Origin: a virus
Lineage: Duplodnaviria; Caudoviricetes
DNA length: 40,550 bases
Virus record (IMG/VR): IMGVR_UViG_3300037524_001137
Coordinates: 1 to 40,550 of that record
Reading direction: 5' to 3' (one strand)
Notes under the pieces: model-generated
Database searches by the model: none
What the model saw: only the letters and a program-made list of their open reading frames with translations
What the model was told of the DNA's origin: nothing
Shown: positions 1-40,550 of the stretch, piece by piece
Layout: each line of letters starts with the position of its first letter
Position numbering within the stretch: the stretch's first letter is position 1
Position numbers and translations under genes: made by a program

Positions 1-2
1 TC

Positions 3-170
3 GAACTGGTGGAAGCCTGGGTTGCTGCGCAATCACAAGCGGTTCAGATTGAGTACGCCGACCGCAACGATTGGCGCCGTACCTGGCCGTTGATCGAAGA
101 AGCCAGGGTCGTCCTGGGCAAGACGCCAGAAGAAATAGATGCCTTGTTCAGTCTCGCGGTGACGTTGTGA
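3..170 (+). CDS. Partial (3' end) phage tail-fibre-associated protein
   Basis: Frame 3 is open from the window edge: ELVEAWVAAQSQAVQIEYADRNDWRRTWPLIEEARVVLGKTPEEIDALFSLAVTL*. This resembles a common C-terminus of phage fibre-associated proteins. Its stop overlaps the next start (GTGA). Confidence 0.65.
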   Translation, partial: ELVEAWVAAQSQAVQIEYADRNDWRRTWPLIEEARVVLGKTPEEIDALFSLAVTL

Positions 171-703
171 CTCGACAACTGACCGAAGAAGAGGTGATTG
201 CCCGCTACGGCAAGCCAAACCAGCGTGGCACATACCTGCGCCCGGTTACGCTGCCCTTCCCTCTGCGGGTCGCTTGGGCACCGCAAACGCTCGTGCGCCG
301 CCTGAATTGCCACAAGTTAGAAGGGGATCGGATTGCCGCTATTTTCGGTGACATTCTGGCTTACTACGGGCCTAAGCGCATCCGCGAACTGGGCATCGAC
401 CTGTTCGGCGGCTGCTTCAATTATCGCCGCATGAAACTGCACAATGCCTGGAGTCGTCACGCATGGGGTATTGCTATCGACCTCGACCCGGATCGAAACG
501 GGCTGCATGTTGATCATACCCGGGCGCAGTTTGCGCGACCCGAATATGCCCCGCTCATCGACGCCTTCGAGTCGCACGGTTGGATCAATTTAGGGCGCAG
601 GCTCGACATGGACTGGATGCACTTTGAGGCCGGTTACTCCGTGCCTGATCGAAATGCCTCCGCTTCGCCTGACGACAAAAATCCGTTTATCGCATACGGC
701 TGA
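167..703 (+). CDS. M15-family Zn peptidase endolysin (L-Ala-D-Glu / D-Ala-D-Ala peptidase-like)
   Basis: Motifs SRHAWGIAIDLD and DWMHFE (S-x-H-x6-D ... H-x-E). GTG at 167 overlaps the upstream stop. Confidence 0.85.
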   Translation: MTRQLTEEEVIARYGKPNQRGTYLRPVTLPFPLRVAWAPQTLVRRLNCHKLEGDRIAAIFGDILAYYGPKRIRELGIDLFGGCFNYRRMKLHNAWSRHAWGIAIDLDPDRNGLHVDHTRAQFARPEYAPLIDAFESHGWINLGRRLDMDWMHFEAGYSVPDRNASASPDDKNPFIAYG

Positions 704-708
704 ACGAC

Positions 709-807
709 ATGAAACGCTCCCGCGAATTTCCCGACTCTGCTGACATCGCCGCCATCTGCCTCGTGCTGCTGATGGCCATGACGGCCATCGTGGCGGTGAC
801 ACAGTGA
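709..807 (+). CDS. 32-aa single-TM microprotein
   Basis: MKRSREFPDSADIAAICLVLLMAMTAIVAVTQ*. Starts 5 nt after the peptidase stop and is TGATG-coupled to the next ORF. Confidence 0.55.
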   Translation: MKRSREFPDSADIAAICLVLLMAMTAIVAVTQ

Positions 808-905
808 TGGGCCACCTAATCATGGGCGCGTCAATGACCTGGCTGGCCGTAACCAGCAGCCTATGGGCCGCGTCCGTTGTCTTCGCTTGGGGGTCATCGC
901 TGTGA
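807..905 (+). CDS. 32-aa hydrophobic microprotein
   Basis: MGHLIMGASMTWLAVTSSLWAASVVFAWGSSL*. TGATG overlaps at both ends (805-809, 903-907). Confidence 0.55.
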   Translation: MGHLIMGASMTWLAVTSSLWAASVVFAWGSSL

Positions 906-1444
906 TGCCATCGAAGCCATTGGCCTGGGGCGCCAGGGTCAGCCAGCCCTTTAGGGACCGGGTCTATCGGCTGTGCGCCGAGTTGTCCTGGAGCGAGGAT
1001 CATGCGAGTTGGCTGATGGCCTGTATGGCGCTGGAGACAGGGCGCACATTCAGCCCGTCGGTCAAGAATACAGGTAGCAGCGCGATTGGCCTGATTCAAT
1101 TCCTAGAGAAAACAGCGCAATACCTCGGCACCTCAACGTCCGAATTGAAACGAATGAGCGCGGTGGAGCAATTGGACTATGTCCAGCGTTACCTGGCCCC
1201 GTATTCGCCGCGCATCCGGTCGCTGGAGGATATGTACCTGTCTATCCTCTGGCCCGCTGCCGTCGGCAAGCCCCTTGATCTGGTGCTGTGGCGCAAGGGC
1301 GATCCTGCCTATAAAGTCAACAAGGGCCTCGATGCCAATAAGAACGGCAGCATCACAAAGCGCGAAGCGGCGCAGAAGGTCCGCGATCTCCTGGCCGATG
1401 GCCTGAAACCCGGCAATGTCTGGACGCCTGGGGGGTATGTATGA
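905..1444 (+). CDS. Lysozyme-like / lytic transglycosylase endolysin with C-terminal EF-hand-like loop
   Basis: LMACMALETG (putative catalytic Glu), SAIGLIQF (GLxQ motif), DANKNGSITKRE loop. ATG 905 is coupled to the upstream stop. Confidence 0.8.
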   Translation: MPSKPLAWGARVSQPFRDRVYRLCAELSWSEDHASWLMACMALETGRTFSPSVKNTGSSAIGLIQFLEKTAQYLGTSTSELKRMSAVEQLDYVQRYLAPYSPRIRSLEDMYLSILWPAAVGKPLDLVLWRKGDPAYKVNKGLDANKNGSITKREAAQKVRDLLADGLKPGNVWTPGGYV

Positions 1445-1635
1445 CCAAAGCTGAGCTTTCTGCCTTACGAGACTGGGCTACCCCGCTATCCGCCGATGTC
1501 GAAGACTGGCTAGAGTCTGTGGTCGATTCGATCATGGAACAGTACGAAGAGGCCGGCACGCCGCTGAAGGGCGGCTCACCGATCTTTGAAGCTCTCTGCA
1601 AAGCCTATACGGTTGGCAGAAATGACGCGCTCTGA
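1441..1635 (+). CDS. Hypothetical protein (64 aa)
   Basis: ATGA overlap with the endolysin stop; fills the gap in the operon. Confidence 0.6.
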   Translation: MTKAELSALRDWATPLSADVEDWLESVVDSIMEQYEEAGTPLKGGSPIFEALCKAYTVGRNDAL

Positions 1636-2077
1636 AGTCCGCGATCTCCAGCAGGCCCTTAACGAGTCCGGTTTCGCCTATCAGATCCTGGGGGAGCCCC
1701 TCGACGTGGACGGCATCTATGGTCCTGCTACGGATCGTGTACACCGCGCCTGGCTCGATCGTGACACGGCGATACCCACGGTCACCCCGCAGCCGGCAAA
1801 GCCCTGGTGGACCCACAGAGCCCTCCTGGGCGGGCTTGCCACCGTGCTTGCATCCGTCGCCGCGATAGCGGGACTGGAGGTGGATAGTGGGCAGTTATCC
1901 GAGGTGCTGGTTGCCGCCGTCACCGCGATTACCGGGGCGCTTTCGATGTGGGGCGCGATCCGTGAGAAGGGCGGGGTTGATCCTACTCTCGTGGCTGGCA
2001 CTATGCGGCTGCCAGTGCGGACCCACCGCCCGAGCGACCCCGATGAGGACCCCAGAGGGGTCTTTCGGGATCTCTGA
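1622..2077 (+). CDS. Peptidoglycan-binding domain fused to a 2-TM holin-like domain
   Basis: VRDLQQALNESG...DVDGIYGPAT (PG_binding_1 motif), then KPWW and two hydrophobic helices. Confidence 0.7.
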   Translation: MTRSEVRDLQQALNESGFAYQILGEPLDVDGIYGPATDRVHRAWLDRDTAIPTVTPQPAKPWWTHRALLGGLATVLASVAAIAGLEVDSGQLSEVLVAAVTAITGALSMWGAIREKGGVDPTLVAGTMRLPVRTHRPSDPDEDPRGVFRDL

Positions 2078-2117
2078 ATTTATGCTTGGCATCAATTGCC
2101 GGGAAATAGTCAAATGA
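1962..2117 (+). CDS. Overlapping lipoprotein (o-spanin/Rz1-like candidate)
   Basis: GTG start; MRRAGLILLSWLALCG-C has a basic n-region, hydrophobic h-region and lipobox-like LCGC. It lies in the +1 frame of the previous gene, and its stop overlaps the ATG at 2114 (ATGA). Confidence 0.6.
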   Translation: MRRAGLILLSWLALCGCQCGPTARATPMRTPEGSFGISEFMLGINCREIVK

Positions 2118-2347
2118 AATCCCTCCTCCTCGCTACCATCATCGCCGCCCTGAAAGCCTATGTCGGGGGCGGCCTGTTCCAGCGCATTTTAGCGCTGGTC
2201 GTCGGCCTGGCAGATCGCCAGGAACTGAACGGCCAGGAAAAGATGGCCCTGGTACTCGATACCGCTCGCCGCGAGGCGATGGGATTGGGCGAGACGCTGG
2301 TCCGCGCCGTGGTCGAGGTGATCCTGCTTAAGCTCAAGGCGTCCTGA
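2114..2347 (+). CDS. Small membrane-associated protein (holin-like)
   Basis: 77 aa with a hydrophobic N-terminus (MKSLLLATIIAALKAYVGGG), in the lysis context. Confidence 0.55.
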   Translation: MKSLLLATIIAALKAYVGGGLFQRILALVVGLADRQELNGQEKMALVLDTARREAMGLGETLVRAVVEVILLKLKAS

Positions 2348-2348
2348 C

Positions 2349-2528
2349 ATGACCCTCACGCAGGCCGTGCATCGTCACGAGCACTCGATTGAGGAGCTGC
2401 TTCAGGATGTAGCCTGGCTAAAGGCGGAAGTGGCCCTGCTGCGCCAGGAGTTGTCCTATGTCCGCCCCGTCCCATCGCTACGGCACAGCCCCGCCGAGAT
2501 TCGCCCACACGTTTCGCCCGAGCCTTAA
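2349..2528 (+). CDS. 59-aa coiled-coil protein
   Basis: MTLTQAVHRHEHSIEELLQDVAWLKAEVALLRQELSY... starts 1 nt after the previous stop and is below the ORF-track cutoff. Confidence 0.5.
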   Translation: MTLTQAVHRHEHSIEELLQDVAWLKAEVALLRQELSYVRPVPSLRHSPAEIRPHVSPEP

Positions 2529-2532
2529 TCCT

Positions 2533-2781
2533 GTGAAAGACGACGACACCGACGCCCAGGTTAAGACCTTGCTTCATGAGCACCGTATCGGGCGCCTTGA
2601 GGAGTCCGACAAGCACCAGTGGGACAAGATCCGCGACCATTCGAGCTGGTTTCAGGAGCTTCACATCACCATGAAACTGGTCAAAATCGGTATCGGCTTT
2701 CTGTCCGTTCTTGGACTGGCGGTCGTGGTTTGGGTGCGTGGCGGTTGGGAAGCTCTGGCCGCTTTGATTATAGGTAGGTGA
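2533..2781 (+). CDS. Coiled-coil plus C-terminal TM protein (XhlA/holin-like)
   Basis: HEHRIGRLEE coiled-coil followed by TM segment IGIGFLSVLGLAVVVWV. GTG 2533 is the preferred start. Confidence 0.55.
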   Translation: MKDDDTDAQVKTLLHEHRIGRLEESDKHQWDKIRDHSSWFQELHITMKLVKIGIGFLSVLGLAVVVWVRGGWEALAALIIGR

Positions 2782-3143
2782 CAATGACAAGGGTCGCTAT
2801 CGTGAGAGAGTGGATGCTGATACTGGCAATCGTCATTGCGGCGGTTGCGATTCTTGCCGGTGGACTGGCCTATCGTCAGGAGATGATCGAAGACGAGGCC
2901 GAGGAAGTCACCATCTCCCGGCTGCTGGAGATTGTTGACCACAATCAACAGCTTTTGACCGAACTCAAAACGAAACCCTCTGCCAGGCCCCTGGCGTTTG
3001 ATGCCTGCGCTGGAACGGATATTGTTGCGGCCTTGCGTAAGCAAGGCGTCGCCATTAAGCCCTTGGAATTTGAAGAGCGGTGCGCAAATGCGCAAGCGAA
3101 AACCTCCGGCGCCGCACCACCATCAATTCCCCCTCAACCCTGA
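2778..3143 (+). CDS. N-terminal TM protein with predicted periplasmic helical domain (i-spanin-like candidate)
   Basis: TM segment WMLILAIVIAAVAILAGGLAY, helical body with two Cys, Pro-rich tail. Confidence 0.45.
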   Translation: MTMTRVAIVREWMLILAIVIAAVAILAGGLAYRQEMIEDEAEEVTISRLLEIVDHNQQLLTELKTKPSARPLAFDACAGTDIVAALRKQGVAIKPLEFEERCANAQAKTSGAAPPSIPPQP

Positions 3144-3194
3144 TTTTCCGGCCCACCGCCGGCCCATTGACCCCCTCAACCGCGAGAAACAACT

Positions 3195-3626
3195 ATGGCC
3201 ATTACTGCCGCATTGTGCAACAGCTACAAGAAAGAGATCCTGGATGGTGTCCACGAGGCCGCTGACACTTACAAAATCGCTCTTTATACCTCCTCCGCTA
3301 CCCTGTCCAAGGCCACCACCGCCTACTCTGGCACCAATGAAGTCGCCAACGGTAACGGCTACACCACAGGCGGGGCCACCTTGACCGGCTTCTCCACCTC
3401 CCTTGACGGGGATGTGGCCATTCTGGATTTCACCTCTGACCCGGAATGGACCGATGCCACCATCACCGCCGCCGGTGCCCTGATCTATAACAGCAGCCAG
3501 TCGAATAAAGCCGTGGCCGTGCTGAGCTTCGGCGGTGACATCACCTCCACTGCCGGCACCTTCAAAGTCACGTTCCCGGCTGCCGCTGCCTCGACGGGCT
3601 TAATCCGCCTCGAAGCCCCGGCTTAG
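3195..3626 (+). CDS. Phage virion structural protein (fibre-associated)
   Basis: MAIT..CNSYKKEILDG.H...YKIALYTSSATL...TTAYS.TNEV...GYT.GG resembles a widespread environmental-phage family found next to repeat fibres (recalled, not searched). Confidence 0.65.
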   Translation: MAITAALCNSYKKEILDGVHEAADTYKIALYTSSATLSKATTAYSGTNEVANGNGYTTGGATLTGFSTSLDGDVAILDFTSDPEWTDATITAAGALIYNSSQSNKAVAVLSFGGDITSTAGTFKVTFPAAAASTGLIRLEAPA

Positions 3627-3639
3627 TAGGGGATAGCCA

Positions 3640-4083
3640 ATGCCCACCGCTCGCTATTCAAGCCTCTGGGACCGCCTGCGCGGGGACCATGCCTCCTATT
3701 CCGCTACGGACTGGGAGGCATGGCTACAGACGAATTACCCCGATGCCGTGGCGCGAACGGCATCCGGCGGCTATGTCAGCGCCCACGGCAACCCGCGTTC
3801 CTGGCAGATATGCCCGGCCACCTTGGCGGAAATCATCTGGGTTTATCAGCGGGGCATACTAAGCGCCGCCCAAGCCCGGGCGATCTTCAGTTTTTCGGAC
3901 CATGAAGCCGCTCAAATTGGCGATGTGCAGACCTGGCTTAATGCCGCCGGCACGGCCAATCAACAGATCCTGCGCTGGCGGGATCTTGGCTGCATCATGG
4001 ATATGATCGAGCAGCGGGCGATTGAATCGAAAACCTACCTGTACAACATGGCCGGCATCCGTGCCGATGCCGCCAGCGGCTAA
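3640..4083 (+). CDS. Hypothetical protein
   Basis: 147-aa ORF with an upstream GGGGA SD-like sequence, co-oriented in the operon. Confidence 0.7.
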   Translation: MPTARYSSLWDRLRGDHASYSATDWEAWLQTNYPDAVARTASGGYVSAHGNPRSWQICPATLAEIIWVYQRGILSAAQARAIFSFSDHEAAQIGDVQTWLNAAGTANQQILRWRDLGCIMDMIEQRAIESKTYLYNMAGIRADAASG

Positions 4084-4102
4084 TCGACTAGCCTAAGCCG
4101 CT

Positions 4103-7100
4103 GTGGCTAAATTCGCCAAAGTCGTCACGGGTGCCCTGACCACCTCGGGGACGTGTGATATCACGTCTTCCGGGGCAGGCACTTGTGATGGGGCGATTGT
4201 CTATTTCACCTCGGCGACATCGACCAATACTGATACTGATCAATCCTCGCTATCCACAACCGTATTTGATGGAACAAATACTTACGGTGTTTCTGAATGG
4301 GATACAGACAACAGCTCAAAGTCAAATAGCAGATCCAGGTTATCAGTTAATGTAAACGGGTTCGATACCTCTACATCATTAGAATATGGCACAATTTCAA
4401 CAATTAGTGATGGTATTAGGATTACCTGGCTTGATCCTCCGCCCAGTGGTTATCGATATGTTGCTATCCTATTTTTTGGTGGATTCAGTTTAAAAGCTGG
4501 GTATCTCAATACATCAGCAACCCTAAATGCTACATCGTCCTATAGCGGAGCATCTTTTATACCGCAATGCGGTTTATTTTACTGGGCAACAACTTCAGGT
4601 AATTTTAACGAGACTCCCCAGGCCACTACGGGAGGAATTTTGTCACACGGTACGTTTATTTATAACGAAAGCACTATTACGCAACGTGCTGTATATTATT
4701 TTTCAGTACATAGTCAAAATGATTCCACTATTATAACACAAGCCAGTAATAATGCTGTCGGAATAAATAATTCCCCCTGTTATTACCAAGTAACCTCGGT
4801 TGCTTCCAATGGCTTCACCATCACCACGAAAGGAACCACTGGAAATGCTGATACCTGCATTTTTCTGCTAATCGGTGGGCTTAATGACGTAGCACTTAAT
4901 GACACCGCCTGCCCTGCCAGCACGGGGGATAAATCCTGGGAAGGTCCTGGATTCCAGCCCGATCTGATCATCATGGCGCAGTCAGCTCTGGCGGCGTACA
5001 ATACCGAATACACGACAGAAGACGGCAATCTCGCCATCGGTACCCATGATGGCACCACGGGCGGAGGCGTAGCGGTTTGGAGCTTGGATAACGCCGCTAC
5101 TACAAATACCGGCTCTCGCACCAACAGCACGAATTTCCTCCAATCCTATCAGACGACAGCAGCCAAGCAGTTCGCCGCGTCATTCAGCTCATTTGATTCC
5201 CTCGGCTACAACCTCAATTACAGCGAAGTCTCCAGCGGGGGAATTGGCTTTACCCTGGCCCTGCAATTTGAATCCGGGAGCGTTAATGGCACCGCCACCC
5301 CTACAGGTGTAGCGGGGGTCGCCAAACTCAGCACCGCGACGGCAAAGGGCGGGGCGACCAAAACTGTTACCGGCGTTCGAGCGGTGGGCAAACTCGGGAC
5401 AGCGGTCGCCACTGCCATTACTCACGCCGAGGCCCTGCCAGCGGGCGTAGCAAGCCTGGCAACCTCCGGCACTGTCAGCGCCACCGGTACGGCAACGACG
5501 GGCGTAACTGGGCAGACGGCGATTGGTGCTTCCGGTATCGCCATCGCCACAGGCACGGCCAACTATTCAGTCGTTGGCCAGGCTTCTATCGCCGCTTACG
5601 GCATGGCCACCGCCAGCGGTGCAGGTACGGCCACAGCCACCAGCCAGTCCGCCATGGCCGCCTATGGCACGGCTACTGCTACCGGCACAGCCCTCGCTAC
5701 AGCCACCGGCCAATCTTCCAGCGCTACGACAGGAACTGCCACAGCCACGGGTGATGCCGCCAGCACCGTAACGGGAATTTCCGTCCTCGGTGCCTTGGGT
5801 ACCGCCACAGCAACGGGCGCCGCTACTGCTAGCGTTACCGGACAATCTACCATCACCACCACCGGCACGGCTGCCGTCTCTGCTGCTGCCATCCTGTCGG
5901 TCATCGGGCAGTCGTCCACAGCCGCTACCGGCACGGTTGCCGCGACCGGCGATGGGACGGCAACCGTTGACGGCCAGGCAGCCATTGGCGCCCTTGGCAC
6001 ATCCACTGCCGCCGCTTACAGCATGGCCGAGGCCCTACCCGCTGGGGTCTATGCCGTCGCCACCCAGGGTACCGCGACCGCGACTGGGGGCGCGACAGCG
6101 AGCGTTACAGGACAGGCGGCAACGGGCAGATATGGCACCGCAACCGCTACTGGAGCAGGGATTGCTACCGTATTGGGCCAGTCCGCCCTTGCTACTCAGG
6201 GCACCGCAACCGCCACGGGTGACGCGCAACATGCTGCGACGGGTCAAGCGGCAGTCGGCACACACGGCACCGCGACGGCGACGGGTGCCGCCGTTGCTAC
6301 CGTCCTGGGCCAGGCGGCGATTGGCGCTTCCGGCACGGTCATCGCTACCGGCGCCGCGAGCTACACCGCGACCGGGCAGGCGGCCACGGCGACATCCGGT
6401 ACGGTCACTGCTTCCGGTACCGCCAGCGCCACCCTCACCGGACAGGCCGGTGTAGCCACTACTGGAACGGCAACCGCCACCGGAACGGCCATCGCTACCA
6501 TCACAGGTCAGGCGGCTGTTGCCAGCGTCGGCACGGCGACGGCGACCGCTACCGCCACGGCGACCGCCTCGCCCGAGGGTGTTGCGGCCCTCGCTGCCTG
6601 GGGTGCTGCCGCCGCCACTGGTACTGCTACCAGCACGGCTACAGGCATCCAGGCCATCGCCACCACCGGCACGGCGACGGCTACCGGCACTGCTTTTGCA
6701 GATGTCATCGGCCAATCCGCCGTTGGCGTCCAAGGTACCGCAACCGCCACGGGTACCGGCATCGCTGTTCCTGTCGGGCAGGCGACCATCGCCACCCAAG
6801 GCACGGCCACTGCCACGGGCACCGCCCTGACCGACGTCACCGGCCAGTCGGCCCTGGCGACGACCGGCTCAGTCATCCCCACAGGCGATGCGCTGGCTAC
6901 CATCACGGGGCATGCGTCCACCGCTGCCCAAGGCACGGCTACCGCCACGGGCGCCGCCAACAGCCTGCCAGGCGGTCAGGCGGCCATCGCTGCCACCGGC
7001 ATAGTCAATGCTTCTGCTACCGTAACAGGTGCTGCGCTACCCGATGGCGTGGCAGCTTTAGCCACATGGGGCGATGTCATCGCTTCGGGTGCTGCTGTCA

Positions 7101-8905
7101 GCACGGTTACAGGCATCCCAGCTATTGCGGCTACCGGCGCGGTCACCACCAGCGGGGCAGCACTGACCAGTGTCATGTGTCAATCTGCGGTTGCCGTCCA
7201 GGGCACGGCCACGGCTACAGGTGCCGCCACTGGCCTGCCGGCGGGCCAGGCGGTTATTGCCACCACCGGCACGGTCTCGTTGACCACCACCGCTGACGCT
7301 GCTCCCACCGGAGTCACCGCCCTGGCCCGGCTGGGTACGGTCACCGCCGCCGGGGGCGCCCTGGGCGAGGCCCTACCCGCTGGCATTGCGGCAAACGCTC
7401 GACTGGGCCTTGCCACTCTCACGGGCTCTGCCCTGACCAGTGTTATTGGCCAGGTGGCCCAAGCCTCGCTCGGCACCGTATCCGCCTCGGTTGAAAACAC
7501 GGCATTACCCAGTGGACTGGCTGCGGTCAGTCTCCTGGGTAATGTCGTGGCCACGGGTACTGCTCTAACGAGCGTCATTGGCCAGGCGGCCACGGTTACC
7601 CAGGGCATCGCCACCGCCTCCGGCGCTGCCGCCATTTCGGTTGCCGGCGCGGTCACCACTGCGTCATTAGGGGCGGCCACCGTCACCGGCGCTGCTATCG
7701 GTGCGGTGATGGGCGTGCCAGCCAAGGCTGCTACCGGCACGGCTACCGTTATCGGCACTGCTCACGTGGCCGCCAGCGGTCAGAGCGCCATCGCCTCCTG
7801 GGGCATGGCATCGGGTATGGGGGCTGCCCTGGCCGCGCCCACTGGGCAGGCAACCACCGCTACTGTCGGGAGCCCACTGGGTACCGGCACCGCCCTGGTT
7901 ACCCCTGACGGGGTGTGGGGCAGCGGACAAACGGGCATTGCGACTGGCGCGGGTCTTGGTGAGGCCCTGCCGCTGGGTCAGGCGTCACCTGCCACCACGG
8001 GCACGGTAACCGCCACCGGCGCAGGGCTTGCCAGCGTGGTGGGTCAGGCCGCCATTGCCACCATCGGCACACCGACGGTTTCCGCCAGTACCTTCGGTAC
8101 CGCCCTACCCGATGGAGTGGCGGCTGAAGTCAGGATCGGCACCGTTGCGGCCACGGGCACCGCCCTCACCGTCCCCACTGGGGTCCAGACCACAGTTGCC
8201 TCCGGTGCGTCAGTAGCGATTGGCAATGCCGCCGCCGCCGTTACGGGGCAATCCGCCAGCGCGGCTCTCGGGACGGTGCTGGTTTCGGCTTATGCCAATG
8301 CCATCGCCCTACCCGACGGCGTTTTTGTGGCGTCCGCAGCGGGGAATGTCAGCGCCACGGGCGCCGCCTATGTCGCTCCCGAAGGGCTGGCTGGTGATGC
8401 GTCTACAGGGTTGGCTACAGGGGCTGGATCGGCGACGGTTACCCCGGTGGGGCAATGGGCCGATCTGACCCTCGGCATTGTCGTTGCAACTGGTGGCACG
8501 TCCGCCACGGCGCAACCCCTCGGCCAGTCCGCCGCCGCAAACACCGGGCTGGTGACAGCGCAGGGGCGGGGCCTGGCCACCCCATCAGGCGTGGGCGTTA
8601 TCGCCACCAATGGCACGGTCGGGTTAACCGCCGCAGGGCAAGCCTTACCGCCTGGCGTGCGGGCGATTACCGGACTGGGCGCCATCGACATGGGCGTCAA
8701 AGGCTGGTTGGTGTGCAATGTGTCTTTGGCTCCCACCTTGTTGGCTACCATCGACATAGGTCAGCAGGGACAGTTAATGGGTGACGTCAGTCTAATGCCC
8801 ATTATGTCGGGTACCATTGACATAATTCCCGCCGTAACCGGAACAGCACGTGTGAGTCCGTTGCTGAATGGTGCTGTTTCCATTTTGCCCCGAGATATGT
8901 CATGA
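4103..8905 (+). CDS. Giant Ala/Thr/Gly-rich repeat fibre-like protein (1600 aa)
   Basis: About 390-aa N-terminal region with a GFQPD-type motif, then many degenerate ~22-aa repeats such as TATATGAATASVTGQSTITTTG. Confidence 0.8.
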   Translation: MAKFAKVVTGALTTSGTCDITSSGAGTCDGAIVYFTSATSTNTDTDQSSLSTTVFDGTNTYGVSEWDTDNSSKSNSRSRLSVNVNGFDTSTSLEYGTISTISDGIRITWLDPPPSGYRYVAILFFGGFSLKAGYLNTSATLNATSSYSGASFIPQCGLFYWATTSGNFNETPQATTGGILSHGTFIYNESTITQRAVYYFSVHSQNDSTIITQASNNAVGINNSPCYYQVTSVASNGFTITTKGTTGNADTCIFLLIGGLNDVALNDTACPASTGDKSWEGPGFQPDLIIMAQSALAAYNTEYTTEDGNLAIGTHDGTTGGGVAVWSLDNAATTNTGSRTNSTNFLQSYQTTAAKQFAASFSSFDSLGYNLNYSEVSSGGIGFTLALQFESGSVNGTATPTGVAGVAKLSTATAKGGATKTVTGVRAVGKLGTAVATAITHAEALPAGVASLATSGTVSATGTATTGVTGQTAIGASGIAIATGTANYSVVGQASIAAYGMATASGAGTATATSQSAMAAYGTATATGTALATATGQSSSATTGTATATGDAASTVTGISVLGALGTATATGAATASVTGQSTITTTGTAAVSAAAILSVIGQSSTAATGTVAATGDGTATVDGQAAIGALGTSTAAAYSMAEALPAGVYAVATQGTATATGGATASVTGQAATGRYGTATATGAGIATVLGQSALATQGTATATGDAQHAATGQAAVGTHGTATATGAAVATVLGQAAIGASGTVIATGAASYTATGQAATATSGTVTASGTASATLTGQAGVATTGTATATGTAIATITGQAAVASVGTATATATATATASPEGVAALAAWGAAAATGTATSTATGIQAIATTGTATATGTAFADVIGQSAVGVQGTATATGTGIAVPVGQATIATQGTATATGTALTDVTGQSALATTGSVIPTGDALATITGHASTAAQGTATATGAANSLPGGQAAIAATGIVNASATVTGAALPDGVAALATWGDVIASGAAVSTVTGIPAIAATGAVTTSGAALTSVMCQSAVAVQGTATATGAATGLPAGQAVIATTGTVSLTTTADAAPTGVTALARLGTVTAAGGALGEALPAGIAANARLGLATLTGSALTSVIGQVAQASLGTVSASVENTALPSGLAAVSLLGNVVATGTALTSVIGQAATVTQGIATASGAAAISVAGAVTTASLGAATVTGAAIGAVMGVPAKAATGTATVIGTAHVAASGQSAIASWGMASGMGAALAAPTGQATTATVGSPLGTGTALVTPDGVWGSGQTGIATGAGLGEALPLGQASPATTGTVTATGAGLASVVGQAAIATIGTPTVSASTFGTALPDGVAAEVRIGTVAATGTALTVPTGVQTTVASGASVAIGNAAAAVTGQSASAALGTVLVSAYANAIALPDGVFVASAAGNVSATGAAYVAPEGLAGDASTGLATGAGSATVTPVGQWADLTLGIVVATGGTSATAQPLGQSAAANTGLVTAQGRGLATPSGVGVIATNGTVGLTAAGQALPPGVRAITGLGAIDMGVKGWLVCNVSLAPTLLATIDIGQQGQLMGDVSLMPIMSGTIDIIPAVTGTARVSPLLNGAVSILPRDMS

Positions 8906-9231
8906 CCATGCAAGTGCTGCTGTTCGCCACCGATCATGTGCTGGAAGTTTCCGGTCTATCTAACGGCCTGACCGGGGCGCTCATTGCTAACGCCACGGTT
9001 ACTGTGACGCTCGTTGACGCCACCGGAGAAGGGGTCGAGGGCGTGACGTGGCCGCTCTCGGTGCCCGCAGTAACCGGAGTGGCGGGCACTTATCGGGTGG
9101 TTTTGCCCGCCGCCATGCAGGTATCGCCGCGTTCACAACTGGAGGCCAGGATTATTGCGGATGCCGGAGCGGGATTGCGTCGCTCCTGGTTCGTCCCGCT
9201 GCGGGTGGAGCGGCAAGCCTGTAGCGCGTAA
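8902..9231 (+). CDS. Small beta-rich (Ig-like) virion protein
   Basis: ATGA-coupled to the giant gene; alternating beta-strand pattern (NATVTVTLVD, GTYRVVLP). Confidence 0.55.
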   Translation: MTMQVLLFATDHVLEVSGLSNGLTGALIANATVTVTLVDATGEGVEGVTWPLSVPAVTGVAGTYRVVLPAAMQVSPRSQLEARIIADAGAGLRRSWFVPLRVERQACSA

Positions 9232-9266
9232 ACCACTCTACTGGGATGACAGGCTGTATCGGTAGA

Positions 9267-9282
9267 GTCGTGACAGCACACT
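9267..9282 (+). promoter_or_regulatory. GTCGTGAC-NN-YAnnnT motif copy 1 (candidate late promoter)
   Basis: GTCGTGAC AG CACACT, intergenic, 6 nt before ATG 9289. Confidence 0.6.
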
Positions 9283-9288
9283 AGGCAC

Positions 9289-10047
9289 ATGAGCCTTTTC
9301 CCCTTTATCGAGCAGACCCTGGCAGACCTGCGGCAGGACCGCCTGGGAGCCCCGCTGCTGTCGGGTTTATGCCTGTCGGATAGCTATCTGGAGACCCAGA
9401 TTCGCGCCGCTGAAGCCGATGCGGCACTGGCCCTGCGCGTCTTCCTGACCCCGACCCTCGTCTTGCCGGAGACGGCGACCGAGGCCGAAAAGGACGCCTT
9501 GGATGAGGCCGGTACCCCCTGGGTCGAGGAGCCTGGTTATGACCTGGAAGGCGACTTCTTCGCTGGGGAACGCTGGGGCTATCTGGTGACGCGCCATCGG
9601 CCCATCATCAGCGTGCAGTCGATGCAGTTTGTCTACCCCCAGCCCTACTCGGGGGTGTTCACTGTCCCCTCCGACTGGATTCGTACCGACAAAAAGTACG
9701 GGCACATTCGCCTGGTGCCCGGCACGCAGGCTTTTGCCGCTCCCATGTCGGCCTGGGTAATGCAGGTTATGGGAGCCGGGCGCACTATCCCGCAAATGAT
9801 TCAACTGCGCTATACCGCTGGGTTGAGAAATGCGGCAGTGCAACATCCCGAATTGCCAGACCTGGTATTGCGGATGGCGATGTTGCGGGTATTGAACAAT
9901 CAATTTCCCGCTACCTCGGGGTCGATCTCAGCGGACGGGCTGTCGGAAAGCCAGAGCATCCAGCTCAATCAATACCAAGGCGATATTGACGCCAGCCTGG
10001 AGCGCCTGCGCCAGGTGATTCACGGCGTGCAATGCCTGGTGTGCTGA
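9289..10047 (+). CDS. Head-tail adaptor / head completion protein
   Basis: Position at the start of the neck module; pattern of N-terminal helices, RPIISVQS, YTAG, SISADGLSES. Confidence 0.65.
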   Translation: MSLFPFIEQTLADLRQDRLGAPLLSGLCLSDSYLETQIRAAEADAALALRVFLTPTLVLPETATEAEKDALDEAGTPWVEEPGYDLEGDFFAGERWGYLVTRHRPIISVQSMQFVYPQPYSGVFTVPSDWIRTDKKYGHIRLVPGTQAFAAPMSAWVMQVMGAGRTIPQMIQLRYTAGLRNAAVQHPELPDLVLRMAMLRVLNNQFPATSGSISADGLSESQSIQLNQYQGDIDASLERLRQVIHGVQCLVC

Positions 10048-10062
10048 CGCGCGCTAATCGCC

Positions 10063-10698
10063 ATGCGCCTCAATCCTGCACGCTTCAATCGCTTCCTCGC
10101 CAAGATCGGGCAGGACCTCGCCTGGCAGCCTAGCAGCGCCTGTCCGTGTGTGCAGCCCTTTTCCGGCAGCCCCGACCCCAATTGTCCGCATTGCGACGGC
10201 AAGGGGCGGCTGTGGGGCACGTCAGTGCCGTGTAGTGCCGGCATTGTGTCGCGGGACATCATGCGTCAGGCCGCGCCGATGGCGATCCTGGACGCCGGGG
10301 ATGTGATGCTGGTTATTCCCAGTGACCAGCCGATTTATGCTATCGGCGAGTACGATCGGGTGGTGATGACCGATCGGAGCGAGCCCTTCAGCCTCAATCT
10401 TATTGCGGGCGCTAATGCTCTACGCTTCAACCCGGTGTCCATCGACCGCATCACTTGGTTGGACGAAGAGGGCGATCTGGTAGACGGCACTCTGCCGAGA
10501 AGCTGGGCCAACGGCGTACTGACCTGGCCACCGCTGGCCGCCAAAACCCCGCCAGCCGGCGTGACCGTCGCCATCACCGGTCGCCGGCATCCGGAGTATT
10601 TCTGCTGGTTGACCCTGACCCTGGACCGGCCCCACCACTCTGGAGCGCCCCTGCCGCGTCGCGTGGTGCTGCGGCGCTTTGACTTGTTTGGGGCCTGA
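10063..10698 (+). CDS. Neck/head-closure protein with Zn-binding motif
   Basis: CPC-x9-CPHCDGKG, similar to SPO1/Twort-type neck proteins; position in the neck module. Confidence 0.6.
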   Translation: MRLNPARFNRFLAKIGQDLAWQPSSACPCVQPFSGSPDPNCPHCDGKGRLWGTSVPCSAGIVSRDIMRQAAPMAILDAGDVMLVIPSDQPIYAIGEYDRVVMTDRSEPFSLNLIAGANALRFNPVSIDRITWLDEEGDLVDGTLPRSWANGVLTWPPLAAKTPPAGVTVAITGRRHPEYFCWLTLTLDRPHHSGAPLPRRVVLRRFDLFGA

Positions 10699-10699
10699 G

Positions 10700-11533
10700 A
10701 TGGGTCTGAATTACAGCCTGTCTGTTGACCTCGGTGCCCTGGCCGGGTTGTCAGCGCAGCTTAAGCAGGCTATTGCTCCCAATGTGCAGTATGCCGTGAC
10801 TTATACGGCGCAGCAGGCGACGAACCGCTGGCAGGACGCCGTCAAGCAGGCCAAGTTGTGGTCCGTCGAGAAGGACGCTTATCTCAAGTCCATCCGCTGG
10901 GAGATGACCAGCCAATCCGTCACCGCCAATGGGCTCGATTTTCAGGCCAAGGTGTGGAGTGATTACTCTCTGGCGCCGAGCATTGAAACCGGACGTCCGG
11001 CGCGCGATCTCAAGGCCAATCTGCCCCGCGCCAAGCGGGCGCGCAAGGTGCAGTCCGGTAAGCATGCCGGCCAGTTGTATCTGATCGTGCCCTTCCGCCA
11101 CAACGTGCCCACCCCCTCGGGCATCGGCGCCCATGCGCCCCAAATGCCACCGCACATTTATGCGCAGGCCAAGAAGCTGGCGGCCTCCAGCCTGCTGCCG
11201 CTGGGCAGTAAAAAGCCCGCTACCCGGCTGTCCGCCACCGGGCACATCGTGCCGCAGCAGTCCTACGCCTGGGGCGGGCGCCTGCCGGCGGGCCTGGCGC
11301 CGAAGAAGAAGGCGTATCACGTCACCGACCTGTACGCCGGCATGGTGCGCTTCAACACCTCCTCCGGCAAACAGAAATCCAGCGCCTATCTGACCTTCCG
11401 CACGATGGGCCAGTGGTCCGACGGCTGGATCATCCCCGCCAAGCCCGGCCTGTACCTGGCCAAAGGGGTGGCGGACAGCATCAACCCGACCTTCAACGCC
11501 ATCATCCGCCAGGCCCTGACGCTCGGTACCTGA
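10700..11533 (+). CDS. Neck/tail completion protein
   Basis: Basic protein with YLIVPFRH and YLTFRT...WIIPA motifs, located between neck genes and sheath. Confidence 0.55.
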   Translation: MGLNYSLSVDLGALAGLSAQLKQAIAPNVQYAVTYTAQQATNRWQDAVKQAKLWSVEKDAYLKSIRWEMTSQSVTANGLDFQAKVWSDYSLAPSIETGRPARDLKANLPRAKRARKVQSGKHAGQLYLIVPFRHNVPTPSGIGAHAPQMPPHIYAQAKKLAASSLLPLGSKKPATRLSATGHIVPQQSYAWGGRLPAGLAPKKKAYHVTDLYAGMVRFNTSSGKQKSSAYLTFRTMGQWSDGWIIPAKPGLYLAKGVADSINPTFNAIIRQALTLGT

Positions 11534-11563
11534 CGCCTTCCTTTCCGCCCCCCCCCGCTGCTT

Positions 11564-11579
11564 GTCGTGACACCAGACT
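11564..11579 (+). promoter_or_regulatory. GTCGTGAC-NN-YAnnnT motif copy 2
   Basis: GTCGTGAC AC CAGACT, 7 nt before ATG 11587. Confidence 0.6.
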
Positions 11580-11586
11580 AGGCAGC

Positions 11587-12456
11587 ATGATCAGTTTCGC
11601 TCATGCGCCCCCCTGCGGGAACGTCACCTCACTGGTAGTAATGCCGGATCGCTATATTCCCATAGCGACGGGTTGGCGCGTGCTTCGACGCACCGATGAC
11701 GATTTTATCGGGGCCGACGATTCGACCGCTGTCCTGGTGGATTCGGGCGATGACGACGCCGAGATGACCCAGGTACTGGATTACCAGAACCTAATCAATG
11801 GCCAAGTCTACTGGTATCAGCATTATTTGCAGGTTGATGGGGACTGGGTGCCATCGGGTGATCCGGTCAGCGTCACCCCCGCCTATCTCGCTGAGCCTTT
11901 ATATGCGACGCCAGACCTGGCCAGTTTTGTCCGCGAGCGTCTGGCTTTGGGGCTGGCGGCTGAGGTACAGGCGGGGCACCTACGGCATGACAACAACGCC
12001 ATTCCGGTGCTGTCCGCTCAGCCGCTGATTGATGCCGTCAAATTGCCCGTGGTCACCGTGATCCTCACCGACCGACACGCAGAGGTGCGCGGGATTGGTG
12101 AGGGAGTGCTGCCTGATCTGTGGGATGCCGCCGAAAACACCTGGTCGGTGTACGAGGGTTGGTTGGATCGCAGCACGGTACAAGTGGCGGTGTGGTCCCT
12201 TAATCACCAAGACCGTCTACGCTTACGCGATGCGGTACAGCGCGTTCTTATGCTCAACCTAGCCGTCTTCGATGCGGCAGGCTTTCTCACTCCTGAATTG
12301 AGCGAGGCTGATAGCGCCAACTTCGAGTCTTTTGACGCTCCCGTCTACCAATCTGTTTTCACTCTGTCCTGCCTGCACGTCTCAGTTGTACGTGCGAAGG
12401 TCCCTGCCATCCGTATTTCCGAGGTCCCAGTCGATGCCGAGGCTACCTACTTCTAA
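11587..12456 (+). CDS. Tail terminator-like protein with N-terminal beta domain
   Basis: Just upstream of the sheath; LPVVTV...VQVAVWS..RLRLRD pattern. ATG 11587 is the likely start. Confidence 0.55.
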   Translation: MISFAHAPPCGNVTSLVVMPDRYIPIATGWRVLRRTDDDFIGADDSTAVLVDSGDDDAEMTQVLDYQNLINGQVYWYQHYLQVDGDWVPSGDPVSVTPAYLAEPLYATPDLASFVRERLALGLAAEVQAGHLRHDNNAIPVLSAQPLIDAVKLPVVTVILTDRHAEVRGIGEGVLPDLWDAAENTWSVYEGWLDRSTVQVAVWSLNHQDRLRLRDAVQRVLMLNLAVFDAAGFLTPELSEADSANFESFDAPVYQSVFTLSCLHVSVVRAKVPAIRISEVPVDAEATYF

Positions 12457-12652
12457 TCCTTCGCCCGTTCCTGTCGCGCCGGTGGCTGATGTGGCCCTGG
12501 ACGATTGGTGTGAATCCAAGAGCCGCTCTCTGGGGCGCCGGGTCGAGGCCCTATCCGCGTTTTACAAGCGGTGCCAGCGGCTGGGCCTGGGGCGCGCTAC
12601 GGCGGACACATTTGAAGCCGACTTCCAGGCGTTTCTCAAGCAACCGGCCTAA
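12434..12652 (+). CDS. Small hypothetical protein preceding the sheath
   Basis: 72-aa ORF that fills the gap up to the sheath RBS. Confidence 0.55.
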   Translation: MPRLPTSNPSPVPVAPVADVALDDWCESKSRSLGRRVEALSAFYKRCQRLGLGRATADTFEADFQAFLKQPA

Positions 12653-12665
12653 GAGGTAATTACTC

Positions 12666-14678
12666 ATGTCTGTGTTTTTCAATGGCCGCCTGCTGACGAC
12701 ACCGTCGGTCGAATCGGCAATCTACGACGCTGGCCTGGCGGCTGCTTATCCCGGGCGTGCCAACAACGTCGTCGCCATTATCGGCACCTCGGAAGGCGGC
12801 ATTCCCAAGCAGCCGATGTTTTTTGATAGCCCGGTCATCGCGCGGCGCGCCTTGCGTAGTGGCGACCTGATCCGTGCCGTCGAAATGGCCTTCAATCCTT
12901 CTGCCGAAACCGGGTCCCCGTCACGGGTAGCCGTTGTCCGGGTGGAAGAAGCGGTACAGGCCGGCTTGACTTTGCTAGACAGCCAAGGTAACCCGATCAT
13001 CGCTCTTCATTCTTCCGATTACGGTGCCCACACCAACGGCATTCGTGTCACCGTCGAATCTGGTTCTCAGTCCGGCAAGCGGGTGACCGTGCAGCACGAT
13101 AACCAGTATTACACCAAAGACAATTTGACACGCACACCCTTGACTGTGCGTTATTCGGGCAATGAAGCCACGGCCACTGTAGCGGTTTCAGCGACGCAGG
13201 TGATCTTGCGTGCGCCCGCTGCTACCGTAACTCCCGTCGCCCTTAACCTGGCGTCCTATCGCAGCATCCGCGAACTGTGTGACGCCATCAATTCCCAGCC
13301 TGGCTTCTCAGCCGTGGCTCAGATCCCCAGTGCGTTGGCCCAAGGGGTGCTGGACGGGATTGAGCCAACGTCTTGTAAATCTGTAGACCTGGCGCTGAAG
13401 GCTGACCTGCAAGTGGTTGTGGACTGGTTCAATACTGCCGCTCGTGACCTGGTTGTGGCGAGCAGAGGTTCTACTAGCCTCTTTACCGTCCAATACACCG
13501 GCGAAGGGACAACCGCAACGTTGACCATTACCGATACCAAGGTTAGCCTGCAAGTAGATTCCGACTCCCCCACGGAAATTACGGTGGCCAGTCACCCCAC
13601 CGTGACCTCGCTGGTGGCGGCCATTGATGCCGTCACGGACTTTACTGCTACGGCTGTGCAGGGCTCTATCGTACCCACCAATAACTTGGGCCTAATGGAT
13701 GCCGCGCCATGCAAGAGTGCGGCGGTCACGGTGCATGCTTTGCAGGGGGCTCCGGTCAACTTGACAGGCACTTACCTGACTGGGGGCAGCAACGGCCCGG
13801 CGCCGACCAACCAGGACTGGCAAGATGCCTTTGACGCCCTGCAATCTGCTGACGTGCAGTGGGTCGTGCCTCTTTCCGGCAGCGAGTATATCTGGTACAT
13901 GGCCGATGCTCACGTCCAGTTCATGTCGGGTCCCGGCAAAATGGAGCGCAGGTGCTTCGTCGGTGGAGACATCGTGTTAAGCACACTGCAACAAGGCATC
14001 AGCGATGCTCAGGATGCCGCCATCGCGCTTAATTCCGACCGCACCGCCTTGGTGTTCCCGCCCATCCTGGCCTATAACGATGATGGTGTTCTGACCGCTT
14101 TGCCGGCCTACTTCCTGGCCGCCCAGGTGGCCGGCGGGTTTGCCGCGATGAACTTCGGCAACACCATGACCAACAAGGTGCTCAAGATCCAAGGGCTCGA
14201 CCCGCTGGTCACCAACGTCTATGACTCAGATACGTTAATCAACTCTGGGGTGTGCGGTATCCGCAAAACCCAGCGTGGTTATATCGTATCCAAGGCGGTT
14301 TCGACCTGGCTGTCCAATGACAATTACAACCGGGTGGAAATCTCGACTGGTGTGGCCCTGGACTACGTGGCCCGCACCGTGCGCGAAGCCCTGGAAATCT
14401 TCGTCGGGCGCAAGGCCAGCCCCATCACCCTGCACGAGGCCATCTCCACTACAGATTCCGTGCTGCGCGAGCTGTCCCGGCCTGAGCCTGTGGGCGTTGG
14501 CGTTATCGTCGGTGACGAGACTAACCCGGCTTACAAGAACATTACGGCGGAAATCCAGGGCGACATCCTGCGCGTCTGGTTTGAGTGTAGTCCGGTCATC
14601 CCGATCAACTTTGTCCTTATTGGCGTGTATGCCAAGGCGTACAGCGGCAGTGCTTCTGCCGTGGTAACAAACGGTTAA
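12666..14678 (+). CDS. Contractile tail sheath protein (SPO1/Twort-like)
   Basis: N-terminus IIGTSEGG.P...ARRALRSGDLIRAVEMAFNP and C-terminus CSPVIPINFVLI; GAGGT RBS. Confidence 0.9.
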   Translation: MSVFFNGRLLTTPSVESAIYDAGLAAAYPGRANNVVAIIGTSEGGIPKQPMFFDSPVIARRALRSGDLIRAVEMAFNPSAETGSPSRVAVVRVEEAVQAGLTLLDSQGNPIIALHSSDYGAHTNGIRVTVESGSQSGKRVTVQHDNQYYTKDNLTRTPLTVRYSGNEATATVAVSATQVILRAPAATVTPVALNLASYRSIRELCDAINSQPGFSAVAQIPSALAQGVLDGIEPTSCKSVDLALKADLQVVVDWFNTAARDLVVASRGSTSLFTVQYTGEGTTATLTITDTKVSLQVDSDSPTEITVASHPTVTSLVAAIDAVTDFTATAVQGSIVPTNNLGLMDAAPCKSAAVTVHALQGAPVNLTGTYLTGGSNGPAPTNQDWQDAFDALQSADVQWVVPLSGSEYIWYMADAHVQFMSGPGKMERRCFVGGDIVLSTLQQGISDAQDAAIALNSDRTALVFPPILAYNDDGVLTALPAYFLAAQVAGGFAAMNFGNTMTNKVLKIQGLDPLVTNVYDSDTLINSGVCGIRKTQRGYIVSKAVSTWLSNDNYNRVEISTGVALDYVARTVREALEIFVGRKASPITLHEAISTTDSVLRELSRPEPVGVGVIVGDETNPAYKNITAEIQGDILRVWFECSPVIPINFVLIGVYAKAYSGSASAVVTNG

Positions 14679-14693
14679 GCGGAGTAGCTTCCC

Positions 14694-15125
14694 ATGGCTG
14701 ATGAACACAGAATCGTAAATTCCGGTAACCGGATCGAAGTGCAGTTTGATGGCAAAGTCATTGGGTTGTTGCAGAATTTGCGACCGTCAGATGATTATGG
14801 CCATGAGCCCGCCAGCGGGGTAGGCGATATTCATGTCCAGGAGTACGTGCCCTCCATGGCCCGGCACCAGATTAGCGCATCGACCATGGTGCTGTTCTCC
14901 AATAACCTGCGCGACAGCAATATCGCCATGGAAAACGGCGATGAGGTCTTGAAGGGTTTGGTGTTTGACATCGTGGTGTATGGCAAGGACCCCAAGAACT
15001 CGGGCGTGCTGCGCAAATACACCAAGTGCTCGTTCACCTCTGGCGACGTGGAGATTCAGAAGCACGCCATCGTGGTGGCCAATGCCCAGTTCGTCGCCCT
15101 TGACGTGACCGGAAGTAAACTCTGA
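14694..15125 (+). CDS. Tail tube protein (SPO1/Twort-like)
   Basis: SGNRIEVQFDGKVIG..Q....DDYG....GVGDIHVQEYV; 143 aa, directly after the sheath. Confidence 0.85.
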   Translation: MADEHRIVNSGNRIEVQFDGKVIGLLQNLRPSDDYGHEPASGVGDIHVQEYVPSMARHQISASTMVLFSNNLRDSNIAMENGDEVLKGLVFDIVVYGKDPKNSGVLRKYTKCSFTSGDVEIQKHAIVVANAQFVALDVTGSKL

Positions 15126-15481
15126 TGCCTGATCCGCAGGTCTTTACTGTAGCGGTAGACGGAGTCGGCAGTTTCACCTGCCGGCACCGGACCATGCGTA
15201 CTGCCATTGCCATTACAGCGGAGTACAACCGGCTGACCGAGGGCGCGGAACAAGTGCCCGATGATTTTGCTGGCATTTGCAACTTCATTGCCTACCTCAA
15301 GGTTATGGTGGTGTACGGTCCTAGCGATTGGGACCCCTACCAGACAGACCCGGATTCAGCAACGGACATGGAAAAGCTGCGTCAGGTTTACACGGCCATC
15401 AAGGAAGCCGAGGGTCGATTTCGCCAACCAGCAAGCAAAGACGCTAAAATTTCGCGCGCGAGCACTGGCGGCGTCGATTGA
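15125..15481 (+). CDS. Tail assembly chaperone
   Basis: Lies between tube and tape measure; TGATG-coupled to the tube. Confidence 0.75.
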   Translation: MPDPQVFTVAVDGVGSFTCRHRTMRTAIAITAEYNRLTEGAEQVPDDFAGICNFIAYLKVMVVYGPSDWDPYQTDPDSATDMEKLRQVYTAIKEAEGRFRQPASKDAKISRASTGGVD

Positions 15482-15770
15482 GTGGTGGTACCGGGAACGC
15501 TACCAGCTCCCGGTTACCGACCCGCGTTTCCTCGATGCCACCTGGGATGACATGCTGGTGGATGCCTGGGCGAGTTATTTCGCTAAAGCTAAACAAGCGG
15601 GGAATGGCGAGTTGATCGAGGACGACAGCTTTGACATCAATCAAATTCTGGACGATCTTGAGCGCCAGGGGGGCGACGCCTCGGCGCTGAGTACCGATCT
15701 ACCAGAGGATGTGCCAGATGATTGGGAGGAGCCGGAGACCTGGGGAATGGATACCCTGCATCACTTCTGA
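15420..15770 (+). CDS. Tail assembly chaperone extension (likely reached by +1 frameshift)
   Basis: Overlapping +1 frame with WWYRERYQLPVTDPRFLDAT upstream of its first in-frame ATG; candidate slip site TTT CGC at 15419-15424. Confidence 0.6.
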   Translation, partial: FANQQAKTLKFRARALAASIEWWYRERYQLPVTDPRFLDATWDDMLVDAWASYFAKAKQAGNGELIEDDSFDINQILDDLERQGGDASALSTDLPEDVPDDWEEPETWGMDTLHHF

Positions 15771-15775
15771 ACCTG

Positions 15776-15804
15776 AGCCCGGCTTCGTGTCGGGCTTTTC
15801 ATTT
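15776..15804 (+). terminator. Rho-independent terminator
   Basis: AGCCCGGC-TTCGT-GTCGGGCT hairpin followed by TTTCATTT. Confidence 0.7.
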
Positions 15805-15812
15805 AGGGCGCG

Positions 15813-15828
15813 GTCGTGAGCGTATGTT
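15813..15828 (+). promoter_or_regulatory. GTCGTGAC-like motif copy 3
   Basis: GTCGTGAG CG TATGTT, just after the terminator and upstream of the tape measure gene. Confidence 0.55.
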
Positions 15829-15877
15829 AGCTGTATGACCTGTTTTCGCCGCCCGCATCCATTGAGGCTCCCTTCGC

Positions 15878-18800
15878 ATGGCTGGTAATACCTTGGATCT
15901 ACTGATTCAAGCGCGTGCTGATTTTGGTAACGCGCAGAGTCAGATCCGCAACCTGCACACTTTGTTGAAAGGGCTTGATCAGTCAACCCCGGGTGGGCTG
16001 ATTTCCTTGCCGCCTGACACGATGAAGAACATCGAGGCCCTGCAAAAGGCACTAGCCAAAGCGGGCATGGCCGGGAAGGCGCTGAAGGAAATTCAGTTTC
16101 CGGAGGGGAAATTCCGGGCTGCTGCTGCTCAAGTCGAGCAAATGCGGCGCAATTTCGAGCAAATTCAAAAGACCGATCTGGGGCGCCAGGTGCGCCAGAT
16201 GGCGCAGTCGGCGGGGCAGGATACCAGCAATCCACTGGGATGGAACTGGAAAAACATGACGCGGGGCATGCAGGCGCAGGACGCTACAATTCTGCGTAAC
16301 GCCTTCCGTAATTCCCTATATCAAGTCCACGGCACACCGCCGGGGTCGGGCGGTGGCGGCAGCGAAGGTCCGGGTGGCCACGGTGGCGGACGCGATTGGG
16401 GCGGCATGGGCGGACGTGTCGGGGCCTGGATGGGTAATAGCATCGGCGGTTCCATCCTGCGCACCGGCGGCATGCTTAGCTCGTTGGCGGTCGGCGGCGG
16501 CGTCATGGGGGCGATGTTTGCCGGGTACCGCGAGAATCAGCAGACCCTGGAAGGGGTGGATGCCATCTTCAAGTCCATCGGCGGCAACGTCGGGGGCTTT
16601 TCGGCGCTGAAGGACCAGGTCACGGAACTGGGTAGCGCCCTGCAAATCACCGGATCGGCGGCCTCGGAACTGGCGGCCTCTTTTGTGCGTACCTCCGGAG
16701 CCAACGACATGCAGGCCCTGGAGCGCGCCCAGGCGGCAGGACAGTTTGGGCGCGGCCTGGGCATGGACCCAGGGGCCAGCGCCCAATTGTTCGGTCGTGC
16801 CGGCCTGATCGGGGTCGGTAATACCCGCCAGACGCAACGCGACTTTGCGTCCCTGATGGGCAAGACCATTGCCGACTCCGGGATGTTCGCCCGTTCCGAG
16901 CAGGTGATGGAGGGCATGGTCGGGCAACTGGAGCGCATTGCCTCCACCCAGGGCCGCACCGCCTCGGCGGGGGAGATGCAGAGCATCAGCGCCATTCTCG
17001 GCGACCTGTTGAAAAGCCCCGCCCTGCGCGGGGGCGGGGCCGAAAGCGTCATGGGGGTGGCGCAACGCCTGGGCAACGGCAGCGATCTCGCCATGGCGAT
17101 GATGGCCTATGAGGGCGTCACTGGGGGCGATCTGGGAAAAACACTGGAGATCGCTTACTCCGATGCCATGACGCCGATTGGCCAGTTACGCGGCTTCGAG
17201 GGCACTGGCATCACCGACACCCGTGCCGATTACATGGTGAGGAACGTGCGCCGTCTGAGCCAGGGCACTGGTTTGGACGAGGGTCAATTTGCCGCCAATT
17301 ATTTTGGGGTCAACCCCGAGCTGTATCGGCAATATGCGCAGACCTTTGACGGCAAGCGCCTGGCCGAGGACGACAGCGGCTTCCGTTCCTGGATGGGGCA
17401 GATGGGCCTGGACCCCAACCAGGTCAACATGGGCGGCATAGGGACCCTGGCCGACATCTATAAAAACCAGGGGGCAGCGCCGGGAAGCGCGCACATCAAC
17501 CGCCTGGTCAGCTTAGCGGAGGAGTATCGCACCAACGGCCAGCTCAAAGACCAGCCGGAACTATTGGAGGCGCTTAACAAAGCCAGCGATCCCCAGCAGT
17601 TGCAGGCGGTCATGGCCAAGATCGTCGGCACGGTTGGGGCGCCTAAAACGGAGGCCGATCTGGCGCGTCAGGCCCAGGCGGACCTGACGACGGCCTTGGG
17701 TCAGGTTGGCGAGGCAATCAACAAGCTGATTCCGGCCATCCAGAACGATTTAGCGCCGTGGGTTAAAAAGGCGGCGGAATATCTGCGCGACATCATTGAT
17801 TTCTTCACTGCGGACACCGAAAAGCAGGCGGCGATCAAGGACCAACGCCAACGGGACAATCGCACCATGGAAAATTGGCGTGAACTGGGGTGGGTGGATA
17901 ACGAAGGTCACCAAACCGAGCAGTTTGGCAGTGATCCGTGGGCGCGCGATCAATATGAGCGCATTGCTCGCGAGCGTGGCATTAGGCGTCCTGCAACACC
18001 GACCGGCACGGGTGCCGCTGCGGATGGCACATCGGTACCCAATGGCCAGCAGCCAGCCTACAAAAGCTGGAATGTCGCGCCACCCCAGGCCGGCAATAGC
18101 GGAGTGACGGGATCGTCGGCTACGCTGGCGGCTCAAGCAGCTTTGGACCCCAATGCGCCTGGTCGCAATGTGCTGCTCGACATGATTGCTGCGCCGGAGT
18201 CGGGCGGTCATTACAACGCTATGTACAAAGCGGCAGGACAAACAGATATTGATTTGACCGGCATGACCATGGATGAAATTGATGCCTTGCAGACTCGCAT
18301 GATCAACGAGCGCGGCGGCTCTGCTATTGGGCGTTACCAGTATGTGCAGGATACTTTGCGTGGTTTGCGCAAAGACATGGGAATTGGTGGCAGCGAAAAG
18401 TTTACGCCGGAATTACAGGACCGGCTGGCAACGGAATCCATGCGCCGACGCGGCTTGTTGGACTGGGAAGCCGGCACCTTGCCGGATGCGGATTTCCAGT
18501 TCAATCTGTCGCAAGAGTGGGCGGGGCTACCCAAGGATGCATCTGGGCTTAGTTATCATCATGGGTTCAACGGCAATCGCGCCAACCTCTCGCATGGGCG
18601 CATGCAGGGCTATTTTTCAGATGCAAGAGCGGCGCGGAGTGCCACTTCTGCCGCCCCCGCTGCTCCGGTGGCGGCAGAACCGGCGGTAGCCCCGGCGCCC
18701 CCGGTGGCGGCAGAGCCGGCGGTAGCCCCGGCGCCCCCGGTGGCGGCGGAACCGGCTACAGCCCCGGCGGCCCCGGTCGCGGCAGAGCCGGCGTTAGCCC

Positions 18801-19591
18801 CTGCTCCTCCAGTGCAGCCCGGGACAGAAGGTGCGCTGGCGTCTGGACGCCAGCAAACCTGGAATAATGGCCAACCTATTGGTTGGCATGGCGATGTGAT
18901 GGACCCGCGCTATAGTGCCGACAACATTGGCAAAATGGCACAGGAATTGGGGATCTTGCGGGATGAAGCCTACAATCGTCTTGAAGCGGAAGACCTCAAA
19001 AATCCTAACAACCTCGTCCCTAAAGCGACTGATCAAGGGGTAACGGCTACGCCGAGCACCACAGTCAGTGATACCCCGGCGCAAGGTGCGCCCAATGCAC
19101 CCGAGGTGCCTCAGCATGCACAAGATTTGGCTGTACTGGCACCGCGCTTGGGTGATAACGGGCCGCGTCAGCAGGTATTGCCGACAACAACTATTAACTC
19201 GGAAGAAGCTAAGGCAGGTCTGACCCCGGAACAACGCGCTCGACTGGACGAAACGCTGAAAGCGGCAGAGGCGCGTGATGCCGCCGCCAAGGCCGCAGGC
19301 AAGCCTGCCTACGATGGCATCCGGGACTTCGGCAATCGCAACGGTATGGGCGCGATGCCTGACCCCATGGCCTCACCGCCCCCAACACCAGATCCGGTTG
19401 TTAGCATGACCAATCCCACGGCGGCCAATGCCCGCGTGGACGGACAGGTCAGCGTGAACATCAATGTCGCCAAAGACGGCAAGCCGGTCAGCGAATCGTT
19501 CCGCGCCCTGTCCTTTGGTGAGCCGCGTGTCCCAGGATCGGGGGGCACTATGCCCAAGAACAATCGTGTCGAATGGAGCAATACCGTCTAA
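15878..19591 (+). CDS. Tape measure protein with lysozyme-like domain
   Basis: 1237 aa following the chaperones; ES.G.YN...SAIGRYQY...FTPELQD...SQEWAGLP is a lambda-lysozyme-like pattern. Confidence 0.85.
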   Translation: MAGNTLDLLIQARADFGNAQSQIRNLHTLLKGLDQSTPGGLISLPPDTMKNIEALQKALAKAGMAGKALKEIQFPEGKFRAAAAQVEQMRRNFEQIQKTDLGRQVRQMAQSAGQDTSNPLGWNWKNMTRGMQAQDATILRNAFRNSLYQVHGTPPGSGGGGSEGPGGHGGGRDWGGMGGRVGAWMGNSIGGSILRTGGMLSSLAVGGGVMGAMFAGYRENQQTLEGVDAIFKSIGGNVGGFSALKDQVTELGSALQITGSAASELAASFVRTSGANDMQALERAQAAGQFGRGLGMDPGASAQLFGRAGLIGVGNTRQTQRDFASLMGKTIADSGMFARSEQVMEGMVGQLERIASTQGRTASAGEMQSISAILGDLLKSPALRGGGAESVMGVAQRLGNGSDLAMAMMAYEGVTGGDLGKTLEIAYSDAMTPIGQLRGFEGTGITDTRADYMVRNVRRLSQGTGLDEGQFAANYFGVNPELYRQYAQTFDGKRLAEDDSGFRSWMGQMGLDPNQVNMGGIGTLADIYKNQGAAPGSAHINRLVSLAEEYRTNGQLKDQPELLEALNKASDPQQLQAVMAKIVGTVGAPKTEADLARQAQADLTTALGQVGEAINKLIPAIQNDLAPWVKKAAEYLRDIIDFFTADTEKQAAIKDQRQRDNRTMENWRELGWVDNEGHQTEQFGSDPWARDQYERIARERGIRRPATPTGTGAAADGTSVPNGQQPAYKSWNVAPPQAGNSGVTGSSATLAAQAALDPNAPGRNVLLDMIAAPESGGHYNAMYKAAGQTDIDLTGMTMDEIDALQTRMINERGGSAIGRYQYVQDTLRGLRKDMGIGGSEKFTPELQDRLATESMRRRGLLDWEAGTLPDADFQFNLSQEWAGLPKDASGLSYHHGFNGNRANLSHGRMQGYFSDARAARSATSAAPAAPVAAEPAVAPAPPVAAEPAVAPAPPVAAEPATAPAAPVAAEPALAPAPPVQPGTEGALASGRQQTWNNGQPIGWHGDVMDPRYSADNIGKMAQELGILRDEAYNRLEAEDLKNPNNLVPKATDQGVTATPSTTVSDTPAQGAPNAPEVPQHAQDLAVLAPRLGDNGPRQQVLPTTTINSEEAKAGLTPEQRARLDETLKAAEARDAAAKAAGKPAYDGIRDFGNRNGMGAMPDPMASPPPTPDPVVSMTNPTAANARVDGQVSVNINVAKDGKPVSESFRALSFGEPRVPGSGGTMPKNNRVEWSNTV
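18665..18812 (+). repeat. 36-bp tandem repeat, about 4 copies (PVAAEPAVAPAP)
   Basis: Directly visible in-frame repeat inside the tape measure gene. Confidence 0.9.
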
Positions 19592-19594
19592 GCC

Positions 19595-21040
19595 ATGGCC
19601 GCACCCATCTATTCCTACCGTCCCGAGATCAAGATCGAGATTCTTGACAACGACATCACGATCAATCTGGGGGACAAGGGCGCCTGCACCATCCGCAAGA
19701 ACCTCTATCAGCCGGCTGGGGAGTTTCAGTTGGTTTTTCCGGATATCCCCGTCCAAGGCTGGTTTGGCGACGCATCCAATAGCACCCTAGCGCGGGAATC
19801 GCTGTATGGCCTGGTCAATCCCATGGACCGCATTGTGATCTGGGTCCGGCGCTGGCGGGATGGGACGCAAAGTATTGAGCCCTGGATTCCCGTCCTGACT
19901 GGCTTTGTGCGCTCGGTGGGGCGCGATGAAATGGTAGGTCCCGATGGCCGACCCCAACGGCAGGTGGTGATCGCGGGCCAGGATTGTGGCGCGGTATTTT
20001 TGATGGAGCAGGCAGGCGTATTTATCAGCTATGGCAATGAAACCTTGGGCTCACCTATTTCCGACCCTAAGCTGATCCCATTCGCATGGCTGCGCGAATA
20101 TGGCCTGACCAGTACCCTACAAAAGATCGAAGATTTTATTTGGGAGGTGGCAACCAAAACCACCGAGTCAATCATGAAAGTGGCTGACTTCGAGTTCCAA
20201 AAGAAATTCTACGTCCAGAAGGGCACGATCCAGCCGCACAGTGCCTTTACCCAGGAAGGCGCCATTTGGGAAATGCTCTATCGCTACGCTGATGGCCCCT
20301 GGAACGAGTTTTTCGTCCGCGAGAACCGCAACATGCTGGACGAGCAGGGCAACGGTAAGACCGGGGTCGATTATCACGCCAAAGAGATGGTCGACCCGGA
20401 ACTGGTGTTTCGCCCGACGCCCTGGCTGGACTGGGAAGAAAATCCGCTGCCCGATGTCAACATGGATTCCGTGACCATGTGGAACGTCAAACTGGCCCAT
20501 GTCGTGGCCCTGCGTGCCCACCGGGATGATTCCGAGTTGGTCAATCATACCTGGGTGCAGACTCCGCTGGCGATGGCGGCGGCCTATACCCAAGCGGTCA
20601 AGGGCCATCGCGGATTGGTCAATGCCGATACCCGAGAAAAATTTGGTGACCGGATGCAGGTCGAGGCGACCCGGCTGTGGCCCTCTGACTTGTCGCATGC
20701 CCCCATCAACTTGCCAATGGATGAACAGAAACAAGCCGACGAAAAGCAATGGGACTGGGCCACAGAGCGCCGCAACTGGATGATTCAGGCGCAGACCAGC
20801 ATTCACGAATTTGAACGCGGCAGCATGACGCTAAAGGGTTACCCCATGATGCGGGTCGGGGACTATTTCCGGCTGCACCGGGGCGATGTCAAGTGGATGG
20901 GCTACATCACCAACGTCGTCCATGACTTCCAGCCGTACCGGCGCTACCTGACCACTTTGGATTACATCCGGGGCAATCAGGCCAAGGTCAGGCGGACGCT
21001 GGATAATCCTTGGGACCAAGAACGTAAACCTGCAGGTTAA
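19595..21040 (+). CDS. Baseplate hub / tail protein
   Basis: Follows the tape measure; G+D-G start of hub fold, PWNEFFV, LVFRPTPW, C-terminal RVGD...YITNVVHDF. Confidence 0.7.
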   Translation: MAAPIYSYRPEIKIEILDNDITINLGDKGACTIRKNLYQPAGEFQLVFPDIPVQGWFGDASNSTLARESLYGLVNPMDRIVIWVRRWRDGTQSIEPWIPVLTGFVRSVGRDEMVGPDGRPQRQVVIAGQDCGAVFLMEQAGVFISYGNETLGSPISDPKLIPFAWLREYGLTSTLQKIEDFIWEVATKTTESIMKVADFEFQKKFYVQKGTIQPHSAFTQEGAIWEMLYRYADGPWNEFFVRENRNMLDEQGNGKTGVDYHAKEMVDPELVFRPTPWLDWEENPLPDVNMDSVTMWNVKLAHVVALRAHRDDSELVNHTWVQTPLAMAAAYTQAVKGHRGLVNADTREKFGDRMQVEATRLWPSDLSHAPINLPMDEQKQADEKQWDWATERRNWMIQAQTSIHEFERGSMTLKGYPMMRVGDYFRLHRGDVKWMGYITNVVHDFQPYRRYLTTLDYIRGNQAKVRRTLDNPWDQERKPAG

Positions 21041-21042
21041 GT

Positions 21043-21879
21043 ATGATTTCTTCCCCATTGGCCGCCAGCACTATTCGTATGGCGCGCGTGACCCACGTTC
21101 ATCCCGAAGGGCAAAAGATGGAGGTCATCTTCCTCGATACCGGGGATTATGGCAGGGATGTGCAACTGATGACGCCCTATGGCGGCACCGACTTTGGCTT
21201 AACCACGGGGGTGCCTGCTCCTGAAGAGGAGGGTCATGATCCCAACACGGAGCCGTGGGACCCCAACGTGCGGCACATTAACTGCGTGGTGGCGACCTGT
21301 GGTGGCATCCATATTTGTCTGGGTTTTCTCTACCCGCAATGCACCCACATGGCCTTCACTAAAGGGCAGGACAAAAACCGCTTGATCGAGCGTCACACCA
21401 GTGACTTCGTGCGCACCATCTCCGATGCCGGGGATATGGATATGGTACATCCTGCGGGTGCCTTTTTGCGGATTGGCAACGGGACCAAGCCAGACAACTT
21501 GGCAGGGCGAGATTTTGATGGCGTGTGGCAAATCAAGCACAACACCGGCGGGGCGGTGACGATTACTCTCTCCAACTCATCGGGTAATGGCGGCGGCAAA
21601 ACATCAATGGCCATGACCCCAGAAGGCAACATTGAAATCAATACCTCGCATGACGTCACCATTGTGTCGGAGCGCGACGTCAAAGTTTTGGGATATGCAC
21701 ATGTGGATATCAAATCCTTTGGCGCTGCGAACCTGGAAGCCACGGGTGATTGTGCGGTCAAGGCCGGCAGCAAACTGTATCTGACCGCAGGCGAGCAGAT
21801 TCGCCTTACCGCGCCCAACATCAAAGTGTGCTCCGATTTCCCGCGCACGAGCACACCCTGGGTAATTGAAGGCTGCTAG
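21043..21879 (+). CDS. Baseplate spike (gpV-like)
   Basis: N-terminal OB-like ARVTHVHPE; C-terminal 8-residue beta repeats (GNIEINTS HDVTIVSE RDVKVLGY ...). Confidence 0.7.
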   Translation: MISSPLAASTIRMARVTHVHPEGQKMEVIFLDTGDYGRDVQLMTPYGGTDFGLTTGVPAPEEEGHDPNTEPWDPNVRHINCVVATCGGIHICLGFLYPQCTHMAFTKGQDKNRLIERHTSDFVRTISDAGDMDMVHPAGAFLRIGNGTKPDNLAGRDFDGVWQIKHNTGGAVTITLSNSSGNGGGKTSMAMTPEGNIEINTSHDVTIVSERDVKVLGYAHVDIKSFGAANLEATGDCAVKAGSKLYLTAGEQIRLTAPNIKVCSDFPRTSTPWVIEGC

Positions 21880-21917
21880 ACCGCCGGGCCGCATGCGCCC
21901 CGGCACAAGCGCCCGCA

Positions 21918-21933
21918 GTCGTGACGCCACAAT
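21918..21933 (+). promoter_or_regulatory. GTCGTGAC-NN-YAnnnT motif copy 4
   Basis: GTCGTGAC GC CACAAT, 9 nt before ATG 21943; part of inverted repeat TCGTGACG..CGTCACGA. Confidence 0.6.
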
Positions 21934-21942
21934 GACGTCACG

Positions 21943-22470
21943 ATGCCTACCAGTCAGAAAGACCTACCGATTGGGATTGTTATCACCCTCAGCACGGGGG
22001 TGAGTTTCGGCGGCTTTGATCTGGCCGCCCCGGTCTCTTTTTACCTGTTCAATCCCCGTCCCGAGTCGATTCAATATAGCTACCCGACCCGAGGCACCAT
22101 TATCCAGACCTTTGATGGTGGCTTTGTTGATGACTTTGGCGAGGGCCTGGTGGATATCGTGGTTTCAGGTCACACCGGCTGGCGTAAAGGCGTGGCGATG
22201 GATGGCTTTATGGCCTTTCTGACATTCCGCGAGATGGTCATTCGTTTATTCCACCAACTGCGTGCGGCCCAGGCCGCTGCTGGCTTGCCGATTGAAAATG
22301 TCAAGATGTACTGGGTCGATACCCTGAATGTCTGCGTCTATGAGGTCTATCCCATCAGCCTCCAGACACAAAAAAATCGCCAGCGGCCCCTTTTGTATCA
22401 ATACACCCTGCGTATGACCGGCATCAAATCCTACGGCGTGTCCGACGCCATCGGTGGATTGTTGACATGA
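21943..22470 (+). CDS. Baseplate / tube-initiator-like protein
   Basis: PESIQYSYPTR..IIQT..G.FVDDFG.G...I..SGHTGW and PLLYQY motifs. Confidence 0.6.
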   Translation: MPTSQKDLPIGIVITLSTGVSFGGFDLAAPVSFYLFNPRPESIQYSYPTRGTIIQTFDGGFVDDFGEGLVDIVVSGHTGWRKGVAMDGFMAFLTFREMVIRLFHQLRAAQAAAGLPIENVKMYWVDTLNVCVYEVYPISLQTQKNRQRPLLYQYTLRMTGIKSYGVSDAIGGLLT

Positions 22471-23027
22471 CATCGCCGGCACTTTTGGCCTTGACTGCGC
22501 CCGCGCAGGTGCCGGCCGCCGCGAGAGCGCGCCTAGAGGTGACGGCAGCGAGCTTGCTGGGGGAAAGCCTGTCCACCCGCGCCGGCCTCTATGCGGGGCT
22601 GCTGGGCCGCCTGGCGGATGTCGCGCGCTGCGCCGCGCCTTTGTTGACGGCAGCGATTAATAACACAGCAGCTGAAGCCGACCTGGCCGGATTAGTTAAT
22701 GCACAACGGGTAGTACGAGCTACCGAACGCTTGTTGAATGAGCTGGCGTCGCGCTCAGAGCGCCGCGCGCGCATCTACGCCTGCACCTGGGCGCAAACGG
22801 TGCGTCAGATGTGGGCGGACCTAGCCCTGACGCAACAGGAATTTTCCGCTACCGCTTACCTGGGCGTGGATTGGGTCACCGCACAAGCCATCGCGCCAGT
22901 GCGCATTTTGCCAGGCGCCGAAAGCACTTTGACCTTGCTGAACCAAGACCCCCTGCGGGTCGGCGCCACCTGGGATCTGCCGTCCATGGCGGAGACCTTG
23001 ACGCGCTACGTGCAGGTACGAGCATGA
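22467..23027 (+). CDS. Hypothetical baseplate-region protein
   Basis: ATGA overlaps on both sides. Confidence 0.6.
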   Translation: MTSPALLALTAPAQVPAAARARLEVTAASLLGESLSTRAGLYAGLLGRLADVARCAAPLLTAAINNTAAEADLAGLVNAQRVVRATERLLNELASRSERRARIYACTWAQTVRQMWADLALTQQEFSATAYLGVDWVTAQAIAPVRILPGAESTLTLLNQDPLRVGATWDLPSMAETLTRYVQVRA

Positions 23028-23629
23028 GTCGCGTCAAAAGCATGGTGTTGCAGCAGGGCGAGGACCTGCGCGCTATTGCCACCCGGGAACTAAGCGATGC
23101 CACCCGCTGGGCGGAGATTGCGCGACTGAATGACCTGCGGCTGCCGTTCATCATCTCCTCCTGGCACCCGGCGGATCGCCTGCCGCACACCCTGATCTGG
23201 GGCGATTCTTTCCTGATTCCCTGGCCCAACAACGCCGCACTGCCGCCGACTCTGGTTAGCACACATGGGACCGACTTGGCGTTATTGCATGGGCAGCTCA
23301 CAGAAAGCAACGGCGACTTGGCTGTGATGCGCGGTGTCGACAATATTATCCAAGCCTTGTCGCATCGGCTGAAGACCTTGCTGGGCGAGCTGACTTATCA
23401 CCCGCGCTATGGCTGCAATGTCAGCCTGGCTTTAGGTCTGCCTACAGCGCCCTTTTCGAGCCTGATGGCCTCGGCATGGGTCCATGAAGCCCTCAAGGCC
23501 GAGCCGCGCGTGTTTCAAATCCATGCCTGCAAGGCGGAGGTTGATGGCGACATTATCCGTATAGCGGCCAAAATCACCCTGGTAGGCGACAACAGCCCCT
23601 TCGATTTAAATTTGGTGCTGAATCCATGA
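23024..23629 (+). CDS. LysM-like plus gp25/gpW-like baseplate wedge protein
   Basis: GEDLRAIA.RELSDATRWAEIARLN (LysM-like); QAL..RLKT..GEL.YHP.YG...EPRV (gp25-like). Confidence 0.75.
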   Translation: MSRVKSMVLQQGEDLRAIATRELSDATRWAEIARLNDLRLPFIISSWHPADRLPHTLIWGDSFLIPWPNNAALPPTLVSTHGTDLALLHGQLTESNGDLAVMRGVDNIIQALSHRLKTLLGELTYHPRYGCNVSLALGLPTAPFSSLMASAWVHEALKAEPRVFQIHACKAEVDGDIIRIAAKITLVGDNSPFDLNLVLNP

Positions 23630-24732
23630 CCGCCATCTTTACCCCTAAGCCCTTTGTTGAGATTCTTGCTGATGCGGTTGAGCGGGTGCGCCTCTCCACC
23701 GATCGTTTGACCGATTTCAATGTGGGCTCGGTCACCCGCAGCCTGTTAGAAGCCCATGCCGTCGAGCTGGACAACTATTACCAGGAGATGTATCTGGGCC
23801 TGATGCGGGCCATTCCCACGGCGATCTATATTGGCTTTGGCTTTGACCGCAAGCCAGCGGTCGCGGCAGCCGGCACGGCGGTGTTTAGCCGTGCAGAGTC
23901 CGCACCCGAAGAGTCCATCACCATCCCGCAAGGTACGCGACTGGGCACGGTGGGAGGCACTTATTTTGTCACAGATGCTGCTGTCACCATCCTGCTCAAT
24001 GCCACCTCAGCCACGGTCACTATCACGGCGGAAATCCCAGGTGCCGCAAGCAATTCCGATCCGAACACCTTGTTCCTGGCCGACACCGTCACGAGCGATT
24101 TTACGGTCACCAATCCTGCCATTTTATCGGGCGGGGAAGACGCCGAAACAGAAGAACAGCGCGCCGAGCGTTTTGCCGCCTTTATTCGCGCGTTGGCGCG
24201 TGGTACCCCGGCGGCTTTGGAGTATGCGGCCACCTTGCCCGCCATTTATCATCCAATTACTGGCGTTTTAGCGGAACGGGTGCAGCGTGCTGCCGTGCAT
24301 GAAACGCCGGGGTATGTCGAGTTATTTATCCATAATGGCAGCTACGGTGCTTCAGCAGAACTCGTGCAAGCGGTACAAGCGGTTATTGATGGGACGCACG
24401 AGCAAGCCACCTGGATTAATGGCTATCGCCCGGCAGGCATGCGTGTGGTGGTGCAGGTGATGACCGAAACCGCCTTACACGTCAGTTATGAGTTAACCGC
24501 CAGCCTGGGGGCCTCCCAAGCGGACATTGCGACGGCTTTGGCCAGCAAGGTGGCGGCCTGGTTGCGCGATGCCATCCCGGGTCAACGCTTACGCCCCCTG
24601 GACTTGATCAATCTGGCGATTACGACCGATGGCGTCAGTAGCGCGCTGTTACTGGCTCCCACCGCGACGACAACCGTAGCGGCCAATACCGTGATGTCTT
24701 TGGGGTCCTTGACGCTGACATGGGGCGAGTAA
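23626..24732 (+). CDS. Baseplate J-like protein
   Basis: TDFNVGSVTRSLLEA, IPQGT, GGEDAETEEQ..ERF, ARGT..ALEYA. Confidence 0.9.
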   Translation: MTAIFTPKPFVEILADAVERVRLSTDRLTDFNVGSVTRSLLEAHAVELDNYYQEMYLGLMRAIPTAIYIGFGFDRKPAVAAAGTAVFSRAESAPEESITIPQGTRLGTVGGTYFVTDAAVTILLNATSATVTITAEIPGAASNSDPNTLFLADTVTSDFTVTNPAILSGGEDAETEEQRAERFAAFIRALARGTPAALEYAATLPAIYHPITGVLAERVQRAAVHETPGYVELFIHNGSYGASAELVQAVQAVIDGTHEQATWINGYRPAGMRVVVQVMTETALHVSYELTASLGASQADIATALASKVAAWLRDAIPGQRLRPLDLINLAITTDGVSSALLLAPTATTTVAANTVMSLGSLTLTWGE

Positions 24733-26189
24733 GCCAAGCCCTGCAGGGCCACCTGCACAGCATTTTTGACACGCAGGCGGCGCCGGTGCTGGCGCTGCGC
24801 GTCCGTCACCCGGCTGGGGCACGCTGGTCGATCAGCGACGAGACGCTGACGCTGATCGCTGGTGACAACACCCTGAGCCTGGAGCTGCGTGAGCATACCC
24901 TGGGCAGCCTGGCATCGGCGCTGACCACCGCTGGCTTTGACGTGGTGTATCTCCATTCAGCCGTCAGTCACCTGGCGGCTACGACCTTGTTGACGGGGCA
25001 GGGCGATCAAGGTGACAGCAATGGCGATCATCTGACGATCTTCACCGCCCCCTTGGCCGTACTGTTAGACGCCTGGGGCTTGGGATTGGGTGAGGGTCAG
25101 GCGGCCATTGCCGCCGCTCTGGCACAGATGATTTTGCCCCAGGCGACCCAGGAGTGGGCCGACCTGTTTGGGGAAATCTTCGGCATACCCCGCATCGGGA
25201 CAGTAGCCGCCAGTCCCTATCGTGACCTGGCACGCCTGATTACCCGTTATAACCCCGCCCATGCCTCTGGGTTGGAAGCACCCCTTTATCAGGGTTGGGA
25301 GCAGTTTTTTACGGCGCTGCTCGGCCTGACCCGCGCGCCGGGGGAAAGCGCCGCACAGTTTCATGCGCGGCTGCTGGAGACGGCACTGCAGCGTCCCGCC
25401 CTGGCTCTGCCGCCATTGGAGATCGATGCCGCGTATACCGCCCGCATCATGGCCGAAGTCCAGCGAGCACGCGGTAGCCCGCCGGCAATAGCGCACAACA
25501 TTCAGCGATCAACTGAGCAGGCGGTGCAGGTACGGGAACCGTGGCAGGAGGTGCTTTACCTGTCCGATGGCGCGTTGTCTGCAGATCGCCATTTGCAGGG
25601 TGCGGGAATTTACGAATATCACATCGTGCAACTGGTCGCGCGACGCGGGTTAAACTGGACGCCCGTGCTGCGCGAGGCCGAGGCTGATCGTCCGGCGGGC
25701 ACTTGGATGCTGCCGCCCGCGACCCATCTGTGGCCTTTTTTGTGTGCTATGGAGGATATCACCAGCCAATTGGGGCGGGTATGGGTGTGGGCTGAAGAGT
25801 TGAAATGGCATGCTTACGGATGTTTGTCCGTTGATTTAGTGCTGTCGCATTACGTGCCGCCACCGCCGTGTCACGTGGGCCGCGTGGCAGTGAAGGCCCT
25901 GTGGAGCCGCGCCGGGTTGCGCGGTCCTTATGAATACTATGACAACGACATTATGGGCTGGTTTGGTGACTGGGATGATCGGTCCTGGCATTTCACCGTG
26001 GAGCGCCCGATCGAGATGTATCCGCCCCACAGCACCGTAATTGTTAATCTGGTAACTGAGGATGGTGTGTATCTTGTGACCGAAGACGGTAAATATTTAG
26101 CAGTCCCCCTAAATGTGAAGCTGGTAACTGAGGACGGTGTGTATCTTGTGACCGAAGACGGTAAATATTTAGGAATCCCCAATGGCTGA
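24720..26189 (+). CDS. Baseplate wedge (gpI-like) protein with LVTEDG-repeat tail
   Basis: Follows baseplate J; ATQEWADLFGEIFGIPR and RPAGT motifs; C-terminus has 4x LVTEDG. Confidence 0.65.
   Translation: MGRVSQALQGHLHSIFDTQAAPVLALRVRHPAGARWSISDETLTLIAGDNTLSLELREHTLGSLASALTTAGFDVVYLHSAVSHLAATTLLTGQGDQGDSNGDHLTIFTAPLAVLLDAWGLGLGEGQAAIAAALAQMILPQATQEWADLFGEIFGIPRIGTVAASPYRDLARLITRYNPAHASGLEAPLYQGWEQFFTALLGLTRAPGESAAQFHARLLETALQRPALALPPLEIDAAYTARIMAEVQRARGSPPAIAHNIQRSTEQAVQVREPWQEVLYLSDGALSADRHLQGAGIYEYHIVQLVARRGLNWTPVLREAEADRPAGTWMLPPATHLWPFLCAMEDITSQLGRVWVWAEELKWHAYGCLSVDLVLSHYVPPPPCHVGRVAVKALWSRAGLRGPYEYYDNDIMGWFGDWDDRSWHFTVERPIEMYPPHSTVIVNLVTEDGVYLVTEDGKYLAVPLNVKLVTEDGVYLVTEDGKYLGIPNG
26049..26172 (+). 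repeat. 52-bp direct repeat, 2 copies (72-bp period)
   Basis: 26049-26100 vs 26121-26172 differ at one synonymous base (gat/gac); encodes LVTEDGVYLVTEDGKYL. Confidence 0.9.
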
Positions 26190-26231
26190 GCTGAGGGTTG
26201 GTAATACCTCACCAACCTTCGGGCCAGAGTA

Positions 26232-26247
26232 GTCGTGACAGTATTGT
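26232..26247 (+). promoter_or_regulatory. GTCGTGAC-NN-YAnnnT motif copy 5
   Basis: GTCGTGAC AG TATTGT, intergenic, after the hairpin at 26191-26222. Confidence 0.6.
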
Positions 26248-26273
26248 GAGATGAGGCAACAGCGAGGTTAAAC

Positions 26274-26756
26274 ATGGCTGTCTTAGTCACCGCAGGGCGA
26301 GCGGCCATAGCCGCCATCATGAAAACACGTCCTTTGTATCTGGCGTGGGGTACCGGCGACCCCGTATGGGATGAGTCGCCCCTGACAGAATCCATTGAGG
26401 CCACCGCCTTGACGGCCGAATTGGGTCGTGTGGCGGTCAGCGCATCCGGGTACGCCGTCCCCGATGAACTGGGGATCATTGAAGTGCCTAATGGCCGCTT
26501 CAGTTGGTCCGAGGAACCCACTAATCACTTGTATTTACGCTTTGACTTCGGCTTTGCGGACGCCGCCGATCAAGTCATCCGCGAGGCCGGACTGTTTATC
26601 GACAGCGTGATGGTCACTGGCCTGCCGCCGGGACAACGCTACTTTGAGCCGGAGGAGATTGACGATCCAGGCACCCTGGTGGCGCTGGAGCATTTTCCGG
26701 GCGTGGTGCGCTCACCGTTGGTCCGCCAGCAATTTGAATTTGTGTTGACGATCTAA
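26274..26756 (+). CDS. Baseplate/fibre-attachment protein
   Basis: MAVL..AGRAAIA...LYLAWGTGD..W, IREAGLF, RQQFEFVLTI; this type of gene typically precedes DUF4815 genes. Confidence 0.65.
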   Translation: MAVLVTAGRAAIAAIMKTRPLYLAWGTGDPVWDESPLTESIEATALTAELGRVAVSASGYAVPDELGIIEVPNGRFSWSEEPTNHLYLRFDFGFADAADQVIREAGLFIDSVMVTGLPPGQRYFEPEEIDDPGTLVALEHFPGVVRSPLVRQQFEFVLTI

Positions 26757-26760
26757 TGCC

Positions 26761-28869
26761 ATGACGATCAATCTTGCCCATTATTACGACCGCTTTGACG
26801 TCGCTGATCATTACGACCGGCACCTGTTTGTGGCTGGCAACGTACTGCAAGCAGCCGAACTCAATGAAGTTCAATCGGCGACCTACCAGCGGCTGCAAGC
26901 GGTTACCGATGCCCTGTTCAAAGATGGCGACGTCTTGTCCGGTGCCGAAATCGTTGTGGATGAAACGACTGGCGACACCCAACTCAGCAATGGCGCCATT
27001 TATCTGCGTGGCGCGGTGCGGGGGGTGCCGCCAGCAACGTTTACCATTCCCGTCGTGGGCTTGGTCAAAATCGGTGTGTATCTGCAAGACAGTGTCATCA
27101 CTGACCTGCAAGACCCTAGCTTGCGCGATCCAGCGGTCAGTTTCCGTAACTACCAGGAGCCGGGGGCCGCACGGTTACAAGTCGTTCCGACATGGGGTTA
27201 CGACGGCGACAATGGCACGGGGGATTTTTATCCGGTCTACGAGGTCTTGGATGGCGTGGTGGTCAACAAAACCCCGCCGCCGACGATTGATGCGGTAGCG
27301 CAAACCATCGCGCGGTATGACCGCCAGTCCACCGGAGGATTTTACGTCAGCAGCGGCTTCACTATCACGCGCCTGACGGACGATGAACAAGATCGTCAGG
27401 TCTATTCCGTCACTAACGGCTCGGCACGGGTCGGCGGCCAGGAAATCGTGAAGGAACACGCCAGTCGCCTGGTATACGCGGCAGTGCCCGATACCCGGTC
27501 GGTGCTGATGGAGCCGCACAACGTCAGCGGCGCCACCGGCGACGATATGCGGCTGGACGTGGATGATGGCCCCATTCATACCGTCAATGACGTGGCCATG
27601 GTGCGCGCGGTCACCATCAGCCTGAAACGCGGCGACATTGCGGGCACCAGTGATGCGTTCCCGAGCAACTTGGCCCCCGCTCTCGAAATTGTCGCCATTA
27701 GCCAGGGAGTAACTACCTTTGAGCAAGGCGTTGATTTCCGGCTGTATAGTGGCAAAGTGGATTGGTCGCTAGAGGGCACAGAGCCTGCGCCAGGATCAAC
27801 CTACACTATCGCATACCAGTATTACGACACGACGACCGCCTGGACCGAGGCTGATAACACGGGCTTTACCGTGCCGGGGACGGTCGCCATTACCGTCACC
27901 AGCCCCCCTCAAACCGTGGACGCGGAGCTGGTGAATGGTTCCCTGGTATTTGTTAGCTATACCTGGGCCATGCCGCGTTATGACCTGATCTGCCTGGATC
28001 AAAATGGTTATCTCCTGACGGTCAAAGGGGTAGCCGCCCCTTATCGACCACGCGTGCCCGAAGTGCCGCGCAGCGTCTTGGCCCTGGGCATTATTGATCA
28101 GCGGTGGTCGTCAGCCACCCGCGTGATCAACAGTGGCACGCGCATGATCCCCATGCACGAGCTGAATGCGGTAAATGTGCGCATTGAGACCTTGTTTGCG
28201 TTGGTGGCGGAAGATCGTCTGGCGCTGAACGTGACCCAAATGGACAGCACCGCAAAGAAAGGCGTCTTTACCGACCCATTCCTTGATGACGATTTGCGCG
28301 ATCAAGGCCTGACGCAAACCGCTGCGATCTTTGATGGTGTGTTGACCCTGGGGGTCGAGGCAGCGGTGCATAGTCAAACTCTCGACGCGCCGGGCAGTTT
28401 AAGCATGACGGTGGGTATCACCGCCATCAATCAGCCCCTGCGCACCGGCAGCATGAAGGTCAATCCCTACGATGCCTTCTCGCCCTTGCCGGCGGTCGCC
28501 ACCTTGGCACCTAGCATCGATTTTTGGATGGAGTTTGCAACCAACTGGTTGTCACCCGTCACCCGTCAATTCAGCGAAGACATATGGCTGAATCCGGAAC
28601 GGCGGGATTGCAGTATGAACCGTTTCCTTTCTAAACACCCGGATGTGGATGACGACAAACTGGATGCCTATATTCGCCGGCATACCCGGATGGTGCGCAC
28701 CGAGGAGATCACGCAGACCGAGAAAGAGACCGTCGGGACGCGTTATGTGGATGCACAATTCCTGCGGCCGATTGATATCAATTTCGAGCTATCCGGGTTC
28801 CAGCCTAACGAAGATTTGGTGGCGGTCACGTTTGACGGTCAAGTCGTTAATTTTGAGGAGGTGGCCTGA
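26761..28869 (+). CDS. DUF4815-type adsorption-associated tail protein (N-terminal part)
   Basis: YYDRFD....YDRHLF..G.VLQAAELNEVQ, EPGAARL, KKGVFTDPFLDD. Confidence 0.8.
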   Translation: MTINLAHYYDRFDVADHYDRHLFVAGNVLQAAELNEVQSATYQRLQAVTDALFKDGDVLSGAEIVVDETTGDTQLSNGAIYLRGAVRGVPPATFTIPVVGLVKIGVYLQDSVITDLQDPSLRDPAVSFRNYQEPGAARLQVVPTWGYDGDNGTGDFYPVYEVLDGVVVNKTPPPTIDAVAQTIARYDRQSTGGFYVSSGFTITRLTDDEQDRQVYSVTNGSARVGGQEIVKEHASRLVYAAVPDTRSVLMEPHNVSGATGDDMRLDVDDGPIHTVNDVAMVRAVTISLKRGDIAGTSDAFPSNLAPALEIVAISQGVTTFEQGVDFRLYSGKVDWSLEGTEPAPGSTYTIAYQYYDTTTAWTEADNTGFTVPGTVAITVTSPPQTVDAELVNGSLVFVSYTWAMPRYDLICLDQNGYLLTVKGVAAPYRPRVPEVPRSVLALGIIDQRWSSATRVINSGTRMIPMHELNAVNVRIETLFALVAEDRLALNVTQMDSTAKKGVFTDPFLDDDLRDQGLTQTAAIFDGVLTLGVEAAVHSQTLDAPGSLSMTVGITAINQPLRTGSMKVNPYDAFSPLPAVATLAPSIDFWMEFATNWLSPVTRQFSEDIWLNPERRDCSMNRFLSKHPDVDDDKLDAYIRRHTRMVRTEEITQTEKETVGTRYVDAQFLRPIDINFELSGFQPNEDLVAVTFDGQVVNFEEVA

Positions 28870-30110
28870 TGGCGATTACCGCGAATGCCCAGGGTGAAAT
28901 TAAGGGAAAATTCACTATCCCAGAAAACATCCCCGCCGGCACCAAGCTGGTGGAATTTTCGGGCGACACGACGGAGGCCACCGCCACCTTTGTGGGGCGT
29001 GGCGTCATTACGGTGGAGGATTTGCGGGTCGTCACCACCCAGATCAACCGGCGCCTGCTCACGTGGAAAGGTGACCCATTAGCGCAAACGTTTAGCCTGG
29101 CCGAACGATTGCAAATTGCCGCCGTGGATTTGTGGTTCACAGCTATTGGTACGACCAATATCCTGGTGCAGATCCGCGAGGTCGAGCTGGGTTTGCCCGC
29201 GCCCATCGTTCTCGCGGAGGCGTTATTAACCCCGGCAGAGGTGACGGTCAACGACTGGACGCGCTTTACCTTTACCCCGACCATGCTGGAAGCCGAGCGC
29301 GATTACGCCGTGATCATTGCCTGTAATGACGCCACAGCCGCCGTAGCGGTGGCGGGAATCGGTGAATGGGATGCCGATGCTGAGCAATGGGTCACCGCCC
29401 AGCCGTATCAAATCGGCGTCTTGCTGTCTTCGTCCAATAACCGCACCTGGACCCCGCATCAGACCCACGACCTGACCTTCCGCCTGCTGGCCTGTGATTA
29501 CAATGTAGTCGGTAATGACCGGCAGAACGGGGTGGCGACCAAAACCGTGGCCTTAACTTCGCAGACCGTGACCGACGCCGACCATTTAGTGGTGCTGGCG
29601 GCGGTCGAGCGGCCTACGCCGGACTGTGACGTGATTTTTAATGTGACCGTGGACGACCAGGTGTACACGGTCATGGAGGACCAGTCATTCACCTTGGCCG
29701 AACGTTATACTGGCACGGTGGACCTGGAGGCGGTCTTGATCGGCACCTACACTGCCTCGCCGGTGTTACATCCCGATGTGCATCTAGTGGCAGGGACGCG
29801 CTTAACGGAATGCGATTACATCACGCGGGCGATGCAGACCAATATCGGTCTGAGTCCGACCGTAACCTTGACCGCGTATTTCGATGTGGTTCGGCCTGGC
29901 AGTGCCAGCGTCACCGCTTATTACGAGGCCAGCGAGAGCGTCTGGGCGGAGCTACCCGTAATCAGTAGCACCCCGCTGGGTAATGAATGGGTAGAGATCA
30001 AGTGTGTCGTGGATGACTTCACCGGACTGGACACCCGGCTTAAATTGACCTTGGCAGGAACCGCCTGGGAGCAGCCGCAGGTCAAAAACTTGCGAGTCGT
30101 CTTCACTTAA
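28869..30110 (+). CDS. DUF4815-associated tail protein (C-terminal part)
   Basis: ANAQGEIKGKFTIPENIPAGTK, DPLAQTF, GVLLSSSN..TWTPHQ..DLTF; TGATG-coupled. Confidence 0.75.
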   Translation: MAITANAQGEIKGKFTIPENIPAGTKLVEFSGDTTEATATFVGRGVITVEDLRVVTTQINRRLLTWKGDPLAQTFSLAERLQIAAVDLWFTAIGTTNILVQIREVELGLPAPIVLAEALLTPAEVTVNDWTRFTFTPTMLEAERDYAVIIACNDATAAVAVAGIGEWDADAEQWVTAQPYQIGVLLSSSNNRTWTPHQTHDLTFRLLACDYNVVGNDRQNGVATKTVALTSQTVTDADHLVVLAAVERPTPDCDVIFNVTVDDQVYTVMEDQSFTLAERYTGTVDLEAVLIGTYTASPVLHPDVHLVAGTRLTECDYITRAMQTNIGLSPTVTLTAYFDVVRPGSASVTAYYEASESVWAELPVISSTPLGNEWVEIKCVVDDFTGLDTRLKLTLAGTAWEQPQVKNLRVVFT

Positions 30111-30124
30111 ACGGCGGTAGCATC

Positions 30125-30334
30125 ATGATTGATCAAAGCACTCTGAACTACGATTTGCCGCTGCCACATCCTGGAAATCTGCTGCAGGATGATGTGTTGC
30201 GGTTACGTTCCGCATTGACCGGCATTGATCTGGTCTTAAACGTTTTAAACCAAAAAAGCATCACCGTTGATCTGCCGTTTATCACCGCCGCAGGTGCCGC
30301 CAAGCCGATCAGGATGACCATCAATGCCGGATAA
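30125..30334 (+). CDS. Short tail-fibre adaptor
   Basis: LPLPHPGNLLQDDVLRLRSAL..ID resembles a typical fibre N-terminal anchor. Confidence 0.6.
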   Translation: MIDQSTLNYDLPLPHPGNLLQDDVLRLRSALTGIDLVLNVLNQKSITVDLPFITAAGAAKPIRMTINAG

Positions 30335-31400
30335 AATCCCCCTCAAGGCCCTCTATACCGGCAATCAGCCCACCGCGCTAGGTGAATTTAACGACGGTGA
30401 CACCCTGCCGATCAGTCATGGGGGCACCGGCAAAACCACGGCGGAGGAGGCCCGCGCCAATCTGGGTCTGACCCTTGGTAGCCAGGTGCAGGCGTATGAT
30501 GCCGACCTGGCGGCTTTGGCTGGCCTGTCCGGCACCGGCCTCATCGAGCGCACGGGCGCTGGGACGGCGGGTACCGTCACCGTGACGGTAGCGGGCAAAG
30601 CGATCCTCGATGATGCCGACGCGGCGACCCAACGCACGACGCTGGGGTTAAAGGGGGCCGCGACGCTGGATGTCGGCACGGCAGCGGACACGGTGGCCGC
30701 CGGCAATCACACCCACCCGGGGGTCTACGAGCCGGCGGATGCGACGATTCTCAAGAGCGCCGCGATTGGTTCGACTGTCCAAGGTTACGACGCTGATCTG
30801 GCAGCGGTGGCCGGGCTATCTACCACCGGCCTCATCGAGCGCACGGGCGCTGGGACGGCGGGTACCGTCACCGTGACGGTAGCGGGCAAAGCGATCCTCG
30901 ATGATGCCGACGCGGCGACCCAACGCACGACGCTGGGGGTGGGCACGGGGGACAGCCCGCAGTTCGCCGAGGTCAATCTGGGGCATGCCTCCGACACCAC
31001 CCTGGCCCGCAGTGCCGCCGGCCAGGTGACGATTGAGGGCGTGGCGATTACCACCGCGTCAAACTCTCAAGCCCTGAGCAACAAGGAGTTAACTGGCACC
31101 CAGGAGACGGTGCATAGCATCGTGGATGGCGCCACCGTGGACATTAACCCGGCCCAGGGCGGCATTCAGACCTGGACCCTGGGCGCAAACCGCACGCCGA
31201 CCGCGACCAATTTCGCGGCGGGGCAATCGGTGATGCTGATGATTAACGACGGCACGGCCTATGCCGTGAACTGGACGGGCATCGGTGTCGTCTGGGTCGG
31301 CGGGACAGAACCGACCCTACCCACCAGTGGCTATGGCATCATCGAACTTTGGAAAGTCGGCGCTACGGTCTATGGCGCGAGCGTGGGGAACGTGGCCTGA
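30324..31400 (+). CDS. Tail fibre protein
   Basis: LPISHGGTGKTTAEEARANLGL and duplicated LDDADAATQRTTLG shaft motifs. Confidence 0.8.
   Translation: MPDKIPLKALYTGNQPTALGEFNDGDTLPISHGGTGKTTAEEARANLGLTLGSQVQAYDADLAALAGLSGTGLIERTGAGTAGTVTVTVAGKAILDDADAATQRTTLGLKGAATLDVGTAADTVAAGNHTHPGVYEPADATILKSAAIGSTVQGYDADLAAVAGLSTTGLIERTGAGTAGTVTVTVAGKAILDDADAATQRTTLGVGTGDSPQFAEVNLGHASDTTLARSAAGQVTIEGVAITTASNSQALSNKELTGTQETVHSIVDGATVDINPAQGGIQTWTLGANRTPTATNFAAGQSVMLMINDGTAYAVNWTGIGVVWVGGTEPTLPTSGYGIIELWKVGATVYGASVGNVA
30533..30938 (+). repeat. Perfect 115-bp direct repeat (30533-30647 / 30824-30938)
   Basis: Identical copies 291 bp (97 codons) apart, in frame; each contains TACCGTCAC-C-GTGACGGTA. Confidence 0.9.
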
Positions 31401-32026
31401 TGCTGCACCATGCCCTCCGCGCCATGACCAAAGCCGTGGTATATTTCGTGACCACCGCAGGCAGCGGGTCTTATCTCGCGCCGACTTGGGCCACCAAGGT
31501 CACGGTCGAGGCCATTGGCGGCGGCGGCAAGGGCAATGGCAATAGTCAAGAATCGCGGCGCTCCGGAGGTGGCGGTGGGGCTTATGCGCAAACCACGAAC
31601 TTGACCGTCACCGGCGGCAGCACGCGGGTGTATTTTTATGTCGGACAGACCATCGAAGATAGCTGGGTGCGTCTGAACTCCAACGCCGCTCCGACTAGCA
31701 CCTTGCATGGCTGCAAGGCCGAGGCCGGTAGATCCGGCAATGACTCTAACGGTGGAGCGGGTGGCGCCGATACGGCATCTGTGGGTACCCTGAAGTACGG
31801 CGGGGCGGACGGTTCCATCGGTGCCAGTGCCGTTGGGGGTGGCGCAGCAGGCGATGGTGGCGCGGCTGCGGATCAATCCGGCGGGGCTGCTATCACTATG
31901 CCCGGCGGGGATGGCGGCAATTTTGAAAGCGTGGGTCTGGTTCCAGGCGGGGGCGGGGGCGGTAGCGCGACACTTAACAATAAACTTGCGGGGGCAGTGG
32001 GCTGCGTGCGCATCACCTTTTACTAG
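31400..32026 (+). CDS. Glycine-rich tail fibre tip / receptor-binding protein
   Basis: VTVEAIGGGG.G...GGGGGAY...GAVGCVRITFY; TGATG-coupled to the fibre gene. Confidence 0.7.
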   Translation: MLHHALRAMTKAVVYFVTTAGSGSYLAPTWATKVTVEAIGGGGKGNGNSQESRRSGGGGGAYAQTTNLTVTGGSTRVYFYVGQTIEDSWVRLNSNAAPTSTLHGCKAEAGRSGNDSNGGAGGADTASVGTLKYGGADGSIGASAVGGGAAGDGGAAADQSGGAAITMPGGDGGNFESVGLVPGGGGGGSATLNNKLAGAVGCVRITFY

Positions 32027-32035
32027 CCCTGGGCC

Positions 32036-32199
32036 GTGACACTTGATAGCGTATCACGCCAGGCTGAAATAATTAGCTTATTTATCAGTTCGCTAGGGTC
32101 ATAATTCGCGCCCTTTCACGGCGACAACATGACCTTAAGTTGATGAAGCTGAAAGGAAATCGCCAAAACTGGTATATCCCCAGATATCCCGCCTATCAC
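32036..32199. other. Candidate attP
   Basis: Core CGCC-CTTTCAC-GGCG (32109-32123) resembles a tRNA-Glu anticodon arm. TATC(A/C)C boxes at 32052, 32175, 32185, 32194 and an IHF-like TATCAGTTCGCTA at 32083. Adjacent to the integrase. Confidence 0.6.
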
Positions 32200-32202
32200 A
32201 CT

Positions 32203-32279
32203 GTCCCGTTCGTCTAGTGGCCTAGGACACTGGCCTTTCACGCCAGTAACAGGGGTTCGATATCCCCTACGGGACGCCA
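32203..32279 (+). tRNA. tRNA-Glu(TTC) with 8-nt T-loop
   Basis: Acceptor GTCCCGT/ACGGGAC, G discriminator, encoded CCA; anticodon arm CTGGC-CTTTCAC-GCCAG; T arm AGGGG-TTCGATAT-CCCCT. Confidence 0.9.
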
Positions 32280-32290
32280 CTTTCGTTTCA

Positions 32291-33307
32291 TCACAACCGC
32301 AACCCGACGATCGCATCCCGCAAGGATGATGGTGCCAGGTGGGCGTATTTCTCCGTGATGCGGATGCTGGAATGCCCGGCCAGGACCTGCACGGTGCGTA
32401 GGGGGATGCCGGCCTGGACGAGTTGGGAGCAAAAGGTGTGGCGAAGGGCATGCACCGATCCGGTCAGTTCCGCCCGGCCCAGGGTGCGGCTAAAGGCCCG
32501 GGTCAATGAATAAGGGGTAACCTGGGGAAGGACAAATTCTCGCGGACGGCGGAGGGATTCGATTGCCTCGGCGGCCCCCTGGGTGATGGGGACGACGCGC
32601 CACTTGCCTGACTTGGTACGGGCGCCGGGTTCGGAGACGATGCGCAGTTCATCCTGGCCGATGTCGGCCCACTTAAGTTGAATGGCCTCGCCGCGGCGCA
32701 TACCGGAGTTCACCATCAACTGCCAGGACCAGCGGTACTGGCGATGTAGTTCCGCGTCTTCCGTGGTGGCCTCTTTCGGGATCGTCAGTTCCGTGGCGTA
32801 GATCAGGCCAAGCTCCTCTTTGGTGTACCACCGGGGCGGGCGGCTGGCCAGGTCCCGGGGTGCCTTGGCGTACTGAACGGGATTGTGGGTTATCACGCCC
32901 GTCTCGACAGCGTGATTCAGTAGGGCCTTGAGGGTCCGAATCTCCTTGATGATCGTCCCGGCAGCGGCGCCGTCCGTGAAGCGTTGGCGCTTGTAATCAT
33001 CCACCAGGTCGATGGTCAGGGCGAGCAAGGGGCGGCGCTTGAAATAGGGAATCAGGTGCTGGCGGAGGATCTGTTCCACCCGGTAATAGCTGTCGGGGTA
33101 TTCCTGGCTGTGCCACTGGCCATAGGTGACGGCATAGGTCAGGAACTGCGGGCCGGCGAGGGCGGCATGGCCGCGGGCCTGTTCCCGTGCGACCCGGGCC
33201 GCCTCGGCTTCGGCTTCGGTAACTGGGCCAAGACGCTGGCGGATCTGCCGCCTGCCCTCGACCCAGGTGATGTACCACGTCTGACCGCGGAGATATTTTC
33301 CTGCCAT
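32291..33307 (-). CDS. int: Tyrosine integrase
   Basis: SGMRRGE (R), TKSGK (K), HALRH, LAGH, TEKYAH (Y). Confidence 0.95.
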   Translation of the reverse strand: MAGKYLRGQTWYITWVEGRRQIRQRLGPVTEAEAEAARVAREQARGHAALAGPQFLTYAVTYGQWHSQEYPDSYYRVEQILRQHLIPYFKRRPLLALTIDLVDDYKRQRFTDGAAAGTIIKEIRTLKALLNHAVETGVITHNPVQYAKAPRDLASRPPRWYTKEELGLIYATELTIPKEATTEDAELHRQYRWSWQLMVNSGMRRGEAIQLKWADIGQDELRIVSEPGARTKSGKWRVVPITQGAAEAIESLRRPREFVLPQVTPYSLTRAFSRTLGRAELTGSVHALRHTFCSQLVQAGIPLRTVQVLAGHSSIRITEKYAHLAPSSLRDAIVGLRL

Positions 33308-33465
33308 GCCTGATCCATGCTCGCCTCGATGTCTGCACGTCGATACAGGATGGCACCCATCCAGGCCAAGGGCAAGATCCCCATCCCTGGGGCGCGGGCG
33401 GCAAACTCCTCCTCAGGGAGGTTGGCCAGGTTGGCAGCCTCGGAAAGAGTGAGGTATGGAGTCAT
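33139..33465 (-). CDS. Excisionase-like HTH protein overlapping the int start
   Basis: YLTLSEAA...ILYRRADIE winged-HTH pattern immediately upstream of int. Confidence 0.65.
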   Translation of the reverse strand: MTPYLTLSEAANLANLPEEEFAARAPGMGILPLAWMGAILYRRADIEASMDQAWQENISAVRRGTSPGSRAGGRSASVLAQLPKPKPRRPGSHGNRPAAMPPSPARSS

Positions 33466-33469
33466 GGGG

Positions 33470-33652
33470 TCACGCAAGAATTTCCGTGGGGATGCGGTAT
33501 TCGCACCGTTTCATCAAGTAGTCACGCATCGTCTGGGCCGTTGGTGGGTACTTGCCCGATCGGGATTGATCACGCTCGGTCCAGCGCCGGCAGGTTTGCT
33601 TCCAGGGACAACTCTCGTCACCGCAGCGGGTGATGTCGTCAGCGAGGATCAT
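33470..33652 (-). CDS. Small Cys-rich protein
   Basis: DITRC...CPWKQTCRRW...CEY; ATGA coupling to the upstream gene. Confidence 0.65.
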   Translation of the reverse strand: MILADDITRCGDESCPWKQTCRRWTERDQSRSGKYPPTAQTMRDYLMKRCEYRIPTEILA

Positions 33653-33834
33653 TCGGTTACCTCCCGATACTCAACGGGTTTACCGCAATGCCGGCAAATC
33701 CGGTCAGCGGATTTCTCGTCCAGACAATGCACTACTCTCAACTGTCCGCAGTCCGTGGCGAGCAGGTCTGACTGCCAACGGTGAGCGCGGAGTCGCAGTT
33801 CCCACACGCAGACTGGTTTTACTTCGGTTGTCAT
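33649..33834 (-). CDS. Small Zn-ribbon-like protein, paralog A
   Basis: CVW...TDCG...CRHCGKPV; paralog of 34084-34278. Confidence 0.7.
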   Translation of the reverse strand: MTTEVKPVCVWELRLRAHRWQSDLLATDCGQLRVVHCLDEKSADRICRHCGKPVEYREVTE

Positions 33835-33859
33835 TCGACTATAGCCATCCGTAAAGCGC

Positions 33860-34087
33860 CTACTGCGTCGGCAAATAAACCTGTGCCCCTACCAGCTCAC
33901 GCTTCACCTCGAATACCTCGTATCGCTGGTTGAACCCGCGATATTTGTATTGGTCTAGGGCTTCGCTGGCATCTTGTATGGCCTCCTTCAGTCTCAGCGC
34001 AGTACCGCTTTCCTCCCAGTAATCGTGCTTGCTGGGCTTTCGTCCGCGCATGCCGTACAAGGTCCACTCGTAGTATTTCTGTTTCAT
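33860..34087 (-). CDS. Hypothetical protein
   Basis: 75 aa, ATGA-coupled with a GAGGTG RBS. Confidence 0.65.
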   Translation of the reverse strand: MKQKYYEWTLYGMRGRKPSKHDYWEESGTALRLKEAIQDASEALDQYKYRGFNQRYEVFEVKRELVGAQVYLPTQ

Positions 34088-34278
34088 TCGGTCACCTCTC
34101 GATAGTCCACCGGCAGGCCGCAGAAGCGGCAGGTAGGGGCGATTGATCTGGCGCTTATATAGTGGCTCAGTGAAAGCACTTTGAGCCGTCCGCAGTCAGT
34201 CGCCAGCAGGTATTGCATGTGGTGAGGCCCACGCCAGCGTAGCTCCCAGACGCAGACTGGTTTGATTTCGGTTGTCAT
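34084..34278 (-). CDS. Small Zn-ribbon-like protein, paralog B
   Basis: CVW...TDCG...CRFCGLPV. Confidence 0.7.
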   Translation of the reverse strand: MTTEIKPVCVWELRWRGPHHMQYLLATDCGRLKVLSLSHYISARSIAPTCRFCGLPVDYREVTE

Positions 34279-34757
34279 TCGCCCATAGCCCTCTGTAAAG
34301 CACCTACTGCGTCAGCAAGCAGCCGATCACGCCATCCACGCTTCGTATATCGCGGCTCGTGCTTAACATGATTTGCCGTGCCCCTTTCAATCATGCCGTT
34401 TGGTGGCGCATACAGCGAACAGCCTAGCTGCCACCAGCGTTGGTCCCAGTCAATGACAGCATAGCAACCTTTGTACTCCAGCTCCTCGATCAATCTCCCG
34501 CCCCTGTAACTGTGCTTTGAATGCTTCATGCCATCAGGCAGGCTAACCAAGTGTGTTAATCTCGCTGTCATTTCATCTCCTTCATCGTAGCCTTGCCTTA
34601 ACAACGGGCAGTCATTGACGAAGCATCCGTATTTGTTACTGGGGTGGTAGCACTCTATCTCGGTTGGGCTTTTGTAGTCGCAGTGTTCGGACAGGCGATT
34701 GAACGCATGAAGCACGTACTCAATGCGCATGTGGAAATCGTCGGGGTGCTCTTTCAT
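34275..34757 (-). CDS. Hypothetical protein with internal RBS/start at 34571
   Basis: ATGA-coupled to nrdB; internal AAGGAGATGAA-ATG in frame. Confidence 0.55.
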   Translation of the reverse strand: MKEHPDDFHMRIEYVLHAFNRLSEHCDYKSPTEIECYHPSNKYGCFVNDCPLLRQGYDEGDEMTARLTHLVSLPDGMKHSKHSYRGGRLIEELEYKGCYAVIDWDQRWWQLGCSLYAPPNGMIERGTANHVKHEPRYTKRGWRDRLLADAVGALQRAMGE

Positions 34758-35827
34758 TTCATGCCTTCCAGCGGGTCGGCCCAATCGTGTTCTTGTGCGT
34801 CAAAATTAGAAAACAAATCACTGGCAAGCTGATACTCTGAAACCCTGCGCTCAAAAAAATTGGTTTCTCGATGAAGCTCTACTGTTTCTGAAACCCATGG
34901 CAAAGTCGGTTCCGCTTGTGCAAAATCAGGATGTTCAAGTTGCAACCGGCGAAGGTTGACTCTCATTAGGTGCTTGCAGTGTTCGATGTAGGCATCAGCA
35001 CTCAGGCCGGGCAAATCAATGTATGTATGCCGGGCAAATTCTTCTTCTAGTTTAATGCCGCGAGTGGCGATACTAAAAATTCCTTCAGTGACATAAGATA
35101 AGTCTAGCTGTGGATTTTCTTTAATGATGTCGGCAATCACGGTCAAGCCTACGGAAAAATGAAGCTGCTCGTCACGCCTGATGTATTGGAACTGGTCACC
35201 AGTTCCAAGCATTGTGCGGTGGAACCGACTAGGGTAAGTCCCCGCCGAAAGGCCCATGTAAAACCAGTTACCCTCTAGCACCAAAGCAAAGAAGACATAA
35301 GCCAGGATAAATTTTTCCAACTCGCCTGGCTTGCTGATGTCGTCTATCTCATCCAACCATCGGGCATATTTAGCCGCCTCCGCTATCTTGGCGTATAGGG
35401 TTTCTTCTTGAAGATAGCGGCCAAACACCTCGTCCGGGTTAAGCCCGATCTCATCCGCCAGCAAGGTATAGGTGTCGGTATGGATGGCTTCTTGCTGGCC
35501 TTGCAGGGCCAGCCATTGCCGCAATTCCGGGGCCGTGGCGTGGCGCATGATGGATACGTCGATGGCTTCCGTCACTACCATATCCATGGTTGTCAGCATC
35601 GAAAACAGCCAGTCGTATTGATGGCGAACATTGGACGGCAGTTCACGATATTCCAGCTTGTCCTTTCCGACTCCAATCTCTTCAGGAAGCCAAAAATTCA
35701 GCCGCGCTTTTTTATAAATGGCATAGAGCCATTTATATTTTAACGGTAACAAGGCTTGTGTAGCCGGTCCACCAACTAGGCGGCGATCATTGATAGACGT
35801 TATTTGCTTAAACTCAGGTACGTGCAT
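34754..35827 (-). CDS. nrdB: Ribonucleotide reductase class I beta (R2) subunit
   Basis: FWLPEEI, D ligand (TTMD), EAIH..TY (radical Tyr), LEG, RDEQLH, C-terminal NFFERRVSEYQ. Confidence 0.9.
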   Translation of the reverse strand: MHVPEFKQITSINDRRLVGGPATQALLPLKYKWLYAIYKKARLNFWLPEEIGVGKDKLEYRELPSNVRHQYDWLFSMLTTMDMVVTEAIDVSIMRHATAPELRQWLALQGQQEAIHTDTYTLLADEIGLNPDEVFGRYLQEETLYAKIAEAAKYARWLDEIDDISKPGELEKFILAYVFFALVLEGNWFYMGLSAGTYPSRFHRTMLGTGDQFQYIRRDEQLHFSVGLTVIADIIKENPQLDLSYVTEGIFSIATRGIKLEEEFARHTYIDLPGLSADAYIEHCKHLMRVNLRRLQLEHPDFAQAEPTLPWVSETVELHRETNFFERRVSEYQLASDLFSNFDAQEHDWADPLEGMK

Positions 35828-35887
35828 GGGTAAGACCTTTAGGCGAAGGATTCGAGCTGGTAAGAGTCGCAAGGGCCGAGTAGGGGT

Positions 35888-35923
35888 TTAGGGTTGTGCA
35901 TTTTCTTCTCCGCTTGTTTTGTG
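35888..35923 (-). repeat. 36-bp dispersed repeat (other copy 37354-37389) containing an RBS and ATG
   Basis: CACAAAACAAGCGGAGAAGAAAATGCACAACCCTAA is identical in both places. Confidence 0.85.
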
Positions 35924-35951
35924 CACGTGCTTCGTCATAACCGCCGCCCTT

Positions 35952-36167
35952 TTAATCCACTCGGCACACCGGGTCTCCCATACGGTTAACCGGATCGTAT
36001 GTGGCCCAGAACCGTTGATAAATCTCATTTGGTTTTAGTATGCAACGGTAGGCGAGCCTCGGCTCTTTAAGCGTGCATCGTTTGCCGCCTACCATGGTTT
36101 CAACATCCAAATCCCCGTGCTCCTCTTTTATTGCCTGGAGCATTTCGATCAGTTCGCTGATTTTCAT
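35952..36167 (-). CDS. Hypothetical phage protein
   Basis: MKISELIEMLQAIKEEHGDLDV, a common phage N-terminus; GGAGG RBS. Confidence 0.7.
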   Translation of the reverse strand: MKISELIEMLQAIKEEHGDLDVETMVGGKRCTLKEPRLAYRCILKPNEIYQRFWATYDPVNRMGDPVCRVD

Positions 36168-36217
36168 AGATCCTCCCAAGAGAACGGGTCTAGCTTGTTT
36201 GTGCTAGGTTGTTGAAA

Positions 36218-36607
36218 TCAGTCGCCAGCCCACACCCCGTCAGGCCGCATCCGCGCCAGTGCCAGGCACTGCAGCAGTGCCTGCTTGGCATTGCCTTCCG
36301 TCGACTCCCAGTAGTTTTTGGAAACATCATCGCCGAGCTGCGCGATAGCCTTCTCTAGCACTGGGATAGATTCCGCTCCGGTCAGACCGTAGATCGACCG
36401 AATGCCGCCACGCTTGGAGTCCTCGTCACTCTCAGTGTCCAGAGCTGGGATCACTCGGTAAAAGTGCTCGGAGTAGTTGTAGGTGATGTTGATGCAGGCC
36501 GTGGTGCAGCCGCCCAGGCAATACGTCCCGCCTTTCATGTGGTGTGGCGCATCCAGTTCCAGGGTTGCGCCGGTGATAGGGTCAATCAGCCCAAGGTCGT
36601 AACTCAT
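36218..36607 (-). CDS. Conserved phage hypothetical protein
   Basis: MSYD...NITYNYS...IYGLTGAESIPVL...YW..TEGNA...PDGVW; TGATG coupling. Confidence 0.75.
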   Translation of the reverse strand: MSYDLGLIDPITGATLELDAPHHMKGGTYCLGGCTTACINITYNYSEHFYRVIPALDTESDEDSKRGGIRSIYGLTGAESIPVLEKAIAQLGDDVSKNYWESTEGNAKQALLQCLALARMRPDGVWAGD

Positions 36608-36876
36608 CACTCAATCTCCAGTAATTCAGTCACCACGTCCAGCAGTTTGTTGGCGGTTCTGCCGGGGTCTCCGTACAAGCTGGCCAGCGCCTTTAGCTCT
36701 CTGAGCGCCTGCTTGTGTTTGTCTGGGGCAGTCATCACGCCGTTTGGCCTACTTAGCTGCTCTATCTGACGCTCCATTGTCTGGACTGCACCAGAGCACT
36801 CCCCAAGCTGCCGTTCCAACTCCATGATGCGCTGCGCATAAGCAGCGCATTGTTCAGCCAAGTCTTGAAAGCTCAT
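36607..36876 (-). CDS. Coiled-coil hypothetical protein
   Basis: 89 aa, upstream GGAG SD-like sequence. Confidence 0.65.
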   Translation of the reverse strand: MSFQDLAEQCAAYAQRIMELERQLGECSGAVQTMERQIEQLSRPNGVMTAPDKHKQALRELKALASLYGDPGRTANKLLDVVTELLEIE

Positions 36877-36888
36877 CTCTCTGCTCCT

Positions 36889-37125
36889 TCACTTTATCCG
36901 CTTTACCTCGGCCAGCACGCTTTTGAAATCATCCGCCGCCAGGCGAATATCCATGCTGCTGCCTTCCGTGACTCGCATTTTGTCAGGCGCCCCCCACCTG
37001 CCGACATTGGCGCCCTCCCGGTCATCTTTGAGTGGACGGTATGCCAGCGCACCGATCAGATTATCAAAGCGACGCCTAAGCTCTGCATGAATCGCATCGA
37101 GTTGTGCTTTTTCGATTACAGGCAT
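36889..37125 (-). CDS. Hypothetical protein
   Basis: 78 aa, AGGAG RBS. Confidence 0.65.
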   Translation of the reverse strand: MPVIEKAQLDAIHAELRRRFDNLIGALAYRPLKDDREGANVGRWGAPDKMRVTEGSSMDIRLAADDFKSVLAEVKRIK

Positions 37126-37142
37126 TTCAGTTCTCCTAATTG

Positions 37143-37367
37143 TTATCGGCTTAAGCCGCGCTTTTTGAGTTCTTCGGCCAGTGTTATGCCGCGCTCTACG
37201 TGCTCACGGTCATTAAGCCAGTGCTCGTCTACCTCCCCCCAGCAGTTGTCGCAGATCCAGGAGTTGGTTTTCTTTGACCAGAACAGATCCGTAGCCGGCC
37301 AACTGTATTCGTCTGCGCATATTGCACAGCTATACATCGGGTCTGGCAGGGGCTTAGGGTTGTGCAT
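37143..37367 (-). CDS. Small Zn-finger-like protein
   Basis: CAIC...WICDNC; start follows a GGAG RBS. Confidence 0.65.
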   Translation of the reverse strand: MHNPKPLPDPMYSCAICADEYSWPATDLFWSKKTNSWICDNCWGEVDEHWLNDREHVERGITLAEELKKRGLSR

Positions 37368-37396
37368 TTTCTTCTCCGCTTGTTTTGTGTGCGTAG

Positions 37397-37609
37397 TCAC
37401 AGGGCCGCCACGCTATATTCAAAAATGACGGCATTCAGCGACCCCGTTGCCTGGCTAATCTGTTCAGAATCAAGCCCTGCATAAAGCGTTGTCGCTACCG
37501 CGTCGCAATGTTGACGCACAAGGCTGTCGCTCAGGCCTGGAAAATCATGTCTTACGACACGGGTGAAGATGAACGCCCAGTTTTCCAGCAGTAGATCATG
37601 TTTCGTCAT
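37397..37609 (-). CDS. Hypothetical protein
   Basis: 70-aa co-oriented ORF. Confidence 0.55.
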   Translation of the reverse strand: MTKHDLLLENWAFIFTRVVRHDFPGLSDSLVRQHCDAVATTLYAGLDSEQISQATGSLNAVIFEYSVAAL

Positions 37610-37621
37610 GGTTATTTTTCA

Positions 37622-37849
37622 TTAAAACGGGATTAACGGTATCCACCGATCACAGCCAACCCGTTGCACATGGACCGGCACGTTATCACCCCATTGATCG
37701 CACCATTGATCAGAGGATTTGTAGCGATCACATAGATCACAGCTACGTCGCGTAGGGAGGACTTCAATCAGGGTGATGATGGTGCGCAACAGGTTTAGTA
37801 GCTCCTCTTTCTTGTCTGGGGTGAATTGGATGAATGGGTTAGAACTCAT
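37622..37849 (-). CDS. Small Cys-rich protein
   Basis: CDLC...C..W...VP......GCDRW..IPF, downstream of the helicase. Confidence 0.65.
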   Translation of the reverse strand: MSSNPFIQFTPDKKEELLNLLRTIITLIEVLPTRRSCDLCDRYKSSDQWCDQWGDNVPVHVQRVGCDRWIPLIPF

Positions 37850-39440
37850 AACCTGTTACCTCGGGATATTTCTTGCTCATATCGACATGGACAACCTTTG
37901 GGTTCCTCAATTTGTCGGTGTATTCGAGTGCCGCGGCAATGGTGATAGGGACGACTGTCCCGGGTGCCCGTTGCGCCCACCAGGTAACGGCTTTGGTGCG
38001 GGCATAGCCGCCAGGGTGTTCTAGGCAGATCCATTCGCTGGCGATGCGGAGGAATGGACCACGATAGGTCACGCGCAAGGTATCGGGTCCGCCATATTTC
38101 CCGGGCCAGCGTTGATACTCCACCGCATGCACGTTATGCCGTTCGATGCGTGGCCCGGTATCACTGCTCAGGATCGGCAGGTCGCAGGCGCTGGCGGCGT
38201 GCTTGGGAGTCAGGTCCACCGGAAACTCATGGCCGCACTCGGGGCAGGTGCGCACGGCGATGGCGAGGATGGTCTGGCAGTCGGGACAGGTGCGGGTCGG
38301 GGCCGCCTGGGGGCCGGGCTGCTTGGCGGAGGGCACCCAGGCTTTGACCTGATCGACCGGCCCATGGCGCAGGGTGTTGCCGGCAAAATCCAGCACCAAA
38401 CAATCGGTCTTGCCCGGCGCCCGGCGGGAACCGCGGCCCACTTGCTGCACGAAAAGCCCGGGCGATTGGGTTGGCCTGAGCATCACCAGCAGGTCGGTGT
38501 CGGGTACGTCAAAACCCGTAGTCAAGACATTGGCATTGGTGAGGGCGCGTAACCGCCCGGTCTTGAAGTCGTTGATTAGGGCGTCGCGTTCTGCCAGTGG
38601 AGTCTTTCCTGTAACACAACCGGCGCTGATGCCGCGTTCCCGTAGAGCGGCGGCGATATGCTGGGCATGGTCTACCCCGGCACAAAACACCAGCCATTTC
38701 TTGCGCTCCCGGCCCAGGTCCAGGGTTTCATCCAGGGCGGCTTGCGTGACTTCCTCCCGGTCCACCGCTGCCTCCAGTTGCTTGGCGACAAATTCACCCT
38801 GACGGATGGCGACCCCGGAGACATCCAGTTGCGTGGCCATGCGCTTGCTGATCAGGGGCGACAGGTAGCCGTCACGGATCAGGTCCAACATGTTGACTTC
38901 GTGGGCGACGGCATTGAATAGGGCCTCATCACCATGGCACAGACTACCGGAGGCAGTACGCCAGGGGGTAGCGGTTAGGCCGACTACTCGCAGGGCAGGA
39001 TTGATCTTGGTGGCCTCGTCCAGGAAGGCGCGATAGATCCCGACGGACTTGTTTGACACAAGATGCACCTCGTCAATGAGGATCAGGTCGAATCGCCCCA
39101 GGTGCCAGGCTTTGTTATGCACCGACTGAATGCCAGCGAAGATCACCGGCTCGAAGGTGGCGCGGGATTTCAGGCCCGCGGAGTGAATGCCAAGCGGTGC
39201 CCTGGGCCAGACGGTCAGGAGCTTGTCAGCATTCTGGCGGATCAGTTCACGGACATGCGTCAGCATTAGAATCCGGGTGCCTGGCCATTGCTGCAAGGAT
39301 TCCTGCACCAGTAGGGCCAGGATAACGGCCTTGCCGGCGCCGGTAGGCAGGACCAGCAGGGGATTACCGGCTGGGTTGGCATTGAACCAGGCGTAAAGGG
39401 CGTCGATGCTCTCACGCTGATAGGGGCGGGGTTGGATCAT
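37839..39440 (-). CDS. SF2 DEAD/DEAH helicase (RadD/YejH-like) with Zn finger
   Basis: PRPYQ, PTGAGK, DEVH, GLTATP, TTGFDVP, QQVGRGSR, CPDC..CPECG. Confidence 0.92.
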   Translation of the reverse strand: MIQPRPYQRESIDALYAWFNANPAGNPLLVLPTGAGKAVILALLVQESLQQWPGTRILMLTHVRELIRQNADKLLTVWPRAPLGIHSAGLKSRATFEPVIFAGIQSVHNKAWHLGRFDLILIDEVHLVSNKSVGIYRAFLDEATKINPALRVVGLTATPWRTASGSLCHGDEALFNAVAHEVNMLDLIRDGYLSPLISKRMATQLDVSGVAIRQGEFVAKQLEAAVDREEVTQAALDETLDLGRERKKWLVFCAGVDHAQHIAAALRERGISAGCVTGKTPLAERDALINDFKTGRLRALTNANVLTTGFDVPDTDLLVMLRPTQSPGLFVQQVGRGSRRAPGKTDCLVLDFAGNTLRHGPVDQVKAWVPSAKQPGPQAAPTRTCPDCQTILAIAVRTCPECGHEFPVDLTPKHAASACDLPILSSDTGPRIERHNVHAVEYQRWPGKYGGPDTLRVTYRGPFLRIASEWICLEHPGGYARTKAVTWWAQRAPGTVVPITIAAALEYTDKLRNPKVVHVDMSKKYPEVTGYEF

Positions 39441-39631
39441 TCCGCCTTTTCTCCTTCGTCATGCGCCAGTTCAGCAAAGCCGGGGTGCTGGGAACAGGTG
39501 TGGTAGGCGCTGACATAACGACGCACGTCGATACTGTCCGGGCAGCGACACAGGCCCTCGGGCTGACCGCGATAGCGCACCGTGGCCAGGTCCCAATGGG
39601 GGCAGGAATCGCAGTTGATACGTTGGGTCAT
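39437..39631 (-). CDS. Small Cys-rich protein
   Basis: CDSCPHW...GLC...TC; ATGA-coupled on both sides. Confidence 0.6.
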   Translation of the reverse strand: MTQRINCDSCPHWDLATVRYRGQPEGLCRCPDSIDVRRYVSAYHTCSQHPGFAELAHDEGEKAE

Positions 39632-40550
39632 GGGGCTAGGCTCGCGTCAAATGCCTTCTGAATCTGTCCAGCGACCGGATCAGCAAACAGGGCTGGGTTG
39701 GTGGCAATCTGGGTGCTGTGCCAGCCACCAGGTCCATTGATGAATTGATGCTCTTGAAATTCGCCTTGGTAAATGATGCTTCCGGCAACCTCATCGGCGT
39801 CAACGGCTACCCAGGGCAACAGGGCAGGAATGAAGACATGCTGCACGCATTCAGCGCCTCGGCGTTGTACATCTGCCGGCAGATCGGTGGCATAACGGGC
39901 GCAGGACCAGCGACCATCACCATCCAGTTCAGGGGTAGCATGGGCGCAGGTGCGACAATTGACTTGCGGGACACGGGGGCCAGTGGTCTGATGGCACAAG
40001 TCGCGGTGGTTGCACCACTGGCACTGATACCAGTCTGGCCGATCACTGATCCTGGCCGGAGGTTCAGGAGAGGTGATGATGCGGTGCGCCTTGGCCAGCA
40101 GGGTCTCGGCGGTTGCCGAGTCGGCGTGGGTGCGCACCGAAACGGTATGGCGTCCGCCCGGAGTGGCGCAGGTCAGATAATGACGGGAGAGATTCAGGAG
40201 GTGCATATAGATAATGGCCTGGGCGTGATAGACCGCATCCCAGGCGGCCAGAGCGCCCTGCTCGCCATGCTCTTGTTTGGCCTTGATCAAGGCCGCCTGT
40301 TTCTTCTCGTCGGTCTGCTTATGCTCCCAGACGTGCCAGGTGGCAGGCGCTTGCAGCAACCCGTGGATGACACCATCCGCATGACCGCGCAGGTGACCAC
40401 CCACGGCCTGACAAGCGAACTGCTCGCCGGTGCGGGGGTCGACGGTATGTAGTTCGATCACTGACACCAGGCGGAGCCGTTCCGCCTGTAGGGCTTCGCC
40501 ACGGTGCCCGTCCTCGAATCGCTTGAGAGTCACCGCGTCCCAGGCCGGGG
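39628..40550 (-). CDS. PD-(D/E)XK exonuclease (Cas4-like phage nuclease), 5'-truncated
   Basis: GHADG...WEHK...AQAIIYM...CQWC.HRDLC...CRTC; reading frame runs off the window. Confidence 0.8.
   Translation of the reverse strand, partial: PAWDAVTLKRFEDGHRGEALQAERLRLVSVIELHTVDPRTGEQFACQAVGGHLRGHADGVIHGLLQAPATWHVWEHKQTDEKKQAALIKAKQEHGEQGALAAWDAVYHAQAIIYMHLLNLSRHYLTCATPGGRHTVSVRTHADSATAETLLAKAHRIITSPEPPARISDRPDWYQCQWCNHRDLCHQTTGPRVPQVNCRTCAHATPELDGDGRWSCARYATDLPADVQRRGAECVQHVFIPALLPWVAVDADEVAGSIIYQGEFQEHQFINGPGGWHSTQIATNPALFADPVAGQIQKAFDASLAP

Follow-up and report, generated by a model that had tools for sequence, protein, structure and literature searches.

A lone tRNA-Glu anticodon arm and a spare tRNA-Glu gene in a tailed phage: a predicted case of tRNA-dependent lysogeny with a likely gammaproteobacterial host

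Introduction

In tRNA-dependent lysogeny, a prophage splits a host tRNA gene without rebuilding it and supplies a replacement. This mode was defined, and proven in mycobacteriophages, by Guerrero-Bustamante and Hatfull in 2024 (PMC10865867); their study describes the actinobacteriophage cases Fionnbharth K4, Cluster L, Cain, Gaia and Mollymur, and leaves open how the mode originated from ordinary tRNA-restoring integration. They also cite prophage Lj965 of Lactobacillus johnsonii, a Firmicute host unlike that considered here, in which there is a cognate tRNA and no tRNA reconstruction. A proteobacterial parallel is provided by the Lo5R7ANS-like prophages of Sinorhizobium meliloti AK21 and RU11/001, in which, according to PMC11476347, tRNA-Leu(UAG) is disrupted centrally and replaced; PMC12429752 and PMC13015707 restate this replacement. 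For ordinary integration, the anticodon-centred crossover subsite is termed site A in the Islander study (PMC4383910).

Here we describe a locus in a tailed-phage record of 40,550 bases, which was analysed as a whole and is referred to below as the window. By the account of PMC10865867, the locus shares with the actinobacteriophages a tyrosine integrase, a core at the anticodon loop (8-17 bp there, 20 bp in the window), arm-type sites on both sides, a phage tRNA of the host's isotype that is unlike the host's own, and close relatives that restore the tRNA. It differs from them in isotype (Lys, Ile2 and Leu there, tRNA-Glu(TTC) here), in its likely gammaproteobacterial host, and in being known from sequence. 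Furthermore, the spare tRNA gene of the window lies between the P' arm and the integrase gene (int), in the direction of the host gene and without a promoter-like match, unlike that of Fionnbharth, which shares sequence with a neighbouring gene and is driven by a strong promoter of its own, and the window's clade includes a relative with a decayed spare, a further difference from the actinobacteriophages as described there (PMC10865867). With the Lo5R7ANS-like prophages, the locus has in common a proteobacterial host (predicted in our case) and a same-isotype tRNA that is closer to those of other taxa; however, those prophages belong to Alphaproteobacteria and their integrated junctions have been seen, while none was seen here (PMC11476347). 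Compared with classical site-A integration, the crossover subsite is the same, but the window has no tRNA 3' fragment and the host gene would not be restored; the internal-fragment filter of Islander (PMC4383910) would likely reject an element of this type. Our literature search for a case involving tRNA-Glu, Chromatiaceae or a host promoter found none, and supplements may describe spares adjoining attP. The mechanism is already published as tRNA-dependent lysogeny, and the window contains a predicted, well supported case of it; what would be new are the tRNA-Glu isotype, the likely gammaproteobacterial host, a decayed-spare control and a possible dependence on the host promoter.

Results

The plus strand of the window carries tail sheath and baseplate genes and the minus strand carries replication genes (36 proteins scanned), and the two blocks meet at the predicted attP region, between the end of a glycine-rich open reading frame (ORF) at 32026 and int at 32291-33307 on the minus strand. 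Minus-strand genes for a ribonucleotide reductase small subunit, a helicase and a Cas4-like exonuclease are found at 34754-35872, 37839-39440 and 39628-40533, respectively. As no large ribonucleotide reductase subunit, repressor, terminase or capsid protein was recognised amongst the 36 proteins, the contig is probably incomplete. The ORF at 30324-31400 contains a long near-exact internal duplication of ~45 aa (approximately 30486-30620 and 30790-30925), a tail-fibre-like repeat. The genes left of attP in the relative L006 and in the metagenome-assembled genome (MAG) G247 are unrelated to those of the window.

The 338-aa product of int is a tyrosine integrase with PF00589 (E 1.5e-26) and PF13102 domains and a phrog_1 assignment, whose catalytic residues R204, K232, H286, R289, H312 and Y321 are conserved (113 of 120 listed homologues aligned). 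The gene converges on the spare tRNA gene, with its stop codon 11 bases from the tRNA end. Cultured phages have integrases only ~30% identical to it. A small minus-strand ORF at 33139-33477 overlaps the start of int and begins MTPYLTLSEAA, which we take to resemble the start of excisionases; the 57 aa tested gave no Pfam match.

An earlier, sequence-only reading of the region had pointed to an isolated Glu anticodon arm at 32109-32129, followed by neither T-arm nor acceptor, and to nearby arm-type boxes, an IHF-like site at 32083 and a full tRNA-Glu with a CTGGC/GCCAG stem. All of these elements are present at the positions it gave; it did not include the inverted box or the extra T-loop base described below. 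The final 28 bases of the tRNA are missing from the lone arm. The predicted attP common core spans 20 bp (32109-32128, plus strand), is identical to the tRNA-Glu(TTC) of the host genus identified below, and contains the anticodon loop CTTTCAC (32113-32119, plus strand), the predicted 7-bp crossover region. The mismatches behind the arm's 19/21 score against a typical gammaproteobacterial sequence do not represent decay, because GGCGACAAC is the host genus's own sequence (20/20). Homology runs from the anticodon stem-loop onward, as in classical site-A integration; it stops at 32128 and so does not continue through the tRNA 3' end in the manner of a classical attP. With only its last nine bases lying 3' of the loop, the core is too short to rebuild the tRNA.

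To the left of the core are an inverted arm-type box (32043-32048, minus strand; TTGATA on the plus strand), the left (P) arm-type box TATCAC (32052-32057, plus strand), which is a predicted integrase-binding site, and the IHF-like site (32083-32095, plus strand), one mismatch from the IHF consensus. In the closest relatives the inverted box, as GTGATA or GGGATA, keeps its position at -70 from the loop, and the direct box lies between -53 and -61 (-61, -58 or -53 in L006, L259, L173, L086 and L007); the IHF-like site is in the same place (-30) in L006 and L086. To the right is the P' arm or spacer, 74 nt at 32129-32202 on the plus strand, which ends in three tandem TATC(A/C)C boxes (TATCCC at 32175, TATCCC at 32185 and TATCAC at 32194; together 32175-32199, plus strand). 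This trio is the sole such cluster in the 40.5-kb window (~0.003 expected on a rough Poisson estimate) and is conserved in L006, L172, L173, L086, L007 and L167; L174 and L165 have two right boxes rather than three. Neither this cluster of boxes nor the exact match of the 20-mer to a host tRNA is attributable to chance. Our scan of the site for promoters and terminators returned no match. The boxes had been described as equidistant from the loop, which is true of the window, where the nearest box is 55 bases away on each side, but not of its relatives: the right trio starts at +56 in the window, +67/68 in L173, L086, L174 and L259 (the last by eye), and +90/92 in L172, L007 and L167. Given this variation the equidistance is a coincidence, and the predicted assignment of core and arms holds all the same. 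No comparable arrangement of boxes appears when the loop of the full tRNA is taken as the origin.

To place the lone arm amongst related sites, we collected loci from viral, genome and metagenome collections (the best 80 per alignment scan; loci from genome scans are those among the matches listed). At an integrase identity of at least 36%, 132 loci, including the window and L259, formed 106 clusters at 99%, among the matches listed, with 0.25-10 kb of flank covered per locus. Classical attP sites, comprising the tRNA-Glu anticodon loop and the whole 3' half without a 5' half, occur in 60/106 of these clusters, and a further 13/106 represent integrated elements that follow a complete host tRNA-Glu (attL), so that 73/106 clusters of the clade use the anticodon-centred subsite, all among the matches listed. 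In the same set, 5/106 combine a lone core with a whole tRNA-Glu under a rule that demands GCC/GG flanks, which weaker lone cores without a spare may escape and which leaves L238 ambiguous. The remaining 28/106 are siteless by the census rule, 12 of them incomplete, and seven of these 28 proved to have a 3' half in a subsequent profile search. The loop is invariant in 65/65 attP-type cores. G-3 and C-2, counted back from the loop and thus outside the 3' half, are invariant in 60/60 classical cores, whose selection was based on the 3' half rather than on these two positions; left of -4, similarity to the host fades in attP-type cores. This pattern indicates crossover at site A, with the window's arm in the place of the core. 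We therefore consider it highly probable that the lone arm is an attP core; the proposal that it is one whose 3' half was lost is backed by the 60 classical sites at the same place.

The five lone-core clusters are the window, L006 (98% integrase identity), L259 (91%), L174 (59%) and L015 (44%), and are partly related in that three of the five have integrases at least 91% identical. The core is the same in the window, L006 and L259, and the left flank matches that of the window at 41/45 positions in L006 and 24/45 in L259. In all five, an entire tRNA-Glu(TTC) gene whose anticodon stem is different lies between core and int and is oriented like the core, whereas a second tRNA-Glu-like match was found in 0/60 classical clusters within the flanks covered (Fisher p 1e-7, a value that kinship inflates). 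On a quick tree, built from 75 rows and leaving out the short L086, L096 and L243, the lone-core/classical label requires four changes, at least three of them forced by strong branches; clustering of the label on this tree is not significant (36/500 shuffles as low).

In the window, this predicted replacement is a complete tRNA-Glu(TTC) at 32203-32279 on the plus strand (ARAGORN; Rfam 56.8 bits; stem CTGGC/GCCAG). The spares score 51.7-58.8 bits, compared with 55.0 for the host gene, and their stems are kept by compensatory changes (99.3% of cells paired and 11 pairs changed on both sides; 7 sequences, 2 host genes). The window's spare has 14 differences from the host-genus tRNA and 7-8 from other bacterial or phage tRNA-Glu genes, and L006, with an identical core, has yet another anticodon stem. 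Its T-loop has 8 bases (32256-32263), a trait shared only with L006, confirmed by a contig from sequencing run X1, and one that might impair the spare, although the latter scores slightly above the host gene; in both phages the T-arm also forms a fourth TATCCC (32261-32266 in the window). G-2 is found in 5/5 spares and in no classical core. The altered stem had been suggested to keep the spare from becoming a target: the spare is a predicted non-target, by virtue of G-2, but other members of the host family have a CTGGC stem natively, which suggests that the spare was probably acquired from outside and retained as a non-target rather than altered in place. We also considered whether the native CTGGC tRNAs of 19 family genomes are themselves old replacements, and ruled this out as all lie in ordinary context.

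The likely host was sought amongst genomes of one order. The two closest genome integrases, among the matches listed, are in MAGs labelled Chromatiaceae, and a close integrase occurs in 4/380 order genomes, all four within one genus of 13 genomes. The core 20-mer is exact in 14/380 order genomes, 11 of which belong to this Chromatiaceae-labelled genus (11/13). The earlier proposal of a single-copy target agrees with these data: the 20-mer has one chromosomal site per genome in the 11/13, and none in two small genomes, on the understanding that these are MAGs of a predicted host from which a second tRNA-Glu copy could be missing. The additional sites in G001 and G247 belong to phage attP, and core matches lying close together in pairs, in G006 and G080, were set aside as tandem host tRNAs or unrelated repeats. 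The tRNA-Glu of the genus (e.g. L264:910-985) has an unpaired C-A atop the anticodon stem that is rare in the order (14/380), which makes the core a host marker. Across 275 family genomes (at least 90% complete), 235 match the 5'-half pattern, ~197 of them once (hand count). In 9/9 loci examined, the genus tRNA-Glu(TTC) sits behind tRNA-Ala(GGC); in G247 the pair is flanked by a promoter-like TGGACA-17-TAGTAT upstream and a terminator-like hairpin downstream. This MAG also encodes tRNA-Glu(CTC), an isoacceptor unable to read GAA. The target is thus likely to be an apparently single-copy tRNA-Glu(TTC) gene of a gammaproteobacterial host from the Chromatiaceae-labelled genus. The host range may exceed that genus, because L172, a classical attP type with a 90% identical integrase, occupies, as an integrated element, a tRNA-Lys/tRNA-Glu locus whose tRNA sequence differs.

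One integrated relative serves as a natural control. In L167 (G003:C69) the host tRNA is restored, with a spacer and terminator-like hairpin nearly the same as in classical L007, and behind the three boxes lies a full-length but decayed spare (L167:1628-1702; 0/300 shuffles as good; nhmmer E 8e-7) that gave no ARAGORN call and no Rfam tRNA match at E<=10. This single locus suggests that a spare decays where the host tRNA is restored and the spare is unneeded. The decayed spare is followed by a 214-aa ORF without a Pfam match and then by the integrase gene.

A search for integrated relatives and their junctions had been recommended. It yielded the 13 clade attL clusters in tRNA-Glu, which together with the 20/20 core identity are consistent with a predicted attB in the host tRNA, but no lone-core attL or attR was read in the viral, genome and metagenome collections or in six sequencing runs (X1-X6). 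Pattern searches of viral contigs (2, 6 and 9 loci) returned only attP forms, whole tRNAs and tandem host tRNAs, the 6-locus search giving two loci of the window's layout and four tandem tRNA-Glu arrays. A host 5' half joined to the P' arm was found in none of the matches listed from the X1-X6 contigs, which drop rare forms; a single contig spans the core without a break in X1 and X2. An X4 contig with a 21-base core match ~87 bases before a tRNA and a non-host left flank was not counted, its joint being too short. A second natural control is MAG G247, which has pieces of a related phage (66-82% DNA identity); its contig C570 ends exactly at the last base common to the phage core and the host tRNA of the same MAG, and overlaps the attP contig C382 by 99 bases, an overlap also seen at another contig pair. 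Reads from an attR, if present, would diverge at that base, where a fork between contigs would be expected. The host tRNA-Glu gene of G247 is, however, assembled intact, and a sister phage carrying a classical attP, of the kind exemplified by L172, could equally have produced the break.

Discussion

The arrangement described here is probably a case of tRNA-dependent lysogeny, in which the lone core would split the apparently single host tRNA-Glu(TTC) without rebuilding it and the spare 74 bases downstream would replace it; on this comparative evidence the lysogen, too, would probably depend on the spare. The predicted binding sites of the integrase are the TATC(A/C)C boxes together with the GCC/GGC arms of the stem, and the enzyme would exchange strands across the 7-bp loop CTTTCAC between the core and the host tRNA-Glu. 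It would leave the spare unused, because there a G replaces the C two bases before the loop. The resulting attL would read, in order, host promoter, tRNA-Ala, broken tRNA-Glu (48 of 76 bases), 74-base P' arm, spare and convergent int. The spare had been pictured just behind the host promoter; as the host gene is second in the tRNA-Ala(GGC)-tRNA-Glu pair, it would instead lie behind tRNA-Ala(GGC) and the broken 5' part of tRNA-Glu.

How the spare would be transcribed is the least certain step. Read-through from the host tRNA promoter is plausible given that the spacer has no promoter or terminator match and that a hairpin with a U-run is found in 0/4 lone-core spacers, compared with ~4/6 classical spacers and the host (folding, read by eye); whether expression actually depends on that promoter is close to an even call, leaning if anything against. 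A more elaborate version can be put forward only tentatively. The spare may be promoterless in the prophage and switched on through attL within the tRNA-Ala/tRNA-Glu transcript, after loss of the terminator that follows the 3' half in many classical relatives, and the cassette may flip between restoring and replacing modes by recombination in the P' arm; a regained 3' half with its terminator would then silence the spare and lead to decay, as in L167.

Amongst other explanations, the one that survives best, though unlikely, is that the core works and the host gene breaks but the spare is dispensable, owing to a second host tRNA-Glu(TTC) or to a use in translation during the lytic phase or in countering anticodon nucleases. 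Other phages have similar tRNA-Glu genes in multi-tRNA clusters, L015 has five additional tRNAs, six window genes show no preference between GAA and GAG (94 vs 96), and ~38/235 family genomes have at least two 5'-half matches (hand count; some are Glu-CTC). Within the genus itself, however, there is a single chromosomal copy in 11/13 genomes, and Glu(CTC) would leave GAA unread; moreover, a spare accompanies loss of the 3' half in 5/5 clusters vs 0/60 and is decayed in L167.

It is quite unlikely that the site is a decayed, non-working classical attP in a lytic or otherwise non-integrating phage, with the tRNA as unrelated cargo. Loss of the 3' half, the failure to see a junction and the lack of a recognised repressor amongst the 36 proteins would all fit, the last in a contig that is probably partial, but the core is unchanged in L006 and L259 despite the diverged left flank of L259, the box geometry is kept, the integrase is complete and retains its catalytic residues, and the contig break in G247 coincides with the end of the core.

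It is very unlikely that the phage uses the full tRNA's loop to enter a host whose stem is CTGGC, with ordinary restoration of the gene and the lone arm as a relic. The full tRNA does have the same loop and a whole 3' half, and family hosts with a native CTGGC stem exist, at 8 differences from the phage tRNA. Against this, the arm with three boxes is on the 5' side of the full tRNA, and 3' of the tRNA's loop there is just one TATCCC, in the T-arm, with 11 bases left before the int stop; the C-2 of 60/60 cores is missing from it; and its stem varies between near-identical phages in which the lone core is constant. That the arm is only the GC-rich discriminator or leader of a phage tRNA promoter (CATAAT at 32100) is most improbable, for although CATAAT-TCGCGCCC resembles a stable-RNA start and L259 has TATAAT further left, no promoter-like match was found at the site, the hexamer is not kept beside the core in L259 or L174, and the 20/20 identity to the host tRNA in the position of a classical core would be left without a cause; a lytic-phase promoter there is in any case compatible with an attP core.

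If tRNA-dependent lysogeny is the correct reading, a mode proven only in actinobacterial phages reaches a likely gammaproteobacterial host and tRNA-Glu, and a class of prophage is likely missed by island finders that rely on a tRNA end fragment. The 20-bp core would in turn give a host prediction. Because tRNA-Glu(UUC) serves tetrapyrrole synthesis as well, a foreign copy might have consequences in a host rich in pigments.

The order of events between the two modes can be studied in this clade, because it has both at 90% integrase identity, together with the trimmed core of L174 and the restored L167. The L174 core (L174:2094-2119) retains ~14 bases 3' of the loop, reaching the T-stem, before the match ends, and may represent an intermediate stage in the trimming of the 3' half. 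An HNH_3 endonuclease gene with a weak AP2 match lies between spare and int in L259 (2396-2842) and L174 (1482-1934), and may have brought the tRNA in. L015 (3489-4230) is probably an independent lone-core case: it has the core GCGCT-CTTTCAC-GGC, tandem GTCCC boxes on both sides, a 44% identical integrase and a tRNA-Glu with the loop TTTTCAG, 5 bases from int, with its five further tRNAs upstream. More distant integrases (33-37%; L042, L043, L065, L068, L072, L081, L083, L095, L097-L099 and L105) sit at tRNA-Arg(CCT), mostly in Xanthomonas, Stenotrophomonas and Dyella where the host is named.
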